The notes under the pieces are model-generated. The model did no database searches. It saw nothing but the letters and a program-made list of their open reading frames with translations, and had not been told where the DNA came from. Source: an uncultured delta proteobacterium (GTDB lineage Bacteria > Desulfobacterota > RBG-13-43-22). Taken from it: DNA of 64,000 bases. The stretch covers positions 32,001 through 96,000 of the forward strand of contig CAWJJC010000020.1 of NCBI GenBank assembly GCA_963843145.1, written 5' to 3'. Shown piece after piece: positions 1-64,000 of the stretch. Position 1 is the first letter of the stretch, and each line of letters begins with the position of its first letter. The position numbers and the translations under genes are program-made.

Positions 1-49
1 GATGCCCTTCGGTGACCGACTCGGACATAAAGACAAAATCCTCTTTCAT
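1..49 (-). CDS. metK: S-adenosylmethionine synthetase, 5' end only (runs off window)
   Basis: Reverse strand from ATG at 49 reads MKEDFVFMSESVTEGH, matching the MetK N-terminal F(T)SESVxEGHPDK signature; ATGA overlap with the ATPase stop (46-48). Not in ORF track. Confidence 0.85.
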   Translation of the reverse strand, partial: MKEDFVFMSESVTEGH

Positions 50-3000
50 GGGGTCTCCTTACTCATTTTGATGGTTTCGTTGATCAGCAGGGGGGCCACG
101 GCCGTCCCGCCGATGACCAGCCCATCGACGAGCCCGACCGGCGAAAGCTGCATAAGAGACCGCAACCCGGGCACGAACAGGGTCGAGACCTGCAACAGCA
201 CGGAAGCGGCCAGGGCCTGGGTCAACAAGCGGTTGGGCGGCAGCTTTTCCTTGGAAAAGATACTGATATGGTCGGACCGGCAACTGAAGGCATGGAGCAA
301 CTGGCCGATGCTCAGGCTCATGAACGCCAGGGTATTGGCCTGGGGACCTCGGCCGTAGCGGACCAAGCCGTACCCGTAGGCCGACAGGGCCCCGGCGGAC
401 AGCACCCCGGATTCGATCATGATTTTTTTAAAATCCTGCCGGCGGATGATCGGCTCTTTCGGGTCCCGGGGCGGTTTGGTGAGCACGTCCGGCTCCGGCA
501 GTTCCATGGCCAAGGCCAGACCGGGGAAGATGTCCGAGATCAGGTTGATCCAGAGGAGCTGCATGGCATTCAGCGGCTCGCCCAGGCCGACCGCCAGAGA
601 GCTGAAGACCACGATGATTTCGCTCATGTTGGTAGCCAACAGGAAATGAATGGCCTTGCGGATATTGTTGTAGATGGTCCGGCCCTGCTTGACGGCGATG
701 ATCATGGTTTCCAGGCGGTCGTCTTCCAGCACCACATCGGCCACCTCCCGAGCCACGTCGGTCCCGGACCTTCCCATGGCTACCCCGATGTCGGCCACTT
801 TCAGGGCCGGTCCGTCATTGATCCCGTCCCCGGTCATGGCCACCACCCGACCGGCCCGTTGCAGGGCCTGGACGATCTGCAGCTTGTGGGCCGGACTGAC
901 CCGGGCAAAGACCTGGACCTTCTCGGCCAGGGCCTCCAGCAAGTCCGGCTGCAGACTGTCCAGGTTGCTGGAATCCAGGATCTCCAGGTCCTCCTCGCGG
1001 TTCAGCTTCAAAGATCGGCCTATGGCGTAGGCGGTGGCCGACTGGTCGCCGGTGATCATGACCGTATCAATACCCGCCGTGTGGAACTGGCCGATCAACT
1101 CCTTCACCCCTTCCCGGACCGGATCGCCCATGCCCACCAGGCCGAGCCAGGTGAGGCTCCCGACCGCATCGGGGTCCTCCAGAAAATTCGCTCCGTCCGA
1201 CAGTAGCGCGTAACCCACCGCCAAGACCCGCAGGCCCTTGCCGGCCAGGCGCTCATTCTCCATTTCCAGTTCCAGGCGGTCCTCTTCCGTGAGGGGCATT
1301 CGTTCCCCGTCACGCATCCAGAAATCGCAGAGGGCCACGACCTCCTGGGGGTTCCCCTTAACCGCCGCCACCCGTTGCCCTTCCTCGGCGGTCCGGTGCA
1401 GGGTGATCATGTAGTTTCGGGTTTCCGTACGCAGGGCCGTTTTTTCAACCGGGAACTGTTCCCGGAGACTCTGAATATTGACGCCGGCGGTCAAGGCCAA
1501 TTGAATGAAGGCGTTCTCCGTTGAAGATCCGCTGACCAGCACATTACCGTCCTGGAAGACCGCGAGCCCCTTGCCCTGGACTTCACGAGTTTTTTGCTGG
1601 TACACGTCGGCGTCGGGGATGAGGGAGCTGACTTCGCTTTCATTGCAGAGGACCGAAATATGGATGAGCTGAAGCAACTCCGGCCAGAGGTACGGATTGA
1701 CGACTTCTTCCCCCTGCTTGAACTGATCTTTTTCCAGGTGGATGCGTCGCATCCCCACATTGAGCATGACCACGGACATCCGGTTCAGCGTCAGGGTCCC
1801 GGTCTTGTCCATGCAGATGGTCTGGACCGACCCCAGGGTTTCCACGGCTTCCAGGTGACGGATGAGGACATTGTATTTGCGCATGCGCCGCAGGCCCAGG
1901 CCCAGCGTGGTGGTGGCCACGGTGGGCAATCCTTCCGGGACGGCCGCCACGGCCAGGGAAATGGAGCTCTTCAGCATCTGGAGAAATCCGTAGCCCCGCA
2001 GCAGGCCGATGACAAATACCAGCCCGCAGACCGCCCCGGAAATCAAGACCAGTTGGCTGCCCATGGTATCGAGCTGCCGTTCCATGGGGGTTTCCGGGGT
2101 CTGGGATTCTCCCATCAGGGTCTGGATCCGGCCGATTTCGGTAAACCGGCCCGTGCCCACCACCAGGGCCAATCCCTGCCCTCCGGTCACCAGGGTGCCC
2201 ATATAGGTCATGTTGGTCCGATCCGCCAGCGCCACCTCCATCTGCAGCGAGGCCCCGTCGGACGCCTGCCCAAAGACCACCAGGGTCTCCGTGGTTTTGG
2301 AGACCGGCAGGCTCTCCCCGGTCAATGCGGATTCATCGATGGTCAGGTTATGGGCTTCGATCAGCCGGGCATCGGCGGTTACATAGGTACCCGGACGCAG
2401 CACCAGGATATCCCCCGGAACCACCTCTTCGGCCCTGATTTCTTCGGCCGTCCCGTCCCGGACCACAAGGGCATGGGGCCGGACCAGGGTCTTCAGGGAG
2501 TGAATGGTCTTCTCGGACTGGCTTTCGGTGACATAGCCGATGACGGCATTGATCAACACCACCGAGGCAATGACCACGGCATCGGCGATCCCGGCGGTGG
2601 CCACGGATATCCCGGCCGCCACCCCGAGCAGGGCCACCGGAAGGGATTTGAACTGGTCAATGAAGATGCTGAAGCCCGAGCGAGGTACCGACTCGGGAAG
2701 GACATTGGGGCCGAATTTTTTCAGGCGGGAAAGGGACTCCGACTGGGGCAACCCCAGAGCGGAATGGGAGCCGAGCTGTTCCAGCAGATCATGGGCCGCC
2801 AGGAGATGCCAGGGTTGGGCCGTCTGCTCTTCGGAATGGACGACCAGATTCCGGATCTTCCGACGGCTGGAGGCGGTTTTTTGACCGATAACAGGGGCCA
2901 GGGGATGGCGGGATTTCGCCTCGGCCGGTTCCGTCCGGCGGTTTCCAGACTGTCTTTCCGGAAAAAAAAGGGGATAAAGGCCGGCCTTTCTTTCCCGGCC

Positions 3001-3252
3001 TTCCTTTATCCCGTTGTTTTGCTGAAAATTAAGGACCAGTGTTTGAAGCAGCGCCCCCAGCTCCTCCGGGGTCCGATGACCGTTGAATCGGATGAGTACA
3101 TGGCCGGTCAGAATATTGGCGGAAAAAGAATAGACTTCCCCCTCCTGGTTCAATTGATCCGCCAGATACTGCTTGAGTCCTTCCGAGCGGTAGAGGCCCT
3201 GGACCCGATACCGGACCCGGCCCCGGACCTCCGTATGGATGACTTCGACCAC
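46..3252 (-). CDS. Cation-transporting P-type ATPase, P2A-like (Ca2+-type), with extra N-terminal HMA2-like domain
   Basis: DKTGTLT, TGES, MITGD, GDGIND motifs; M4 AVPEGLP, M5 TNMSE, M6 LWINLISD; N-terminus HTEVRGRVRYRV...SANILTGHVLIRF. Confidence 0.95.
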   Translation of the reverse strand: MVEVIHTEVRGRVRYRVQGLYRSEGLKQYLADQLNQEGEVYSFSANILTGHVLIRFNGHRTPEELGALLQTLVLNFQQNNGIKEGRERKAGLYPLFFPERQSGNRRTEPAEAKSRHPLAPVIGQKTASSRRKIRNLVVHSEEQTAQPWHLLAAHDLLEQLGSHSALGLPQSESLSRLKKFGPNVLPESVPRSGFSIFIDQFKSLPVALLGVAAGISVATAGIADAVVIASVVLINAVIGYVTESQSEKTIHSLKTLVRPHALVVRDGTAEEIRAEEVVPGDILVLRPGTYVTADARLIEAHNLTIDESALTGESLPVSKTTETLVVFGQASDGASLQMEVALADRTNMTYMGTLVTGGQGLALVVGTGRFTEIGRIQTLMGESQTPETPMERQLDTMGSQLVLISGAVCGLVFVIGLLRGYGFLQMLKSSISLAVAAVPEGLPTVATTTLGLGLRRMRKYNVLIRHLEAVETLGSVQTICMDKTGTLTLNRMSVVMLNVGMRRIHLEKDQFKQGEEVVNPYLWPELLQLIHISVLCNESEVSSLIPDADVYQQKTREVQGKGLAVFQDGNVLVSGSSTENAFIQLALTAGVNIQSLREQFPVEKTALRTETRNYMITLHRTAEEGQRVAAVKGNPQEVVALCDFWMRDGERMPLTEEDRLELEMENERLAGKGLRVLAVGYALLSDGANFLEDPDAVGSLTWLGLVGMGDPVREGVKELIGQFHTAGIDTVMITGDQSATAYAIGRSLKLNREEDLEILDSSNLDSLQPDLLEALAEKVQVFARVSPAHKLQIVQALQRAGRVVAMTGDGINDGPALKVADIGVAMGRSGTDVAREVADVVLEDDRLETMIIAVKQGRTIYNNIRKAIHFLLATNMSEIIVVFSSLAVGLGEPLNAMQLLWINLISDIFPGLALAMELPEPDVLTKPPRDPKEPIIRRQDFKKIMIESGVLSAGALSAYGYGLVRYGRGPQANTLAFMSLSIGQLLHAFSCRSDHISIFSKEKLPPNRLLTQALAASVLLQVSTLFVPGLRSLMQLSPVGLVDGLVIGGTAVAPLLINETIKMSKETP

Positions 3253-3262
3253 GTGCGGCTAT

Positions 3263-3943
3263 TTAGTTTTTTTTGGCCCGCCCGTGCGGACTGACCTCCG
3301 TAGCGGAAGAGGCCTCGGTCTCCCTGGAGGCGGAGGCCGCCCCGCTCCCCTTGGGCAGGAGGGAAGAGGCCACTTCCTTGACCCCTTCCACCACGCCGAC
3401 CAGCATGTCCTTCACAGACCGGACCGCGGTATTCCCAATGGTGCCGGCGGCCTCGATAGCGCCGCCCACGGCCACCTTGGCCACTTCCTCGACGTTGCCC
3501 CCCACTTCCTTGGTGGCCTCGATCACGCCGTCCACGGCCCGCCGGGCTACCAGGCCTACGTCGGCTCCGATCTCCGCGGCGCCTTTCACGGCCCCCTTGA
3601 CCGTCTGGCTGGCTACCGAAACCAAGTCACCGCCCACGTCGCTGATGCCCATGATCACGCCCTTGGCCACGCTCTTGGTGCTGAGGATCAGGCCCGTGCC
3701 GACTTCCTCCGAAGCCTGGATGGTCCCCTTGACCACATCCTTGGCGACGCTCAGGCTTTCGGTGACCACCGCGCCGCCGGCTCGTAGAGTCGTGGAGACC
3801 GTGTTGCGTACCAGGCTGACGATCTCGGATTCGATTTCATTGATGCCCTTCAGGCTGCTGACCACGCCTTCCTTGACGGAAGTGCCGGCCTTCCCGATGG
3901 TTTCATCCACTTTGGCGCCTGTCTTCTCCTGTTTTTCAGTCAT
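3263..3943 (-). CDS. Hypothetical protein with 22-residue Gly/Ala/Val-rich amphipathic repeats
   Basis: 226 aa ORF with RBS (ggag); exact 22-aa periodicity (VVKGTIQASEEVG / VAKGVIMGISDVG / TVKGAVKGAAEIG / AVDGVIEATKEVG / AVGGAIEAAGTIG). Confidence 0.8.
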   Translation of the reverse strand: MTEKQEKTGAKVDETIGKAGTSVKEGVVSSLKGINEIESEIVSLVRNTVSTTLRAGGAVVTESLSVAKDVVKGTIQASEEVGTGLILSTKSVAKGVIMGISDVGGDLVSVASQTVKGAVKGAAEIGADVGLVARRAVDGVIEATKEVGGNVEEVAKVAVGGAIEAAGTIGNTAVRSVKDMLVGVVEGVKEVASSLLPKGSGAASASRETEASSATEVSPHGRAKKN

Positions 3944-4022
3944 TACTTTTCTCCCTAAGAAAATAGTGTTGTTTTTTGTTTTAGATAATAAATTGTACTC
4001 GACTAAACTTTATGACTTCACA

Positions 4023-4550
4023 TTAAACCACCATCCCGTTGTCATTTGATTTCTCCGCCGGGGTTCCATTCTCCTTAGGTTTCGATTTCAAAAAAATGTT
4101 TAAGGCGTACCAGAAGGCCGTGTACCAGGCCGGGGCCATGAAGTTGCCGCGGCTGATTTGGTAAATGCCCATGATCAGCAGGGCCCCGAAAGACAGGGTC
4201 CCCACATCCATTTCCCCGCCGGTAAATTTTTTGATCTTATTTTCTACCTGGTTATATGTTTCAGTTACCTGTAGGTAAATATTGGAAGAAGGCGAACCAA
4301 TTTGTTTGGCCTGTCCGTGGAAATAGGTTCGGGCCAGATCTTTCATCATTGCCGGGTCCAGGGAATGCTTGATCAGGATGCTGCCGGTGACGGGATTGGC
4401 CGCCACCTCATGGATATTGGGATACTTCCCCGCCCGGTCCTTCAGGGACTGGAAAAAAGCAACGTCCCCTTTTCTCGATGGGACTCTGATCCGAAACCGC
4501 CCGGAGGTGGTGTGGCTGATATAGGCATCAGAAGGCAAATTGTTGAACAT
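4023..4550 (-). CDS. HMA2-like domain membrane protein
   Basis: HTTSGRFRIRVP...AANPVTGSILIKH plus C-terminal hydrophobic segment ending APAWYTAFWYA; start moved to ATG 4550 (RBS ggaggg). Confidence 0.8.
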   Translation of the reverse strand: MFNNLPSDAYISHTTSGRFRIRVPSRKGDVAFFQSLKDRAGKYPNIHEVAANPVTGSILIKHSLDPAMMKDLARTYFHGQAKQIGSPSSNIYLQVTETYNQVENKIKKFTGGEMDVGTLSFGALLIMGIYQISRGNFMAPAWYTAFWYALNIFLKSKPKENGTPAEKSNDNGMVV

Positions 4551-4590
4551 GACAGTTCCCTCCGTCAAAGGCCGGACTAAATTTTTACCT

Positions 4591-4887
4591 TTAATCTTTT
4601 GCTTCAATGGTACCGTCCAGCCCTGTTGCCGCCATGGCTCCGGACCCGGCTTCTTCCAATTCGGCCCTGGTCTCGGCTACCAGGTCCTCCACCACCTCCT
4701 GGGCTTCGGCCGCCACTTCCCGACCTTTCTGGTAAAGCAGAAAACCGCCCTTGATGGCAGCTTTGGCCATAGGCTTGACAACACTGGCCAAAACAGGTAT
4801 GACCACAGGTGCCAGAATGGAAGAACCGATACCAATGGCCAAGCCTGTGACGATATTGCCTTTCAGACCGTTATCAAATAGACCCAT
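4591..4887 (-). CDS. DUF5132-like small membrane protein (GxxxG)
   Basis: GLAIGIG...APVVIP..KPMAKAAIKGG..Y.KGRE..AE..EVVEDLVAE.RAE pattern; RBS aaggag. Confidence 0.8.
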   Translation of the reverse strand: MGLFDNGLKGNIVTGLAIGIGSSILAPVVIPVLASVVKPMAKAAIKGGFLLYQKGREVAAEAQEVVEDLVAETRAELEEAGSGAMAATGLDGTIEAKD

Positions 4888-4995
4888 ATCATCCGCTCCT
4901 TTCTCTTTGAAATAAAAATAATAGCTTTTTTCTATCTACTACAATAACAATTAAATCATTATTTGACTACGCATTTTCAATTTCAGGGAAATTTC

Positions 4996-5703
4996 ATGAA
5001 ACCGATCCCTTTAACAAAACGAATAATCTTTGCCCTGGATGTTGAAACCCCGGAGGAGGCCCGGGCCTGGGTGGAAAAACTGGAAGACTGGGTGAAGTTT
5101 TTTAAAGTCGGGCTCCAGCTTTTTCTGGCCGGCGGGTTCGACATCGTCGACTGGATTTTGCGACGCGGTTCGGAGGTGATGCTGGATCTCAAATTCTTCG
5201 ACGTGCCCCAGACTGTAGCCTCCGCTGTCAAGCAACTGGCCGGCCGGGGGGTATCCTTTACCACCGTCCATGGCAATGACGCCATCCTCCGGGCCGCGGC
5301 CGAAGCCAAACAGGGGGTGAAAATCCTGGCGGTTACTGTTTTGACCAGCCTGGACCAGGGGGACCTGAACGACCTTGGTTTTCAATGCTCCCCTGAAGAT
5401 CTGGTCCTATCCCGGGCCCGACGGGCCCTGCAGGTCGGCTGCGACGGGGTGGTCTCCTCAGGCCTGGAAGCGCCGAGGTTGCGAAAGGAACTAGGGGGAA
5501 ATTTCCTGGTGGTGGTGCCGGGGGTCCGGCCTGTAGAAAACCGAGTCGATGACCAAAAACGGATTGTCACTGTCCGGGACGCCTTTTTGAACGGCGCCGA
5601 CTACGTGGTCATCGGTCGCCCCCTGAAACAAGCCGCCGATCCCCTGGCTCTGGCCGCGGAGATGCAGCAGCAGATTCAGGAAGTGTTGGAGCAGAACGAT
5701 TAG
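4996..5703 (+). CDS. pyrF: Orotidine-5'-phosphate decarboxylase
   Basis: IFALD, KVGLQL, DLKFFDVPQTV, AVTVLTS, VVPGVR, DDQKR, VIGRP motifs. Confidence 0.95.
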   Translation: MKPIPLTKRIIFALDVETPEEARAWVEKLEDWVKFFKVGLQLFLAGGFDIVDWILRRGSEVMLDLKFFDVPQTVASAVKQLAGRGVSFTTVHGNDAILRAAAEAKQGVKILAVTVLTSLDQGDLNDLGFQCSPEDLVLSRARRALQVGCDGVVSSGLEAPRLRKELGGNFLVVVPGVRPVENRVDDQKRIVTVRDAFLNGADYVVIGRPLKQAADPLALAAEMQQQIQEVLEQND

Positions 5704-5704
5704 G

Positions 5705-5870
5705 GTCAGTTCCAGGTTTTTGAGCCCTTGACCAGTGGCTCTTGGCCAGTCATCCGGCCTGGCTCCAGATCGTTACCGATACCGTTGCGGGTAGCCCTGC
5801 GCCAACATTCAATGCAACCTCTTCGCTAAGCGGTGAACCAGATCCCGAACCCGTCACCATACTTAGGATC
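5705..5870 (-). promoter_or_regulatory. Possible degenerate, truncated cobalamin-riboswitch-like RNA
   Basis: Minus strand has, in order, TATGGTG..CGCTTAGCGAAGAGG..GCTACCCGCAACGGTATCGGTAACGA..GCCACTGG plus a GGTCA/TGACC stem; the 3' GGGAAGG/AGYCAGGAGACC box is absent. Confidence 0.35.
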
Positions 5871-5937
5871 TGGCCGCCTTTAATATTAAAAATATAGTGG
5901 GGGTACGAATAACGTAAAGGAAAATTCTTATCGAAAA

Positions 5938-7791
5938 TCAACGAATAAATCGGTGGGCGTCTTTTCGCAGTTCGTGGCTCTCCAACACATGAAAAAAACG
6001 GATCGATTTAAGCAACGCCGGTGAAAACTGGCCGATCGGCAGAAAAACAATCTTTTTCCCTTGACGCTCGGCAAAGGTTCGGCAGAAGGATCGGGGTGGT
6101 TGGGCGGCAATATAGGCCACCAGGCGTTCCTCGCTGTAATCGATCCCGGCCAACAGCAGCCTTTCCGGCTTTGAGCGGGCCGCGTTGAAAAACCGATCTT
6201 TCCAAACTTCGAACATCCGCAAGGGGGGATAGCTTAAGACAAAGCCCCCGTACTCACAGCGGGAGATCCCGGGTCCGACCACGTTTTCACCGGCCGGAGT
6301 GGCGTAAAAAGCCATATCCGACTCCTGATCGTGCTCCCCCAGCCAGGTTATCTTCCAGGGAAACCGCTCCGCCTGGTTCTTCGACGATTCATCCTCCTCG
6401 AAAATAAACACCACGGACCCTACCTGGCCCCGGACGGAACTTTCCTCCCGGACATAGATTTTATTTTCCACCAGATGGCGCAGCGTCTCCTTCACGTCCA
6501 ACCCGTCCAAAAGGGAGGTGGTAAACGGAAGCAGCCGGACCTGTTCCTGAGACAAAACCCCTCGGGCCTTCTTCTTAACGTAATCCCCCAGACCTTCCAC
6601 CCGGATGTCTTCGGGGGGATAGGAGCAGATGGCCTCTCCCCGCCAGCGTTTTTTGAACTCCTCCTGTTCGGCCGGGGATGCCCTTTTTTTCGCGGGCACC
6701 GGCACCAGGCGACGGCGAAAAGTCCGGAAGCGCCGATAGAATTGGATCTTTTTCTGATTGATCCGAAGATCCTGGGCGGTCACCTCAATTTCCGGCAATC
6801 GGGACGGGCTTTCCTGGTAAGGGTAAGAGGACCCCCTCTCCCAGACTTCGTAGGAAAAGTCATCGTTGACCGCCCCGCGGGCCGCCACCAGAAGCTGGTA
6901 AAAATCCGGGGTCAAGGTCCCCTGGATAAAGGCATAGTTGCGGGCGAATTTTTTTAAGACGATCAAGGCCGGCTCCCTAATCTTTTCCCGGCTGTTCTTG
7001 TAATGCTGCCTTTGCGCCTCCCCCAGCAGTTCGTCGCGGAGGCGCAGGCGATCCAGATTCCAGAAATCTTCGGGATTGCCGGTCTCCCGGGCCTTGGTTC
7101 GTTTTTCTTCGTATTTTCCTTGTAAAAAGGGCAGCTCTGAAAGGATCTCCCGGCTGGAATCCTCCTTCAGGTTCCCCAACACGACCCCGGAGCGCGTCTC
7201 CCGCCCCAGGGGTTTGGCGGGTTCCAAATCGAGTTGCCTGCGGATTCCCGAGAAATGCCCCAGCCCGCAGACAAGAAGAACCCGTTGGTATTGGCGGCCT
7301 AAGGCCAGGACCTGAGAGGCCATGGTCCGTTCCCGCAGAAGGTCATCGGGAGTCGGGGTCTCACTCCCCCGTTCCTCCCAGTAAACCCGGCAATAGGCTT
7401 CGTAACCGATTTGGGTCAGCGCATAGGAGTCCGGCATGGGGTCCCGAAATAGGGGATAGCCCTCGATATCCCGATCTACAAAAAAAACCGGGAGGGCCTG
7501 CTCTTGTGCCAAGCGAACCGCCTCGATAATCCCATCCACGGGTTCTATAGGCAGATATACCGTTCTTCCGGACTTTTCCGGGTAAACCAGGACCGAGAGG
7601 TAGGGCAGACGACGGACGCCGGCTACTATTTTTTCCTGCAGGGTAGGGGGCAATTCCACTGCCACGGCCGAAGGCCGGAGATCGGTAAAACGCCGGTGAA
7701 CCTCCAGGGCAAATTCCAGCCGGTTGTGCAGGATGGGAACCAGGTGGATGTTCTTAAAGGTGAAAAGGTGGTTTTCGTTAGATGGGGTCAT
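5938..7791 (-). CDS. Conserved hypothetical protein, N-terminal TraB/YehM-like fold, MoxR-associated
   Basis: PILH..F..EV...RPSAVAVELP, FFVDRD, RERTMA, LLVCGLGH; start moved to ATG 7791 because the ORF's upstream extension reads through a repeat. Confidence 0.75.
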   Translation of the reverse strand: MTPSNENHLFTFKNIHLVPILHNRLEFALEVHRRFTDLRPSAVAVELPPTLQEKIVAGVRRLPYLSVLVYPEKSGRTVYLPIEPVDGIIEAVRLAQEQALPVFFVDRDIEGYPLFRDPMPDSYALTQIGYEAYCRVYWEERGSETPTPDDLLRERTMASQVLALGRQYQRVLLVCGLGHFSGIRRQLDLEPAKPLGRETRSGVVLGNLKEDSSREILSELPFLQGKYEEKRTKARETGNPEDFWNLDRLRLRDELLGEAQRQHYKNSREKIREPALIVLKKFARNYAFIQGTLTPDFYQLLVAARGAVNDDFSYEVWERGSSYPYQESPSRLPEIEVTAQDLRINQKKIQFYRRFRTFRRRLVPVPAKKRASPAEQEEFKKRWRGEAICSYPPEDIRVEGLGDYVKKKARGVLSQEQVRLLPFTTSLLDGLDVKETLRHLVENKIYVREESSVRGQVGSVVFIFEEDESSKNQAERFPWKITWLGEHDQESDMAFYATPAGENVVGPGISRCEYGGFVLSYPPLRMFEVWKDRFFNAARSKPERLLLAGIDYSEERLVAYIAAQPPRSFCRTFAERQGKKIVFLPIGQFSPALLKSIRFFHVLESHELRKDAHRFIR

Positions 7792-7806
7792 CCCTTTTCT
7801 GAGCTC

Positions 7807-7943
7807 AAATTCGAAATTCGAAGCACGAAATCCGAAACAAGCACGAAGGTCCAAAATCCCAATGATCAAAACCAAAACGTTTCGAATTTTGAAATTTGGT
7901 CATTTGAATTTGTTTCGGATTTCGTGCTTCGAATTTCGAATTT
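7807..7943. repeat. Palindromic miniature element (heptamer AAATTCG family), copy 1
   Basis: Perfect 34-bp terminal inverted repeat aaattcgaaattcgaagcacgaaatccgaaacaa. Confidence 0.9.
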
Positions 7944-7948
7944 AAAGG

Positions 7949-8794
7949 CTAAAGTTGGAAATACATGAGGGCCTTTTCCCCCAGGATCATCTCCACGGCC
8001 ATCCGCAGGGCATAACCAGGGCGTTCTTCGCCGGGGACCCTCCTCAACAGACCATCGGTTTCCAGGATCTTCAGGGCGTAGCGGGCGATATTGATCCCGT
8101 CCCGCACCGTGAAGCGTTCATGAGCCCGGTGGGCTAACTGCAGAAATCGGACTACATAATCCAAGATATCCTCGGGGGCGAAGGGCAGGTTACGCTGGAG
8201 GATCAGCCGTTCCTCGTCCGGCTCGGGAAAGTCGATGAAGATCTGAGGCTGGAGGCGGGAATGAATATATTCCGGCAGTTCATAGGTGCTGGCATCATCG
8301 TTCATGGTGGCGCAAAAACGAAAATTCGGATGGGCCGGCACTTTTAGGCCGGCTACGATCGATTCCACCGTGCGGCGGTTGTCCAGCAAAGGCGCCAAGG
8401 AGGCCCAGGATTTTTCGCTCATCCGGTTGCCCTCATCCAGGATCAATACTCCACCCCGCAGCATGGCCGTCACCACAGGACTGGCCATGTAGCGGATCTT
8501 CCCCTGGTCGGCAATGACCGGGGTGACGACCAGGTCTTCCGGTCGGGTATCCATAGTGGCCTGGAAAAAATAGACCTCCCGGCCTAAGCGACGGGCGGCG
8601 GCGTAGGCCAGGGTGGTTTTGCCCACACCGGGCTTGCCCACAATGCGGGGGTGCAGGGGGAGGTCCTGTTCCTCCACCACCAGCCAGGCGGCCAGCACCT
8701 GGTCAATCAAATCCGGCTGTCCCACCCAGTCCAGGGGAAAAACATCCGGACGGCACAAGTGCAGGGTAACCCCTTCGATAATCACGGTTTCCAT
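7949..8794 (-). CDS. MoxR-family AAA+ ATPase
   Basis: Walker A GKPGVGKTT, Walker B LILDEGNR, HPNFRFCATMN, SRL. Confidence 0.9.
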   Translation of the reverse strand: METVIIEGVTLHLCRPDVFPLDWVGQPDLIDQVLAAWLVVEEQDLPLHPRIVGKPGVGKTTLAYAAARRLGREVYFFQATMDTRPEDLVVTPVIADQGKIRYMASPVVTAMLRGGVLILDEGNRMSEKSWASLAPLLDNRRTVESIVAGLKVPAHPNFRFCATMNDDASTYELPEYIHSRLQPQIFIDFPEPDEERLILQRNLPFAPEDILDYVVRFLQLAHRAHERFTVRDGINIARYALKILETDGLLRRVPGEERPGYALRMAVEMILGEKALMYFQL

Positions 8795-8864
8795 GTATTC
8801 TGAATGTTCCTTTTTACCTTAATCGTTCAATTTCCGGTTATTTCTTTTTCAGGAGAAAGTGGAT

Positions 8865-9290
8865 TTATTCCGACCGGATCCCGTTTAGATAATCCTCCAG
8901 ATTTTTAAAGGGCGCCAGGGCCGAACAGGAATTCCGGGCCACCTCCCAATTGGGTTGGTCGGTGAGCATGGGCTTAAAAAAAGGCCACTGGCGGCAAGGG
9001 GTGGGCTTGACCGGATGGATGGTGCACCGGCCTTCCACGGCAAAATGGCAAAAACCGTCGGTTTCTCGAACGTGAATGTACCTCTGGCCATTCTTCTCCA
9101 GGCAAAAACGGGCTAAAAAATCCTCGACCGGAAGGTCCAAGAATTCGGCGATGCGTTTTTCTTCTTCTTTGTTGAAATAAATTCCCCCCTCACCCCGGCA
9201 ACAGGTTCCGCAGACCTGGCACTCGAAAAGGGCCAGGGCTTTTTCCTGAAGGGTTTCTAACGGTTCTTTCTTTTTCTTGCTGCCTGCCAT
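8865..9290 (-). CDS. YkgJ-family cysteine cluster protein
   Basis: FECQVCGTCC...C.F...RCTIHPVKPTPCRQWPF. Confidence 0.85.
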   Translation of the reverse strand: MAGSKKKKEPLETLQEKALALFECQVCGTCCRGEGGIYFNKEEEKRIAEFLDLPVEDFLARFCLEKNGQRYIHVRETDGFCHFAVEGRCTIHPVKPTPCRQWPFFKPMLTDQPNWEVARNSCSALAPFKNLEDYLNGIRSE

Positions 9291-9350
9291 GAATATTCCC
9301 CGGGCGGCTATCGCCGAAGAAGTGGTTAGTTATTGCTAAATCAAAAAAAT

Positions 9351-9481
9351 CTAGCCAAAAATGGAAAATTTTAGGCTGTAATAAAAACCACTGGAACTGA
9401 TTTAAAGATAGCATTTTTTTATTTAGATTTTTACATCCATTGTTAGAGACAAATTCTCAGAACAATGGATGTAAAAATCTA
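9351..9481. repeat. Intergenic repeat family D, copy 1 (with 21-bp hairpin arms)
   Basis: tagatttttacatccattgtt...aacaatggatgtaaaaatcta; shares blocks with 56791-56883. Confidence 0.75.
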
Positions 9482-10630
9482 AAACCAGCGGCAATCGGTG
9501 TACAGACCAAAAAAAGGAAAGATGCTTTCCTGGACCGCCCGGACTGTGGCCTTAGCCTCGTAATTGGCCCGTTGCCACTTGGCTTCTTCCTCACGATGCT
9601 CCTCGTCGCGCAGCCACTTTTCGTCGTAGCCCAGGCCGCGAAGGGTCTCCTGGAATGGGGCGGGAAGACTTTCCTGGCCCAGTTCCCGACCCCGCATGAT
9701 CGACCAGGCCAGGGTCCAGGCCCGGGCCACGTTTACCGGGTGATAGCCGCCTCCGCCCAAGGCCACCCAAGGCTTATCCAGCCCCTTGAAAAACCGTACC
9801 GCGTGACAAAACCCCTTGGAGGTCAGACTGAGGTTGGCCAGGGGATCGTTGTAGAAAGTGTCCACACCCAACTGGGTGACGATCACCTCGGGTTGAAAAG
9901 CCTGCAATACCGACGGAACGATCTGGTCAAAGGCCCAGATAAAGATCTGATCGTCGGTCCAGGGGAAAAAGGGCACATTGACCGAATACCCGGTCCCAAC
10001 CCCGGTCCCCATTTCACTCACAAATCCGGTGCTGGGAAAAAGGGTCCGCCCGTTTTGGTGAAAAGACAGGGTCAGGACCCGGTTGGTCCCGTAAAAGGCT
10101 TCCTGCACCCCGTCACCATGGTGGGCGTCAATATCGATATAAGCCACCCGCAGGCCTCGGGAAAGCAAATGAATAATAGCCAGGACCGGATCGTTGAGAT
10201 AACAAAAGCCGGAGGCGGAACTCTTATGGGCGTGGTGCATGCCGCCGGCTATATGGAAAGCGACCGGTCCCTGTCCGGAGGCTACCCATTCCGCGGCCTG
10301 CAGGGCTCCGCCGGCGCAGAACAGCCCCCAATCGAGGACTCCCGGGAAAACCGGATTGTCCCCGGGCCCCAGGCCATAACCGCCCCATTCCGCTTGAAAC
10401 CGGCCGGAGTTGGCTTCCTTCAGGACTTGCAGGTAATCCCAGGAATGAAAGGTCAAGACCTCTTCCTCGGAGGCCTGACGGGCTTCCAGGGTCCGGGTCT
10501 TTTTCCCCCGCAAAAGCCCATAGGCCTCGATCAGTTCAACAGTCAATTTAAGACGTTTGACCTGCAGGGGATGGGTCGGTCCGTAATCAAAGCGTTGATA
10601 GGCGTCGCTGGTTATCAGCAGTGGGGGCAT
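9479..10630 (-). CDS. acuC: AcuC / class I histone-deacetylase family protein
   Basis: HPLQVKRL, GGMHHA, SGFCYLND, YIDIDAHHGDGVQ, QLGVD..DPL, GGGGY. Confidence 0.9.
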   Translation of the reverse strand: MPPLLITSDAYQRFDYGPTHPLQVKRLKLTVELIEAYGLLRGKKTRTLEARQASEEEVLTFHSWDYLQVLKEANSGRFQAEWGGYGLGPGDNPVFPGVLDWGLFCAGGALQAAEWVASGQGPVAFHIAGGMHHAHKSSASGFCYLNDPVLAIIHLLSRGLRVAYIDIDAHHGDGVQEAFYGTNRVLTLSFHQNGRTLFPSTGFVSEMGTGVGTGYSVNVPFFPWTDDQIFIWAFDQIVPSVLQAFQPEVIVTQLGVDTFYNDPLANLSLTSKGFCHAVRFFKGLDKPWVALGGGGYHPVNVARAWTLAWSIMRGRELGQESLPAPFQETLRGLGYDEKWLRDEEHREEEAKWQRANYEAKATVRAVQESIFPFFGLYTDCRWF

Positions 10631-10647
10631 GGGTATATGGGGGAATC

Positions 10648-11017
10648 AGGAGTCAGTATCCGATTAAACTTTGGTTGTTCGCCCTCTTGGGTGGGTGGCC
10701 ACAAGATAGGGGAGATTAACCTGAAATCGGGCCTCCGTGGCCGTGGGGTCTCGGCGAAAGGGTTTTCCATATTGCTTTTTAGGTTCTAACCCGGCCCTCT
10801 TATTTTTAAATCTTCAGGAGGCAGGGCCAGCCGAGGAGACATCAAAATATTCGGAGTATGGGCCTGCTTTAAATAAAATTAGTAAGTTAGGCCCGGATTC
10901 GAAGTCCGGAGTACCTTTGGAAAACCCTTTCGCCGAGACCCCACGGCCGGACCAGATTGGGGGAGGTACCCACCCAAAAGGGCGAAGCGTCTAAACTTTA
11001 TCCGGATTCTAACTCCT
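10648..11017. mobile_element. MITE-like non-coding element with nested inverted repeats (family C, longest copy)
   Basis: Imperfect outer IR (aggagtcagtatccg...ttcgccctcttgggtgggt / acccacccaaaagggcgaa...ggattctaactcct) and perfect inner 31-bp IR at 10739-10769 / 10918-10948; partial copies elsewhere. Confidence 0.75.
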
Positions 11018-11041
11018 CTATTTAAGACTTACATCATTCGA

Positions 11042-12820
11042 TTATCTTTTCAGGCTTTTTTCCATCCTTGCCAGTTCGGATTTTATTCCCTCAGGTACCC
11101 GGTCGCCAAACTGTCCCAGGAACTTCCGGACATCGGCCAATTCCTGGTCCCATTCAGCGGGTTTTACCTCGAAGAGGGCGGCCAACCGGTCCCGGGAGAC
11201 GTCCAAACCCTCGGTATTGAAATTCTTCAGGTCCGGAACCAGGCCGATGGGCGTCTCCCGGGCGCCGACCTGATCCGGGTTCGTAGAGCGGTCAATGGCC
11301 CACTTCAACACCCGGATATTCTCTCCGAATCCGGGCCAGAGGAATTTCCCCTCTTCATCCCGACGGAACCAGTTGATGGAAAAAATCTTGGGAGGATGAG
11401 TCATCCGGGGGCCCATGGCCAGCCAATGCTGAAAATAGTCGGCCATGTTATATCCGCAGAAAGGCAGCATGGCCATGGGGTCTCGCCGCAGGACCCCCTC
11501 CTGGCCGACGGCCGCGGCCGTGGTCTCCGACCCCATCCGGGCGCCGCAAAAAACCCCATGCTCCCAATTGAAGCTTTCATACACCAGGGGCAGCAACTGG
11601 CTCCGTTTACCCCCGAACAGGATGGCGGTTATAGGCACTCCTTTGGGATTGTCGATTTCCGGGGAGACCGTCGGACAATCCTTGATGGAGACGGTGAACC
11701 GGGAATTGGGGTGGTCGACCCTTCCTTCTGAAGCCGGGGTCCAGGTTTTTCCCTTCCAGTCCAGGATATGGGGCGGGACGGCGTCGGTCAGGCCCTCCCA
11801 CCAGGGTTCGTTGGTGTCGGTATTCAGCCCGGTATTGGTAAACAGGACCGGATAAAAATTGCCGGCCTTGAGGGTCCGGATCATGTTGGGGTTGGTTTTC
11901 ATGGAGGTGCCCGGCGCCACCCCGAAAAACCCGGCTTCCGGATTGATGGCGTAAAGCCGGCCGTCCGGGCCGATATTTAACCAGGCAATGTCGTCCCCCA
12001 GAGTCCAGATCTTGTATCCGGGCAGGACCGATTGGAGCATGGCCAGGTTGGTTTTTCCGCAGGCCGAAGGCAGGGCGGCCAGCAGATAATCGATTTTTCC
12101 ATCCGGCGCTTCGATACCGATAATGATCATATGTTCGGCCAGCCAGCCCTCCTGCAGTCCCAGCCAGGAAGCCAGCCGCAGCGAAAAACATTTTTTCCCC
12201 AAAAGGGCGTTACCCCCGTAACCAGAGCCGATGCTCCAAACCAGGCTGTCATTGGGAAAGTGCATGATGAATCGCCGGCTCGGATCAAAATCCCCCACCG
12301 AGTGAAGCCCTTTGACGAAATTTTCCGAGTTTCCGATTTTATCCAACACTCCCCGGTCCATGCGGGTCATAATGCGCATACTGACGGCCACATAGGTCAC
12401 ATCGGTCACCTGCACACAGGCCTTGGCATAGGGGGAATCCGGATGGCCCATCATATAGGGCAGCACGTACATGGTCCGACCGCGCATGCAGCCGTCGGTC
12501 AACCCGGTCAGCATCTTTTTAGCCTCCCCGGGCTCCATCCAGTTATTGTTGGGACCGGCCGTCTCTTTGTCCTTCTGGCAGACGAAGGTCAGTTTTTCGG
12601 TTCGGGCCACGTCAGTGGGATGGCTGAGATGCCAGAAGGCATGGGGCCATTCCTTATGATTCAATTCGCGAAAGATCGGTTGGCCGTTGATTCGCTCCTC
12701 TTTGATCCCGATCTCGACCAGCCGATGGGCTTCCTCCTCGGATCCGTCGCACCAATAAATCTTATCCGGCTTGGTCAGCCGGGCCTGTTCTTCAACCCAC
12801 TTCTCCACATAAGTAGCCAT
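11042..12820 (-). CDS. pckG: Phosphoenolpyruvate carboxykinase (GTP)
   Basis: DVARTE, GSGYGGNALLGKKC, WLAEHM, PSACGKTNLAM, GDDIAW, HPNSRF, DPMAMLPFCGY. Confidence 0.97.
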   Translation of the reverse strand: MATYVEKWVEEQARLTKPDKIYWCDGSEEEAHRLVEIGIKEERINGQPIFRELNHKEWPHAFWHLSHPTDVARTEKLTFVCQKDKETAGPNNNWMEPGEAKKMLTGLTDGCMRGRTMYVLPYMMGHPDSPYAKACVQVTDVTYVAVSMRIMTRMDRGVLDKIGNSENFVKGLHSVGDFDPSRRFIMHFPNDSLVWSIGSGYGGNALLGKKCFSLRLASWLGLQEGWLAEHMIIIGIEAPDGKIDYLLAALPSACGKTNLAMLQSVLPGYKIWTLGDDIAWLNIGPDGRLYAINPEAGFFGVAPGTSMKTNPNMIRTLKAGNFYPVLFTNTGLNTDTNEPWWEGLTDAVPPHILDWKGKTWTPASEGRVDHPNSRFTVSIKDCPTVSPEIDNPKGVPITAILFGGKRSQLLPLVYESFNWEHGVFCGARMGSETTAAAVGQEGVLRRDPMAMLPFCGYNMADYFQHWLAMGPRMTHPPKIFSINWFRRDEEGKFLWPGFGENIRVLKWAIDRSTNPDQVGARETPIGLVPDLKNFNTEGLDVSRDRLAALFEVKPAEWDQELADVRKFLGQFGDRVPEGIKSELARMEKSLKR

Positions 12821-12870
12821 GATGATAACCCTTTCTGTTTCCTCAGCTCAATTTGAAATTCTTCAGACGT

Positions 12871-13566
12871 TTACCTGATTTTTTCCAAAAGAATTTGTTT
12901 AAAGGATATAAACTCCTCTTCAGCGATCAAGTCCTGTTTCCGAAGTTTTGTCAATCGATCTAATACATCCAGGGCCTTTTCCTGGAATTCCTTCCGGTTC
13001 AGATCAAAATCCGGGGGAAGCTGTTTCAAGGTAATGTTTAAGTCGGCTTCGGAAAACGGACCTGCCGGCTTGGAATCCCGGGGACCCGTCTGGGTCAGAA
13101 AGTCATCCCAGGCTTTTTGCAGGCCGTCCATTTCCCCCATGGACTCCTTTAGCCGTTGTAAAAGGTGCCTGTTTTCCCGGATAAGTGATATCTTCTCGCT
13201 GGCATTTTTCACCGCCACTTCCAGTTCTTCCAGTTTAAAAGGCTTGCGGATGTAATCATAGGCCCCCCCGCGAATAGCCTGAATGGCTGTATCCAAAGAG
13301 GCATAGCCGGTGATAATGATTACCTCACATTCCGGATAAACAGCTTTTACCTCCTTAAGGACCTGCAATCCATCGGCCCCCGGCAGCATTAAATCCGCAA
13401 TGACCACATCATAGGGCTGGTTTTTGAAATCCCGAATGGCTTCCCGGCCGTTTTTCTGGAGATGGAGCTCTCTTTCGGGCTTTTGCAAAAAATCCCGAAG
13501 CATGGCCCCCAGGATCTCATCGTCCTCGGCGATTAACATCCGGATCTGGCTTTTTGCTATCTCCAT
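12871..13566 (-). CDS. Response regulator (receiver + coiled coil + SHOCT-like tail)
   Basis: LIAEDD, ADLMLPGADG, ITGYAS, GAYDYIRKPF; C-terminal LDRLTKLRKQDLIAEEEF. Confidence 0.9.
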   Translation of the reverse strand: MEIAKSQIRMLIAEDDEILGAMLRDFLQKPERELHLQKNGREAIRDFKNQPYDVVIADLMLPGADGLQVLKEVKAVYPECEVIIITGYASLDTAIQAIRGGAYDYIRKPFKLEELEVAVKNASEKISLIRENRHLLQRLKESMGEMDGLQKAWDDFLTQTGPRDSKPAGPFSEADLNITLKQLPPDFDLNRKEFQEKALDVLDRLTKLRKQDLIAEEEFISFKQILLEKIR

Positions 13567-13656
13567 GAGCTCAAAGAGTTTCCCTTTCAACCGGTCTATA
13601 ATTTATATAGCATTGCGCTCCTCTCTCTGTCAACAAACCAAGTTTGATATTCTGCG

Positions 13657-13729
13657 GGAAAACCCTTTTGCCGAGACCCGACGGCCTTAACAGAAAAGAG
13701 GGGTACCCACCCAAAAAGGCGAAGCGTCT
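13657..13729. repeat. Family C right-end copy
   Basis: ggaaaacccttttgccgagacccgacggcc...gtacccacccaaaaaggcgaagcgtct matches 10919-10992. Confidence 0.8.
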
Positions 13730-13859
13730 TTTTTAAAAGGGTGGGAGAAAAGAACTCTGCTTGTATTCTTTGGCGAGGGAGCGCCTTTTCCTGGAACTAA
13801 TTGGCGCAGGAGACCGCGAAGCGCCTGGTTTTAAATAGATGCCCGAGGACGCAGCGACT

Positions 13860-15986
13860 TTAATTCGAAATTCGGGTGGAAGAACCACTGGGCAAGTCCC
13901 CCATGAATGGCGGGAGACTTCGCAATACCTGCCTGATTTTAACCGCCAGGGCTTCCGGGGTGAAGGGTTTCTCTAAAAAGGCCAGCCCTTCCTCTAAGAC
14001 CCCGTGATGGACGATGGCGTTGTGGGTATACCCCGACATAAATAACACTTTCAGGTCCGGTCGGATCCGGGAGAGCTGACCGGCCAGGTCCCGACCATTC
14101 ATGCCGGGCATAACGATATCGGACAGGAGGAGATTTATCGGGCCGGGATATTGCCTGGCTACGCCCAAGGCCTCTTCTCCATGGCTGGCTTCTAAGACCG
14201 AATACCCCTGCCTCTCCAGGATTTCTCGGATAGGAGTCCTCAACAATTCCTCGTCTTCCACCAATAAGATGGTTTCCGACCCCGGCGGGACCTTTCCGGA
14301 GCCTGCCCCGGCAGAATCAAAAGGAGCGGATCCTTCCGCTTGAGGAAGATAGATTTTAAAGGTCGTTCCTTTACCGACTTCACTATACACCCAGATATAC
14401 CCTCCGGATTGTCTGACGATTCCATAAACGGTCGAAAGGCCCATCCCGCTTCCCTTCCCCCATTCCTTGGTGGTGAAAAAGGGCTCAAAAACGTGGGATT
14501 TGGTCTCCGCGTCCATACCTTTCCCATTGTCGCTGATGGCCAGCAGAGCATAATTACCTACCGGCATGACCGGGTAGCGGCGCGGGCTGGTCTGTCCTAC
14601 AGCCACATTGCTCGTTTCAATGATCAGCTTTCCTCCCGCGGACATGGCGTCCCGAGCATTGATCGCCAAATTGACAATAACCTGCTCCATTTGCCCCCGG
14701 TCACCGGCAATGTTGGTCAGGGTCGGGTCCAGCACGGTTACCAGTTCGACTTCTTCCCTCACCAAGCGCCCTAATATTTTCTCTAAATCAATAATGATGG
14801 CATTTAAGTCCAACACCTTCGGTTCGGCTACCTGTTTGCGGTTCAAGGCCAGGAGTTGCTGGGTTAGATCCGCCGCCTTCTGGGCTGCTTTTTTTATCTC
14901 CCTGACCTGTCGAACAACCCCGGTTTCTCCGACCGGGGGGTTCATCAGGATCAGATCACTATAGCCCATAATGGCCATCAACAGATTGTTGAAATCGTGC
15001 GCCACTCCGCCGGCCATCCGGGCGATGGCTTCCAGTTTCAGGGACTGGTGAAATTGCTCTTCCAGAAATTTCAGCTCCGTGATGTCAATAAAGCTCTCCA
15101 TCAGGCATTTTCGTCCCCCCCAATAAATGGGGGATACTTTCTTGAGAATCGGAACCGTCTGTCGGTTTCCTTTAACCAGCACCTGCTCGGCATTATGAAT
15201 GGATTGGGAAAAATCGATAACCGGGCACCGCCCCTTTTCCATTACGCACATATATTGATTGCAAAAAGACCCGACCACTTCCTCTTTGGAAAGACCGATA
15301 ATCTCCAAGGCCGTCTGATTGGCTTCCAAAATCCGGTAGTTTTTGGTATCCACAATCACTACCCCGGCGTTAATGGAGTCCAGGATAGAAGTCAGCTCCC
15401 TACGGTTTTTTTCCAAGTCCAAGGTGCGCAAGGCGACCTTTTGATCCAGCACTCCTTTCTGATTGGTCAATTTTTGAGAAAGGATTTTGTTATGCAGCAT
15501 ACTGGCAAGTTGTTGGACCCCCAGTTCCGCGAAGCGGGCTTCTTGCGAGGGGATGGCTGTCGCCCGACGGCCCAGTTCCACTAAAACCAGGCCTAATATT
15601 CCGGTCGGGATTACTAAGGGAAAAATTAGAAAAATCCCCTGCGGTTCCTCCAGTGTCTGATGAGAACCGGGTTCCCCGTTCCGGACCGATTCCAGCGCGC
15701 CGGCGATCGCCCCGGACTCCACCAGGCGGGCAAATCGATCCTCCATCCGGATCTTATTGGTTTCAGGTCGTGAGGCCCCGAAACGAAATTCAAAAGACTC
15801 CTGGTCCAGCCAAAAGATGGATACGGTTTGCGCCTCGGGGAAAAGGCGAAAAATTTCCAACCCGTCCGCAATGGTTTTGGCCAGGGGTTCATCCGCCATC
15901 CGGTTACTCGGAAAACGCATCAAGGCTTCCAGAAAGCGATTCCAGGAATTGTGGGCCTCGGTCCCATTGTCATCAATCTTAGCCAT
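13860..15986 (-). CDS. PAS-containing hybrid sensor histidine kinase / response regulator
   Basis: H-box AGGVAHDFNN, NLAINARDAM, D.GKGM, FEPFFTTK, GSGMGL, C-terminal receiver. Confidence 0.95.
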   Translation of the reverse strand: MAKIDDNGTEAHNSWNRFLEALMRFPSNRMADEPLAKTIADGLEIFRLFPEAQTVSIFWLDQESFEFRFGASRPETNKIRMEDRFARLVESGAIAGALESVRNGEPGSHQTLEEPQGIFLIFPLVIPTGILGLVLVELGRRATAIPSQEARFAELGVQQLASMLHNKILSQKLTNQKGVLDQKVALRTLDLEKNRRELTSILDSINAGVVIVDTKNYRILEANQTALEIIGLSKEEVVGSFCNQYMCVMEKGRCPVIDFSQSIHNAEQVLVKGNRQTVPILKKVSPIYWGGRKCLMESFIDITELKFLEEQFHQSLKLEAIARMAGGVAHDFNNLLMAIMGYSDLILMNPPVGETGVVRQVREIKKAAQKAADLTQQLLALNRKQVAEPKVLDLNAIIIDLEKILGRLVREEVELVTVLDPTLTNIAGDRGQMEQVIVNLAINARDAMSAGGKLIIETSNVAVGQTSPRRYPVMPVGNYALLAISDNGKGMDAETKSHVFEPFFTTKEWGKGSGMGLSTVYGIVRQSGGYIWVYSEVGKGTTFKIYLPQAEGSAPFDSAGAGSGKVPPGSETILLVEDEELLRTPIREILERQGYSVLEASHGEEALGVARQYPGPINLLLSDIVMPGMNGRDLAGQLSRIRPDLKVLFMSGYTHNAIVHHGVLEEGLAFLEKPFTPEALAVKIRQVLRSLPPFMGDLPSGSSTRISN

Positions 15987-16009
15987 AATCCAAACCTCAA
16001 TCCCCTGGG

Positions 16010-16858
16010 CTAATGGAGCCCCATAATTTTTTTAGCTTCTTCAAACTGTTCCAGAATATGGGGAGTTATTTCGGTAAGCGTATTTGGCGGGAGACCTAAC
16101 ACCTCCCTGGCCTGCTCATTCGGTCGGGGAATCAAATCATCCCCGCCAAATCCCAATTCCAGCGCCCGAGCCAGCGTATCCGCTATATGTACCGCCGCGA
16201 CCAGAGGATCCGGAGGCTCTCCGAACAACCCGGCATGATGCCCGCAAATAGCTTTTTGGATGGCCGGGGGTAAGTTCCAGTTTTCCACCAGCAACAAACC
16301 GCCCTGACTATGATCCATCCCCAGAATATCCATCTCCGATTCCCAGAGTGGCTGTTGGCATTTATTCGCTTGATCCAGGGCTCGGGTAAATTCCTTCTCG
16401 GCGAATTCGAAAAAAACCAATTTCCCAATATCATGAAGGACACCGGCCACAAATAGATTTTCCACATTCGCTAGGCGGCAGGCCTGCCCGATTAGCCGGG
16501 TGGCAATTCCTACGCCTATGGAATGGGCCCAAAAATCCCCCGGCCGAAAATCGAACGCCGAATCCTGTTTGGAAAAAAGATCCAGGACGGAAGTAGCCAG
16601 CACCAGATTACGTACCTCGTCAAAACCCAATACCACCACCGCCCGGGAAATCGTCTCGACCTGTCCGGGAAAACCATAGAGCACTGAATTGGCCAACCGC
16701 AAAACCCGGGAGGCGGAAGCCGGATCGGACGATACTATTTGTGAAACGGCCTGGGCCGTGGACCAGGGATCGGCCAGGACTTCGGAGAGCGCCAGGTAAA
16801 CGGTCGGCAAGGTCGGAAGATCCCGGATATTTTCAATAATTTTTTCTATGACCCTCAT
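16010..16858 (-). CDS. HDOD domain protein
   Basis: LPTLP, DPASASRVLRLANS, FWAHS, AGVLHDIGK, WNLP..I..HH. Confidence 0.92.
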   Translation of the reverse strand: MRVIEKIIENIRDLPTLPTVYLALSEVLADPWSTAQAVSQIVSSDPASASRVLRLANSVLYGFPGQVETISRAVVVLGFDEVRNLVLATSVLDLFSKQDSAFDFRPGDFWAHSIGVGIATRLIGQACRLANVENLFVAGVLHDIGKLVFFEFAEKEFTRALDQANKCQQPLWESEMDILGMDHSQGGLLLVENWNLPPAIQKAICGHHAGLFGEPPDPLVAAVHIADTLARALELGFGGDDLIPRPNEQAREVLGLPPNTLTEITPHILEQFEEAKKIMGLH

Positions 16859-16860
16859 GG

Positions 16861-17190
16861 TTAGAGAAACTTTTGAATGACCCTTTTTACGGCCAGTTGG
16901 AAAACTTCTTTTTCCAGGCTAGTGGTCGGTTCCCATTTCAATCGCCAGTTCACCCGAGTTAACGCCCGATCTAATAATTCAGGGCTCACTTTTGTCTCTT
17001 TTTCCGGGAACCTTTCCTCTTTGACCTTCACGGTCTTGCAGCCCCAGGTCTTCAATACCTTCAGGTGCCGCGGTAGAAGTTCAACCCCCCGAGGCAACAA
17101 GGTCTGTCCGAACTGATTTAAAACCGGTTCGGCCAGAATTAACCCGGGTTCAACAGCCTTTAGTTCATTAAGTTGCAAGACCATGTCCAT
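16861..17190 (-). CDS. Hypothetical protein, first gene of HDOD/kinase operon
   Basis: 109 aa ORF 2 bp from the HDOD start; PGLILAEPVLN..GQTLL..G.EL....LKTWG pattern. Confidence 0.7.
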   Translation of the reverse strand: MDMVLQLNELKAVEPGLILAEPVLNQFGQTLLPRGVELLPRHLKVLKTWGCKTVKVKEERFPEKETKVSPELLDRALTRVNWRLKWEPTTSLEKEVFQLAVKRVIQKFL

Positions 17191-17265
17191 TTTCTTTCAA
17201 TCCGTTATTTATTGGAGATTCGTTGGCTTGCAGGGGGTAATCTGCCTCCCTGAAGATCGATATTC

Positions 17266-17292
17266 TTATCGACCAGTCCGCCCTAAAACTTA
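17266..17292 (-). promoter_or_regulatory. Putative sigma28 (FliA) promoter
   Basis: TAAG-N15-GTCGATAA versus consensus TAAA-N15-GCCGATAA, ~75 bp upstream of the 17190 start. Confidence 0.55.
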
Positions 17293-17419
17293 AATTGACG
17301 CTAAACCGCACTAAAAACCATACAATATTTGGAGAGATTAATAGTTCCTGGCAAGATAGAATATTTTATCTTATTGAAATAACGTGAAATACTAAATTAA
17401 TGGCGGGCCGATTCCCGAA

Positions 17420-17435
17420 CGGCATCTTATTTGCT
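17420..17435 (+). promoter_or_regulatory. Putative sigma54 promoter
   Basis: cGGCATCTTATTTGCt = GG-N10-GC upstream of the FN3 gene. Confidence 0.55.
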
Positions 17436-17473
17436 TGATACTGGGGAAAAATATCTATTGTTTTCAATAGGGA

Positions 17474-17896
17474 TTGGAGTTTTTCCTGAAGCCGGAAATA
17501 GTAAGATCTCCCCATTGTTCGGAACAGAAACGGGTTAACCTGACCATCGGTTTGATTTCTTTTCTATTAGTTTCAATTTTCCTTATACTTACGTGTCCCT
17601 TGGGAAAGGCCATGGCCGCCGACATAACCCTGGCCTGGGATCAGAATTCGGACCCCGACCTGGCCGGGTATAAGCTGTACCTTGGTAACTCCTCCCGAAA
17701 TTATACCCATACCATTGATCTGGGACTGACCACTCAGTATACGATCAGAAACCTGATCGATGGAACCGTCTATTTTTTTACTTTAACGGCTTACAATCAG
17801 AAAGGATTCGAGAGCAGTTTTTCCAACGAAGTGCGTTACCCATATATTGAATATACGCAGAAGATCTTTCTTCCTATGGTCCTCAACGGGAGCTAA
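17474..17896 (+). CDS. Exported fibronectin type III domain protein (start uncertain)
   Basis: Hydrophobic signal, ITLAWD...DLAGYKLYLG...Y.FTLTAYN..G.ES.FSNEV; ends IFLPMVLNGS. Confidence 0.8.
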   Translation: MEFFLKPEIVRSPHCSEQKRVNLTIGLISFLLVSIFLILTCPLGKAMAADITLAWDQNSDPDLAGYKLYLGNSSRNYTHTIDLGLTTQYTIRNLIDGTVYFFTLTAYNQKGFESSFSNEVRYPYIEYTQKIFLPMVLNGS

Positions 17897-17974
17897 TCCG
17901 CTTTTTTGACTTCCCGGCCAACGAGAGAAGCTGTTCGAATTCCCCCGCCTTTACCTAAAAGGATTCGGCCTTTG

Positions 17975-18469
17975 CTACAACCGGCCGAATAGATCCCGGT
18001 ACTTCCGGCACTGGTCAAATTTCAAGTAAGGAATAACCCCGGCGGTTTCCGCATCGCTCAGAGGAATGAACTTGCCTTTGGCCTTCAGGCAGACCTGTCC
18101 CTGGTAAAGGAGTTCGCCCTCGCTGAAGGCGATCCGCCCCGCATCCTTGACCAGGCGGCAGACAATTTCGATCTCCTCTTCCACCGGGACAGGGGCGAGG
18201 TATTTGACGGTCAACTCCCCGGTTACATAAAAAACATGCTTTCCCCCGAACACTGTGGCCGCCCAGCCCATGGTTTCATCCAGCAGACCGGCCAGCACTC
18301 CGCCATGCGCCGTATTCAGGTAGCCGTTCATATGGCGCGGCAACTTCAGCCTTGTCCGGATCGTGTCCCCCTCTACAAAAAACCGGGTCCGGACCCCGCA
18401 GGCGTTTTCATCACCGCATAAAAAGCAGCCCGAGGAATGGGGCAGGTATTCTCGTTCTTCCAATTTCAT
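17975..18469 (-). CDS. PaaI-family thioesterase
   Basis: CFLCG.EN..G, AHGGVLAGLLDETMG, TGELTVKYLAPVP. Confidence 0.9.
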   Translation of the reverse strand: MKLEEREYLPHSSGCFLCGDENACGVRTRFFVEGDTIRTRLKLPRHMNGYLNTAHGGVLAGLLDETMGWAATVFGGKHVFYVTGELTVKYLAPVPVEEEIEIVCRLVKDAGRIAFSEGELLYQGQVCLKAKGKFIPLSDAETAGVIPYLKFDQCRKYRDLFGRL

Positions 18470-18544
18470 TTCAGCCTCTCTGAAGCTCCGTATCGTCCTG
18501 GGTGACGATCCGGAGAGATTAGTAGTGAAACCGCGACAGCCCTC

Positions 18545-18589
18545 GATGACCCCGCAAAAAGTCTCGCTGGGACTTTTTGCGAAACCATC
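18545..18589. repeat. Short palindromic REP-like element / terminator
   Basis: gatgaccccgcaaaaagtc...gactttttgcgaaaccatc inverted repeat. Confidence 0.6.
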
Positions 18590-18595
18590 AGCCCT

Positions 18596-19333
18596 TTACT
18601 CGCTGTAATTTTTTATTTTTCGGGAACCCAGGATAAAAAAGAGCACGGCGTAGCCGATCATCACCAGAATGGCCGTCATCCCCTGTTCATCCAGAACCGG
18701 TTTCCGGATCAGGATATTGGTGTGCGTTAGGGGCAGGCAGAGAATAAGGTATTGCAGCAACTTGGGCATCCGGTCCAGGGGGAAAAAAGTCCCGCTGAAA
18801 AAGACCATGGGCAGGATGAAAAAATTGGCATAGGTGGAGGTGTCCTCATGGGTCTTGGTCAACATGCCGATGAGTACGCCCATATTGGCAAAGAGGAAAC
18901 AATTCAACAGGAGAGTAAAAAGAAAAAGCCAGGAAAGGTGGAACCCGGCACCCGCCACCAGCCCGACCAGGATAATCATCAGCGAAGCAAACAGCCCCCG
19001 GACCATGCCGGCCAATACATAGCCGGCCATGATGGAAGTGGGGGCGATGGGGGCCTGGATCAGGACCTGAAAGGTTTTGAAATAAACCCGGCTCAAGTTG
19101 AGCCCGCTGGCCACCCAATTATAGGAATTGTTCATGGAACTCATGGCCACCAGCCCGGGCAGCAGGAAACCCAGGTAGGTCCCGCCCGGGACCTGCACGC
19201 TGCGTCCCAGACCCAACCCGAAGGCCAGCAGATACAGCAGGGGCACCATCATGGAAGTAAAAATATAGCCCAGACGAAAAAGTTTCTTCTTGAACTGGAT
19301 CATTTCCCGAAGAAAAACCGGATACCAGTTCAT
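18596..19333 (-). CDS. ABC-2 type transporter permease
   Basis: YLGFLLPGLVAM, FFSGTFFPLDRMP, LPLTH; start ATG 19333 overlaps the ATPase stop. Confidence 0.9.
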   Translation of the reverse strand: MNWYPVFLREMIQFKKKLFRLGYIFTSMMVPLLYLLAFGLGLGRSVQVPGGTYLGFLLPGLVAMSSMNNSYNWVASGLNLSRVYFKTFQVLIQAPIAPTSIMAGYVLAGMVRGLFASLMIILVGLVAGAGFHLSWLFLFTLLLNCFLFANMGVLIGMLTKTHEDTSTYANFFILPMVFFSGTFFPLDRMPKLLQYLILCLPLTHTNILIRKPVLDEQGMTAILVMIGYAVLFFILGSRKIKNYSE

Positions 19334-20166
19334 TGCTCGATTCGCCCCCCGGTCAGCTTCACAAAGACGTCCTCCAGGTTGGACTTGCGCATGGTGACCT
19401 CGGTCTCGACTTCCCGCAATTGGCACTGGGCATCTTCCCGGCTGGCGCACATCCGATAAACCCGACTGCCGTCCCGGTCCGCATATTCCACCACGTATTC
19501 TCCGACCATCTTTTTCAGGTTGTCCGGGGTGTCCAGGGCGATCAATTTCCCTTGGGAAAGGATGCCGACCCGATCACTCAGGGCCTCGGCCTCTTCGATG
19601 TAATGGGTCGTCAGTAAAATCGTCCCTCCCTGGGCCTTGATCCGCCGGATCATGTTCCAGATCTCCCGGCGCACCTGGGGGTCCAACCCGATGGTGGGCT
19701 CATCCAGAAAAAGGACTTTCGGCCGGGCCAGGACGGCCCGGGCGATCAGCAGGCGCCGCTGCATACCCCCCGAAAAGGTCAGGATATTATCGTATCGCCG
19801 CTCCCAAAGACCGACCGAACGGAGCTGCTCCTCGATCTTGGATTCCAGGCCTGGAATATGGTGCAGGAGTCCGTAAAGACGCAAGTTGTCAAAGGCGGAC
19901 ATCTCCCGGTCCAGATTGTTTTCCTGGGGAACCACGGCGATGCGTTTTTTAATTTCCAGGGGATCTCCGACCACGTCAATCCCATCCAGGAGGGCGCGGC
20001 CGGCCGTTGGTTTGACCAGGGTGGTCAGGATCTTGATGGTGGTGCTTTTCCCGGCCCCATTCGGTCCCAGAAGTCCGAAAATTTCATTCGTTTCGATTCG
20101 AAACGAAAGGCCCTCGATCGCCTTGATTTTTCCGTACTCTTTGGTCAGATGTTCCAGTTCGATCAT
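19330..20166 (-). CDS. ABC transporter ATP-binding protein
   Basis: GPNGAGKST, FSGGMQRR, LFLDEPT, LTTHY. Confidence 0.95.
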   Translation of the reverse strand: MIELEHLTKEYGKIKAIEGLSFRIETNEIFGLLGPNGAGKSTTIKILTTLVKPTAGRALLDGIDVVGDPLEIKKRIAVVPQENNLDREMSAFDNLRLYGLLHHIPGLESKIEEQLRSVGLWERRYDNILTFSGGMQRRLLIARAVLARPKVLFLDEPTIGLDPQVRREIWNMIRRIKAQGGTILLTTHYIEEAEALSDRVGILSQGKLIALDTPDNLKKMVGEYVVEYADRDGSRVYRMCASREDAQCQLREVETEVTMRKSNLEDVFVKLTGGRIEQ

Positions 20167-20206
20167 GAGCAAACAATTCTCTTGACAAGCCGTTTCATTT
20201 GGCTTT

Positions 20207-20264
20207 CATTTGGATTTCGAGTATTTGTATTTGTTTCGGATTTCGAGCTTCGAATTTCGAATTT
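20207..20264. repeat. Right half of heptamer palindromic element
   Basis: ttgtttcggatttcgagcttcgaatttcgaattt, one mismatch to the 7910-7943 arm. Confidence 0.8.
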
Positions 20265-20273
20265 GTGGTCGTT

Positions 20274-20555
20274 ATGTCCACCATCCGCCAAACCATCATC
20301 TCACTGCTTCAAGGCCAGGATTTATCCGCCAGGGAGATTTCCCAGATCGTCGGGATTCGGGAAAAAGAAGTCTACGATCATCTGACCCATATCGCCCGGT
20401 CGGCGGCCGTAAAAGGAAAATTAATCGTCCTACCGGCCTCCTGCCGACGCTGTGGTTTTATCTTCAAGAAACGCGACCGTCTAACCGCCCCCGGCAAATG
20501 TTTTCTTTGCCACAGCGAGTCCATCAGTCCGCCCCGTTTTGCTATCCACGACTAA
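20274..20555 (+). CDS. HTH + zinc-ribbon predicted transcriptional regulator
   Basis: STIRQ.I...L...LSAREISQ..GIREKEVYDHL.HI...PASCRRCGF.F..R...PGKC..C.SE.I..P.F. Confidence 0.85.
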   Translation: MSTIRQTIISLLQGQDLSAREISQIVGIREKEVYDHLTHIARSAAVKGKLIVLPASCRRCGFIFKKRDRLTAPGKCFLCHSESISPPRFAIHD

Positions 20556-20641
20556 AAAATCCCCTCCAACCGACCCTTACCAGGGAATGGCCATTTACGA
20601 GAACTCCCCCCTTTGGAAAAAAAGGGCCAGAGGGGATTTTT
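20555..20641. repeat. REP-like palindrome between convergent genes
   Basis: aaaaatcccct...aggggattttt ends with inner ccctttggaaaaaaaggg. Confidence 0.5.
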
Positions 20642-21411
20642 TAGGATTGAACCTTCAAAACCCCGGTAGCCCGGTACCGTCCGGCGACATGAATCGGGAA
20701 CCGTTGGCCTAAAACCCTTTGATGGGTCCGACGGGCCAGTTCGGGATGATTGTTATGCTCCGAAAGATGGGCCAGGCAAACCCACTGCATCCGGTTGGTA
20801 GCCGATCCTTTCAGCACCCCGGCCGCCTCTTGGTTGGAAAGATGCCCGCCCAATCCGCGAATCCTTTGTTTTAGATATTCCGGATACGGGCCCTGCTCTA
20901 ACATCTCCGGATCAAAGTTGCTTTCCAGAAAAATCGCGTCCAGGGAAGCGATAACGGTTTCCAGTCCCTGAAAAAGGTGCCCCAGATCGGTAAGAATCCC
21001 CAAGCGTCTTTGGCGGGTTTCCACCACAAAAGCCACGCCGTCAGCCCCATCGTGAGGGGTGGGGATGGTCTGAACGGATACGCTTCCAAAAGAAATCCCA
21101 TCCCCGGCCTGAAAAGAACGGACCTCCGACAACCGGCCCAGTCGAAGCGTTTTCCCGGCAGCCAGGGTCCGGGGGGTGATGTAGAGCGGTATCCCGTATT
21201 TCCGCTGATAGATGCCGGCGCAGCGAAGATGATCCGCATGATCGTGGGAGATAATCAAGGCATCCACTTTCCGAATGTCCTTTCCCAGAGCGGCCAGCCT
21301 CTGTTCCGCCTGGATGCCGCTGATGCCGGCGTCAAAAAGCAGTCTGACCCCTTCGGCCTCCACGTAGATGCAATTTCCGTTGCTGCCCGATTGTAACGAG
21401 ATAGCTATCAT
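20641..21411 (-). CDS. MBL-fold metallo-hydrolase (YycJ/PhnP-like)
   Basis: SGSNGNC, SHDHADH, TPHD, TDLG, LESNFD, GHLSN, LAHLSEHNN. Confidence 0.92.
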   Translation of the reverse strand: MIAISLQSGSNGNCIYVEAEGVRLLFDAGISGIQAEQRLAALGKDIRKVDALIISHDHADHLRCAGIYQRKYGIPLYITPRTLAAGKTLRLGRLSEVRSFQAGDGISFGSVSVQTIPTPHDGADGVAFVVETRQRRLGILTDLGHLFQGLETVIASLDAIFLESNFDPEMLEQGPYPEYLKQRIRGLGGHLSNQEAAGVLKGSATNRMQWVCLAHLSEHNNHPELARRTHQRVLGQRFPIHVAGRYRATGVLKVQS

Positions 21412-21587
21412 TCTTTATCCTCCGGGGTGCCCCTTTTCCTCCTGGCGGTTATAAATACATAATAAATCATGAGCAGGGGTAAAAAAGCCAGTCCCACTTC
21501 AAAGTTGCCTTTAAAAAAGTAATAGGTGCTGATTCCCACGATCAAGAGAACCAGTACGATTTGAATGATCGCCGCGATTTTAGTCAT
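21408..21587 (-). CDS. Small two-TM membrane protein (59 aa, not in ORF track)
   Basis: MTKIAAIIQIVLVLLIVGISTYYFFKGNFEVGLAFLPLLMIYYVFITARRKRGTPEDKE; ATGA overlap with the MBL gene. Confidence 0.65.
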   Translation of the reverse strand: MTKIAAIIQIVLVLLIVGISTYYFFKGNFEVGLAFLPLLMIYYVFITARRKRGTPEDKE

Positions 21588-21691
21588 TTATTTCTTCAGC
21601 CTTCACTATCTATCTATTTACGAAAAGAAAATCTACCCTCTCACCCTTAAGGAATTAGTACCTCCCATGTCAAGGCAAATCTGGAATAATT

Positions 21692-21909
21692 TGTCGAATC
21701 GCCTCGACATTCGTGTCTTCTTATATCTATTCAAAATCTAAAGATAAATAGATTATTTTCGAAAACCTGGCCCCTAAATCTTTTGAGACGCCTAATAATT
21801 TCGACAAAATCGTCGAACACGAAAAAAAATCAATATCCTTACTAATCGTAAATATAATGTAATTTTATACAGTTATACATAATCAGGGAACTTGGCACGA
21901 GACTTGAAT
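21692..21909 (+). promoter_or_regulatory. sigma54-type promoter with upstream palindromic enhancer-like sites
   Basis: TTGGCACGAGACTTGAAT at 21892 (variant -12); TGTCGA-N6-TCGACA at 21692 and TTCGAC-N6-GTCGAA near 21800; AT-rich spacer. Confidence 0.55.
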
Positions 21910-21959
21910 TATACTTTGGACAAAACCTGACTCAAAAAAAATTAAAGGAGGAAAATATC

Positions 21960-22529
21960 ATGTTAGATAAAAGTAGATTGAAAGTATGGATGGTAGGTGG
22001 GGCTCTCTTGGCCATGTCCGGTTTAGCGATCGCCGCCGGTCCCGGATTCGGCTGGGGGAACAATTTCAACTGCCCTGGTGGGTTTGATCAGTTGAACCTG
22101 ACCGCAGACCAGAATACCAAGCTGAACGACGTGCGGGAGAAAACCTGGAAGGAAACGGTTACCCTGCGAAATCAGATGCAGACCAAACGGTTGGAACTTC
22201 AGACTCTGTGGAGCAACCCGAATCCCGACAAGGACAAGGTCCTGGCCAAGCAGAAGGAACTTAACGACCTGCGGAATACACTCCAGGCCAAGATGACCGA
22301 TTCTCGGCTGGAAGCCCGGAAGGTTCTAACCCCTGAACAGGCCGCTCAGGTGGCCGGCAGCGGCCCGGGCCTGGGTTTCGGTGGCGGCGGAATGCGCCGT
22401 TTCGGCCGAGTGGGGAACGGATACTGTGGCGGTCCCGGCTTCGGTCCCGGCGGCGCTGGATTCGGTCCCGGTAGAGGCCCCGGCAGGGTGCCTGGACAAG
22501 GCTTCGGCCCCGGCGGCAGCCGGTTATAA
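21960..22529 (+). CDS. Spy/CpxP/ZraP-family periplasmic protein with Gly-rich tail
   Basis: Signal peptide, LNLTADQ and VLTPEQ motifs, GPGFG repeats, strong RBS aggagg. Confidence 0.88.
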   Translation: MLDKSRLKVWMVGGALLAMSGLAIAAGPGFGWGNNFNCPGGFDQLNLTADQNTKLNDVREKTWKETVTLRNQMQTKRLELQTLWSNPNPDKDKVLAKQKELNDLRNTLQAKMTDSRLEARKVLTPEQAAQVAGSGPGLGFGGGGMRRFGRVGNGYCGGPGFGPGGAGFGPGRGPGRVPGQGFGPGGSRL

Positions 22530-22559
22530 TATAGACTTCCTCTCCTTCCCCTCCTCCCG

Positions 22560-22598
22560 GGAGGTATGGAGCAACCCTCCATACCTCCTTTCCTTTTT
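22560..22598 (+). terminator. Intrinsic terminator
   Basis: ggaggtatggag-caacc-ctccatacctcc followed by a T-rich tract. Confidence 0.7.
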
Positions 22599-22645
22599 CA
22601 TGATTAATCATTGACAGCTTATCCGGGAGCCGTTACATATAGGGC

Positions 22646-23776
22646 ATGTCTTTGGCCCTTGATCCGACCCCATCAAAGCCCGAATCCGTCCCGGTCTATC
22701 CCTTTACGGCGATCGTCGGTCAGGAGAAGATGAAATTAGGGCTCTTGCTGACCCTGATCCACCCCCGGATCGGAGGTCTGTTGATCCGGGGCCAGCGAGG
22801 CACAGCCAAATCAACGGCCGTTCGCGGGTTGATCAACCTGCTCCCCCCCGTGGAATTGGTGGCCGATTGTCCTTTTCGCTGCCCTCTTCGAGACCCGGAA
22901 GAGATGTGCGAGCTTTGCCGTCAGCGGCTGGCGAAGGGGGAAACCCTACCCGGCGTCAGCGCCCCCTTTGGGCTGGTCAACCTGCCCCTGGGGACCTCGG
23001 AAGACCGCTTGATCGGGGCCTTGGACTTTGAAGCCGCCCTGTCCAAGGGAGAACGCCGTTTTGAACCAGGGCTCTTGGCCCGGGCCAACCGCTCTATTCT
23101 TTATGTGGATGAAGTCAACCTGCTCGAAGATCACCTGGTGGATTTGCTGCTGGATGTGGCCGCCCTGGGAGTCAATTACGTGGAGCGGGAGGGGATTTCC
23201 TTCAGCCATCCCAGCCGCTTCATCCTGATCGGCACCATGAATCCGGAAGAAGGGGACCTGCGCCCCCAGTTGTTGGACCGCTTCGGTCTCTGCCTGGACG
23301 TGCGGGGCAGCTCCGATTTAAAGGAACGGATTGATGTCGCCCACCGCCGCCTAGCCTTCGAGTCCGATCCGGTTGGTTTTCTCGAAGACTGGTCCGGCCA
23401 GGAAAAAGATCTCGCCCAAAAGATCATTCAAGCCCGCCGGGATTTAGACCAAATCCGGACTCCCCAGCGCATCTGGGAAATGGCGGCCCGCTTATCGCTA
23501 AGCTATGGGGTGGAAGGTCATCGCAGCGATTTAACCATGATCAAGGCTGCCCAGGCCATCAGCGCCTTCCGGGGAGGGACCGAGGTCACCCCTCCGGATC
23601 TGCTGAAAGCTGCTGAACTGGCTCTGCCTCACCGCTTGAAAAACCAGGACCTTAATCAGCCCCGACTGGAACCCGGTCAAATCCAAAAGATCCTCGAGGA
23701 ACTGGAAGCCGCTCAGGAAGAGCCGCCGGCCGCCCCGTCCTCCGGCGAATTAAAAAAAAAGCCCCTGGCCTATTAG
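22646..23776 (+). CDS. Mg/Co-chelatase ChlI-like AAA+ subunit (0-frame product of a frameshifted chlD-type gene)
   Basis: YPFTAIVGQE, G.RGTAKST, LPLG.SEDR, FEPGLLARANR, YVDEVNLL, GTMNPEEG.LRPQLLDRFG; ends LKKKPLAY at an A9 run. Confidence 0.92.
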   Translation: MSLALDPTPSKPESVPVYPFTAIVGQEKMKLGLLLTLIHPRIGGLLIRGQRGTAKSTAVRGLINLLPPVELVADCPFRCPLRDPEEMCELCRQRLAKGETLPGVSAPFGLVNLPLGTSEDRLIGALDFEAALSKGERRFEPGLLARANRSILYVDEVNLLEDHLVDLLLDVAALGVNYVEREGISFSHPSRFILIGTMNPEEGDLRPQLLDRFGLCLDVRGSSDLKERIDVAHRRLAFESDPVGFLEDWSGQEKDLAQKIIQARRDLDQIRTPQRIWEMAARLSLSYGVEGHRSDLTMIKAAQAISAFRGGTEVTPPDLLKAAELALPHRLKNQDLNQPRLEPGQIQKILEELEAAQEEPPAAPSSGELKKKPLAY

Positions 23777-24604
23777 ACCCCCCTCCTCTTTCAGTCCCTC
23801 TCCCACTTGAAAGCACCCGGATACCAGATCCCTCCATCCCTTTGGCGGAATTGATCCGGCTCGCCTCCCCAGGCCGAAGAAAGACTTTCCCCTCCATGAG
23901 GAACGAAGGCCGGGTGGTTGGAAGCGGCCCTTTTTCCGGGACATCGTTGACGGAGACGGCCTTTCTTTCAACGGTGAAATCCGCCTGCGGCCGTTCGGGT
24001 TTTGACCGGGCTCAGAGACCGCTTCGCTTTATCCGGGACGACTTACGGCGGAAAATAAAAAAGAAAAAAGGCGGTTATTCGATAGTTTTTGTGGTGGATG
24101 CCAGTTCATCCATGGGAGTGCATGGACGAATGTCTCTGGTCAAGGACCTGTTGAACGCCTACCTCAAGGAGAGCTATCTGCGGCGGGACCGGGTGGCCCT
24201 GGTGGCCTTCCGCCATCAACAGTCTCAGGTGATTCAGCCCTTCACCGGAAATCTGGGACGGGTCCGACTACTCCCTCCGAATGCTGCCGATGGGTGGAAA
24301 GACGCCCCTGGCAGAGGGTCTGCGCCTGGGCTTCCGGGCCCTGGCCCAGGAACGATTTAAATACCCCCGATTCGGTCAGGTCCTGGTGCTGGTCTCCGAC
24401 GGAAAACCTAATCTAAGTTTTTCCGGCTTGGACCCGGTGGATGAGGCCCTTTTGACGGCCTCCTGGCTGCGCCGGAATGGCATTGCCTTCGTCTTCATCG
24501 ATACGGAGCCCAACCCCCTGGCCTTTGGTTACGGACCGGCCATCGCCCGAAAGGCCGGGGGAACCTATCGCACCCTGGTGGATCTTCTTAGAAAGCCCGG
24601 CTAA
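23752..24604 (+). CDS. ChlD-type C-terminal VWA portion reached by -1 frameshift; second +1 frameshift near 24265
   Basis: -1 frame open from the A9 run; VFVVDASSSMG MIDAS, RDRVALVAF; then LPMGGKTPLAEGL and VLVSDGKPN in another frame. Confidence 0.8.
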
Positions 24605-24636
24605 ACAATTTTGCCCCCCCAGATTCAAAATGCTCG

Positions 24637-24849
24637 TTAAGCGGCCAAAGTTTCAAAAGATAACCGCAAAGGCTCCAATCGGGTCAATGCGAGATTCAAT
24701 TTTTCAAACCCGATAACCTGACCGTTCTTGTCTTTCATTAGAATTACTTCTTCCCCGGTTTCTTCAGAAATATATTCATCCTGGGGATTACCGAACCAGA
24801 CCGTCAAGGTGTTCGCTGTTTGGTCATAGTAGACGTTCACTTGGGCCAT
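24637..24849 (-). CDS. DUF2283-like small protein (putative antitoxin)
   Basis: VYYDQTANTLTVWFG...EVILMKDKNGQVIGFE. Confidence 0.8.
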   Translation of the reverse strand: MAQVNVYYDQTANTLTVWFGNPQDEYISEETGEEVILMKDKNGQVIGFEKLNLALTRLEPLRLSFETLAA

Positions 24850-24926
24850 ATTTTATCTCCTTCTCGAAATCCTAAGGGGGTTACCACTTCAAAAATCAAA
24901 CCCGAGTATGAAGGCAGGTCGCTCAT
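24837..24926 (-). pseudogene. Internally deleted partner (toxin-like) minigene, 29 aa
   Basis: MSDLPSYSGLIFEVVTPLGFR|EGDKIWPK* overlapping the DUF2283 start; resembles the two termini of the usual ~100-aa upstream partner. Confidence 0.55.
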
Positions 24927-25029
24927 TACGGTTAAGTATATCAAATTTTAACAATAATGGGGCAAGATTAATTGACATTAAGAATGATTCTAGTAAGATA
25001 TGAAAATACCAAGGAGGGGAATAAATTCT

Positions 25030-25596
25030 ATGTCACCAGGTATTTCACGTGACCAGGCCTTGGATCTAATTCATCAACACCTCAAGAATCCCAATATGAT
25101 CAAACACTGCCTGGCTTCCGAAGCCGTTCTCGGCGCCCTGGCGGACCGCCTGGGGGAAGACCGGGAAAAGTGGTCTCTGGCCGGATTGCTCCACGATCTG
25201 GATGTGGAGCTGACCCAGGCCGACCTAGCCGTACATGGGATGGAAGCGGTCCGGATACTGGAGAGTAATGGAGTGGACCCGGAAATCGTTCAGGCCGTCA
25301 AGCTTCATAATGAGTTGGCCTGCGGAGAAAAAAGATGCGCTGTTTTTCACCACGCCCTGGCCGCCGGGGAGACGATCACCGGGTTGATCACGGCTACCGC
25401 CCTGGTCTATCCGGACAAAAAATTGGCCTCGGTCAAATCCAAGTCCATTGTGAAGCGGATGAAAGAAAAGGCCTTCGCGGCTTCGGTCAACCGGGATATT
25501 ATCCGAGAGTGCGAGGTGATCGGAATCCCCCTGCCGGAATTTGCCGAAATCGCCCTCCGCGCCATGCAATCGATCAGCCAAGACCTGGACTTGTAA
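25030..25596 (+). CDS. HD/HDIG domain protein
   Basis: KHCLASEA, AGLLHDLD, HG, KRMKEKAFAASVNR. Confidence 0.88.
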   Translation: MSPGISRDQALDLIHQHLKNPNMIKHCLASEAVLGALADRLGEDREKWSLAGLLHDLDVELTQADLAVHGMEAVRILESNGVDPEIVQAVKLHNELACGEKRCAVFHHALAAGETITGLITATALVYPDKKLASVKSKSIVKRMKEKAFAASVNRDIIRECEVIGIPLPEFAEIALRAMQSISQDLDL

Positions 25597-25647
25597 GCGG
25601 AGATAATCCTTGACCTTTCAGGAAGGGTGGTCTACCTTAATCGACCT

Positions 25648-25989
25648 ATGCATGAAATGTCCATCGCCCAAAGTATCATCGATATTGTTCAGCAGGAGAT
25701 GGTCCGCCACCAGGTATCCAAGGTCTCGGTGATTCGCCTGGTGGTGGGGGAATTTACCGCCGTAGTTCCGGACAGTCTCACCTTTTGTTTCGAACTGATC
25801 ACCAAGGACACCCCCTTGGAAGGGGTTAAGGTAGAACTGGAGCAGGTGCCCCTGACCGGCCGGTGCCGGGCCTGCGGGAAAGAATTCCCCATCGTTGACT
25901 ATCGATTCGTTTGCCCGGAGTGCCAGTCCATTGAGGTCGAGCCTGTTTCCGGGAAAGAGTTGTTTATCAAAGAAATTGAAGCGGAATAG
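25648..25989 (+). CDS. hypA: Hydrogenase maturation nickel metallochaperone
   Basis: MHEMSIA, CRAC...CPEC, GKEL. Confidence 0.95.
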   Translation: MHEMSIAQSIIDIVQQEMVRHQVSKVSVIRLVVGEFTAVVPDSLTFCFELITKDTPLEGVKVELEQVPLTGRCRACGKEFPIVDYRFVCPECQSIEVEPVSGKELFIKEIEAE

Positions 25990-26005
25990 CCAAATGGAGT
26001 AAATA

Positions 26006-26665
26006 ATGAAAGTGCCGGTAGTGCGCAATATTCTGGAGGCCAACGAGCAATTGGCTCAGGAAAACAAGACCCGGTTTCAGGAAAAAGGGTTACTGGTTCT
26101 GAACCTGATGAGCTCCCCAGGGGCGGGGAAAACCACCCTTCTGGAACGGACGGTCGAGGCCCTGAAGGACAAAATACGGATCGCGGTCATCGAAGGGGAT
26201 ATTCAATCTACCTATGACGCGGAAAAAATCGCTCAGCACGGAGTTCCCGCAGTCCAGATCAACACCGACGGGGCCTGTCACCTGGACAGCCGGATGATCC
26301 AACAGGCCTTGAAGGAGATAGACCTCTCCAGCCTGGATCTCCTGGTAGTGGAAAACGTGGGCAACCTGGTCTGCCCGGCGGAATTCGACGTGGGCGAAGA
26401 TTACAAGGTGATGATCCTGAGCGTCACCGAAGGGGACGACAAGCCGCTCAAGTATCCCCTCATGTTCAGCAAGTCCAGCGTCCTCTTGGTCAACAAAATC
26501 GACTTGCTTCCCTACATCAATACCAGCGTGGAGAAAATCCGCCAGGTCTCCCTGGAAATAAATCCTCAATTGGATATCTTTGAAGTGTCCTGCCAGACGG
26601 GAACGGGTCTGGAGTCCTGGTTCAACTGGATCTTGAAGCGGGTGCCGCACTATAAAAGCGCGTAG
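26006..26665 (+). CDS. hypB: Hydrogenase nickel incorporation GTPase
   Basis: SSPGAGKTT, GACHLD, ENVGNLVCPA, EGDDKPLKYP, NKIDL. Confidence 0.97.
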   Translation: MKVPVVRNILEANEQLAQENKTRFQEKGLLVLNLMSSPGAGKTTLLERTVEALKDKIRIAVIEGDIQSTYDAEKIAQHGVPAVQINTDGACHLDSRMIQQALKEIDLSSLDLLVVENVGNLVCPAEFDVGEDYKVMILSVTEGDDKPLKYPLMFSKSSVLLVNKIDLLPYINTSVEKIRQVSLEINPQLDIFEVSCQTGTGLESWFNWILKRVPHYKSA

Positions 26666-26733
26666 CGCCTGGCGCGGAACGCGGAGCGACAATCCCAGAC
26701 TAAAATTTAGAATTGGGGGTCGCCATACCCTTT

Positions 26734-26870
26734 AAACCCGAAATTCGAAGCACGAAATCCGAAACAATCTCAAAGGTCCAAAATTCAAATGACCAAAACA
26801 AAGACGTTTCGAGTTTCGAAATTTGATCATTTGAATTTGTTTCGGATTTCGGATTTCGTGCTTCGGATTT
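26734..26870. repeat. Palindromic miniature element (heptamer family), copy 2
   Basis: Colinear with 7807-7943 including the core (aaggtccaaaat..caatga.caaaac...catttgaatttgtttcggatttc). Confidence 0.9.
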
Positions 26871-26946
26871 AAGGGGTTTAGCTCTTACCGAATTATTCCA
26901 ATACCGGCCCCTCTGAAGTTGGATTGTCTCACTTGCCTGACTGTCT

Positions 26947-29253
26947 ATGAAAACCCGCTATAAGGTTGTCATACAGGGTATCGTCCAAGGCGTAGGTTTT
27001 CGACCCTTCGTCTACCAGCAGGCCCTGGCCCGCCGCCTGACCGGGTACGTGTCCAATACTTCCCACGGGGTGGATCTGGAGGTGGAAGGAGAAGGACCGG
27101 ACTTGGATGATTTTATCCGGACTCTCCGGCAGGACCCTCCCCCCTTGTCCCGCATTACTTCCCTGGAGTTTCAGCCCCTCCCAGCGCAAGGGGATTCGGG
27201 ATTCACTATCCGGATGAGTCAGGCCCAGGAGACCCGCTCGGCCCTGATCTCCCCGGACGTGGCTGTTTGTCCCGACTGCCTGAGGGAGATGCGAGACCCC
27301 CGGGACCGCCGCTATCGCTACCCCTTCATCAACTGCACCAACTGCGGGCCCCGCTACACCATTATCAAAGATATCCCCTACGACCGGGCCAAGACCACCA
27401 TGGCGGCCTTCACCCTGTGTCCGGAATGCTCCTCCGAGTACCATGATCCCCTGAACCGGCGTTTTCACGCCCAGCCCAATGCCTGCTGGACCTGCGGACC
27501 CCGGGTGCGTCTTCTGGACGGAATGGGCCAGATCATCGAAGGTCAAGATCCCATCGCCGAAACCGCCCGGCTGCTGCGAGAGGGTTGGATCGTGGCCATC
27601 AAAGGCCTGGGAGGGTTTCACCTGGCCGTGGACGCCGTTCAGGAAGAAGCGGTCAGGCGCCTGCGGGCGCGTAAGCACCGGGAGGAGAAACCCCTGGCCC
27701 TGATGAGCCCGGATTTGGACCGGATTAGAGCATTCGCCCGGATTGAAGCGGAAGAGGCGGCCGTGCTGCTCTCCAGGGAACGGCCCATTATCCTCCTCCA
27801 GCAAAATGACCCCAGCCCTATCGCCTCCGCGGTGGCCCCGGGCAATCAGTATTACGGTGTCATGTTGCCCTACGCCCCGCTCCATTATTTGCTGCTGGAT
27901 CACGGATTTCTGGCCCTGGTCATGACCAGCGGCAACCTGTCCGAGGAACCCATCTGCATCGACAATGAAGAGGCCTTCCTCCGGCTCAAGGGGATCGCCG
28001 ATTATTTCCTGGTACACAACCGCGACATTCACCTGCGCAGCGACGACTCCATTGTTCGACAGGTTTCCGGATCGCTGCGCCAACTGCGCCGCTCCCGGGG
28101 CTTCGTTCCCGTGCCCGTCTTCCTGGCGGAACCGCTGGCGCCCGTTTTGGCCTGTGGGGCCGAATTAAAAAACACCGTCTGTCTGACCAAAGATAACCGG
28201 GCCTTTATCAGCCAGCATGTGGGGGACCTGGAGAACCTGGAAACGCTGCATTTTTTCAAGCAGACCATTGAGCATCTCAAACAGATCCTGCAGATCGAAC
28301 CGGAAATTATCGCCTATGACCTCCACCCGGATTACCTCAGCACCCGGTTTGCCCTGGAACAGGAAGGGGTTGAATTAATCGGGGTGCAGCATCATTTCGC
28401 GCATCTGGTGGGCTGTCTGGCCGAACACGGCCTGAATGAAAAGGTGATTGGCTTGATGCTGGACGGCAGCGGGTACGGGCTGGACGGACGGATCTGGGGG
28501 GGCGAGGTCCTGGTGGGCGATTGCGGGTCCTTTGAACGATGCGGTCACTTCGCCTACCTGCCCCTCCCCGGGGGGGCCAGGGCCATCCGGGAACCCTGGC
28601 GCATGGCCGTCAGCTACCTTTACCAGGCCTATGGAGAAGGCCTCTGGGATCTTTCCCTGCCCCTGCTGGAACGAATCGACCGCGCCAAAACCGAGATCTT
28701 GGTACGGATGATCCAAAAGGGGATCAACAGCCCAATGACCTCAAGCTGCGGGCGGCTTTTTGACGGGGTGGCCGCCATCATCGGCTTGCGGGATACCGTG
28801 GCCTTTGAAGGGCAGGCAGCCATGGAACTGGAGATGACTCAAAGCCGAGAAAACGAAGGCTCCTATGATTTCGAGATATTGAAATCAGAGGAAACCATCC
28901 AGATCCTTCCCCAATCCATCATCCGGAGCGTGGTGGACGATGTCCGCCAGGGCGCATCCCAGGAACAAATCAGCCGGCGTTTCCACCGGACGCTGGTGGA
29001 AGTCCTGACCCGGGTTTGCCGAATCCTACGAGAAGAGCGGGGCCTTGAAAAAGTAGCCCTAGGCGGAGGGGTCTTCCAAAATCGAACGCTCCTGACAGAG
29101 ATGGAGGCCCGTCTGTCTGCGGAGGGCTTCCGGGTCTACAGCAAATCCCTGATTCCTTCCAACGACGGAGGAATATCTCTGGGCCAGGCGGTGGCCGCCC
29201 ACTATATGCGGCAAAAAATGAAAGAAAGGACCAAACGTCAATGCCGTTTCTGA
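26947..29253 (+). CDS. hypF: Carbamoyltransferase HypF
   Basis: GIVQGVGFRPF, CPDC/CTNCGPR zinc fingers, KGLGGFHL, DLHPDY, QHH.AH, NDGGISLGQ. Confidence 0.97.
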   Translation: MKTRYKVVIQGIVQGVGFRPFVYQQALARRLTGYVSNTSHGVDLEVEGEGPDLDDFIRTLRQDPPPLSRITSLEFQPLPAQGDSGFTIRMSQAQETRSALISPDVAVCPDCLREMRDPRDRRYRYPFINCTNCGPRYTIIKDIPYDRAKTTMAAFTLCPECSSEYHDPLNRRFHAQPNACWTCGPRVRLLDGMGQIIEGQDPIAETARLLREGWIVAIKGLGGFHLAVDAVQEEAVRRLRARKHREEKPLALMSPDLDRIRAFARIEAEEAAVLLSRERPIILLQQNDPSPIASAVAPGNQYYGVMLPYAPLHYLLLDHGFLALVMTSGNLSEEPICIDNEEAFLRLKGIADYFLVHNRDIHLRSDDSIVRQVSGSLRQLRRSRGFVPVPVFLAEPLAPVLACGAELKNTVCLTKDNRAFISQHVGDLENLETLHFFKQTIEHLKQILQIEPEIIAYDLHPDYLSTRFALEQEGVELIGVQHHFAHLVGCLAEHGLNEKVIGLMLDGSGYGLDGRIWGGEVLVGDCGSFERCGHFAYLPLPGGARAIREPWRMAVSYLYQAYGEGLWDLSLPLLERIDRAKTEILVRMIQKGINSPMTSSCGRLFDGVAAIIGLRDTVAFEGQAAMELEMTQSRENEGSYDFEILKSEETIQILPQSIIRSVVDDVRQGASQEQISRRFHRTLVEVLTRVCRILREERGLEKVALGGGVFQNRTLLTEMEARLSAEGFRVYSKSLIPSNDGGISLGQAVAAHYMRQKMKERTKRQCRF

Positions 29254-30068
29254 AAGCCAACGGGATTACTATCCACTACGAAATCCACGGCCGGGGGAAT
29301 CCCCTGCTCCTGATCATGGGACTGCGCCGGAACGCCGAATGGTGGTATCGGCAGATTCCGGAACTTTCCCGCCATTTCCGGGTGATCGCCTTTGACAACC
29401 GGGGGGCCGGGCGAACCGACCAGCCCGCCAGGGAATATTCCATTCGCCTCTTTGCCGAAGACACGGCGGCCCTTTTGGACGGTCTGGGGATTCCCCGGGC
29501 ACATATCCTGGGAATTTCCATGGGCGGATACATCGCCCAGGAACTGGCCATCAACTTTCCGGAGAAGGTACACCGGCTGGTGTTGGGCTGCACCGGCTGC
29601 GGAGGCCGACGGGCGGTCCGGATGAGCCCGGAACGAATGGCTAAGTTCACGGCGGTTGAGGGGCTCACCCCGGAGCAAATTCTGCACAAGGACCTGGATA
29701 TCTATTTCTCGGAACGGTTTATTCGGGAAAATCCGGCCAGGATCGAGGAGTTCATCACCATTTCGCTTCGCGACTACCAGCCGGCCGCCGCCTTTCAACG
29801 GCAGTTCGCCGCCTGCCAGGCCCACGATACCGGGGATCGTCTGGATCGTCTGACCGCTCCTACCCTGATCATGACCGGCGACGACGATCCCCTGGTGCCT
29901 CCCCAGAATTCCCGCATTCTTCAGGAGCTGATCCCCCACGCGGAACTGGCTCTTTTCCCAGGCCTCCGGCACTGCTTCTTCATGGAAGCCGACCGAGAAT
30001 TTAATCGCCGGGCGGTAGAATTTCTAGGAAGATTGAACAGATCGACTTTTGGAGAATCTATCATTTAA
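29241..30068 (+). CDS. Alpha/beta hydrolase
   Basis: FDNRGAG, GISMGG nucleophile elbow, GDDDPL, H.FFME. Confidence 0.92.
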   Translation: MPFLKANGITIHYEIHGRGNPLLLIMGLRRNAEWWYRQIPELSRHFRVIAFDNRGAGRTDQPAREYSIRLFAEDTAALLDGLGIPRAHILGISMGGYIAQELAINFPEKVHRLVLGCTGCGGRRAVRMSPERMAKFTAVEGLTPEQILHKDLDIYFSERFIRENPARIEEFITISLRDYQPAAAFQRQFAACQAHDTGDRLDRLTAPTLIMTGDDDPLVPPQNSRILQELIPHAELALFPGLRHCFFMEADREFNRRAVEFLGRLNRSTFGESII

Positions 30069-30123
30069 AGAAGAGTTTTACCCTGGAAATACCCTAAGAA
30101 AGGCCCGCGGGAAGGGAAGATGT

Positions 30124-30171
30124 TTCAAAACACGAAGGGCACCCGGATAGCGGGGCCCTTCGTGTTTTGAA
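30124..30171. terminator. Bidirectional hairpin terminator
   Basis: ttcaaaacacgaagggc...gcccttcgtgttttgaa between convergent genes. Confidence 0.75.
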
Positions 30172-30188
30172 GCTTTGAACCCGGAGAG

Positions 30189-30504
30189 TTATTTTTTCTT
30201 TTCTTTCCCTTCCTCTTTCTTTTTGGGCTCATCCTTCTTCTTGGCCTCGCCCTTGACCTCGACCTCGGTGGCTTTCATCGTAGTACTGGATGGTCACCTT
30301 CGAACCGACTTTCAGGTCTCCTTGTACTTTGGTGTCCTTATCCCTGGCCAGTTCCCACTTGTCACTGCCCTTCTGCACAACGATCAGGTCGCCCTTCACT
30401 TCCAGTACCGGTCCGGTTACCTGGTAGGTCTTTGGCCCTGCGGCCAGGGCCAAAGAGGAAAATAGAAAGAACACCCCCGCCAAAACAAAGATCATCCGTT
30501 TCAT
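30189..30504 (-). CDS. Small exported protein with Lys-rich tail; +1 frameshift near 30285
   Basis: Signal peptide, TYQVTGPVLE...DLKVGSKVTIQY; shifted frame continues TMKATEVEVKGEAKKKDEPKKKEEGKEKKK*. Confidence 0.7.
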
Positions 30505-30633
30505 ACCGCTTCCTCCTTTTCTGATTTTTTCCGGCTAATGGTAGATAAGAGGGTACTGGGTGTCAATAAAAATTGAATCTAAAAAACGCCGGGCCCCGCT
30601 GTTCCCCAAAGGCCCGGCCTTTTCCTTTCCAGC

Positions 30634-32809
30634 TCAAAGGGTTTTGACAGCCGCCCGGAGAGCCTCCGGGGTTAGCGGCAAGCTCCTCATCCGAATTCCG
30701 GAGGCGGCGAAAACCCCGTTGGCCACGGCCGGTGCGATGGGCGGCAGGCCCGGTTCCCCGACCCCCCCCGGCTTCTTCATCCCCTTGACGAGATGGACTT
30801 CGATCTCCGGAATTTCGCTGAAGCGAAGCAGCGGGTAATCGGAAAAATTGGCCGACTTCACGCCGCCTTTCTCAAAAACCACTTGCTCTTTAAGGGCGGC
30901 GCTCAATCCCATGATGATTCCGCCTTCCATCTGCGCTCTGACGGTGTCCGGATTGATGACCGGTCCGCAGTCAATCGCGCAAACCACCCGGTGCACCCGG
31001 ACAGTACCCTTCTCTTTGTCGACCGAGACCTCGGCCACTTGGGCCACATGGCTGCCAAAGCAGGAGTGGCAGGCGAGACCGCGGGCCTGGCCAATCTTCA
31101 AGGGCTTGCTCCAGCCCGCTTTCTCCGCGGCCATTACCAGAACCCGCCGGAGCTCGGACGATGGGGCCATATGTTCCAGACGAAAATCCAGCGGATCCTT
31201 TCCGGCCGCCAGGGCCAGCTCATCCAGGAAGCATTCCACAGTAAAGGCGTTATGCGTACTCCCGACGGATCGCCAGAAGCCCACCGGGATGGGGAGGTCC
31301 AGGCGGACATATTCCACCCGGAGGTTGGGGACCTGGTAGGGCAGATCAGTGATCCCTTCCACGGCGGCCGGATCGATCCCATTTTGCATCATCTTAGGAA
31401 ATACCCTGGCAAAAATGGAAGGGACGACCACCCGGTGGGACCAGGCTATGATTTTGCCTTGGGCGTCCAGGGCCCCAGCGATTCGACAGCAGTTCCCCGG
31501 GCGAAAAAAATCATAGTGGATATCCTCTTCCCGGGTCCAGATCACTTTCACGGGTTTACCGATCGCCTTGGAGATCGCCACCGCCTCCTCAACCGTATCC
31601 ACCTCGGCCCGCCGGCCGAAGCCGCCGCCCAGATAAGTAGTATGGATATGGACCTTTTTCAGGTCCAGTCCGGAAAGCTTGGCGGCTGTTAATTGGGCGT
31701 TCGTCTGACTCTGGGTGGGCACCCAGACGTCGCAGCGGTCCGGCTGCACCCAGGCGGTGCAGTTCATGGGTTCCATGGTGGCATGGGCGAGATAGGGCAG
31801 CCGATATACGGAATCAACTTTTTTCACTGCCGAAGCCAGGGCTTTTTCGGCGTCCCCGTCATCGCGGGCGACCACTCCGGTCTTTTCTAAGTGGCCCAGC
31901 AGGGCCTTTTCGACAAAGGCATTGTCCAGGTCCGGTTGGGCGCCGCGGTCCCATTCTATTTTCAGGGCAGCCCGGCCGCGACGAGCCGCTTCAAAACTCC
32001 CGGCGCAGACCGCCACCCCGCGACCGATCCGGACGACCTGCTCCACCCCCTTGATTTTCTTGGCGGCGTCGGAATCAAAGGATTTGGCTTGAGCCCCGAA
32101 AATGGGCGCTCGGGCGACGGCCGCATAGCGCATATCGGGGACGAACGTATCGATGCCGAACCGGGCCTTTCCGCTTATTTTATCAGGCAGGTCAAGCCGC
32201 GGGAGCGGTTGCCCGATAAATCGAAGTTGGGAGGGTTCTTTCAAAGGGGGATCTTTCGGCAGGGGCATTTTAGAGGCCGCCGCCGCCAGTTTCCCGTAAG
32301 AGGCTGACCGGCCGCTTCCGGGATGCCGGACGGCGCCCTTTTCAGCCAGGCATTCCGCCGGGGGAACCCCCCAGGACTGGGCGGCGGCCTGGATCAGCAT
32401 CGCCCGCCCGGCGGCCCCGGCCTTACGCAACAGATCGTGAAAATGCCGGATGCTGGTGCTGCCGCCTGTCGCCTGCAGGCCCCAGACCGGGTTCTTGTAT
32501 TCATCGGCTGCCGGGGCCGCCCGGAACCGGACGGTCTTCCAGTCGGCCTCCAGTTCATCGGCGACGATCATCGGAAATGAAGTGTATACTCCCTGGCCCA
32601 TCTCCGACTGAGAGACGGTGATAGTAACGATATCCTCGGGGGTAATACTGATCCAGGCGTTGAAGATCAGGTCCTTCAAGTCGGTTTTCTTTATTTCTTC
32701 CGCGCCGAGTACGCGGAACCCATCCGAGCGTATAGGCCAGGATCAGGGTCAGCCCGGATCCGGCCAGGAGCCCTTTCATGAAATTGCGTCGGGAGAGTTG
32801 TTTTTTCAT
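30634..32809 (-). CDS. Xanthine dehydrogenase-family molybdopterin subunit (IorB-like), Tat signal; +1 frameshift near 32728
   Basis: SRRNFMK in the 32809 frame; SEMGQG, TGGSTS, HATMEP, LGGGFGRR, WRSVG, QMEGG, GVGEPG in the 32679 frame. Confidence 0.9.
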
Positions 32810-33273
32810 GATTTTCGGCCCTCCTTCTTCATCAATTGTATGGAGGTTTGCAGGGCCTTTTTGATTCGGGGATACGTCCCGCAGCGACAGAGGACCTCGT
32901 CCATGGTCTGGCTAATTTTTCCTTCATCGGGGTTGGGGTCTTCCCGGAGCAGAGCCGCGGCCTGCATCATCTGGCCGGATTGGCAGTAGCCGCACTGGGG
33001 TACCTGTTCCTGGAGCCAGGCCCGCTTCACCGGGTGGCTTTCAGGGAGGCCTTCGATGGTGGTGATGGCCTTCCCCTGGGCCTCCCGGACCGGCAGGAGG
33101 CAGGATTTTTCGGGCTGCCCGTTGATATGCACTGTGCAGGAGCCGCACTCCCCCACGCCGCAGCCGAATTTGGTCCCGGTTAGCTGCAAGTGCTCCCGGA
33201 TCACCCAGAGCAGCGGGGTTTCGGGGGCCACGTCCAGCTTGAAATCCTGTCCGTTGATTCTTAAGGATATCAT
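32806..33273 (-). CDS. (2Fe-2S)-binding subunit (IorA-like)
   Basis: GTKFGCGVGECGSCTV, QCGYCQSG, CRCGTY. Confidence 0.95.
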   Translation of the reverse strand: MISLRINGQDFKLDVAPETPLLWVIREHLQLTGTKFGCGVGECGSCTVHINGQPEKSCLLPVREAQGKAITTIEGLPESHPVKRAWLQEQVPQCGYCQSGQMMQAAALLREDPNPDEGKISQTMDEVLCRCGTYPRIKKALQTSIQLMKKEGRKS

Positions 33274-33541
33274 AGCGCCTCCTTTGGTGAACTTTCTTTC
33301 TATTTTGCCATAGTAGCGAAGCTTTTACAAATTAAACAAAACCATCCCCCGCGGATTAAGCCGGGAGTGCCGGTTAGAAGGGGAAGAGAATAAAGGGAAG
33401 ACCGCCCGTTTTTTTATTGAAACCTAATGATAATAATGGTATCCTGTTTTTTAAGCTAAAAAAGAGTTGTCGGGCAGAGGGGGCAAATTAGTTTACGCCA
33501 TTTTATTAACCGATTTTTAATCTTTAAAAAGGAGGCTAACT

Positions 33542-33712
33542 ATGGCAGTAAAACCGACCAAAGCAGCTAAACCATTTGTGTGGGTCAAAGACAAGAAGGG
33601 CAATCAATTTATTTGCCCGATCGATGCCTTGAAAGATCCCAAGAAGGCAACGCAGAAAGAATTGAAGAGCTGTGTCGATGACGCCAAAATGGGAGTCAAT
33701 ATCGGCGATTAA
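33542..33712 (+). CDS. Small hypothetical protein (56 aa, not in ORF track)
   Basis: RBS aaaggagg; MAVKPTKAAKPFVWVKDKKGNQFICPIDALKDPKKATQKELKSCVDDAKMGVNIGD; followed by a terminator. Confidence 0.8.
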   Translation: MAVKPTKAAKPFVWVKDKKGNQFICPIDALKDPKKATQKELKSCVDDAKMGVNIGD

Positions 33713-33737
33713 TATTTCAACTAGACCTGCAACAGGT

Positions 33738-33777
33738 TAAAGGCCGCCTTCTTTTTGGGTGCGGCCTTTATTTTTTT
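33738..33777 (+). terminator. Intrinsic terminator
   Basis: taaaggccgc...gcggccttta followed by T7. Confidence 0.8.
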
Positions 33778-33887
33778 CCCGGTTGTCAAATCACCGTACC
33801 CGCTTAGTTGCTTACCTATTTTAGCCTGATTTCGAAATTCGGATTTTGGATTTGAACCAAAAATTCGACTATTTCTTGTTCGATCCC

Positions 33888-34399
33888 TCACATGGGCACA
33901 AAGTTATTGGCCTGGAAATAGTCATCCTTGAGTTGGTTCAGTTGCTGCTCGAAGGCCCGGTAGTGCTCCTCCTCCCAATCGGCCAGTTCGTTATAAAACT
34001 GCCGGGCCTCTTCGCCGGAGGCCTCTCGGGCGCACTGGCGGTAAAAATTCACCGCTTCCAGTTCCAGCTTCATGCCGATGCTTAGGACACTGACCTCAAA
34101 GTGGCTGTCCTTAACCCGCTTTTTGATTTCATCGCTGAAAATGGGGTTGCCGGCCGGTTTCTGGTGGGCCAGGCCCAAGTGGGGGAAAAAGAATAATCTC
34201 CCTTTTCCATGACGGATTTATACTGGGTCCGCAGATAATTGAAATGTCCCAGCTCCTCCTCGGCCATCCGGGCCAGGGTTTCCCGCCCCAGGGAATCGGT
34301 AGTATTCTGCGAAGCATTTTTATAAAAATTGTGGCCGAAGATTTCGGCCTCCATGGCGGTCCGAAGACCTTTTAAAATTTCTTCCTGGGAGGTGGTCAT
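33888..34399 (-). CDS. Rubrerythrin/ferritin-like protein, frameshifted near 34185
   Basis: Two halves AMEAE...FY...MAEEELGH and GMKLE..AVNFY...LADWEEEH in different frames; break in a T5C5 run. Confidence 0.8.
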
Positions 34400-34552
34400 A
34401 GGTAAGAGGCTCCTGGCTGAGGTAGAATCATATAACCTAACGTACATTACAACCCAATTCATTTCATTATAAAACATGGAAGTGAAGTTCTCAATGGGCA
34501 CCCCTTTAAAAATGGCGAATTGGGCAAAAATGTTTTATTATATATATCGGCT

Positions 34553-34635
34553 GAGTGGGTGGCCGAAAAATAGGGAAACTTAGGCTGAAATCGAGCCCTT
34601 TCGTCCTCCGACTCGGCAAAAGGATTTTCCACATT
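34553..34635. repeat. Degenerate family C left-end copy
   Basis: gtgggtggccgaaaaatagggaa..ctgaaatcgag..ctcggcaaaaggattttccacatt aligns with 10690-10773. Confidence 0.65.
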
Positions 34636-34657
34636 TCTTGTTAGGATTAAACCAACC

Positions 34658-35461
34658 ATGCGCTATTATCCGGCTTTTCTGGATTTACAAGGTCAGGGCT
34701 GCCTGGTGGTGGGCGGCGGACAGGTGGGAGAGAGGAAGGTAAAGACCCTTATGGAATGCGGCGCTGTGGTCCACCTGGTGAGCCCGGAGCTAACGCCTTT
34801 CCTCGAAGCGGTGGTTCGGCAGGGCCGCGTCCGCTTGCTGGCCCCCGAATTCCTGCCGGAACATCTGGAGGGCATGTTTTTAGTCATCGGGGCCACCGAT
34901 GATCCGGAAGCCAACCAGCGGATCAGCAGAGCAGCCCGGGCCAGGAATCTTTTATGCAATATTGTGGATAAGCCCCGGGAATGCAATTTTATCGTTCCCT
35001 CCCAGGTCCACCGGGGTGACCTGGTCATCGCCGTATCCACCGGCGGGCGCAGCCCGGCCCTGGCTAAAAAAATCCGGCAGGACCTGGAAAATCTGTTTCC
35101 GGATATTTATAGTAGTTATCTGGCCTTGTTGGGCCGGGTGAGGGAATACCTGTTGGCTCAGGGGTTTACCCAGGCCAGGAATCAGCAGATTTTTGAGTCG
35201 CTGATCAAGGCCCCTATCCTGGAATCCTTACAACGGGGCGACCGGGAAGGTCTGACCAACCAATTGATCCACTTGTTGGACCCGCCTCCGCGCCCAAAAG
35301 AGGTGGAAGACTGGCTCCGGGAATTGGACTGTGGTTTGCAGGTCCCCCCAAAGCCCCCGGCGGGCGCCCGCGAAAGATGGATAAAAATACCCGGAAGGGA
35401 TTTTCTTAGGGCCGGGTTCGAACCTGCTCTTTCGAAAAGACAAATAATTAATAATCAATAA
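34658..35461 (+). CDS. Precorrin-2 dehydrogenase / sirohydrochlorin ferrochelatase (CysG-N/SirC)
   Basis: YYPAFLDL, LVVGGGQVGERK, ATDD, NIVD, STGGRSPALAK; C-terminal ~40 aa read into repeat DNA. Confidence 0.92.
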   Translation: MRYYPAFLDLQGQGCLVVGGGQVGERKVKTLMECGAVVHLVSPELTPFLEAVVRQGRVRLLAPEFLPEHLEGMFLVIGATDDPEANQRISRAARARNLLCNIVDKPRECNFIVPSQVHRGDLVIAVSTGGRSPALAKKIRQDLENLFPDIYSSYLALLGRVREYLLAQGFTQARNQQIFESLIKAPILESLQRGDREGLTNQLIHLLDPPPRPKEVEDWLRELDCGLQVPPKPPAGARERWIKIPGRDFLRAGFEPALSKRQIINNQ

Positions 35462-35510
35462 TCAATTTTTAATATTAAATGTTTCGTATTATTTATATCT
35501 AAGAGGAACC

Positions 35511-36341
35511 ATGACCCTATTCCTTTTTCAACTCGCCCTCCTTTTCTACCTCCTGGGAACCGTGGGATATATTGTCTACCTGATCTCCCAGAAGAAGCCT
35601 CTAGCCCATTACGCCTACGGGCTCCTCTGGGCCGGGTTCCTGGCGCATAGCCTGGTCATCGGCGGGCTTTATTACCAGACCGGTTTTTTCCCTGTTCATA
35701 ACCTGAGGGAATCCCTGTCATTTTTTGCCTGGGCGATTATGGGCGCCTATCTGGTCACCCAAATCCGGTTTAATATTCGGGTATTGGGCTCTTTTCTCTC
35801 CCCCCTGGCGGTGGTCATGATGATCAGCTCCTCCTTTTTGCCCCAACCGACCGGGCCGGCTAACCCGCTGTTGCGCAGTTTCTGGTTGGTGCTGCACGTG
35901 TTGACCATCTTTTTGGGCAACGGGATCTTCGCCATCGCCTTCCTGGCCGGAATCATGTATCTGATCCAGGAAAGGCAGATCAAGTCCAAGCAGTTGGGCG
36001 CCCTCTACCACCGTCTCCCCTCGCTGGAAACCCTGGACGGGCTGAATTACCAATGCCTGGTCCTGGGCTTTCCCTTGTTGACCCTGGGGATGCTCAGCGG
36101 ATCTCTGTATGCCCACTACACCCTGGGGGCCTTCTGGCGCTGGGACCCCAAGGAGGTCTGGTCGCTGATCACCTGGCTCTTGTATGCCGCCCTGCTGCAT
36201 GGCCGTCTGGTGGCCGGCTGGCGGGGCCGACGCTCGGCCCTCTTATCTATCGCTTTTTTCCTGGTCCTGATTTTTTCATTCCTGGGGATCAATTTCCTGG
36301 TGAAGGGCTATCACACCTTTTCCGCCTTTCAGAAAGTATAG
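35511..36341 (+). CDS. ccsA: Cytochrome c biogenesis protein CcsA/HemX-like
   Basis: Multiple TMs, WLVLHV, LPSLETLD, WRWDPKEVWSLITW, GWRGRR. Confidence 0.88.
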   Translation: MTLFLFQLALLFYLLGTVGYIVYLISQKKPLAHYAYGLLWAGFLAHSLVIGGLYYQTGFFPVHNLRESLSFFAWAIMGAYLVTQIRFNIRVLGSFLSPLAVVMMISSSFLPQPTGPANPLLRSFWLVLHVLTIFLGNGIFAIAFLAGIMYLIQERQIKSKQLGALYHRLPSLETLDGLNYQCLVLGFPLLTLGMLSGSLYAHYTLGAFWRWDPKEVWSLITWLLYAALLHGRLVAGWRGRRSALLSIAFFLVLIFSFLGINFLVKGYHTFSAFQKV

Positions 36342-36344
36342 AGG

Positions 36345-37634
36345 ATGGAGATCGGACTGATCGGCCTGAATCATAAAACCGCTCCGGTGGAACTCCGGGA
36401 GCAGCTCTCCTCAACCTGCGTCCAGGGGGGGGTGGGTATGGGGAAAGAGAGCGCTCCGTCGATCGTTAAAGAGGCCCTGACCCTGACCACCTGCAACCGG
36501 GTCGAGATCCTCCTGACCGCTGAAGACCTCGACCGGGCCTTCCAGGAGATCCTCAGAACCTGGGAAGATCCGCCCCACCGGACCGAGGCGGGCTTGAAGC
36601 CCTATATTTATGCCTACCGAGGCGATGAAGCGATTCAACACCTGTTCCGGGTAGCGGCCAGTCTGGATTCCCTGGTCGTGGGGGAACCCCAAATTTTGGG
36701 GCAGCTTAAGACCGCCTACCGGGAAGCGGTGAACAACCGCTCCACCGGCGTGGTCATGAACCGGCTGTTGCACAAGGCCTTTACCGTGGCCAAGCGGATC
36801 AGGACCGAAACCGGCATTGCCGACAACGCCGTTTCCATCAGTTTTGCCGCCGTGGAACTGGCCAAAAAAATCTTTCAGGATTTGGCCGGGAAAAAAGTCC
36901 TACTGGTCGGGGCCGGAGAAATGGCCGAATTGGCGGCCGAACACCTGGTCCATCATAAGGTCCAGGAAATCGTGGTGGCCAACCGGACCCTGGAACGGGC
37001 CATGGATCTGGCCCATCGCTGGCGGGGCCGGGCGGTGTCCCTGCAGGAAGTTCCCCAGGCTCTGAACGGTGCGGACATTGTCATCAGCTCCACCGGGGCC
37101 CCGGACATCCTTATCCGGCAGGATGAAGTCAAGGCCATCATGAAGCAGCGCAAGCAGCGGCCTTTATTTTTCATCGACATTGCCGTGCCCCGGGACATCG
37201 ATCCTCAGGTGAATCAGCTCGATAACGTCTATCTTTATGATATCGACGACCTGCAGGGGGTGGTGGCGCAAAATATCGCCGCCCGCAAAAACGAAGCCGT
37301 TCAAGCCGAGCGGATTGTCCAGGAGGAAGCCGTCAAATTCCGGAACTGGATGAACGGTCTGGAGGTGGTGCCGACGATTATCGCCCTTCGGAATAAGATA
37401 GAGGACATTCGTCAGGGGGAGTTGAAAAAGGCCGGTCCGCTCCTTCAAGCGCTGACCCCGGAGCAGCAAAAGGCCATCGAAGTCATGAGTCAGGCCATGA
37501 TTAATAAAATCCTCCACGACCCGATCACTTATTTGAAGAAGCCCGGGGACCCCTTTCAGGTCAGCAAACAGGCGGACTTGACCCAGAAGATCTTCAACCT
37601 CAACGCCGAAGCGGAAGCAGAGGAAAATTCATAG
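36345..37634 (+). CDS. hemA: Glutamyl-tRNA reductase
   Basis: GLNHKTAPVELRE, TCNRVE, SLDSLVVGEPQILGQ, GAGEM, DIAVPRD. Confidence 0.97.
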   Translation: MEIGLIGLNHKTAPVELREQLSSTCVQGGVGMGKESAPSIVKEALTLTTCNRVEILLTAEDLDRAFQEILRTWEDPPHRTEAGLKPYIYAYRGDEAIQHLFRVAASLDSLVVGEPQILGQLKTAYREAVNNRSTGVVMNRLLHKAFTVAKRIRTETGIADNAVSISFAAVELAKKIFQDLAGKKVLLVGAGEMAELAAEHLVHHKVQEIVVANRTLERAMDLAHRWRGRAVSLQEVPQALNGADIVISSTGAPDILIRQDEVKAIMKQRKQRPLFFIDIAVPRDIDPQVNQLDNVYLYDIDDLQGVVAQNIAARKNEAVQAERIVQEEAVKFRNWMNGLEVVPTIIALRNKIEDIRQGELKKAGPLLQALTPEQQKAIEVMSQAMINKILHDPITYLKKPGDPFQVSKQADLTQKIFNLNAEAEAEENS

Positions 37635-37636
37635 TT

Positions 37637-38038
37637 ATGGCGGACATTATTTCCCTTGACGAGCGTCTGAAGGAACAGCGGGACAAACAGCTTTCCGATC
37701 AGAAAAAGAAACGGCGGACTTCCCTGCGGATGGTCATGGAGTGCAGCAACTGCCCACGGAAATGCGCCAAATGCGGATCTCAGTTAGAAGCGCCTGAACC
37801 GCGGATCTTATCTCCCGAACTGCCCCTGCGCCTCTGCGGGGGTTGCTGGGAGGAGTACCGGATCTACCAGCGATTCATTCAGGGGCAGTCGGTCCCGCAG
37901 GATTTGGAGAACTACCAGAGCCCGGCCTGGATGGAGGTCTGGAAATCCTGGGTGGATTACCAGACCAATCTGCACCGCTACCGGAATTCCCTGGAATTCA
38001 AGAGGTTAATGGTGGAGCTTTCCAAAGAGGAAGAGTAA
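37637..38038 (+). CDS. Hypothetical Cys-rich protein
   Basis: MADIISLD, CSNC..KCAKCG, LCGGC; 2 bp after hemA. Confidence 0.75.
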   Translation: MADIISLDERLKEQRDKQLSDQKKKRRTSLRMVMECSNCPRKCAKCGSQLEAPEPRILSPELPLRLCGGCWEEYRIYQRFIQGQSVPQDLENYQSPAWMEVWKSWVDYQTNLHRYRNSLEFKRLMVELSKEEE

Positions 38039-38112
38039 AGGAATAGTTAACGCTTCGAACTGTTGGGTTAGGTCCCCCTCCCCCATTTGATATGGCCCGA
38101 TTTTCAGACTAC

Positions 38113-38190
38113 GTTGAACGTCCAACATTGAAATAAAAACAAAGCTCCATTAAAGATTCGATGTTGGAAGTTCGATGTTCGACGTTCAAC
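38113..38190. repeat. Heptamer-based palindrome (GTTCGAT-type)
   Basis: gttgaacgtccaacattgaa...ttcgatgttggaagttcgatgttcgacgttcaac. Confidence 0.7.
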
Positions 38191-38233
38191 TTTTCAGCAA
38201 CCTTCCACAGTCCATCCAGCGGAAATACCACCG

Positions 38234-38659
38234 TTAGAAGGGTATATCATCCTCCGGAAACGGCCCTCCCCCCCCTTCCTCGCGGGGACCGGGTGCGGAA
38301 AAATCCCGTCCGGACGTGGCCTTTTCCCCCGCCGGGCCCAGCATCTGCATGACCTGCGCGTTTATTTCGGTGGTATAGCGTTTATTCCCTTCCTTGTCCT
38401 CCCAACTGCGGGTCTGCAACCGGCCTTCGATATAGACCTGCTTGCCTTTGGACAGGTATTCCCCGCAGATTTCCCCTAGGCGGGCCCAGGCCACGATGCG
38501 GTGCCATTCGGTCCGTTCTTCCTTGTTCCCGTCCTTACCGGTCCAATTCTCTTTGGTAGCCAGGTTGAACCGGGCGATGGCCGTTCCGCTGGCGGTATAA
38601 CGCAGTTCCGGGTCGGCTCCGAGGTTGCCGATTAAAATGACTTTATTGACCGATGCCAT
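38234..38659 (-). CDS. ssb: Single-stranded DNA-binding protein
   Basis: [32 protein letters not shown]-terminal DDIPF. Confidence 0.98.
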
Positions 38660-38754
38660 AAATCTCCCCTTCCCAATCCTTATTGGAGTTCAATCAAACA
38701 GAACTATTTCTAACATAAGTGGGCGGGAAAGGGCAAGTGCTGATGACGGGCTGG

Positions 38755-38925
38755 TGTTAATACGAAGATAGAATCTATGACCTGGGAAAAGGCCAATAAT
38801 CAATAATCGATAATCAATTGATAATGAACAATTGTTTATCGATTATTCATATCATGCGGTTAGGAAGTTGTCTCGCCCCTTTTCTTTTCATGCTTCACGG
38901 GTGCCCGCCGCGGGTTTGGGGATGG
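38755..38925. repeat. Composite repeat (AT-rich heptamer block + GC box), family E
   Basis: aataatcaataatcgataatcaattgataatgaacaattg and ttttcatgcttcacgggtgcccgccgcggg; inverted matches at 43730-43851. Confidence 0.7.
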
Positions 38926-39084
38926 AAAATTCCCCCAGGTTAGTAGAAAAGGGGGAAGGGTGAGATCCTTAATTGACTCCGGGCGGGCAATGGATTATGA
39001 TTCCGGCAAATCAAAAACTTAGTCTGAATTAGGCTTTTATAGAAAATCCAAAGGCAGACGGAAATCGGAGTACAAAGGGCGGGC

Positions 39085-39810
39085 ATGTCCATTGCCAGTG
39101 TGTTGTTTTTCCCCATTTTTATTGTGCTGACCATCGGCTTCAGCCTGGCGGCCATCCTGGCCGCCCTGTTGGATTCCAGCGGAAATCGGGCCCACCGGGT
39201 GGGCGCCCTCTGGGGTACGTGGCTCCTTTTTTTCTCCGGGGTGCGGGCGCGAATCACCTATCTGGAACCCTTGCCCTCCGGTGAGGCCTATATTTTTGCC
39301 GCCAACCACCAGAGTGCTTTCGATATTCTCGCCCTGCTCTCGAAGCTGAAAGTCCAGTTTCGCTGGCTGGCCAAAGAAAGCTTGTTTAAAACCCCCTTTA
39401 TGGGCTGGGCCATGACCCGGGTCGGGTATATCCCCATCAACCGCTCCAACCCGAAATCGGCATATCGCAGCCTCCTATTGGCCGCTAAAAAAGTGGAAAA
39501 CGGGACCTCAGTGCTGATCTTCCCCGAGGGGACCCGTCAGGAACCCAATCAATTAGGAGAATTCAAAAAAGGGGGGTTTATCCTGGCGGTCAAGTCCGGG
39601 CGGCCCCTGGTCCCGATCAGCATCAGCGGCAGCGCCTCCGTCCTCCCTAAACATAGTTTCTCCCTCAAACCCGGATCGATTGACATCGTGGTCGGAAAAC
39701 CGATATCCACAGCGGGGATTTCGGCCAAAACGGTGGAACCGCTGATGGAGCAGGTCCGGGCCGCCATCCAACAACAGTACCGCCCAATCCACAGGAGGGC
39801 CCGCCCATGA
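39085..39810 (+). CDS. plsC: 1-acyl-sn-glycerol-3-phosphate acyltransferase
   Basis: NHQSAFD, AKESLF, IFPEGTR, FKKGGF. Confidence 0.92.
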   Translation: MSIASVLFFPIFIVLTIGFSLAAILAALLDSSGNRAHRVGALWGTWLLFFSGVRARITYLEPLPSGEAYIFAANHQSAFDILALLSKLKVQFRWLAKESLFKTPFMGWAMTRVGYIPINRSNPKSAYRSLLLAAKKVENGTSVLIFPEGTRQEPNQLGEFKKGGFILAVKSGRPLVPISISGSASVLPKHSFSLKPGSIDIVVGKPISTAGISAKTVEPLMEQVRAAIQQQYRPIHRRARP

Positions 39811-41483
39811 CGTCCGTTCTTCAAATCCCGGATAGCGAACCCGTGCTGGAAATCATCCCCCTGGGGGGACTGGGGGAGATCGGACTCAATATGCTCCTCT
39901 TCAAGTATGGAGAAGAGATTCTGGTCATCGATGCCGGGTTGATGTTTCCGGAAGACTATATGCTGGGCATCGACATCGTCATTCCGGATTTCAGCTTTCT
40001 TTTAAGGCACAAAGACCAAGTCCGGGCCGTGATCCTGACCCACGGCCATGAAGACCATATCGGAGCGCTGCCCTTCCTGTTGCGGGAACTCTCGGCCCCG
40101 GTGTACGGTTCCCGCTTTACCCTGGAGTTACTTCGGGAGAAATTGAAAGAACATCAACTCTCCGGGCAGACGGACCTGCGCTTGGTCGCGCCCAAAGAAA
40201 TCCTGGAGCTGGGTTCGTTTAAAATAGAATTTATCCGAGTCGCCCACAGCATCCCGGACGGGATGGGGTTAGCCATTCAAACCCCCCTGGGGACATTCAT
40301 CCATTCCGGGGATTTCAAGATCGACCAGACCGGAGGCGTCTCCGACCTCAACACCCTGGCCGTTTACGGGGCCCGGGGTGTTCTGGCCCTGCTTTCGGAT
40401 TCCACCAACGTGGAACGGGAAGGCTATACCGTCCCGGAAAAGCGAATCGGCGAGAGCCTGGATCAAATCATGCGAAAATGCGAAGGCCGGGTGATGGTAG
40501 CCGTCTTCGCCTCCAATATCTACCGGATCCAGCAGGTGGTGGACTCGGCCGTGCGTTGCGGCCGTCAGGTGGCTTTCAACGGCAAGAGCATGATCACCAA
40601 CTGCCGGATCGCCCGGGAGTTGGGCTACCTGCACCTCCCCCCGGGTCGGGAGATTACCTTGAGCGAGATGGCCCAAACCCCTGATCCCCAGGTGGCCGTC
40701 ATCACCACCGGCAGTCAGGCCGAACCCATGTCCTCCTTGACCCGGATCGCCCGGGATGATCACAAGCAGATCAAAATTAAGAAAGGCGATACGGTCATCC
40801 TTTCCTCTCGCTTCATTCCGGGCAACGAGCGGGCCATTACCGGAATGATCGACAACCTCTACCGCTTTGGGGCCGAGGTAATCTACGAAAGGGTTTCCGA
40901 AATCCACGTCTCCGGCCACGCCCACCAGGAGGAGTTGAAGCTGATGCTCCAACTGACCAAACCCCGCTATTTTCTACCCATCCACGGGGAATACCGCCAC
41001 CTGGTCAAACACGCCCAGTTGGCCCACGAGATCGGTCTCCCTTGGGAAAATCTGTTGGTGGCGGAAAACGGACAGGTCATTCGGTTCGATCGGGAAGGAT
41101 GCCGGTTCAGCGATCCGGTGGAGGTGGGGCGGGTTTTTGTGGACGGCAAAGGAGTGGGCGACGTGGGAGACCTGATCTTACGGGACCGGCGCCATCTATC
41201 GGAAGAGGGACTGGTCGTGGTCCTGATGGTCATGAACAACCAAACCGGCGACCTCCTTTCCGGTCCGGAGATTATCTCCCGGGGGTTTATTTCCGAGGAG
41301 GAATACCCGGAATTGATCCAGGAAGCCAAAAACCGGGTCCTGGAGATCCTGGCCCAGCGGTCGGTGGAAGATCAAAAGAACTGGATGGAAATCCAGAAAG
41401 AAATTCGTAAGACCTTGCAGCGTTTTTTTGTAAAATCTATAGAACGCCGGCCCGTAGTGCTGCCGCTGTTTATTCCCATGTAG
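39807..41483 (+). CDS. rnj: Ribonuclease J
   Basis: PLGGLGEIG, THGHEDHIG, HSIPD, GDFKID, DSTN, HVSGH, PIHGEYRH. Confidence 0.96.
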   Translation: MTSVLQIPDSEPVLEIIPLGGLGEIGLNMLLFKYGEEILVIDAGLMFPEDYMLGIDIVIPDFSFLLRHKDQVRAVILTHGHEDHIGALPFLLRELSAPVYGSRFTLELLREKLKEHQLSGQTDLRLVAPKEILELGSFKIEFIRVAHSIPDGMGLAIQTPLGTFIHSGDFKIDQTGGVSDLNTLAVYGARGVLALLSDSTNVEREGYTVPEKRIGESLDQIMRKCEGRVMVAVFASNIYRIQQVVDSAVRCGRQVAFNGKSMITNCRIARELGYLHLPPGREITLSEMAQTPDPQVAVITTGSQAEPMSSLTRIARDDHKQIKIKKGDTVILSSRFIPGNERAITGMIDNLYRFGAEVIYERVSEIHVSGHAHQEELKLMLQLTKPRYFLPIHGEYRHLVKHAQLAHEIGLPWENLLVAENGQVIRFDREGCRFSDPVEVGRVFVDGKGVGDVGDLILRDRRHLSEEGLVVVLMVMNNQTGDLLSGPEIISRGFISEEEYPELIQEAKNRVLEILAQRSVEDQKNWMEIQKEIRKTLQRFFVKSIERRPVVLPLFIPM

Positions 41484-41499
41484 GTCGCGAACGCCGCCG

Positions 41500-43674
41500 A
41501 TGGCCAAAGATAGCGAACCACGATCCATAAAGCATGAGATTGTAGGACTGGGATTGGCGGCCCTGACGCTCCTCCTGGCCCTGAGCCTTTTCACCCACCA
41601 TCCCGCCGATCCTTCTTTCAGCGCTCCGGAGGCCGGCCGGCAAATTGTTCAAAACTGGACCGGCCGCCTGGGTTCCTATTTTTCGTCCTTCCTGTTTGAA
41701 TACCTGGGCCTGGCCTCTTTCTGGCTGGTCTTCATTCTGGGTCAGTTGACTTTTTTCACTTTTAAAAGGCAGCCCCGCCAGGCCTCCCCGTCCTGGTACG
41801 CCTTGGGATATCTACTGCTGTTGGTCGGTACAGCCGCCATCTTCTCCTGGGATGGGCAAAACTTCCAGTTTTTCGGCTGGAACTTTCAACGGGGAGGGGT
41901 GGTGGGTTATCTGTTTTTTGAGCAGATCAAGCGTTACCTGAACCCGCCGGGGACGAATATTCTGCTGGTAGTGATGCTCCTGGTGGGCCTGATCCTGATC
42001 AGCCGGGTCTCGCTGGCTCGTCTGGCGGAACGGTTCCAACTCGGGCTTTATGCCCAGGTGGGAGCCTGGCGGGACAGCTTTCAGAAGAACCGGGAACGGC
42101 GGCGAAAGGCCAAAGTCCTGACGGCCGGAAAAGAACTGCAAAAAGAAAGGGAATCGAAACCGCCGCTGATCGTCCAGAACCCGGTAGTCAAAGCCCCCCC
42201 GGCCCCGAAGGTCACGACCCAGCAGGAGCAGTTCGTTTTCATGAAGGACCTGGGGGACTATACCCTTCCGCCGCTTTCGCTCCTGGATGACGTGGAAAAG
42301 AATGACCAGCAAATACAGCAGCAGAGCCTGATTATGAATTCACGCCTGCTGGAAAAAAAACTGAAGGACTTCGGCGTGGAGGGGCAGGTTTTGGAGGTTT
42401 CACCCGGACCGGTGATCACCATGTATGAATTTGAACCGGCGCCGGGCGTTAAGATTAGCCGGATCACCGGGCTGGCCGACGACCTGGCCATGGCCATGCG
42501 GGCCGTGAGTATCCGGATCGTAGCCCCTTTGCCGGGGAAGGCGGTGATCGGCATTGAAATCCCCAACGTCCTGCGGGATACGGTGGGCCTGAAGGAAATT
42601 CTGGCCTCTCCGGCCTTCGCCGGTTCCAAATCCAAGCTGACCATCGCCCTGGGGAAGGATATCATGGGAATCCCGGTGGCCAATAATTTAGCCCGCATGC
42701 CCCACCTGATGATCGCCGGGGCCACCGGCACCGGGAAGAGCGTTTGCCTGAACGCCATGATCTGCAGCATTCTGTTCAAGGCCCGACCGGAGGAGGTCCG
42801 TTTTCTGCTCATCGACCCCAAACGGATCGAACTCCTGCCCTTCGAGGGAATCCCTCATCTGCTCCACGAAGTGGTCACCGAACCCAAGATGGCCACCCGG
42901 GTCCTGCGTTGGGCCATCCGGGAGATGGAAGACCGCTATCAGCGCATGGCTGAGAAAGGGGTCCGCAGTATTGACAGCTATAATCAGCGCCTGCTCAAGG
43001 AGAAAAAGGGAACTCCCCAGGGATATCCCGAGGGCTGGCTGCCTTATATCATCGTGGTGATCGATGAATTGGCCGACCTGATGATGGTTTCTTCACGGGA
43101 TGTAGAGGAATACCTGACCCGGCTGGCCCAGATGGCCCGGGCCGCCGGGATCCACTTGCTGATCGCCACTCAGAGGCCCTCCGTGGACGTGCTCACCGGG
43201 ATCATCAAGGCCAATTTTCCCGCCCGGATCTCATTCCAGGTCTCCTCGAAAACGGATTCCCGGACCATCCTGGATACCAACGGGGCCGAGGCCCTCCTGG
43301 GAGCCGGGGATATGCTCTTTCTGCCGCCCGGTGTTTCCAAATTACAGCGCATTCACGGGGCCTATGTATCTGAAACGGAGATCAAACGGCTGACCGATTT
43401 CTTGCGAAACCAGCAGAAGCCGGTGTATGATGATTCCATTCTGGCGGTCGAGGAAAACCTGGGTCCCGAGGAGGAAGAGGCCCTGGATGAGAAATACGAA
43501 GAGGCGGTCCGGTTGGTCAAGGAAACCCGGCAGGTCTCGATTTCCATGATCCAGCGCAAATTACGTATCGGCTATAACCGCGCGGCCCGCCTGGTGGAGA
43601 TCATGGAACGGGAGGGTATTGTCGGCTCGGCGGACGGAGGACGGACCAGAGAGGTATTGGTGAAAAACTTTTAA
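41500..43674 (+). CDS. ftsK: DNA translocase FtsK
   Basis: N-terminal TMs, AGATGTGKS, IDELADLMM, ATQRPSVDV, gamma domain IGYNRAARL. Confidence 0.96.
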   Translation: MAKDSEPRSIKHEIVGLGLAALTLLLALSLFTHHPADPSFSAPEAGRQIVQNWTGRLGSYFSSFLFEYLGLASFWLVFILGQLTFFTFKRQPRQASPSWYALGYLLLLVGTAAIFSWDGQNFQFFGWNFQRGGVVGYLFFEQIKRYLNPPGTNILLVVMLLVGLILISRVSLARLAERFQLGLYAQVGAWRDSFQKNRERRRKAKVLTAGKELQKERESKPPLIVQNPVVKAPPAPKVTTQQEQFVFMKDLGDYTLPPLSLLDDVEKNDQQIQQQSLIMNSRLLEKKLKDFGVEGQVLEVSPGPVITMYEFEPAPGVKISRITGLADDLAMAMRAVSIRIVAPLPGKAVIGIEIPNVLRDTVGLKEILASPAFAGSKSKLTIALGKDIMGIPVANNLARMPHLMIAGATGTGKSVCLNAMICSILFKARPEEVRFLLIDPKRIELLPFEGIPHLLHEVVTEPKMATRVLRWAIREMEDRYQRMAEKGVRSIDSYNQRLLKEKKGTPQGYPEGWLPYIIVVIDELADLMMVSSRDVEEYLTRLAQMARAAGIHLLIATQRPSVDVLTGIIKANFPARISFQVSSKTDSRTILDTNGAEALLGAGDMLFLPPGVSKLQRIHGAYVSETEIKRLTDFLRNQQKPVYDDSILAVEENLGPEEEEALDEKYEEAVRLVKETRQVSISMIQRKLRIGYNRAARLVEIMEREGIVGSADGGRTREVLVKNF

Positions 43675-43940
43675 CCCGGGGCAGGTTCCAGGGGTCAACA
43701 GAAGAACATACATAAGCTTAATTTAATGACATTAATAATCAATAATTAATTGTTCATTATTAACTGTTAATAAATGCTTTGTGGCGCCGAGTTCTATTTT
43801 TCGTATTAAACCCCCATGGCCCGCGGCGGGGCACCCGCGAAGCATGAAAATGTCGAATGTCGAATAACGAATGTTGAAGTAACTAAAAAAAATCACTTCG
43901 AAATTCGATATTCAGCGTTCGGAATTCGAAATTCGTATTT
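43675..43940. repeat. Composite repeat tract (family E blocks + heptamer palindrome)
   Basis: 43675-43783 is an inverted relative of 56528-56640; 43811-43851 inverted relative of 38885-38922; 43847-43940 aatgtcg/aataacg...ttcgaaa heptamer palindrome. Confidence 0.7.
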
Positions 43941-43992
43941 TTTAGTTACATACTAAACAGCCCTATAGGGTGTCAACCGTAAGGAGTACTCC

Positions 43993-44724
43993 ATGGAGAA
44001 AAAAAGAAGCCACAAGGCCATCCTTTCCTTTTTAATTTTAATAACTTTTCCACTAACCTTCTGGGGGGCATTCGATCGAAGCTATGCTCAGGCAGATCCG
44101 GAGCTCCAATCCCTTTTGGAAAAGCTCAAGGACCGCTTCGGACTCATCAAAACTTTGAAGGCCGATTACGTCCGGAATCTGCTTCCCAAGGTATCCAGCG
44201 CGCTGCCCGCTGCGACGATGAAGGCCGAAGGGCGGCTCACCTTTGCCTCACCGAACAAGCTACGTCTGGACCAGAGCCAACCCCGGGCGGAACTGTTGGT
44301 CAGCGATGGGGAAAAAGCCTGGTGGTATATCCCCGGAGAAAAGACGGTCCAGGTTTTTCAAGTGAGCGAGTACGGCCAGACGGTCAAGCCCATCACCGAT
44401 TTTTTCTCCGGTCTGGGCGGTTTGGAGAAACATTTTACTGTCCGCCTGGACAAGACTATTCCTGAAGAGGCGCCTTTTTACGCGCTGGTGCTGCAGCCCA
44501 AAAATCCCCAGCCGGACCTCAACCAGATCCACTTGCGGGTCTCCAAGACCACCCTCCTGCCCCTGGAGTTCACTTTTTACAATATCCTGGGCGACGGAAC
44601 CCGCTTTCGCTTCAGCCAGGTCCAGACAGGGGTCCAAGTCAGCGACTCAGCCTTCCGGTTCACCCCGCCCAAGGGAGTACAAGTCATCACTCCTTCCGTA
44701 GCTATTCCGAAAAATAGCAAATAA
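43993..44724 (+). CDS. lolA: Outer-membrane lipoprotein carrier LolA-like
   Basis: Signal peptide, TLKADY, G...FASPNKLR, LVSDGEKAWWY.P, F.FTPPKGV; follows ftsK. Confidence 0.85.
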   Translation: MEKKRSHKAILSFLILITFPLTFWGAFDRSYAQADPELQSLLEKLKDRFGLIKTLKADYVRNLLPKVSSALPAATMKAEGRLTFASPNKLRLDQSQPRAELLVSDGEKAWWYIPGEKTVQVFQVSEYGQTVKPITDFFSGLGGLEKHFTVRLDKTIPEEAPFYALVLQPKNPQPDLNQIHLRVSKTTLLPLEFTFYNILGDGTRFRFSQVQTGVQVSDSAFRFTPPKGVQVITPSVAIPKNSK

Positions 44725-44836
44725 AAGAACCGAATCCTCGCCTCTTCGTCAGGCAGATCGGATAATTCAAAGGAAAGCGACTTTCCCCACGGGGTCCGGG
44801 GTCAAAGGCGGTTTTGCGGTGAATGGAGCGGGGCGA

Positions 44837-45250
44837 TTATTTTAAGGCTTCCTCAATCCTGACCCCGGTGGCCTTGATTTTTTCCATCTCCCCGGGTTGC
44901 AGATCGTGAGCCCGCATTTCCACCCCGTCGTTTTCCCAGCGGGGAACCAGGTGGACATGGTAATGATCCACGATCTGGTTGGCTGCCCGACCGTTGAGCT
45001 GAAACATGGTCATTCCGTCCGGTTTCAAGGACGCCTTAATAGCCAGGGCCACCTTTTTAACCGTCTTGAAGGCGGCCTGCAGGTCTTTTTCTTCAATGTC
45101 AAAGAGCGTGGCGGCATGCGCTTTCGGAACGATCAGGCAGTGGCCGTCGGACCGGGGATTGATATCCATGAAGGCGATGGTCTGGTCGTCTTCAAAGACT
45201 TTCACACAAGGAATCTGACCGGCAATGATTTTACAGAAGATGCAATCCAT
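44837..45250 (-). CDS. HIT family protein
   Basis: DCIFCKII, AFMDINP, HYHVHLVPR. Confidence 0.95.
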   Translation of the reverse strand: MDCIFCKIIAGQIPCVKVFEDDQTIAFMDINPRSDGHCLIVPKAHAATLFDIEEKDLQAAFKTVKKVALAIKASLKPDGMTMFQLNGRAANQIVDHYHVHLVPRWENDGVEMRAHDLQPGEMEKIKATGVRIEEALK

Positions 45251-45454
45251 GGTTTCAATACTCTCTCTCTGGATTTCGGTAACCGCTCCAGGAATTATTA
45301 TCCGATTGGGGATTATTTATCAATTAGTTATTTTCTTGTCATCCCGAAGGCTTTCAGCCGCTCAGGGTTTATCCGGCCGTCGGTTCCCTGATCCCCGCCA
45401 GCCAATATTGCCATTGACAGAGCAAACCTTTACGATTATATAAATAATATCAGA

Positions 45455-45531
45455 GCGCCCATAGCTCAGCTGGATAGAGTGCCGGACTACGAATCCGTAG
45501 GTCGGGTGTTCGAATCACCCTGGGCGCGCCA
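45455..45531 (+). tRNA. tRNA-Arg (ACG)
   Basis: GCGCCCA/TGGGCGC acceptor, TAGCTCAGCTGGATAGAG D-arm, CTACGAA anticodon loop, GTTCGAATC T-loop, encoded CCA; 77 nt. Confidence 0.95.
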
Positions 45532-45554
45532 TGAATATCAAGGGGTTAGCCGAA

Positions 45555-45740
45555 TCAGGCTAGCTCCTTTTTTTCTTTTGCTACCATTTTGCTACTATTC
45601 TCCTCAAAGATGGTGCTTTCGAGCTTCCTGGCAGCTTCCTGGTTCGACCTTTTGGTATTGTGCATGTAGACATTGAGCGTGGTCATCGGAGTCGAGTGTC
45701 CAAGCTGGGACTGGATGTACTTGATGGTTTCCCCTTGCTC
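45555..45740 (-). pseudogene. Tyrosine integrase C-terminal remnant
   Basis: Startless frame EQGETIKYIQSQLGHSTPMTTLNVYMH...KKELA* with box II LGH..T..Y, pointing at the tRNA 3' end. Confidence 0.8.
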
Positions 45741-46586
45741 CCGGTCACCGGAACATTAATCCTGGTGGGGGACGTCAATCAGCTCCCGTCGGTCGGGCCG
45801 GGGAACGTCCTTAAGGATATTATTGAATCCGAAGTTGCCCCGGTGGTTCAACTTAATGAAATTTTTCGGCAGGCCAAGGAAAGCTCGATTATCGTCAACG
45901 CCCATAAAATCAATCAGGGGGTTATCCCCAATCTCAAACCTCAGTCCGACAAGATTGATGACTTCTATTTTATCGACCAGGAAGACCCCAAGAAAGTTTT
46001 GGAATTGATCATCAGCCTGGTTAAAGACCGAATACCGAAACGGTTTGGGTTAAAAAAGGAGGACGAGATTCAGGTCCTAACTCCCATGCACCGGGGAATC
46101 GTCGGGGCCGGGAACCTTAACGTCGAACTCCAGAAGGCCCTCAATCCGCGGGAGGATGGGGTAGTTCGAGGGGGGAGGACTTATAAAGTCAATGACCGGG
46201 TCATGCAGATAGCCAACAACTACGACAAAGAGGTCTTCAACGGAGACATCGGGCGGATAGTCTCGATTGACGAGGAGGCCCACGAACTCAAAGTCCAGGT
46301 CGATGATCGGGAAATTGCCTAGGACTATTCTGATTTGGATGAATTGGTCCATGCCTACGCAGTCTCGATCCATAAATCCCAAGGGTCGGAGTACCCGGCG
46401 GTCGTTATCCCGATCCTAACCCAGCATTACATCCTCCTCCAGCGAAATTTACTTTATACCGGGGTCACCCGGGGGAAGAAACTTGTCGTTCTCGTTGGGA
46501 CGAAGAAGGCGATGGCCATTGCCGTCAAAAATGACAAGACTGAGAAGAGGTATACCCGGTTGCGGGACCGGTTGGTGGGGCAATAG
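45741..46586 (+). pseudogene. RecD2-like helicase, 5'-truncated, in-frame TAG at 46320-46322
   Basis: LILVGDVNQLPSVGPG, EIFRQA, QVLTPM, VFNGDIG, then after the stop [14 protein letters not shown] and [10 protein letters not shown]; no Walker A region. Confidence 0.85.
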
Positions 46587-46761
46587 CCAACATGTAAGGA
46601 CAAATCCCCTATGTACTGTTCCCAGAATGCTGTATAATTTGGGCCAAAAGGGTTTAGCTCGCCAACGGAATTGGTCTCTGAGACAATCCCTTTCGGCTCG
46701 TGAGCAAGCTTAATCCGGATGCAGAACAAGCGATAAAAAAATAATAGACATTGGGTGGTAT

Positions 46762-46820
46762 CCCCATCAAATGGATCGAGCAGATGCGCCAAGCCAAGCT
46801 CTTTATCAGGGGCGTTAGGT
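46762..46820 (+). other. Degenerate attC-like site
   Basis: Ends GCGTTAGGT (GTTRRRY) just before RBS and ORF; left end cccatcaaatggatcgag resembles a decayed RYYYAAC arm. Confidence 0.4.
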
Positions 46821-46836
46821 GCCATGGAGGTGTGTT

Positions 46837-47094
46837 GTGACCACGAATGAGATCAAAAGATTTCTTCTCTGGTGCGTCGGTCTTAACTACGCGGTTCTAT
46901 TCATCTGGTTCGGCGTCTTTGTCTTTGCCCATGACTGGATGTATGGAATGCATGCCCGTTGGTTCAAGCTCTCGGTTGAGACCTTTGACGCAGTTCATTA
47001 CTCAGGTCTAGCAGTCTACAAGATCGGCATAATCTTGCTTAATTTAGTGCCATTAATCGCACTCTTTTTGGTTTGCCGACGGAGTCGCGTATGA
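46837..47094 (+). CDS. Small membrane protein (DUF6868-like), cassette-like
   Basis: FLLWC.GLNY.VL..WF..F..AHDW.Y..H..WF.LS.E.FD..HY...A.YK.GI...NLVP; RBS ggagg. Confidence 0.75.
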   Translation: MTTNEIKRFLLWCVGLNYAVLFIWFGVFVFAHDWMYGMHARWFKLSVETFDAVHYSGLAVYKIGIILLNLVPLIALFLVCRRSRV

Positions 47095-47161
47095 CATTCA
47101 CCCACTCGTTCAAGGCCGACGCCCCTGATGGGTTGCGGCCTTAACGCGAACTTTGTTAAGG
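47095..47161 (+). other. Degenerate attC-like site
   Basis: cactcgttcaaggccgacgcccc-tgat-gggttgcggccttaac...gttaagg: hairpin with attC-style TTCAAG/CTTAA L-boxes right after the stop. Confidence 0.55.
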
Positions 47162-47260
47162 AAGCTTGGCGTCGTCGCCAATCCACCGTTGTCTTTAGCG
47201 GTGCCTAGCCTAACCGTCGCAGCAATAACAAAATAATTAAGAATGAAAGGACTGACCCAC

Positions 47261-47827
47261 ATGAAAAAATCATTTGGCGCAAAAACCCTCATTTATCCTG
47301 CACCGGTCTGGTGCGTCGGAACCTACGATACCAACGGAAATCCAAACGTGATGACCATTGCCTGGGGCGGTATTTGTTGTTCCAAGCCGCCTTGCGTGAC
47401 CATTTCCCTCCGCAAGGCCACGTTTACCTATGGCAATATCATCGAGAGACAGGCATACACATTGAGCGTTCCGTCTGTCCAATTTGTTCAAGAGGCTGAT
47501 TATTTTGGCATGGTATCGGGCCGGAATGTGAACAAATTCAAGGAGACCCGTCTTACGCCAGTCAAATCTGATTTGGTCGATGCCCCGTATGTAAAGGAAT
47601 TTCCAATGATTTTAGAATGCAAGGTCATTCATCAATACGAGATCGGCTTGCACACACAATTCGTGGGTGAGATTTTAGACGTTAAAATAGAGGAAAGTTT
47701 GCTGGATGATGATGGGAAACCAGATATCGAAAGAATTCGTCCTATTGTCTTTAGCCCAGAAATACAACAATATCATGGTATTGGGAAACTTATTGGGAAA
47801 GCGTTTGAGATCGGAAAAAAACGGTAA
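47261..47827 (+). CDS. Flavin reductase-family protein (flavoredoxin-like)
   Basis: PAPV..VGTYD..G.PNVMT.AWGG, VDAPY..EFP..LECK, HTQFVGEI. Confidence 0.9.
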   Translation: MKKSFGAKTLIYPAPVWCVGTYDTNGNPNVMTIAWGGICCSKPPCVTISLRKATFTYGNIIERQAYTLSVPSVQFVQEADYFGMVSGRNVNKFKETRLTPVKSDLVDAPYVKEFPMILECKVIHQYEIGLHTQFVGEILDVKIEESLLDDDGKPDIERIRPIVFSPEIQQYHGIGKLIGKAFEIGKKR

Positions 47828-48315
47828 TGGACTAAACTTAAATTATCAGGAACCGGTTTGTGGGCTCCATAGTCAAAATAAGAGGCTGAACCTTGGGTAG
47901 TCCGGCTGAAAAGGCGATATATTCAATAAATTAAATACTTCCTGAAGTCTTCTAAATCGGGTTTGGGCCGATACGCAAGACTATCATCGGTAATCGTTGA
48001 TCGCGGGGTGGAATACTTGAAACCCCAGTCTCTGATTTTTGAACCTGTGCCTGAAGGGTTCACCCTCATTTTTCAATTGATATTTTCCCATGAAGGTGCT
48101 TTTATTGGATGTACTCCTATACATAATTATTGAGTAAACATCCCAACTTAACCTCAACCTATTTGGAGCGAGAAATGAAGTGGGATTCTCAGGAGTGGCC
48201 GATATGAAGCCTCCATAGGGGATCAAATCCTTGTGGAGGCTTATTTTTTGCCACAATATTTCTATTGCTCCATTAAGCACCTAACTATTTCAGCAACCTA
48301 AAAGGAGGAAACACC

Positions 48316-48624
48316 ATGCCTTATTTAATAATAACTTCTTTGTACCCAAGCAAAAAAGAACTTGAAGTAGTCAAAATGGTTTCTGAAGCGATGAGTAAAT
48401 ATCCCCCTGATAAAAAACTGGCCACCCAGGTAGTCCCAGTCGCTTTGAAAGCAACCCATCAAGGTATACAGGCCATAATAGTTGAAGAGGTTAAGAAAGG
48501 GAAACTGGATGAAGCCTATATGTACGTAGTTCGTAGGATGGCGATGTTACAAGGTATACAAGGCTTTGAATATAGAATAGATACTTATCTTACGGCTGAA
48601 GAAGCCGGGGAAATACGGGCATGA
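48316..48624 (+). CDS. Hypothetical protein
   Basis: 102 aa ORF with strong RBS aaggagg; a possible natural ending GMSLPV* lies in another frame. Confidence 0.7.
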   Translation: MPYLIITSLYPSKKELEVVKMVSEAMSKYPPDKKLATQVVPVALKATHQGIQAIIVEEVKKGKLDEAYMYVVRRMAMLQGIQGFEYRIDTYLTAEEAGEIRA

Positions 48625-48937
48625 GCTTACCCGTTTAATTATATTACAAATTTACCTATAAGCCAAAGCGAACAAATCATTTTATGGAAATTTGTGATTG
48701 TAGTTGTGTTTGGTTTATTCATTCTAATTCAAGGTGCTCAAGCACAAACACCTTTCGACTTCACAGAATGTATCTCAGGAACCGCCACTATCGCTTTTCA
48801 AAGTAAAGATATAACCATCAGAGGCGTGGAAGGTTGACCAATTCTTATTGAAAGAAATAGGCCGATCTTCTGTTATTTATTGTAGAGTTCGAAGAGAGCG
48901 GGGTTTTGTGTTTCATCGACACATGGGAGGTGGACTC

Positions 48938-49459
48938 ATGAAAAATAGTCAGTCGCCCGAAAAGCATGGAGAATCCGGCCCGAAGATGCTTCTGTCGGAA
49001 AGTAAGAGGCTATCCCACCTTTCCGGTATCAAGGTTGTGAAGAAAGGGAAGATACCCGCTGACATTCAGGCAAACAGCGAAATTTATGATTTATTGACTC
49101 TTCCCGTATTTACATTATGTGCATGCTATCTCGGATATGCAAATTCTAAAATACTGGAGGAAGAAAAGGGTGAGATTCCCGTCGGCTTGATCTGGGACCT
49201 GTTCGACTTTACGTCTGGTCTAACCATCGACAGACAAATAATGGATCGGCATATGATGATTATTGAGAAGGCTTTCGAGTTGCTTGGCTTCCATGCAGAT
49301 CTTTCAGTCAAGGATCAACATATTGTTGTCATTGATGGAATTTCAAAGATTGCGGACAAGGAGAGTGGGAAAACGAAATACGTCGGATTCAACGAAAAAG
49401 GCATAAATCCGGACATTTTTTTGCAGATGTTGATGCGTGCTTTACACAGGAGCTTTTGA
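48938..49459 (+). CDS. Hypothetical protein
   Basis: Long open frame in AT-rich DNA; RBS ggaggt before ATG 48938. Confidence 0.55.
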   Translation: MKNSQSPEKHGESGPKMLLSESKRLSHLSGIKVVKKGKIPADIQANSEIYDLLTLPVFTLCACYLGYANSKILEEEKGEIPVGLIWDLFDFTSGLTIDRQIMDRHMMIIEKAFELLGFHADLSVKDQHIVVIDGISKIADKESGKTKYVGFNEKGINPDIFLQMLMRALHRSF

Positions 49460-50577
49460 ATCTTTCCTCTTTTTGACAACAGGAATTGAGCGTAGGGTCG
49501 TCAATCCAGAGATAAATGGTTATCGTTTACATCCCCAGAATCCTTTGAGTAGGGAAATTATTCAAAAACTTTAGAATAATTTGGGCGGCTCGAAAGTGAG
49601 CCAAGGAGGAGGTGAGTAATAGCGGCATAAATTGAGAAATATCCATAGGCTGGTGAGTATCGTAAAGGCCGTTAAAACGAAAGGAGGCATTCTAAAGAAA
49701 TCCTCTTTCCAGCGAATGACCTTAAATACCCTTGAAACAATTATAGGAGGCCGATCAGAAATGGCTCGGCCTTTGATTTGCGCATTTGAATCCGTAATCG
49801 TTGAACCCTTGAATCATTCCAGAACAGGATTTGCAGGTAAGTAGTCTCTTAAGATCCCTATAACTCGCCCCAGGAAGGCTCCAATCAACGTTTTAACCGG
49901 TCTTTCAAAAACCGCATTTTTGGCTATGCTAAACACAGGGGAGGCAAAAAGCACTCCTTCAAAGTGCCATCCTAAGCTTCCAACTGGCCTGTAAGAGCCT
50001 CCAATTAGCGTTTAAAACTGGCATATTTTACAGGCTTGAAGTTTCGATTTTCTGGTTATCACCGGTCAAGACTCAGTCCATACCTTCTACTGGCCTGGTT
50101 ATCTTTCTTAAACAGGCCGGTCAAGTCTTATAGAAGTACTACCGCGTTGGCTAACATTTCAAAATTATCCCATCACGAAAAAACTTTATACAAATAATGC
50201 AAATGGTCAGAAAGGCCATAATTCCATAACAACTGGCACTATGGACACATATTTTGATGATTCCAATGAAAATAGGGGTAGGGAGAAATCACAATTAAGG
50301 GAGTACAGGGCTAAATATCAATTTCTGCCTAATTCTTGGCGTTGGTCCTTGAATATTCGGGCACTGGGCCGACTTCTTCTCCCTGTACTTCCGGCCTGGG
50401 TCTCCCGGGTCGGTTCTCCGTTTTCTTCTCTGTAGTTATAGATATTCTCGATATAGTACAATAAAATATGGTTCTTCTTCCAATTAGTTGGCGAAGGCCT
50501 GGTATGACTGATGAACAAAGAAAACCGGTACTTTCGATTTAAACTGGCATCGTCTTCAATATCTTCATTTTCCTTTA

Positions 50578-51012
50578 TTAAAAAGTTCCCAACTGACAGG
50601 AAGAGACTTTAATTTTCAAGGTCTCACAGGCTGAAGAGATTTCTCTTTTGGCTATTTTAAATTTTACCGCAATTTCCCATGCTTGGGCACAGGGAAGTTT
50701 TCCTTTAACCAAGGCCTCCCCTATGGCTGATTCCAGGGCTGGTGATACGGTTTCCGCCGCTATAACCCTTTTATTGGGAGGGCCATATCCAAAAAGCCCG
50801 AGCTGGCATTTGATGACCGGGACCTCAAGCAAATCTATCGTAAAACCAACCTCGTGCGGTGTGACTTTCAATTTGCCGGCCACTTTAAAGGCTCCGGCAC
50901 ATGATATTTTCCCGTCAGAGACCCCCTGTTTTACGGCGTCGGCGATTGCCGGGTTCAACTTAAGTTCAGGCGGACGTTTTTTGGCGTAACTCTTTTTGTC
51001 TTTGTGCGTCAT
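50578..51012 (-). CDS. Hypothetical protein with duplicated Cys-containing module
   Basis: GKISCAGAF.VA...IKCQLGLFG and GKLPCAQAWEIA...SSCQLGTF. Confidence 0.8.
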   Translation of the reverse strand: MTHKDKKSYAKKRPPELKLNPAIADAVKQGVSDGKISCAGAFKVAGKLKVTPHEVGFTIDLLEVPVIKCQLGLFGYGPPNKRVIAAETVSPALESAIGEALVKGKLPCAQAWEIAVKFKIAKREISSACETLKIKVSSCQLGTF

Positions 51013-51397
51013 GGATTCCCTCCCCGATAGCCTTTTGTCCAAATTGGAATTCTATATCCTTTTTCAAAGTATCCTTTTTCTGGTAAAAATGGCAACTATT
51101 AAAATTAGTTGAGGAAAATAGGATTTAATAGAATGGCTCAGGGCTATTGGGCTAAGGGGTTCTAGCCAGTTGCCCTTGGATTGGGAGATAATAAGAAAAG
51201 TTCCGGGGGGAAAAGGTTGAATTTTTGCAATAGAAAATTTATGCTGAGGGAAATTCGGGCAACAGGCAGCTACCGTTTTTCTTTCGCTTCTCTCTATAAA
51301 ATTGTAGATGCCGGGTTAATTAAAACCATGATTAGGGTTGGACGAAGTCAAGAGACCTTCTGAACCGGACTACCCAACCCTGGGGAGATGAGATAGG

Positions 51398-52246
51398 GTG
51401 CCAATTATTCCTAAATCGATCGGCCGCCAGTATCGGGGCCGGACCGGTCGGATCCTTCCAGACCAAACCGGGCCACGATTTACCGGAGGCCATAGCCGTC
51501 CTGGACGACCGGAGGCCATCGCCCTTCGGATGGTCACTTTTAATGTCAAGTTTTCACAGTATATCGATCGGGCTCTCCAGCTTCTTGAAAAAAACCAGTC
51601 CCTTCAGGACCTGGATTTACTGGCCCTGCAAGAAATGGATGAAGCCGGTGTCGAAAAGATAGCTAGGCGGTTGGGGTTGAATTATGTCTATTACCCGGCA
51701 GTGGTTCACTCGGCCTATGGCAAGAATTTCGGCAATGCTCTGCTTTCGCCTTGGCGGATACTGGAAGATAAAAAAATCTTCTTGCCCCACTCCGGTCAGA
51801 TAGATAAGATGCAACGCATTGCCGTAGCGGCCACCTTCAAAATAGGGAAGTGGAAGCTCAGGGCCTACAGTCTTCACCTCGGTACGGCCTTGGAAATCCT
51901 TCCCCGCCAGCGAAAACACCAAGTAGAGGCCGTGCTGGCCGATGCCGACCGATTTTCCGGCCCGATCGTCATGGTCGGGGATATGAATGCCAGGGGCATT
52001 GGCCGGTTCCTGGAGAGACAAGGGTATTATTGGGCTACCAAATCGGTTAGAAGGACTATCAGCCTCTTTGCCTGGGATCACATCTTCCTTCGGAATTTTG
52101 AGGGCAGTCCAAGGGGTAAAGTCGGTGTGGTCAAGGACAACCGTCAGGCCAGTGACCACAAGCCGGTTTGGATGGTCCTGAGACTGGACGGGCAACGTCC
52201 TGTCGACTCTCAATCTCAGCCGGAGGAAAAAGGAAAAACGGTCTGA
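51398..52246 (+). CDS. Endonuclease/exonuclease/phosphatase family protein
   Basis: MVTFNV, ALQEMD, GNALLS, GDMN, DHIF, ASDHKPV. Confidence 0.9.
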   Translation: MPIIPKSIGRQYRGRTGRILPDQTGPRFTGGHSRPGRPEAIALRMVTFNVKFSQYIDRALQLLEKNQSLQDLDLLALQEMDEAGVEKIARRLGLNYVYYPAVVHSAYGKNFGNALLSPWRILEDKKIFLPHSGQIDKMQRIAVAATFKIGKWKLRAYSLHLGTALEILPRQRKHQVEAVLADADRFSGPIVMVGDMNARGIGRFLERQGYYWATKSVRRTISLFAWDHIFLRNFEGSPRGKVGVVKDNRQASDHKPVWMVLRLDGQRPVDSQSQPEEKGKTV

Positions 52247-52294
52247 TCAGTCTGGTGTAATACGATTGTTTCATCTATTCCCTAGGAGATTCCA

Positions 52295-53098
52295 ATGTTT
52301 CATTGGCTTATCGATCGTCGCCGAAAGAAGCTCATCCAGGCTCCTTTCCCTTCCTTATGGGAGGACATCATCCGCCGCAACGTTGCCCACTACTGCATGC
52401 TGGAAGATGCCCAGCGTGCTCATCTGCGTGCCTTGATCCAGGTATTTATCGCCGAAAAAAATTGGGAAGGCGCTGGTGGACTGGAACTTACCGACGAAAT
52501 TCGCGTCACGATTTCCGCTCAGGCCTGTCTGCTTTTGCTGGGCCTGCCCCACAACTACTACCGTAACGTCGAATCCATCATCGTCTATCCCTCCACTGTT
52601 GTTCCGCCTCAAAGCAGGCCGGGTTTCTTTGAAAATACATTCGCGCCGGTGGAGTTGGACCATCCCATTATCGGGCAGGCGTTCCGGCAGGGGCCGGTCA
52701 TTATTGTCTGGGATGCCGCCCTGCGCGGCGGCCGCCATCCTGAGTCCGGTCACAACGTTATTTACCACGAATTCGCCCATAAACTGGACATGCTCGACGG
52801 TGCGGCCGATGGTACACCTCCGCTGCGCGACCGGGGTGAATACCGTGATTGGGTCCTGACTTGTTCGCGCGAATACCTACGTCTCAAACACGAGACCGAA
52901 AAGGGCAAAAAATCTTTCCTCAGTGCCTACGGGGCAATCAGCGAAGCGGAATTTTTCGCCGTCGCCACTGAGCAATTCTTCGATCAGCCGCGGTTAATGA
53001 TTAAGCAGGCACCGGACCTTTATCGTGTTTTACAGGGATACTACCGTCAGGATCCTTCCGAACGTGTGTCCCGGAATTACTGCACGGGAGAAAATTAA
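52295..53098 (+). CDS. MtfA-like zinc peptidase (M90)
   Basis: FIAEK.W.G..GL, NVIYHEFAHKLD, YGA...AEFFAVATEQFF. Confidence 0.9.
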   Translation: MFHWLIDRRRKKLIQAPFPSLWEDIIRRNVAHYCMLEDAQRAHLRALIQVFIAEKNWEGAGGLELTDEIRVTISAQACLLLLGLPHNYYRNVESIIVYPSTVVPPQSRPGFFENTFAPVELDHPIIGQAFRQGPVIIVWDAALRGGRHPESGHNVIYHEFAHKLDMLDGAADGTPPLRDRGEYRDWVLTCSREYLRLKHETEKGKKSFLSAYGAISEAEFFAVATEQFFDQPRLMIKQAPDLYRVLQGYYRQDPSERVSRNYCTGEN

Positions 53099-53136
53099 AA
53101 TCTTATTCTTATCGGATTTAAGAAAGGAGAACGTAC

Positions 53137-53337
53137 ATGAAAAAGAACATGGGAACCGTTGACCGGGTTATTAGAATAGTACTGGCCATTGTGGTGATTG
53201 TCCTTTACCTGACCGGCAACATTACGGGCGTTGCGGCGATTATACTGGGTATTCTGGCGCTGGTATTCATACTGACGAGCCTGATTGGTTTTTGCCCGCT
53301 CTATGGACCTCTCAAGATTTCGACAATCAGGAAATAA
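53137..53337 (+). CDS. DUF2892/YgaP-like membrane protein
   Basis: KKNMGTVDRVIR...GFCPLY...IST. Confidence 0.9.
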   Translation: MKKNMGTVDRVIRIVLAIVVIVLYLTGNITGVAAIILGILALVFILTSLIGFCPLYGPLKISTIRK

Positions 53338-53449
53338 AAAGGCTTGTTGATCCGACAATCCCTGAGAACGGAGTGCTGGTTCAAGCCGCAACCAAACTAC
53401 TCGATTTTTACCCGGTTGAAAAACGGGAGCGGGATCCCTTCAGCCCGTT

Positions 53450-53845
53450 TTATTTCCCAGACGGGGTCGTCGAACGGACATGCTCACAGGCTTGCAGCAC
53501 CTCGGCCTTAAACGTATCAAAGTCGAGTTGCAGGCCGTTAATATAGGCGCTCCAACCGGCACTGGATTTGGCATAATGGATCGCATCCTCTATCTCCGCC
53601 TCGGTTGCTCCATTAAGCTTGGCAATCTCCGTATGAAAAAGGGCGCAATAGCGGCATTTGGAAACGGCCGAAATAGCCACTCCAATCAGTTCCCGGTATT
53701 TATTCGGGATAGGACCTTCTTCAAACTGCACTTTCTTGAATAACTGCCATTCCAATTCCAGGGTGGCCTCCGGAATGGACTTGAACATGCTGGGCACCAG
53801 GCCAAACATATCCGTGATTTCCTTATAAACCTGTTCACGGTTCAT
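53450..53845 (-). CDS. Carboxymuconolactone decarboxylase/AhpD-family protein
   Basis: FGLVP, KYRELIG.A.S...CRYC..FH...A...GAT..EI. Confidence 0.9.
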   Translation of the reverse strand: MNREQVYKEITDMFGLVPSMFKSIPEATLELEWQLFKKVQFEEGPIPNKYRELIGVAISAVSKCRYCALFHTEIAKLNGATEAEIEDAIHYAKSSAGWSAYINGLQLDFDTFKAEVLQACEHVRSTTPSGK

Positions 53846-54002
53846 CGTCTCTACTCCTTCTCATCTAAATAAAAAATTGGTTTAGAAAGTTATGATTGCT
53901 CCCTGACCAAACTAAAAAGGTCGCGTACCTCAGAGAATATCCCTAAACGAACGAGCCGTTTCTTCAAACACCCCTCTTACGGTTGGGGGGGGGCCCGCCT
54001 GG

Positions 54003-54797
54003 TTAACCTCGATCTTTCATCGGAGCCAATATCTGCTCCAGCGCCGTCTGGTCAGGCCCGACAAAGGGGGGCAAAGCGGGGACCGTCGTCAGCAGTTCCA
54101 GGAACTGTTGGGTCTTTCCTCGTGCCGGTGGCAGGTGCGCCGAGAAAATCATTTTTGGGCCCATTTGACGAATCCTGTCCAGTGCCCGGCTGAATTCGCT
54201 CGGATCAACCATATGAACCCAGGGGCTGTCCGCGAGGGCCCAGCCGATCATGCCTTGAGCCAGATCCCCCGCGGAAACCTCATCGACACTCCGCGCCGGC
54301 GACGGCATGATGGCACCAAAGCAATCGGCAGAGAAAAAGGCTTCCGATTTGTCGTCGTAGAACCCGATAGTAGTCGGGTTATCGAACAAGGGCGGTCTGA
54401 TGGCAGTCAGCCTACGGTCACCCACTCGAAGGCTGTCTCCCGAATTCAGCCAGTAAACCCGGTCCATGGGTACCGGCCAAGCCGTGGTTATCCTCAGCAC
54501 GGCTAAGGCGTTCGCCACCAGGCGGGCGCCGGGTGCTGCTTCAAGAACCTTTTGAAGGCTGCCGGTATGATCCGCATCATCGTGGGTAAGCCACACCCAC
54601 TTTATGTCCCGAGGGTCAATGATCGACTCCAGGGTCTTCATAAACTCCGCACTCTCGATTCCTATTCCCGTGTCGACCAGGACCGGCTCGCCGGCCTTGA
54701 TGACAAAGGCATTAATCGGAAGGAGTCCCATACCGGGGATGGGGAAATGCGCGGGCAGGACCTCGACATCCGGCATCGCTTGATAGGGTTTATCCAT
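54003..54797 (-). CDS. MBL-fold protein (FprA/ODP-like)
   Basis: LVDTG, LTHDDADHTG, FSADCFG, SAH. Confidence 0.85.
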   Translation of the reverse strand: MDKPYQAMPDVEVLPAHFPIPGMGLLPINAFVIKAGEPVLVDTGIGIESAEFMKTLESIIDPRDIKWVWLTHDDADHTGSLQKVLEAAPGARLVANALAVLRITTAWPVPMDRVYWLNSGDSLRVGDRRLTAIRPPLFDNPTTIGFYDDKSEAFFSADCFGAIMPSPARSVDEVSAGDLAQGMIGWALADSPWVHMVDPSEFSRALDRIRQMGPKMIFSAHLPPARGKTQQFLELLTTVPALPPFVGPDQTALEQILAPMKDRG

Positions 54798-54857
54798 CTA
54801 AAGCTCCTTTTTTGCGGTTTTCAACTTAGCCTTCTTGGTCATCACGATAGGTGGCTA

Positions 54858-54979
54858 TTCGCCCTCTTGGGTGGGGATCCTCCATATCTGGTATGGCCGC
54901 CGGGCCTCGGCGACCACGGAGCTCCGATTTCAAACTAAGCTACCATACATTGTGGCCACCCACCCAAAAGGGCTAAGCG
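54858..54979. repeat. Family C internally deleted copy, inverted
   Basis: Both ends (ttcgccctcttgggtggg / acccacccaaaagggc) joined at the inner IR; core missing. Confidence 0.8.
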
Positions 54980-55011
54980 ACCGATAAGTAAGGTAAGCGG
55001 TGTGCTTGATC

Positions 55012-55317
55012 CTAAGACCACTTTCCCCCAAGCTTTTCAAGGCCTGCCCGTCCTAATTCTTCCGGAGTCATGGCAACATGAAATTCGACGTCGGCGTTGA
55101 ACAGCAGAAACCACGGTTCCGCATACTTCGGCACTTCCGACGAGTCATTGATGTTGATAATCATAATGGCCCCGCGCTGCCCGTCATACTCGGTAAAATA
55201 AACGGCCTCCGCCTTGGTTTCATCGATAATTTTTTTCATCTTCCCCCCGACACTACCGTCTCGAACAGCCGCGTTGAACTCTTCGTGAGGAATCCTCACC
55301 TGTAGAATCATTCGCAT
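55012..55317 (-). CDS. Conserved hypothetical protein (GYD-like)
   Basis: 101 aa, RBS aaggag; EAVYFTE..G.RG, AEPWFL.FNA.VEF..AMTPE.L. Confidence 0.8.
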   Translation of the reverse strand: MRMILQVRIPHEEFNAAVRDGSVGGKMKKIIDETKAEAVYFTEYDGQRGAIMIININDSSEVPKYAEPWFLLFNADVEFHVAMTPEELGRAGLEKLGGKWS

Positions 55318-55650
55318 GGTGGTCTCCTTTCAAATTCAATAGAATCATATATCTTATTATCATTCAAAGACCAGGGGTGCGTAAATAGAACGAACAGCGT
55401 ATTTTTTGGATAAAAACACTGTATTTTAAAGCCGGCCTCTTCCCTCGGCAATCGACCTGCTTTTTGAATTATTTGATTGTTATTTCGGGAGAAGATTCAA
55501 CCCGTCGTCTTAAACAAGGAGGAAGTCAATATTGACCATATGGGGAAGGTCTTAAAAATAAAGCGATATTCTTGGTTTATAACCCGCTGGGGGGGGTCCT
55601 CCCTTAGGTTAGGGATAAGTGAGGGGCAGGGAATATTTCTTTCCAGGTTG

Positions 55651-56487
55651 TTAGCGACGCCTTCTGCGGTATTCGTCGCTGTCACGCAGGGCCCGGACGA
55701 CGTCCTGCTCGGTCCAGCGGTCGCGCAGGATCTTGTCCACCCAGCCCTCGGCGCCCGGGTCCGGTTCCCGCCCGAGAACGTCGAGATAGGCCCGTCGCAC
55801 CATCTGTTCCGCCCTTCGCCGGGTCATCTGCCCCCCGCGACGGTATTCGTCGCTGTCACGCAAGGCCCGAATAACGTCCTGCTCGGTCCAGCGCTCGCGC
55901 AGGACCTTGTCCACCCAGCCCTGGGCGCCCGCGTCCGGTTCCCGCCCGAGAACGTCGAGATAGGCCTGTCGCACCATCCATTCGGCCTCTCGACGGGACA
56001 TCCGGCTCTCATGCTGGATATAGCCTTTACTCTGCAGGTCCTTCCGTACATCGTTTTCCGTCCAACCGTATTGAGTCATCCTGTTGCGGTAATAGCGCAA
56101 GCTCTCTTCGTCCGGCTCCCGCTGGAGGACTTCGTTATAGATCTGCCGGATGATCAAATCAAGGTTCCGGTTCGCCTCCCCGGAATAACGACGGTAGTCC
56201 GCTTGAGCTCGGAGGTCCTTGCGGATATTGTCAGACGTCCTGCCGTAATCCTCGTTCTCCCTGCGGTCCCCCTGGAGTTCCGGTCCAAATGTCTCCAGGT
56301 CAAGTTCGGCCAGGACCGCCCGTTGGATCGCCTTGTTCTGCCGGGGGGACTTCAGCGATTTCGCGATATCGCCCTGAAGGTCCGCTAACCAATTATTATG
56401 GGATTCCTGCCCCTGAGCCGGGGCGAAAAGAAGCGTCATCTGAACGATCACGGCCGCCAAGACAACCATCGGTCTCCCTTGCTTCAT
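55651..56487 (-). CDS. Exported protein with tandem DUF4214-like (Y..VL.REPD) repeats
   Basis: Signal peptide; two near-identical 58-aa/174-bp repeats plus one or two diverged ones. Confidence 0.8.
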   Translation of the reverse strand: MKQGRPMVVLAAVIVQMTLLFAPAQGQESHNNWLADLQGDIAKSLKSPRQNKAIQRAVLAELDLETFGPELQGDRRENEDYGRTSDNIRKDLRAQADYRRYSGEANRNLDLIIRQIYNEVLQREPDEESLRYYRNRMTQYGWTENDVRKDLQSKGYIQHESRMSRREAEWMVRQAYLDVLGREPDAGAQGWVDKVLRERWTEQDVIRALRDSDEYRRGGQMTRRRAEQMVRRAYLDVLGREPDPGAEGWVDKILRDRWTEQDVVRALRDSDEYRRRRR

Positions 56488-56527
56488 GCTGAACCTCCGA
56501 CGTTAGTATGCAAAAAGGACTCGGTTA

Positions 56528-56640
56528 CACTTAAGCATTTATTAGTTGATAATGAACAATTGATTATTAATTATTAAAATCATCTGGTTAAGCTATCACC
56601 TGGCCCCTTTTACTTCTTTGCTTCGGGGCACCTACCTGGG
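56528..56640. repeat. Family E AT-rich copy
   Basis: aagcatttattagttgataatgaacaattgattattaattattaa..ttaagct; inverted relative of 43675-43783. Confidence 0.65.
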
Positions 56641-56790
56641 TCTGGGCGTTTACCAGGAACTTCTTTTATTCTCAAATAATAAGACCATTTGAAGGAGAGT
56701 CAAGTGAAAGGCGGATTTGGTGGTGAAGGTCTGAGGTATTGATCCGGGACATGATCGGTTAAACAGCCCTCTTTGGCCGGCAGGTAAGGC

Positions 56791-56883
56791 CTAGCCAAAA
56801 ATATTTGAAATATTTTTGGCTGTAATAAAAACCACTTACCAGATTTAAAGACAAATGCTCAGAACAATGGATGTAAGAATCTA
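56791..56883. repeat. Family D copy 2 (internally shortened)
   Basis: ctagccaaaaat..ggctgtaataaaaaccact..gatttaaagacaaatgctcagaacaatggatgtaagaatcta. Confidence 0.75.
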
Positions 56884-56915
56884 CGTCTTGATGCATCTCC
56901 CCGGGATATTGCTGT

Positions 56916-57641
56916 CTATTTTAGAGTATACCCCCGGCCATCAAGGCAGGCACTGATCGCCCGTAAATAGTCCGAGCTCTTTTGGGTGGTCTGAGCATCG
57001 GGTCGGCCGGCAGGCGGCTTTGACGGATCGAAGCCTGCCTGACCAACAGCCCAGTTGTGGCAGGCGTCAAAATCCTCGTTTTGCTGCTCCTCACTCTGAC
57101 CCTGGCGGGGGTAGACGAACATCCGGCCAACCGAATTTTCGCTGGCCGACAGCGGTGCCTGACTTCCTTCGGTCGGCGGTGGATAATAATTTGACGGAGG
57201 CGGGGGTGAATAATAATAATCCGGTGGAGGCGGGGAAGGATAGTAATAATCCGGAGGCGGCGGGGAAGAATAATAATACGCTGGAGAGTCATAATAACTT
57301 GACCACAACCCCCAGCCTAAAACACCACCGACAAATAATCCGGGAAAGAACCCCCTATGCCCTCCATGTCCACTATATCTACTCTGCCCACTGGGCCGGC
57401 CGCTCCCTCTATACTCACCACGCGTGCCAGATCTTCTACTCCCATCGTAACCGCGTGCTCCACCGGACCTTCCTCCCCGGCTATATCCTCCGTGGCCGTC
57501 GGACCCGCTCGACCTGCCTCCCCCACTATACCCTCCACGACCGCCGGATCCTCCACCCCCACGATCAGCTTCCGCCTGACAAGGCGGCACCAACAGGGTC
57601 AACAAAAAAAGGAGGCTTAATAGACGAATAGACTTTTTCAT
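56916..57641 (-). CDS. Exported Gly/Arg- and Pro/Tyr-rich protein with C-terminal YPxxGQS domain
   Basis: Signal peptide, RGG-rich tract, YYxPPPP repeats, VYPRQGQSEEQQ..D...CH.WA...GFDP...ACL.GRGYT. Confidence 0.8.
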   Translation of the reverse strand: MKKSIRLLSLLFLLTLLVPPCQAEADRGGGGSGGRGGYSGGGRSSGSDGHGGYSRGGRSGGARGYDGSRRSGTRGEYRGSGRPSGQSRYSGHGGHRGFFPGLFVGGVLGWGLWSSYYDSPAYYYSSPPPPDYYYPSPPPPDYYYSPPPPSNYYPPPTEGSQAPLSASENSVGRMFVYPRQGQSEEQQNEDFDACHNWAVGQAGFDPSKPPAGRPDAQTTQKSSDYLRAISACLDGRGYTLK

Positions 57642-57882
57642 ATTTTGTTCTCTCCTCTAGCCTGGGACGAGCAACGGATTCTCTTAAGGTTTTTATAGCT
57701 TAGACTTTCAATGGACAAAAAAGTTAAAAAACGCCCAACCAAGGCTGATTGGTGAAGGCTCACTATTGGATTTTTAGATTGTTATTGTTCGGTAAAAAGT
57801 ATTATAAAATGAGAAATAAGCTGTTAAAAGAAATATAGATCTGCCAATAGCCGTTTGCACTTCATTGAAAAGGAGAAGATCT

Positions 57883-58380
57883 ATGAGGAAGAACAACCGC
57901 GATCTCGAAAAATCCCTGACCCGGAATTACAAAAAAGTAAATTTCACCGAAACTGGCCAGCCGGTCGAGGTAAGCAAGCCGATACCCGAGCCACCGGCGG
58001 CCAAAAAACCAAGGAAAGCGGCATCCAATAAGAAGGCGACCCCGAAACCGGTCAGGGCCAAGGTCGAAAAACCGATTGGCCGGAAACCGGGTCCTTCAAA
58101 GAAAAAAATTGCGGAAAACCCAGAGAAAAAAGTAGCCGTCAAGGCCAAGAAAGCCCCCATTAGGAAGCCTGCCGCCGGAAAGCCGCGGCTAATCGGCCGG
58201 AAAACCGACTTGCTCAGGATGGGGGAAGGAGCCTTCCTCTACTCGCTCGAACTCACTCGACAGGTTGAAGAAATGGAGAGGGAAATCGCCGACTATCAAA
58301 GGGTCTTCGAGGTTATCCGGGAACTCTTCAGCCGGGAGATGGATGAAATAGAGGAATGGTTGGGCGTGGTGTTGAAATAA
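57883..58380 (+). CDS. Lys/Pro/Ala-rich hypothetical protein with acidic C-terminal coiled coil
   Basis: RBS aaggag; histone H1-like composition; downstream terminator. Confidence 0.7.
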   Translation: MRKNNRDLEKSLTRNYKKVNFTETGQPVEVSKPIPEPPAAKKPRKAASNKKATPKPVRAKVEKPIGRKPGPSKKKIAENPEKKVAVKAKKAPIRKPAAGKPRLIGRKTDLLRMGEGAFLYSLELTRQVEEMEREIADYQRVFEVIRELFSREMDEIEEWLGVVLK

Positions 58381-58387
58381 TTTTCTC

Positions 58388-58431
58388 CTCTAAAAAAGGG
58401 TTAGCTTAAATAGGCAAACCCTTTTTTAGAG
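58388..58431. terminator. Bidirectional terminator
   Basis: ctctaaaaaagggtt...aacccttttttagag between convergent genes. Confidence 0.8.
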
Positions 58432-58452
58432 GGTGACACTCCGCTTCAAGAA

Positions 58453-58908
58453 TTATTTTTCCACCGGATAGCCGGCCTCGACCCATTCTTGGAGCTGCGC
58501 ATTCATCAACACGGCATTTTTGTAACCCAGATCATTCAGCGTCTTCGTGGCCAGGGCCGAACGTACTGCCGATTGGCAGTACACATAGATCTTGGCATCT
58601 TGATCAGGGACCTTTTCCCAGATCCTAAGTTCCAAGGTCCCCCGGGAAATGTTGATCGCCCCGGGAAGATGGCCGGCAGCAAACTCCCAGGGATCCCGGA
58701 CATCAAGGATTACGACCTGCGCCTTCTTATCCAAGGCCTCCTTCACTTCGGCGGCCGTGACCATCCTGACCGCCGCCCTGGCCTTTTCTACCATCTCCAG
58801 CACCATCGGCGGATGCTCCGCGGAATAAACGGTCTGCGTCCAGGTTTGACTCAGCCAGGATCCGGCCAGCAGGAAAACCAACAGGAAACAGATTTCTTTT
58901 CGGTTCAA
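58453..58908 (-). CDS. Exported rhodanese-like protein
   Basis: ILDVRDP.EF..GHLPGA, VYCQSAVRS; TTG start after aaggagg. Confidence 0.88.
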   Translation of the reverse strand: MNRKEICFLLVFLLAGSWLSQTWTQTVYSAEHPPMVLEMVEKARAAVRMVTAAEVKEALDKKAQVVILDVRDPWEFAAGHLPGAINISRGTLELRIWEKVPDQDAKIYVYCQSAVRSALATKTLNDLGYKNAVLMNAQLQEWVEAGYPVEK

Positions 58909-58960
58909 TCTCTCTACCTCCTTGGTTTCAGGGATTTTATTAGCAATTCGAAACGTTCGT

Positions 58961-60205
58961 TTAAAACGTGTGCCCACCGACCCCCCCCTGCCCTGTATAG
59001 CTGCCCCATTCCCGGATCAGAGACGACAGCTTCCCCTCCTTAATTGCCGATCGGATTTCCTTCATCAGGATCTCCATGAATTGCAGGTTGTGCCGGACGG
59101 CGAGGTGCATCCCCAGTGGTTCCCCAGCCATAAAAAGATGCCGAAGGTAGGCCCGGGAATAGCCCCGGCAGGTTGCACAGGGGCAGTCCTCCTCAATGGG
59201 CCGAAGGTCTTTCCGAAAAGTTTCATTCCGGATCCGGAGACGGAAGCGCTTTTCCCGTTTAGCCAGCAGCGTCCCGGTCAGGGCCAGACGGGTGGGTGCG
59301 GCGCAGTCCAGGAGGTCGATCCCCTGTTCGACCGCCTTCAAGACGTCCTCCACCCAGCCGATGCCCAGGAGGTGTCGGGGTTTGAGTTCCGGCAGAGAGG
59401 GGATAGTCCACTCCAAGACCTGCGCCATGCGGGCCCGGGATTGGCCCAGGTAACCGCCGATAGCCAGGCCGTCAAAGGCCTGTCCGGCAACAAACCGGGC
59501 GCTCTCCCGCCGCAGGTCTTCGAAGTCTCCCCCCTGAATAATGCCGAAGAGGGCCTGCCCCCCGAACGGGCACCGTTGAAAGGCGGCCAGGGACCGCAGT
59601 GCCCAGCGATGGGTGCGTTCCAGGGCGGCCCGAGTTTCCCCGTAAGAATAAAGCGGAGAGGTGCATTCGTCCAGGGGCATGATCAGATCGGCCCCCAGGT
59701 CCAGGCCGCTCTCCACCACCCCTTCAGGGCTGAAGCGATGCCGGGACCCATCCCGATAGGAAATGAACTCGGCCCCGTCCTCATCCAGCCGCACCAGCGA
59801 TTTGGCCTTCATGGCCGGAGGGTGCTGGTCCCGGTCCCCTTCCCCGGTAAATTCGGAGGCCACCTTGCTCAAGCCGTGTTTCCGGCCGGCGCCCAAGCTG
59901 AAGATTTGAAAGCCGCCGGAATCGATCACGATCGGCCCCTGCCAGCCCATAAATTGCTGGAGCCCGCCGGCGGCCCGGATCACCTCTTCCCCGGGTTGCA
60001 AGTGCAGGTGAAAAGCGTTAGTGATCAGGACCTGAGAGCCGACGGCCTTCAGATCCTCAGCGGAAAGACCGGAGATGGCAGCCCGGGTGGCTACCGGGAC
60101 AAAAGCCGGTGTCTCGATAACACCGTGAGGGGTGGAAAGACGCCCGGCCCGGGCCCGCCGGTCCCGGGCCGCTATTTCGAAGGAAAAGACAGCCGCCTTA
60201 ACCAT
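58961..60205 (-). CDS. tgt: tRNA-guanine transglycosylase
   Basis: TPAFVPVAT, DSGGFQ, LDEC, FGIIQGG, HLLGIG, D.LDC, CPCATC..Y.RAYL.HL, HNL. Confidence 0.93.
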   Translation of the reverse strand: MVKAAVFSFEIAARDRRARAGRLSTPHGVIETPAFVPVATRAAISGLSAEDLKAVGSQVLITNAFHLHLQPGEEVIRAAGGLQQFMGWQGPIVIDSGGFQIFSLGAGRKHGLSKVASEFTGEGDRDQHPPAMKAKSLVRLDEDGAEFISYRDGSRHRFSPEGVVESGLDLGADLIMPLDECTSPLYSYGETRAALERTHRWALRSLAAFQRCPFGGQALFGIIQGGDFEDLRRESARFVAGQAFDGLAIGGYLGQSRARMAQVLEWTIPSLPELKPRHLLGIGWVEDVLKAVEQGIDLLDCAAPTRLALTGTLLAKREKRFRLRIRNETFRKDLRPIEEDCPCATCRGYSRAYLRHLFMAGEPLGMHLAVRHNLQFMEILMKEIRSAIKEGKLSSLIREWGSYTGQGGVGGHTF

Positions 60206-60270
60206 GATCCCCTCACCCCAACCCGGCTCTTACCCCCGCCTTCGTCGGGGTGGACCTTCCGGCGAAATCC

Positions 60271-60588
60271 TCAGGCTTCATCCCTGATGATCTCAGCGCT
60301 CAGGTTATCCACGATCACCGGTGTTTCGAAATAGGTTACGGTCGGCTCCGACCCGTATTTTTCAAAAATAAACTTTTTCCAATCCACCGTATACAGCCGT
60401 TCCGCAGACTCCCGGGATTTCCACAAATAAACGCCTCCTCCCGTCCCTCCGTCGGCCGAAAGAATATAGTATTTTCGAATAAGCCCGTCGACCTCCCGGT
60501 ACTTCGGGGCCGTACCTAAAAAAATCTCCCGGGCTTGGGCGCGGGTAATCGGCTTTGGCAGCTTAAATTGAATCAGAGCAGTAATCAT
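60271..60588 (-). CDS. YdhR-family putative monooxygenase
   Basis: TAPKY..V.GLIRKYY......GGVYLW. Confidence 0.82.
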   Translation of the reverse strand: MITALIQFKLPKPITRAQAREIFLGTAPKYREVDGLIRKYYILSADGGTGGGVYLWKSRESAERLYTVDWKKFIFEKYGSEPTVTYFETPVIVDNLSAEIIRDEA

Positions 60589-60900
60589 GTTTATTCTCCT
60601 TTCCCTATCCGGATTAATCGTGGGTCATCCAGTTTTTGACCAATAAATATACCCTTTCTTATATCGATTATAATTATAGCTTATTCCCGAACAAAAAGCA
60701 TCTCTTGCCGGGAGGAGCTTCCAAATTCCATGGACAACATACTAAATCGCCCTATTGATTGCCTAAGCCGAGAACGAGGTGGTCTAAGCCCTGGGAACGC
60801 AACGAGTTATTATCTTATAAATGGGAGGTGGGGGAAGGCCTATGGGCCTTCCCCCGAGGAGGAGGAATGAGCTGAAGCAGTCGGACCTGCCGGGCAAGAA

Positions 60901-61113
60901 TTAGTAGAGAGAACCCTCTTTCATTCGTTGGGTAACCTGGGGACGCCTTCTCGAAACATTTTCGAAGCGGCCCAAGGTGGTCTTCCGGAAAAGGGAGCGC
61001 ATTTCATCCCTTACTTTCCGGTAACAGGATAGACAAATTCCGTGGGATATTTCATCTTTTCCCGGAACTCGACTGATCTCCTGGTTGCACCAGGAACAAC
61101 TTACGACAAACAC
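60901..61113 (-). CDS. Small CxxC...CxxC protein
   Basis: CSWC...ISHGICLSC; RBS aagga; upstream sigma54 site and downstream hairpin. Confidence 0.65.
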   Translation of the reverse strand: MFVVSCSWCNQEISRVPGKDEISHGICLSCYRKVRDEMRSLFRKTTLGRFENVSRRRPQVTQRMKEGSLY

Positions 61114-61192
61114 CGGACACCATCCTTTCTTCCTTGTTCGAAAACAATAAGTCTAAAAGGTGGACCATTTCCTTTCCTTATCGTTATTTAAA

Positions 61193-61209
61193 AGCAATAA
61201 AGATGCCAG
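61193..61209 (-). promoter_or_regulatory. Putative sigma54 promoter
   Basis: CTGGCATCTTTATTGCT on the minus strand (GG-N10-GC). Confidence 0.65.
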
Positions 61210-61451
61210 ATAGCCCGGAATAACTTGCAAAAATGTAACTATATGAAATAACAAAATAAAAAAAACATGATGGGGCCGGCCCTTCTTCTTGGAGCCGGAC
61301 TGGAAGGGCAAGGCCTTCATCTAAAACCGCCAAACTGTATGGATTTGAATATGGGCGCCTGTCACGAAAATAACGAAATCCGGCAGAACAAGGAAAGATT
61401 AGAGATTTTTTATTGCTGGAGTTTTCTATGTTTTCTTGTTAGTAGAAAGGC

Positions 61452-61868
61452 ATGAAACTGCCTCAAGACCTGCTGGATCAATTCAACCGCAACTCCCTTT
61501 ATACCACCGTCGGGCTGCGGCTCAAAAAGGCCGAAGAAGGGAAAGCGGAATCCGTTCTGACCCCCGACCCCAAGGTTTGCTGGCCTTTCCCGACGCAACC
61601 CCATGGCGGGATACTGTTCACCATCATGGACACCACCATGGCCTGGGCCATTCAGTCCCTCCTGGACCAGGGTTTAAGTTGCACCACGATCGATCTGCAC
61701 ATTCAATACCTGGCCCCGGCCAAGGAAAGTCCCTTTACCTGTCTGGCCGAGACGACCCTCCAGAGCCGCCACCTGGCCTTTGTCCGAGCTGAAATTCGGG
61801 ACGCCCGCCAGCGGCCGATCGCCTCCGGTCAGGCCACCTTTAGAATTATAAAGATGGAACTGGTTTGA
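61452..61868 (+). CDS. PaaI-family thioesterase
   Basis: HGGILFTIMDTTMA, TIDLHIQYLAP. Confidence 0.88.
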   Translation: MKLPQDLLDQFNRNSLYTTVGLRLKKAEEGKAESVLTPDPKVCWPFPTQPHGGILFTIMDTTMAWAIQSLLDQGLSCTTIDLHIQYLAPAKESPFTCLAETTLQSRHLAFVRAEIRDARQRPIASGQATFRIIKMELV

Positions 61869-61951
61869 GGATTTGGTAATAAGGGCGTTGGCCGGATCTT
61901 CCCTGATTTCCGCAACGGGTTCTGCCGATCATCTCCACAAAACCCCTTTCC

Positions 61952-62848
61952 TCAGTCGCACTTTTGTTCTTCTTTACAGACGCCCTCGTCGCTGAAAGGA
62001 TTTAGAATTGGATGCGGTGCGCCCGGAGGAGGAAGAGGCAACAGCGATCCGGAATCTCCGGATTTTAGGTTCGGTTCCTTTTTTGAGGCAGGGAAGCCCG
62101 AAACAGAAGGAGTTGGCGTCCCTGATGATTGACAGGCGGCGAGATAGCGGCGAATGGACTCCTTTCCGGTCAGCAGGAGCTTTTCGTACCGCCCGTTCAC
62201 AAAGAGCGTAGGCACGCTGTCAACGCCCAGTGTCTTAAGGGTCGACGCGTATTCCTTGACCAGCACCGGAGTAATATCGAGATTGCCCTTATCGATCTCT
62301 TCCTTGATTTCCCTGCAATGCGGGCATTCCGTACTGTAGAACAGAATCATTTTTGGGTTGGAGGGCAGCGCCTTGCCTGGCGGCGGGAGGACGAACCCGA
62401 CAAAACACAGGACCACCGAGAAGGCGGCGAAACCCGCCGCCGCCTCTTTCCATCCCGCAAACAGCCGCAGGAGGCCGAGGCAAACAAAGATGCCGAACAC
62501 GCTCAAGCAGAGCAGGCATACCTCCGTAAGCCAGAATACCTGGTAGCCGACGAAAAATCCCTCGGCTGCCAGGGCCGCGATGAGGGCGAGGTTGATCGCC
62601 GAGTCGAGCAGCCCGCTCCGCCGCCTCCGGTTCAAACCCGACAATAGCGCCAGGAAGGCCAGCGCCATAAACCCGATGAGGATTATCGAGAGATCGCCGA
62701 AACGGGCGAGCTGGGCCACGAGACCGCACCCGCCGGAAACACAAATGCTCCTTCCGAAAACCTGCAGCCCTGCCTCCACCAATAGAAATAGTGCGCCCAG
62801 GACGCTGACGATAAAAAAGGCGGTCATACTCAATTGTCTTTCTTGCAT
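61952..62848 (-). CDS. VKOR-like membrane domain fused to thioredoxin/glutaredoxin domain
   Basis: Loop cysteines CVSGGC, TM CLLC, then FYSTECPHC...SVPTL. Confidence 0.75.
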   Translation of the reverse strand: MQERQLSMTAFFIVSVLGALFLLVEAGLQVFGRSICVSGGCGLVAQLARFGDLSIILIGFMALAFLALLSGLNRRRRSGLLDSAINLALIAALAAEGFFVGYQVFWLTEVCLLCLSVFGIFVCLGLLRLFAGWKEAAAGFAAFSVVLCFVGFVLPPPGKALPSNPKMILFYSTECPHCREIKEEIDKGNLDITPVLVKEYASTLKTLGVDSVPTLFVNGRYEKLLLTGKESIRRYLAACQSSGTPTPSVSGFPASKKEPNLKSGDSGSLLPLPPPGAPHPILNPFSDEGVCKEEQKCD

Positions 62849-62887
62849 GCGTGCTTTCCTTCTTCGGATTCCTCAGGGTTGGAATGT

Positions 62888-63766
62888 TCAGGCTTTTTTT
62901 AGATCTCGGACCGGGTTTATCAGGGTTTCAAAGCCGTCGATCCGGCACTCCACCCGGTCGCCGTCCTGAATCACCGCCGCCCCCGGGGTACCGGTGGAGA
63001 TGATGTCCCCGGGGAGGAGGGTCATGACCTCGGAGTGAAAAGCGACCAGAAAATCAGGAGGGAAGGTCATATTGGCCACCCGGTCGCCGGCCATGATTTG
63101 CCCGTTCAAGACCGTGGAGACGTTTAAATCCCGGACCTCGGTAATTTCATCGGGAGTCAACAGGACCGGACCGAAACTGAAGAAGGTGTCAAAGCTTTTA
63201 GACCGGGTCAGATAGCGGGGATTGCGCCGCAGGATGTCCTCGGCCGTCAGGTCGATGACGGTGGTAAATCCAGCCACCACCGAAAGCCAGTCTTCCCGGG
63301 CCACGTTTTTACAGGCCCGGCCGATGATGATCCCCAGTTCCGCCTCGGCGGTGGTCCGCTCCGACTGCCGGGGGATGAGGATGGTGTCCCCCGGACCGAT
63401 AATCGCGGTATCAGGTTTCATGAAACTGGCCGGTTCGGTCTCCGGGGCCTTTTCCGACAAATCTTGGGCGTGGGCCTTGTAGTTCAACCCGATGCCCCAG
63501 ATTTTCCGGGGGCGGCGGTACAGGGGGGCGAAGGAAATTTCCTTTTCGGGGACCAGGAATTTCACGAGACCCGCAAGCTCTTTCTCTCCGCCGGCCTGAT
63601 ACCAGTCGCGGATCTTTTCCAGCGCTCCCGTTTCAATCAAACCCAACAGGTCAGTGGGATATTTCCAACCGAAATGCTGGTTCAGAAACTCCAAGGATAG
63701 GATTCCACCCGGGACCATTATTCCGGCTTTTTCTTTGCCTTGGTATCTCAACGAAGCCAGTTTCAT
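62888..63766 (-). CDS. Fumarylacetoacetate hydrolase family protein
   Basis: GIGLNY..H, F.KP, EAELG, KSFDTF, LLPGDIISTGTP. Confidence 0.93.
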   Translation of the reverse strand: MKLASLRYQGKEKAGIMVPGGILSLEFLNQHFGWKYPTDLLGLIETGALEKIRDWYQAGGEKELAGLVKFLVPEKEISFAPLYRRPRKIWGIGLNYKAHAQDLSEKAPETEPASFMKPDTAIIGPGDTILIPRQSERTTAEAELGIIIGRACKNVAREDWLSVVAGFTTVIDLTAEDILRRNPRYLTRSKSFDTFFSFGPVLLTPDEITEVRDLNVSTVLNGQIMAGDRVANMTFPPDFLVAFHSEVMTLLPGDIISTGTPGAAVIQDGDRVECRIDGFETLINPVRDLKKA

Positions 63767-63784
63767 AGCGTTTTCCTTCCTTGA

Positions 63785-63806
63785 TTATATCATTAAAATG
63801 ATATAA
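63785..63806. promoter_or_regulatory. Palindromic operator upstream of antitoxin
   Basis: TTATATCATT-AA-AATGATATAA perfect inverted repeat overlapping a TATAAT -10. Confidence 0.65.
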
Positions 63807-63871
63807 TAATGATAAACAACGATTTTTCAATTATCCGTGAATTCCTCATCAATCAAATTATAGGAGAAGCC

Positions 63872-64000
63872 ATGCCATTAATAAAACCCATCTCGGACTT
63901 GCGCAACAAGACCAATGAAATCTCAGAGTATGCCCATCAACACGATGAGCCCATTTTTGTCACCAAAAACGGCGAAGGGGATCTGGTGGTCATGTCCATG
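63872..64000 (+). CDS. Phd/YefM-family antitoxin, 5' part
   Basis: MPLIKPISDLRNKTNEISEYAHQHDEPIFVTKNGEGDLVVMSM; RBS aggag. Confidence 0.88.
   Translation, partial: MPLIKPISDLRNKTNEISEYAHQHDEPIFVTKNGEGDLVVMSM

What the first reader, a model, noticed from the sequence alone, without database searches (positions are those of the whole stretch)
1..4887. Ferrosome-like operon built around a P2A (Ca2+-type) pump instead of a P1B-6 pump: candidate new ion-storage compartment
Seen: five co-oriented, closely spaced genes. They are a GxxxG/DUF5132-like small protein, an HMA2-like membrane protein (HTTSGRFRIR...NPVTGSILI), a 22-mer amphipathic repeat protein, a P-type ATPase carrying the same Arg-rich HMA2-like cap (HTEVRGRVRYR...NILTGHVLI), and metK. 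Established: ferrosome fez clusters combine small GxxxG proteins (FezA-like), HMA-domain membrane proteins (FezC-like) and a P1B-6 ATPase (FezB) with an Arg-rich N-terminus. Here the pump instead has PEGL (M4), NxxE (M5) and NLxxD (M6), the SERCA-type Ca2+ ligands, and a C-terminal multi-TM region. Inference: the same membrane-remodelling accessory toolkit may build a compartment loaded with Ca2+/Mn2+/Mg2+ rather than iron.
Basis: partly seen in the sequence, partly recalled or inferred. Interest (0 to 1): 0.85.

Follow-up and report, generated by a model that had tools for sequence, protein, structure and literature searches.

The report
Conserved calcium-type pump operon, ferrosome-like partners
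This is one copy of a widely conserved but unstudied bacterial operon that joins a calcium-type ion pump to a relative of an iron-storage-organelle membrane protein, two further unknown proteins and a rebuilt look-alike of the SAM-making enzyme; it may serve a calcium or manganese store, but that has not been shown.

Summary
On the minus strand lie a DUF5132 protein, an HMA_2 (CoBaHMA) hairpin protein, a 22-residue-repeat protein and a P2A-type ATPase with a CoBaHMA cap. A metK-like gene overlaps the pump's stop codon; only 49 nt of it are in the window.

- **Conservation:** of 41 related loci with enough flank, 29 of 34 capped pumps have both accessory genes and MetK, and 0 of 7 uncapped pumps have either.
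- **Link to ferrosomes:** the hairpin protein is a full-length relative of a FezC-like protein beside a P1B-6-like pump. DUF5132 shows no profile similarity to the FezA-like protein there, nor to PacL families.
- **Pump:** nearest human SPCA1 and Listeria LMCA1. It keeps the SERCA-type ligands, with a conserved Gln where I recall SERCA's M8 Glu.
- **"metK":** a distinct paralogue family with the residues I recall as methionine-binding replaced. Here it carries a 1-nt frameshift.

A compartment is plausible (about 0.4). A plasma-membrane pump platform is almost as likely. No localisation data exist.

This scan has reported the same operon on other genomes. I found no paper describing it; Gaschignard 2024 could not be read.

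The parts
4591..4887 (-). DUF5132 small membrane protein (98 aa). It has an N-terminal Gly-zipper hydrophobic segment (residues about 11-35), then a basic helix and an acidic Glu/Ala-rich helix.
   Evidence: Pfam PF17195, E 9.6e-11. It is the only DUF5132 gene in the genome. All 32 aligned homologues match DUF5132. G19, P27, P39, K46, D68, E72 and E76 are at least 90% conserved and E64 is invariant.
4023..4607 (-). FezC-family protein: a CoBaHMA (HMA_2) domain plus a C-terminal helical hairpin. It is 194 aa from TTG 4607; the likelier start is ATG 4550, as in relative L005.
   Evidence: Pfam HMA_2, 66.4 bits, profile positions 9-153 of 154. R37 and R39 are invariant in 30 homologues. The AlphaFold model has mean pLDDT 79.4, with strands 29-34, 37-41, 65-71 and 76-81, helices 49-60 and 85-95, then helices 110-129, 135-153 and 159-175. 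The partner profile hits the FezC-like L124:9239-9802 at 3.6e-25.
3263..3943 (-). Helical-repeat protein (226 aa) with about eight 22-residue repeats of the type AK..VKG.I....EVG.....V. It matches no known family.
   Evidence: Periodicity of 22. No Pfam or NCBIfam hit. The protein atlas gives only unnamed clusters. Mean column identity is 46% over 21 homologues. AlphaFold gives 19-residue helices with 3-residue turns, pLDDT 68.5, pTM 0.61. The best Foldseek matches are designed helical-repeat proteins, none at E <= 0.001.
46..3252 (-). P2A-type cation ATPase (1068 aa). It has an N-terminal CoBaHMA cap (residues about 3-74), a basic linker to about 145, then a 10-TM SERCA/SPCA-like core.
   Evidence: Pfam domains. 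NCBIfam scores PMR1-type at 618 bits (cut-off 798) and SERCA-type at 511 bits (cut-off 703). Best solved relatives are SPCA1 at 502 bits, LMCA1 at 481, SERCA at 395 and Na,K-ATPase at 352. E440, N875, E878, N903, D907 and Q984 are at least 80% conserved across the window protein and 64 homologues; S906 is at least 50% conserved.
1..49 (-). First 49 nt of a MetK-like paralogue. Its start overlaps the pump's stop codon (ATGA). The remainder lies upstream of the window at G000:C20:30849-32049 and is split by a 1-nt insertion.
   Evidence: Pfam S-AdoMet_synt N and M domains in one ORF and the C domain in the next. One internal indel against L005. The housekeeping MetK lies elsewhere, next to a gene I take to be SAH hydrolase from its translation alone, with no family scan. 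Paralogue-specific substitutions are listed.
4950..4971 (-). 22-nt upstream motif CGTAGTCAAATAATGATTTAAT, starting 84 nt before the DUF5132 ATG. It overlaps a sigma-70-like -10 box.
   Evidence: Related motifs (TAGGTAAGTAATGAAA-like) were picked by eye in 11 of the 23 relatives' upstream regions printed. A near-copy lies 128 nt before the adjacent MntP-like gene at C20:30037. A promoter-like site spans 4986..4958. The regulator is unknown.

Best explanation
The four window genes and the overlapping metK-like gene form one copy of a conserved operon whose products work together around a cation pump.

**Shown**
- The pump is a P2A-type ATPase nearest the Ca2+/Mn2+ pump SPCA1 and the Ca2+ pump LMCA1. 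It carries a cysteine-free, arginine-rich CoBaHMA domain at its N-terminus.
- Its neighbour is a full-length relative of a FezC-like protein encoded beside a P1B-6-like pump. FezC itself is a membrane protein enriched in purified ferrosomes.
- DUF5132, the helical-repeat protein and a MetK paralogue co-occur with the capped pump across several phyla.

**Inferred**
- The pump moves Ca2+ (less likely Mn2+) out of the cytoplasm into a small membrane-bounded space.
- The membrane of that space is shaped or marked by the short helical hairpin of the FezC-type protein and by the Gly-zipper DUF5132 protein.
- The CoBaHMA basic patches dock pump and partner on anionic lipid.
- The soluble repeat protein acts as a scaffold or coat.
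- The MetK-like enzyme keeps what I recall as the ATP/triphosphate site but has a charge-reversed substrate pocket. It would supply or process a phosphate-containing or other anionic compound needed for the store.

On this reading the operon is the calcium-type counterpart of a ferrosome cluster.
For: **Conservation**
- Of 80 related loci, MetK is in 56, HMA_2 proteins in 50, DUF5132 in 46 and the repeat protein in 25.
- Of 41 loci with enough flank, 29 of 34 capped pumps have both accessory genes and MetK, 4 have accessory genes only and 1 has MetK only. None of 7 uncapped pumps has either.
- MetK's start overlaps the pump's stop by 4 nt in 18 of 49 loci, and also here.

**Fez link**
- In the fez-like locus L124 the pump has DYSCG, HNACT and an R-rich N-terminus. 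The FezC-like neighbour scores 142.7 bits against HMA_2 and 3.6e-25 against my partner profile. A DtxR-type regulator lies beside them.
- FezA, FezB and FezC are enriched in purified ferrosomes, and deleting fezBC abolishes them (bioRxiv 10.1101/2020.01.10.902569, passages).

**Calcium link**
- Two DUF5132 genes and a CoBaHMA-hairpin gene flank ccyA and a Ca2+/H+ exchanger in Microcystis. The hairpin gene and the DUF5132 gene next to ccyA are co-expressed with it (bioRxiv 10.1101/2024.07.07.602159, passages).
- Na_Ca_ex genes lie beside the operon in 4 of 80 loci.
- The ion-site residues are conserved.

**Other**
- In two cyanobacteria DUF5132 is fused to the HMA_2-type hairpin.
- ParA-like ATPases lie in 4 of 80 loci and beside this genome's second capped pump.
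- The MetK paralogues form one group against housekeeping MetKs, SH-aLRT 100 on a quick tree. D241H and K272R occur in 47 of 47 paralogues.
Against: - There are no localisation, imaging or ion-transport data for any member.
- The CoBaHMA / R-rich cap is not specific to organelles. The ferrosome preprint notes it on CtpC, which works in plasma-membrane clusters (PMC9374683 abstract and passages).
- DUF5132 is not detectably related to the FezA-like protein (hhalign probability 4.6%).
- No iron, carbonate or polyphosphate genes lie in this window's neighbourhood.
- ParA-like and Na_Ca_ex neighbours are each in only 4 of 80 loci.
- The ion cannot be read from sequence. The position I recall as SERCA E908 is Gln, leaving three acidic ligands.
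- In this assembly the metK-like gene is frameshifted, and a second capped pump is split into two ORFs. This may be assembly error or decay.
- RNA-library contigs cover pieces of all four genes, but these are short pieces, mostly 90-95% alike, and they do not prove transcription.
Confidence: 0.4

Rival explanations
1. Plasma-membrane pump platform. The pump sits in the cytoplasmic membrane and exports Ca2+ or Mn2+ to the periplasm. DUF5132 (a TM segment plus a Glu/Ala-rich helix) and the CoBaHMA hairpin protein act as scaffolds or chaperones that stabilise and cluster it, as PacL proteins do for CtpC in mycobacterial 'effluxosomes', or as small regulatory subunits. The repeat protein and the MetK-like enzyme are regulatory or metabolic add-ons.
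For: - PacL1 has a TM domain plus Glu/Ala repeats, is co-operonic with CtpC, and is needed for CtpC abundance and for membrane foci (PMC9374683, abstract and passages; PMC13043812, abstract).
- CtpC carries the R-rich motif.
- DUF5132 has the same layout, with conserved acidic residues E64, D68, E72 and E76.
- From general knowledge, most bacterial P2A pumps are envelope exporters.
- An MntP-like gene with a related upstream motif lies next to the operon.
Against: - None of 32 DUF5132 homologues matches DUF1490 or DUF6110 in Pfam at E <= 10.
- Efflux platforms have no counterpart of the strongly conserved repeat protein or of the translationally coupled MetK paralogue.
- The partner is a full-length relative of a FezC-like protein; FezC was found on an internal organelle.
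Confidence: 0.35
2. Phosphate-starvation cation module. The operon belongs to the Pho response and handles divalent cations released or needed when phosphate stores or phospholipids are remodelled. The MetK-like enzyme acts on ATP or triphosphate.
For: - Earlier notes of this scan report Pho-type sites and pst neighbours on other genomes (unchecked notes).
- Pst permease or PstB genes lie within 7 kb in 4 of 80 loci (L009, L011, L021, L059).
- A PstS-like gene follows this genome's second capped pump.
- The paralogues keep the residues I recall as triphosphate-binding.
Against: - No pst or pho gene lies within about 10 kb of this copy.
- The best genome-wide matches to the shared upstream motif are not before phosphate genes. 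Of 12 hand-picked candidates looked at, only the MntP-like neighbour is related to the operon.
- The regulator is unidentified.
Confidence: 0.15
3. Unrelated genes that merely happen to be adjacent, with an ordinary Ca2+ exporter and an ordinary metK.
For: None beyond the fact that each family can occur alone.
Against: - Order and content recur across phyla.
- MetK is a separate paralogue family present in addition to the housekeeping gene in 4 of 4 carrier genomes checked.
- Start and stop codons overlap.
Confidence: 0.02

Closest known systems
Ferrosome (fez) gene clusters: FezB (P1B-6 ATPase), FezC, FezA (Grant et al., bioRxiv 10.1101/2020.01.10.902569)
   Same: - The pump has an N-terminal R-rich / CoBaHMA cap.
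- A partner protein of the HMA_2 family (CoBaHMA plus two C-terminal helices) is homologous over its full length to a FezC-like protein.
- There is a small hydrophobic Gly-zipper protein.
- The genes are co-operonic.
   Different: - The pump is P2A (PEGL, 10 TM, Cation_ATPase_N/C), not P1B-6 (D[Y/F]SCA, HNxxT).
- DUF5132 is not detectably related to the FezA-like protein tested.
- No Fur, DtxR or Feo context is present.
- The operon has two extra conserved genes: the helical-repeat protein and the MetK paralogue.
- No granules have been demonstrated.
PacL/CtpC metal-efflux platforms ('effluxosomes') of Mycobacterium tuberculosis (PMC9374683, PMC13043812)
   Same: A small protein with a TM segment plus a Glu/Ala-rich cytoplasmic helix is encoded with a P-type ATPase that carries an R-rich N-terminus.
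   Different: - PacL is DUF1490, restricted to Actinobacteria and related to DUF6110. None of 32 DUF5132 proteins matches either.
- DUF5132 has no metal-binding tail.
- CtpC is a P1B-type pump.
- Effluxosomes have no FezC-type, repeat-protein or MetK partner.
ccyA (calcyanin) neighbourhood of Microcystis aeruginosa PCC 7806, a candidate locus for intracellular amorphous CaCO3 (bioRxiv 10.1101/2024.07.07.602159)
   Same: Two DUF5132 proteins and a CoBaHMA-hairpin protein lie next to a calcium transporter. The hairpin gene and the DUF5132 gene next to ccyA are co-expressed with it.
   Different: - The transporter there is a Ca2+/H+ exchanger, not a P-type pump.
- No calcyanin is seen in this window, nor beside the operon in Chlorogloeopsis fritschii PCC 6912.
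- That neighbourhood has no MetK paralogue or repeat protein.
SPCA1 (ATP2C1) and Listeria LMCA1 Ca2+(/Mn2+) pumps, P2A-type
   Same: These are the best-scoring solved relatives (502 and 481 bits). The TGES, PEGL, DKTGT and TGDGIND motifs and the M6 Asn and Asp are shared.
   Different: - This pump scores below NCBIfam's equivalog cut-offs.
- It keeps the M5 Asn and Glu, at positions where the SPCA1 alignment shows neither; I recall these as SERCA site I ligands.
- It has a conserved Gln at the M8 position.
- It carries a 145-residue CoBaHMA cap and linker that SPCA1 and LMCA1 lack.
S-adenosylmethionine synthetase MetK
   Same: All three Pfam domains are present. H17, D19, K20, E45, D166, R247, K248, K268, D269 and D274 are retained (own housekeeping numbering).
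   Different: - D241H and K272R occur in 47 of 47 paralogues, F265L in 98%, G261S in 91% and E58R in 85%.
- The gate loop and the GAGDQG motif are rebuilt.
- The paralogues form a separate group from housekeeping MetKs.
- The assignment of these positions to the methionine pocket is recalled, not tested.

Membership tests
Ferrosome (fez) cluster | P1B-6 ATPase with D[Y/F]SCA in TM4 and HNxxT in TM6 | tested here: not met
   The pump has PEGL and the Cation_ATPase_N/C domains and scores best against P2A models. The motifs are taken from the preprint.
Ferrosome (fez) cluster | R-rich motif at the N-terminus of the pump | tested here: met
   H6...R10-G-R-V-R-Y-R16. The H..GRxR motif is visibly retained in most of the 64 homologue N-termini printed. 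34 of 41 full-flank pumps match the HMA_2-partner profile.
Ferrosome (fez) cluster | FezC-type protein (HMA-like domain with R-rich motif plus two hydrophobic helices) | tested here: met
   Pfam HMA_2 over positions 9-153 of 154. The partner profile hits the FezC-like protein of L124 at 3.6e-25. That protein scores 142.7 bits against HMA_2. FezC of D. magneticus itself was not available for comparison.
Ferrosome (fez) cluster | FezA-type small hydrophobic protein with GxxxG | tested here: inconclusive
   The motif is present (G15xxxG19xG21). hhalign of the DUF5132 alignment against the FezA-like protein of L124 aligns only 15 columns at probability 4.6%. Only one FezA-like sequence was tested.
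Ferrosome (fez) cluster | Iron-homeostasis context (Fur, DtxR, Feo) | tested here: not met
   The neighbours are pyrF, a weak DUF5682-like gene, an AAA_5 gene, MntP-like, an oxidoreductase and ArsR. A DtxR-type regulator was seen only in the fez-like locus L124.
Ferrosome (fez) cluster | Formation of membrane-bounded mineral granules | not testable with these tools
   This needs microscopy of a carrier strain or heterologous expression.
CoBaHMA domain (Pfam HMA_2) | HMA-like beta-alpha-beta-beta-alpha core with an extra N-terminal strand carrying a conserved His, basic residues in the first strands, and no CxxC | tested here: met
   H32 and the R37/R39/R41 motif, with no CxxC. The AlphaFold model has strands 29-34, 37-41, 65-71 and 76-81 and helices 49-60 and 85-95, with pLDDT above 90 in the domain. 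Foldseek gave no match at E <= 0.001; its weak matches are KipI-type YbgJK and HMA domains. The features are as described in PMC8890360.
P2A-type ATPase (SERCA / SPCA / LMCA1) | TGES, PEGL, DKTGT and TGDGIND motifs, a 10-TM architecture, and M4/M5/M6 ion ligands | tested here: met
P2A-type ATPase (SERCA / SPCA / LMCA1) | Reaches the curated equivalog score of the PMR1-type or SERCA-type model | tested here: not met
   618 bits against a cut-off of 798.3, and 511 against 703.4. It is a distinct subfamily. No reference tree was built because no named reference sequences were on hand.
PacL (DUF1490) / DUF6110 scaffolds | Sequence membership of DUF1490 or DUF6110 | tested here: not met
   0 of 32 DUF5132 homologues match either family at E <= 10; 32 of 32 match DUF5132. 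HMMER's filters may hide very weak matches.
SAM synthetase (MetK) | Three MetK domains with the conserved substrate-pocket residues | tested here: not met
   The domains are present. 44 positions invariant in 6 housekeeping MetKs differ in the consensus of 47 paralogues, including D241H in 100%. Assigning those positions to the methionine pocket is recalled.
Pho regulon | PhoB-type sites before the operon, or pst/pho neighbours | tested here: inconclusive
   A shared upstream motif exists, but its regulator is unknown and it is not found before phosphate genes in this genome. pst genes lie in 4 of 80 loci.

The most novel reading that the evidence does not exclude
The operon builds a previously unknown bacterial organelle: a small lipid-bounded store of calcium (or manganese). 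A P2A pump loads it. A FezC-type hairpin protein and DUF5132 shape its membrane. A new helical-repeat protein coats it. A rebuilt MetK-fold enzyme, no longer making SAM, supplies the counter-anion or a lipid or mineral modifier. This would make ferrosome-type membrane toolkits a general platform for ion-storage organelles across many phyla.
Probability: 0.3. Interest if true: 0.9.

Novelty: new variant of a known kind. Interest (0 to 1): 0.72.

Why it matters
**If the compartment reading is right.** Ferrosome-type accessory proteins would be a general kit for ion-storage organelles rather than an iron speciality. Related loci carry record titles from Thermodesulfobacteriota, Nitrospirota, cyanobacteria, proteobacteria and Acidobacteriota, among others. 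A calcium-type version there would bear on bacterial calcium homeostasis and on intracellular Ca mineral formation.

**If the platform reading is right.** The PacL/CtpC idea of scaffolded pump clusters would extend to a different pump class and well beyond Actinobacteria.

**Either way.**
- The MetK paralogue is a clean case of an essential enzyme fold rebuilt for an unknown reaction and tied to a membrane pump.
- The repeat protein is a new, strongly conserved family.
- Cultured carriers exist (Nitrosospira sp. Nsp14, Chlorogloeopsis fritschii PCC 6912, Rivularia sp., Oligoflexus tunisiensis), so the question is directly testable.

Tried and rejected
- **Complex prediction.** The HMA_2 hairpin (residues 118-194) was folded with DUF5132, using alignments A2 and A1. 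The tool's verdict was 'no answer', score 0.00. This is no evidence either way.
- **The search for related loci with the P1B pump of L063.** It returned only itself.
- **Search for FezB-type pumps.** Of 30 P1B loci taken from 301 genomes of the phylum, one (L110) had DYSC plus HNxxT. In the four fetched regions around candidate fez-like pumps, the DUF5132 and repeat-protein profiles hit nothing at E <= 0.01.
- **Foldseek against PDB.** Neither model gave a match at E <= 0.001. The designed-repeat matches to the repeat protein say only 'alpha-solenoid'.
- **Protein atlas for the repeat protein.** Only unnamed clusters came back.
- **Plasmid collection with the pump.** 497 records matched, all below 60% identity. 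The 25 listed start at residue 80 or later and so do not cover the cap. No Fischerella ccyA megaplasmid was among the rows listed.
- **Position-weight-matrix scan of the genome with the upstream motif.** Many of the best matches look like ribosome-site-plus-ATG contexts. No phosphate genes were found among the candidates examined.
- **Upstream of the second pump.** I saw no motif copy by eye.
- **Sequencing runs.** All 20 runs hold at most 0.17 of the sampled words. The laid contigs are short and mostly 90-95% alike. I draw no conclusion about habitat or expression level, and uncovered parts mean nothing.
- **Papers.** The CoBaHMA paper (Gaschignard 2024, Proteins) is not held. A search for MetK-paralogue terms gave nothing relevant among the 15 of 54 papers listed.
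- **Tree.** The careful tree search did not finish, so the quick tree is reported.

Full report
**What is in the sequence.** The window is G000:C20:32001-96000 of a 5.35-Mb, 32-contig genome that is 97.9% complete with 6.9% contamination. Four closely spaced genes lie on the minus strand between 46 and 4887.
- 4887..4591 encodes a 98-aa DUF5132 protein (Pfam E 9.6e-11).
- 4607..4023 encodes a 194-aa HMA_2 protein (66 bits, profile positions 9-153 of 154).
- 3943..3263 encodes a 226-aa protein with no Pfam or NCBIfam match.
- 3252..46 encodes a 1068-aa P-type ATPase.

The pump's N-terminus (H6, R10-G-R-V-R-Y-R16) matches HMA_2 at 27.2 bits in hmmscan, under the 30-bit cut-off, and at 32.6 bits in the genome scan. 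The fifth gene, metK, has only 49 nt in the window. On the own contig its ATG overlaps the pump's stop as ATGA, and the MetK N and M domains lie in one ORF with the C domain in the next. A comparison with its closest relative (53 mismatches in about 1,230 aligned nt) shows one inserted base as the cause. A convergent MntP-like gene follows.

- Iterated searches with the window's proteins found MetK in 56 loci, HMA_2-type proteins in 50, DUF5132 in 46 and the repeat protein in 25 of the 80. A single-pass search gave 57, 45, 49 and 25.
- The usual order is DUF5132, HMA_2, repeat protein, pump, MetK.
- Record titles name Thermodesulfobacteriota, Nitrospirota, Binatia, cyanobacteria, beta- and gammaproteobacteria, Acidobacteriota and Methylomirabilota.
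- Of 41 loci with at least 2.5 kb upstream and 1.5 kb downstream, 34 pumps carry the cap. Of these, 29 have accessory genes and MetK, 4 have accessory genes only and 1 has MetK only. None of the 7 uncapped pumps has either. Related genomes are not independent, so this is a pattern and not a statistic.
- A profile of the repeat protein found it in 24 of 301 genomes sampled from the phylum, and in 18 of the 259 of good quality. It was not found in the one same-genus genome, which is 94% complete. The distribution is patchy.

**The pump.**
- NCBIfam ranks PMR1-type (618 bits) above SERCA-type (511), PMCA (393), Na,K (387), H+ (369) and Mg (324). All are under their curated cut-offs.
- Among solved structures, human SPCA1 scores 502 bits, Listeria LMCA1 481, SERCA 395 and Na,K-ATPase 352.
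- In an alignment of the window protein with 64 homologues, PEGL (E440), TN.SEI (N875, E878), the M6 Asn and Asp (N903, D907) and a Gln in M8 (Q984) are at least 80% conserved. S906 is at least 50% conserved.
- In the SPCA1 alignment the M5 Asn and Glu are not present in SPCA1.
- That Q984 sits where SERCA has E908 is my own mapping from recalled numbering. Ca2+ is the best guess, Mn2+ is possible, and the ion is not settled.

**The partners.**
- The HMA_2 protein models as strand-strand-helix-strand-strand-helix followed by three helices, the last two forming a hairpin, with mean pLDDT 79.4. R37 and R39 are invariant in 30 homologues, and the C-terminal PAWYTAFWYA motif is strongly conserved.
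- HMA_2 is the CoBaHMA domain, described as an HMA-like fold with an extra strand, a conserved His and a basic patch (PMC8890360, passages; bioRxiv 10.1101/2024.07.07.602159, passages).
- DUF5132 has a Gly-zipper hydrophobic segment, a basic helix and an acidic Glu/Ala helix.
- In two cyanobacteria, DUF5132 is fused to the HMA_2-type C-terminal hairpin. This suggests the two act together.
- The repeat protein has a 22-residue period and 46% mean column identity over 21 homologues. Its model is a stack of 19-residue helices (pLDDT 68.5). Only designed helical-repeat proteins resemble it, weakly.

**Comparison with ferrosome clusters.** The preprint states four relevant things (passages).
- FezA, FezB and FezC are enriched in purified ferrosomes.
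- FezB is a P1B-6 pump with D[Y/F]SCA and HNxxT.
- FezB, FezC and related pumps such as CtpC carry an R-rich N-terminal motif.
- FezA-type proteins carry GxxxG.

I looked for a real fez-like locus among 301 genomes of the phylum. One of the 30 best P1B loci has DYSCG, HNACT and an R-rich N-terminus. Its upstream neighbour scores 142.7 bits against HMA_2 over the full profile and 3.6e-25 against my profile of the window-type partners. A DtxR-type regulator lies beside it. The HMA_2 partner is therefore a relative of this FezC-like protein. The 84-aa FezA-like protein of that locus has no Pfam match, and it aligns to the DUF5132 profile over only 15 Gly-zipper columns at probability 4.6%. Some related loci place CoBaHMA-capped P1B pumps next to the same DUF5132 and HMA_2 pair. 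The partner pair therefore serves more than one pump class.

**The rival model.**
- PacL1 has a TM domain plus Glu/Ala repeats. It is co-operonic with CtpC, stabilises it and clusters it in plasma-membrane foci.
- PacL is DUF1490, said to be related to DUF6110, which accompanies P1B-6 pumps (PMC9374683, abstract and passages; PMC13043812, abstract only).
- DUF5132 looks similar in layout, but 0 of 32 homologues match either family.
- This model explains the small partners as well as the organelle model does. It does not explain the repeat protein or MetK.

**The MetK-like gene.**
- The genome has a housekeeping MetK, next to a gene I take to be SAH hydrolase from its translation alone, on another contig.
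- In 4 of 4 other carrier genomes checked there is likewise a higher-scoring MetK elsewhere. The one carrier whose operon lacks MetK has a single copy.
- Forty-seven operon-linked copies differ from six housekeeping copies at 44 positions that are invariant in the latter. D241H and K272R occur in 100% of paralogues, F265L in 98%, G261S in 91% and E58R in 85%. The gate loop and GAGDQG are rebuilt.
- H17, D19, K20, E45, D166, R247, K248, K268, D269 and D274 are kept.
- I recall the changed positions as the methionine pocket and the kept ones as the ATP/triphosphate and metal site. This mapping was not tested.
- A quick tree splits 48 paralogues from 6 housekeeping sequences with SH-aLRT 100. The careful search did not finish.
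- The start overlaps the pump's stop by 4 nt in 18 of 49 loci. This fits co-translation.

**Context and regulation.**
- Recurrent extra neighbours within 7 kb are a roughly 100-aa double zinc-ribbon protein (12 loci), DUF3562 (7), Na_Ca_ex (4), ParA-like ATPases (4), Pst components (4) and response-regulator or kinase genes (11 loci).
- This genome has a second capped P2-type pump, split into two ORFs, 21-24 kb away. It is followed by a ParA-like and a PstS-like gene.
- A TAGGTAAGTAATGAAA-like motif was picked by eye in 11 of the 23 relatives' upstream regions printed.
- The window's version lies 84 nt before the first ATG, over a promoter-like -10 box. A near-copy precedes the MntP-like gene.
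- I could not tie this motif to PhoB. The Pho link reported by earlier notes is neither confirmed nor excluded here.
- Contigs from two metatranscriptome libraries cover short pieces of all four genes, mostly 90-95% alike. This is weak support for expression of this or related copies.

**Verdict.** The finding is real and the gene set is conserved. I found no description of the operon in the library searched.
- 'DUF5132' occurs in one paper, the Microcystis preprint.
- 'CoBaHMA' occurs in five papers.
- The MetK-paralogue search gave nothing relevant among the 15 of 54 papers listed.
- The CoBaHMA survey by Gaschignard et al. 2024 could not be read. It may already list CoBaHMA-ATPase fusions.

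This scan has reported the same operon on other genomes. I rate a ferrosome-like Ca/Mn compartment at about 0.4, a plasma-membrane platform at about 0.35, and a phosphate-starvation module at about 0.15 (it overlaps with both).

Noticed in passing
G000:C20:8222-11328 (outside the window; L004:8222-11328, minus strand): A second CoBaHMA-capped P2-type ATPase is split into two ORFs in different frames (514 aa and 509 aa). It is followed by a ParA/MinD-like ATPase (L004:7184-7936) and a PstS-like binding protein (L004:5870-6871). A phosphatidylserine decarboxylase gene lies just upstream (L004:12843-13538).
   Followed up: partly
G000:C20:30849-32049 (L003:10849-12049, minus strand); window 1-49: The operon's MetK-like gene carries a single inserted base relative to its closest relative (L005), which splits it into 269-aa and 147-aa ORFs. 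It could be an assembly error or a genuine inactivation.
   Followed up: partly
G000:C20:30165-30803 (L003:10165-10803, plus strand) and C20:30037: An MntP-like (putative manganese efflux) gene lies convergent to the operon. About 128 nt before it is a 22-nt motif closely matching the one before the operon's first gene.
   Followed up: partly
L007:6267-6839 and L016:6343-6966: In Chlorogloeopsis fritschii PCC 6912 and Rivularia sp., DUF5132 is fused to the C-terminal hairpin part of the HMA_2 profile, without the CoBaHMA domain. C. fritschii also has a second paralogue-type MetK elsewhere (L133).
   Followed up: partly
12 related loci, e.g. L024:11738-12031 next to L024:11367-11741: A roughly 100-aa double zinc-ribbon protein (InsA-type and Top1-type ribbons) recurs in 12 related loci. 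In the loci I compared it lies beside a single-domain CoBaHMA protein downstream of MetK. It is a possible regulator. It was not sought in this genome.
   Followed up: no
L124 (G297:C94:8000-24000): A genome of the same phylum carries a fez-like cluster. It contains a P1B-6-like pump (DYSCG, HNACT), a FezC-like protein, two further CoBaHMA proteins, an 84-aa Gly-zipper protein and a DtxR-type regulator.
   Followed up: partly
window 5938-8794 (minus strand): A 645-aa protein with a weak DUF5682-like match and a 281-aa AAA_5 (dynein-related / MoxR-like) ATPase lie just beyond the divergent pyrF gene. They seem unrelated to the operon.
   Followed up: no
L003:5837-7213 (G000:C20:25837-27213): An IS66 Orf2-like gene and a DruA-like (Druantia) gene lie between the two pump loci, and an IS110 transposase lies at L004:4529-5638. 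This hints that the region is mobile or rearranged.
   Followed up: no
L067 and L069: In two related loci whose record titles name Methylomirabilota and Rokuibacteriota, a capped P1B pump with DYGTA in place of the CPC or SCA motif sits between the DUF5132/HMA_2 pair and the P2A pump. One partner pair thus lies with two pump classes in a single cluster.
   Followed up: partly
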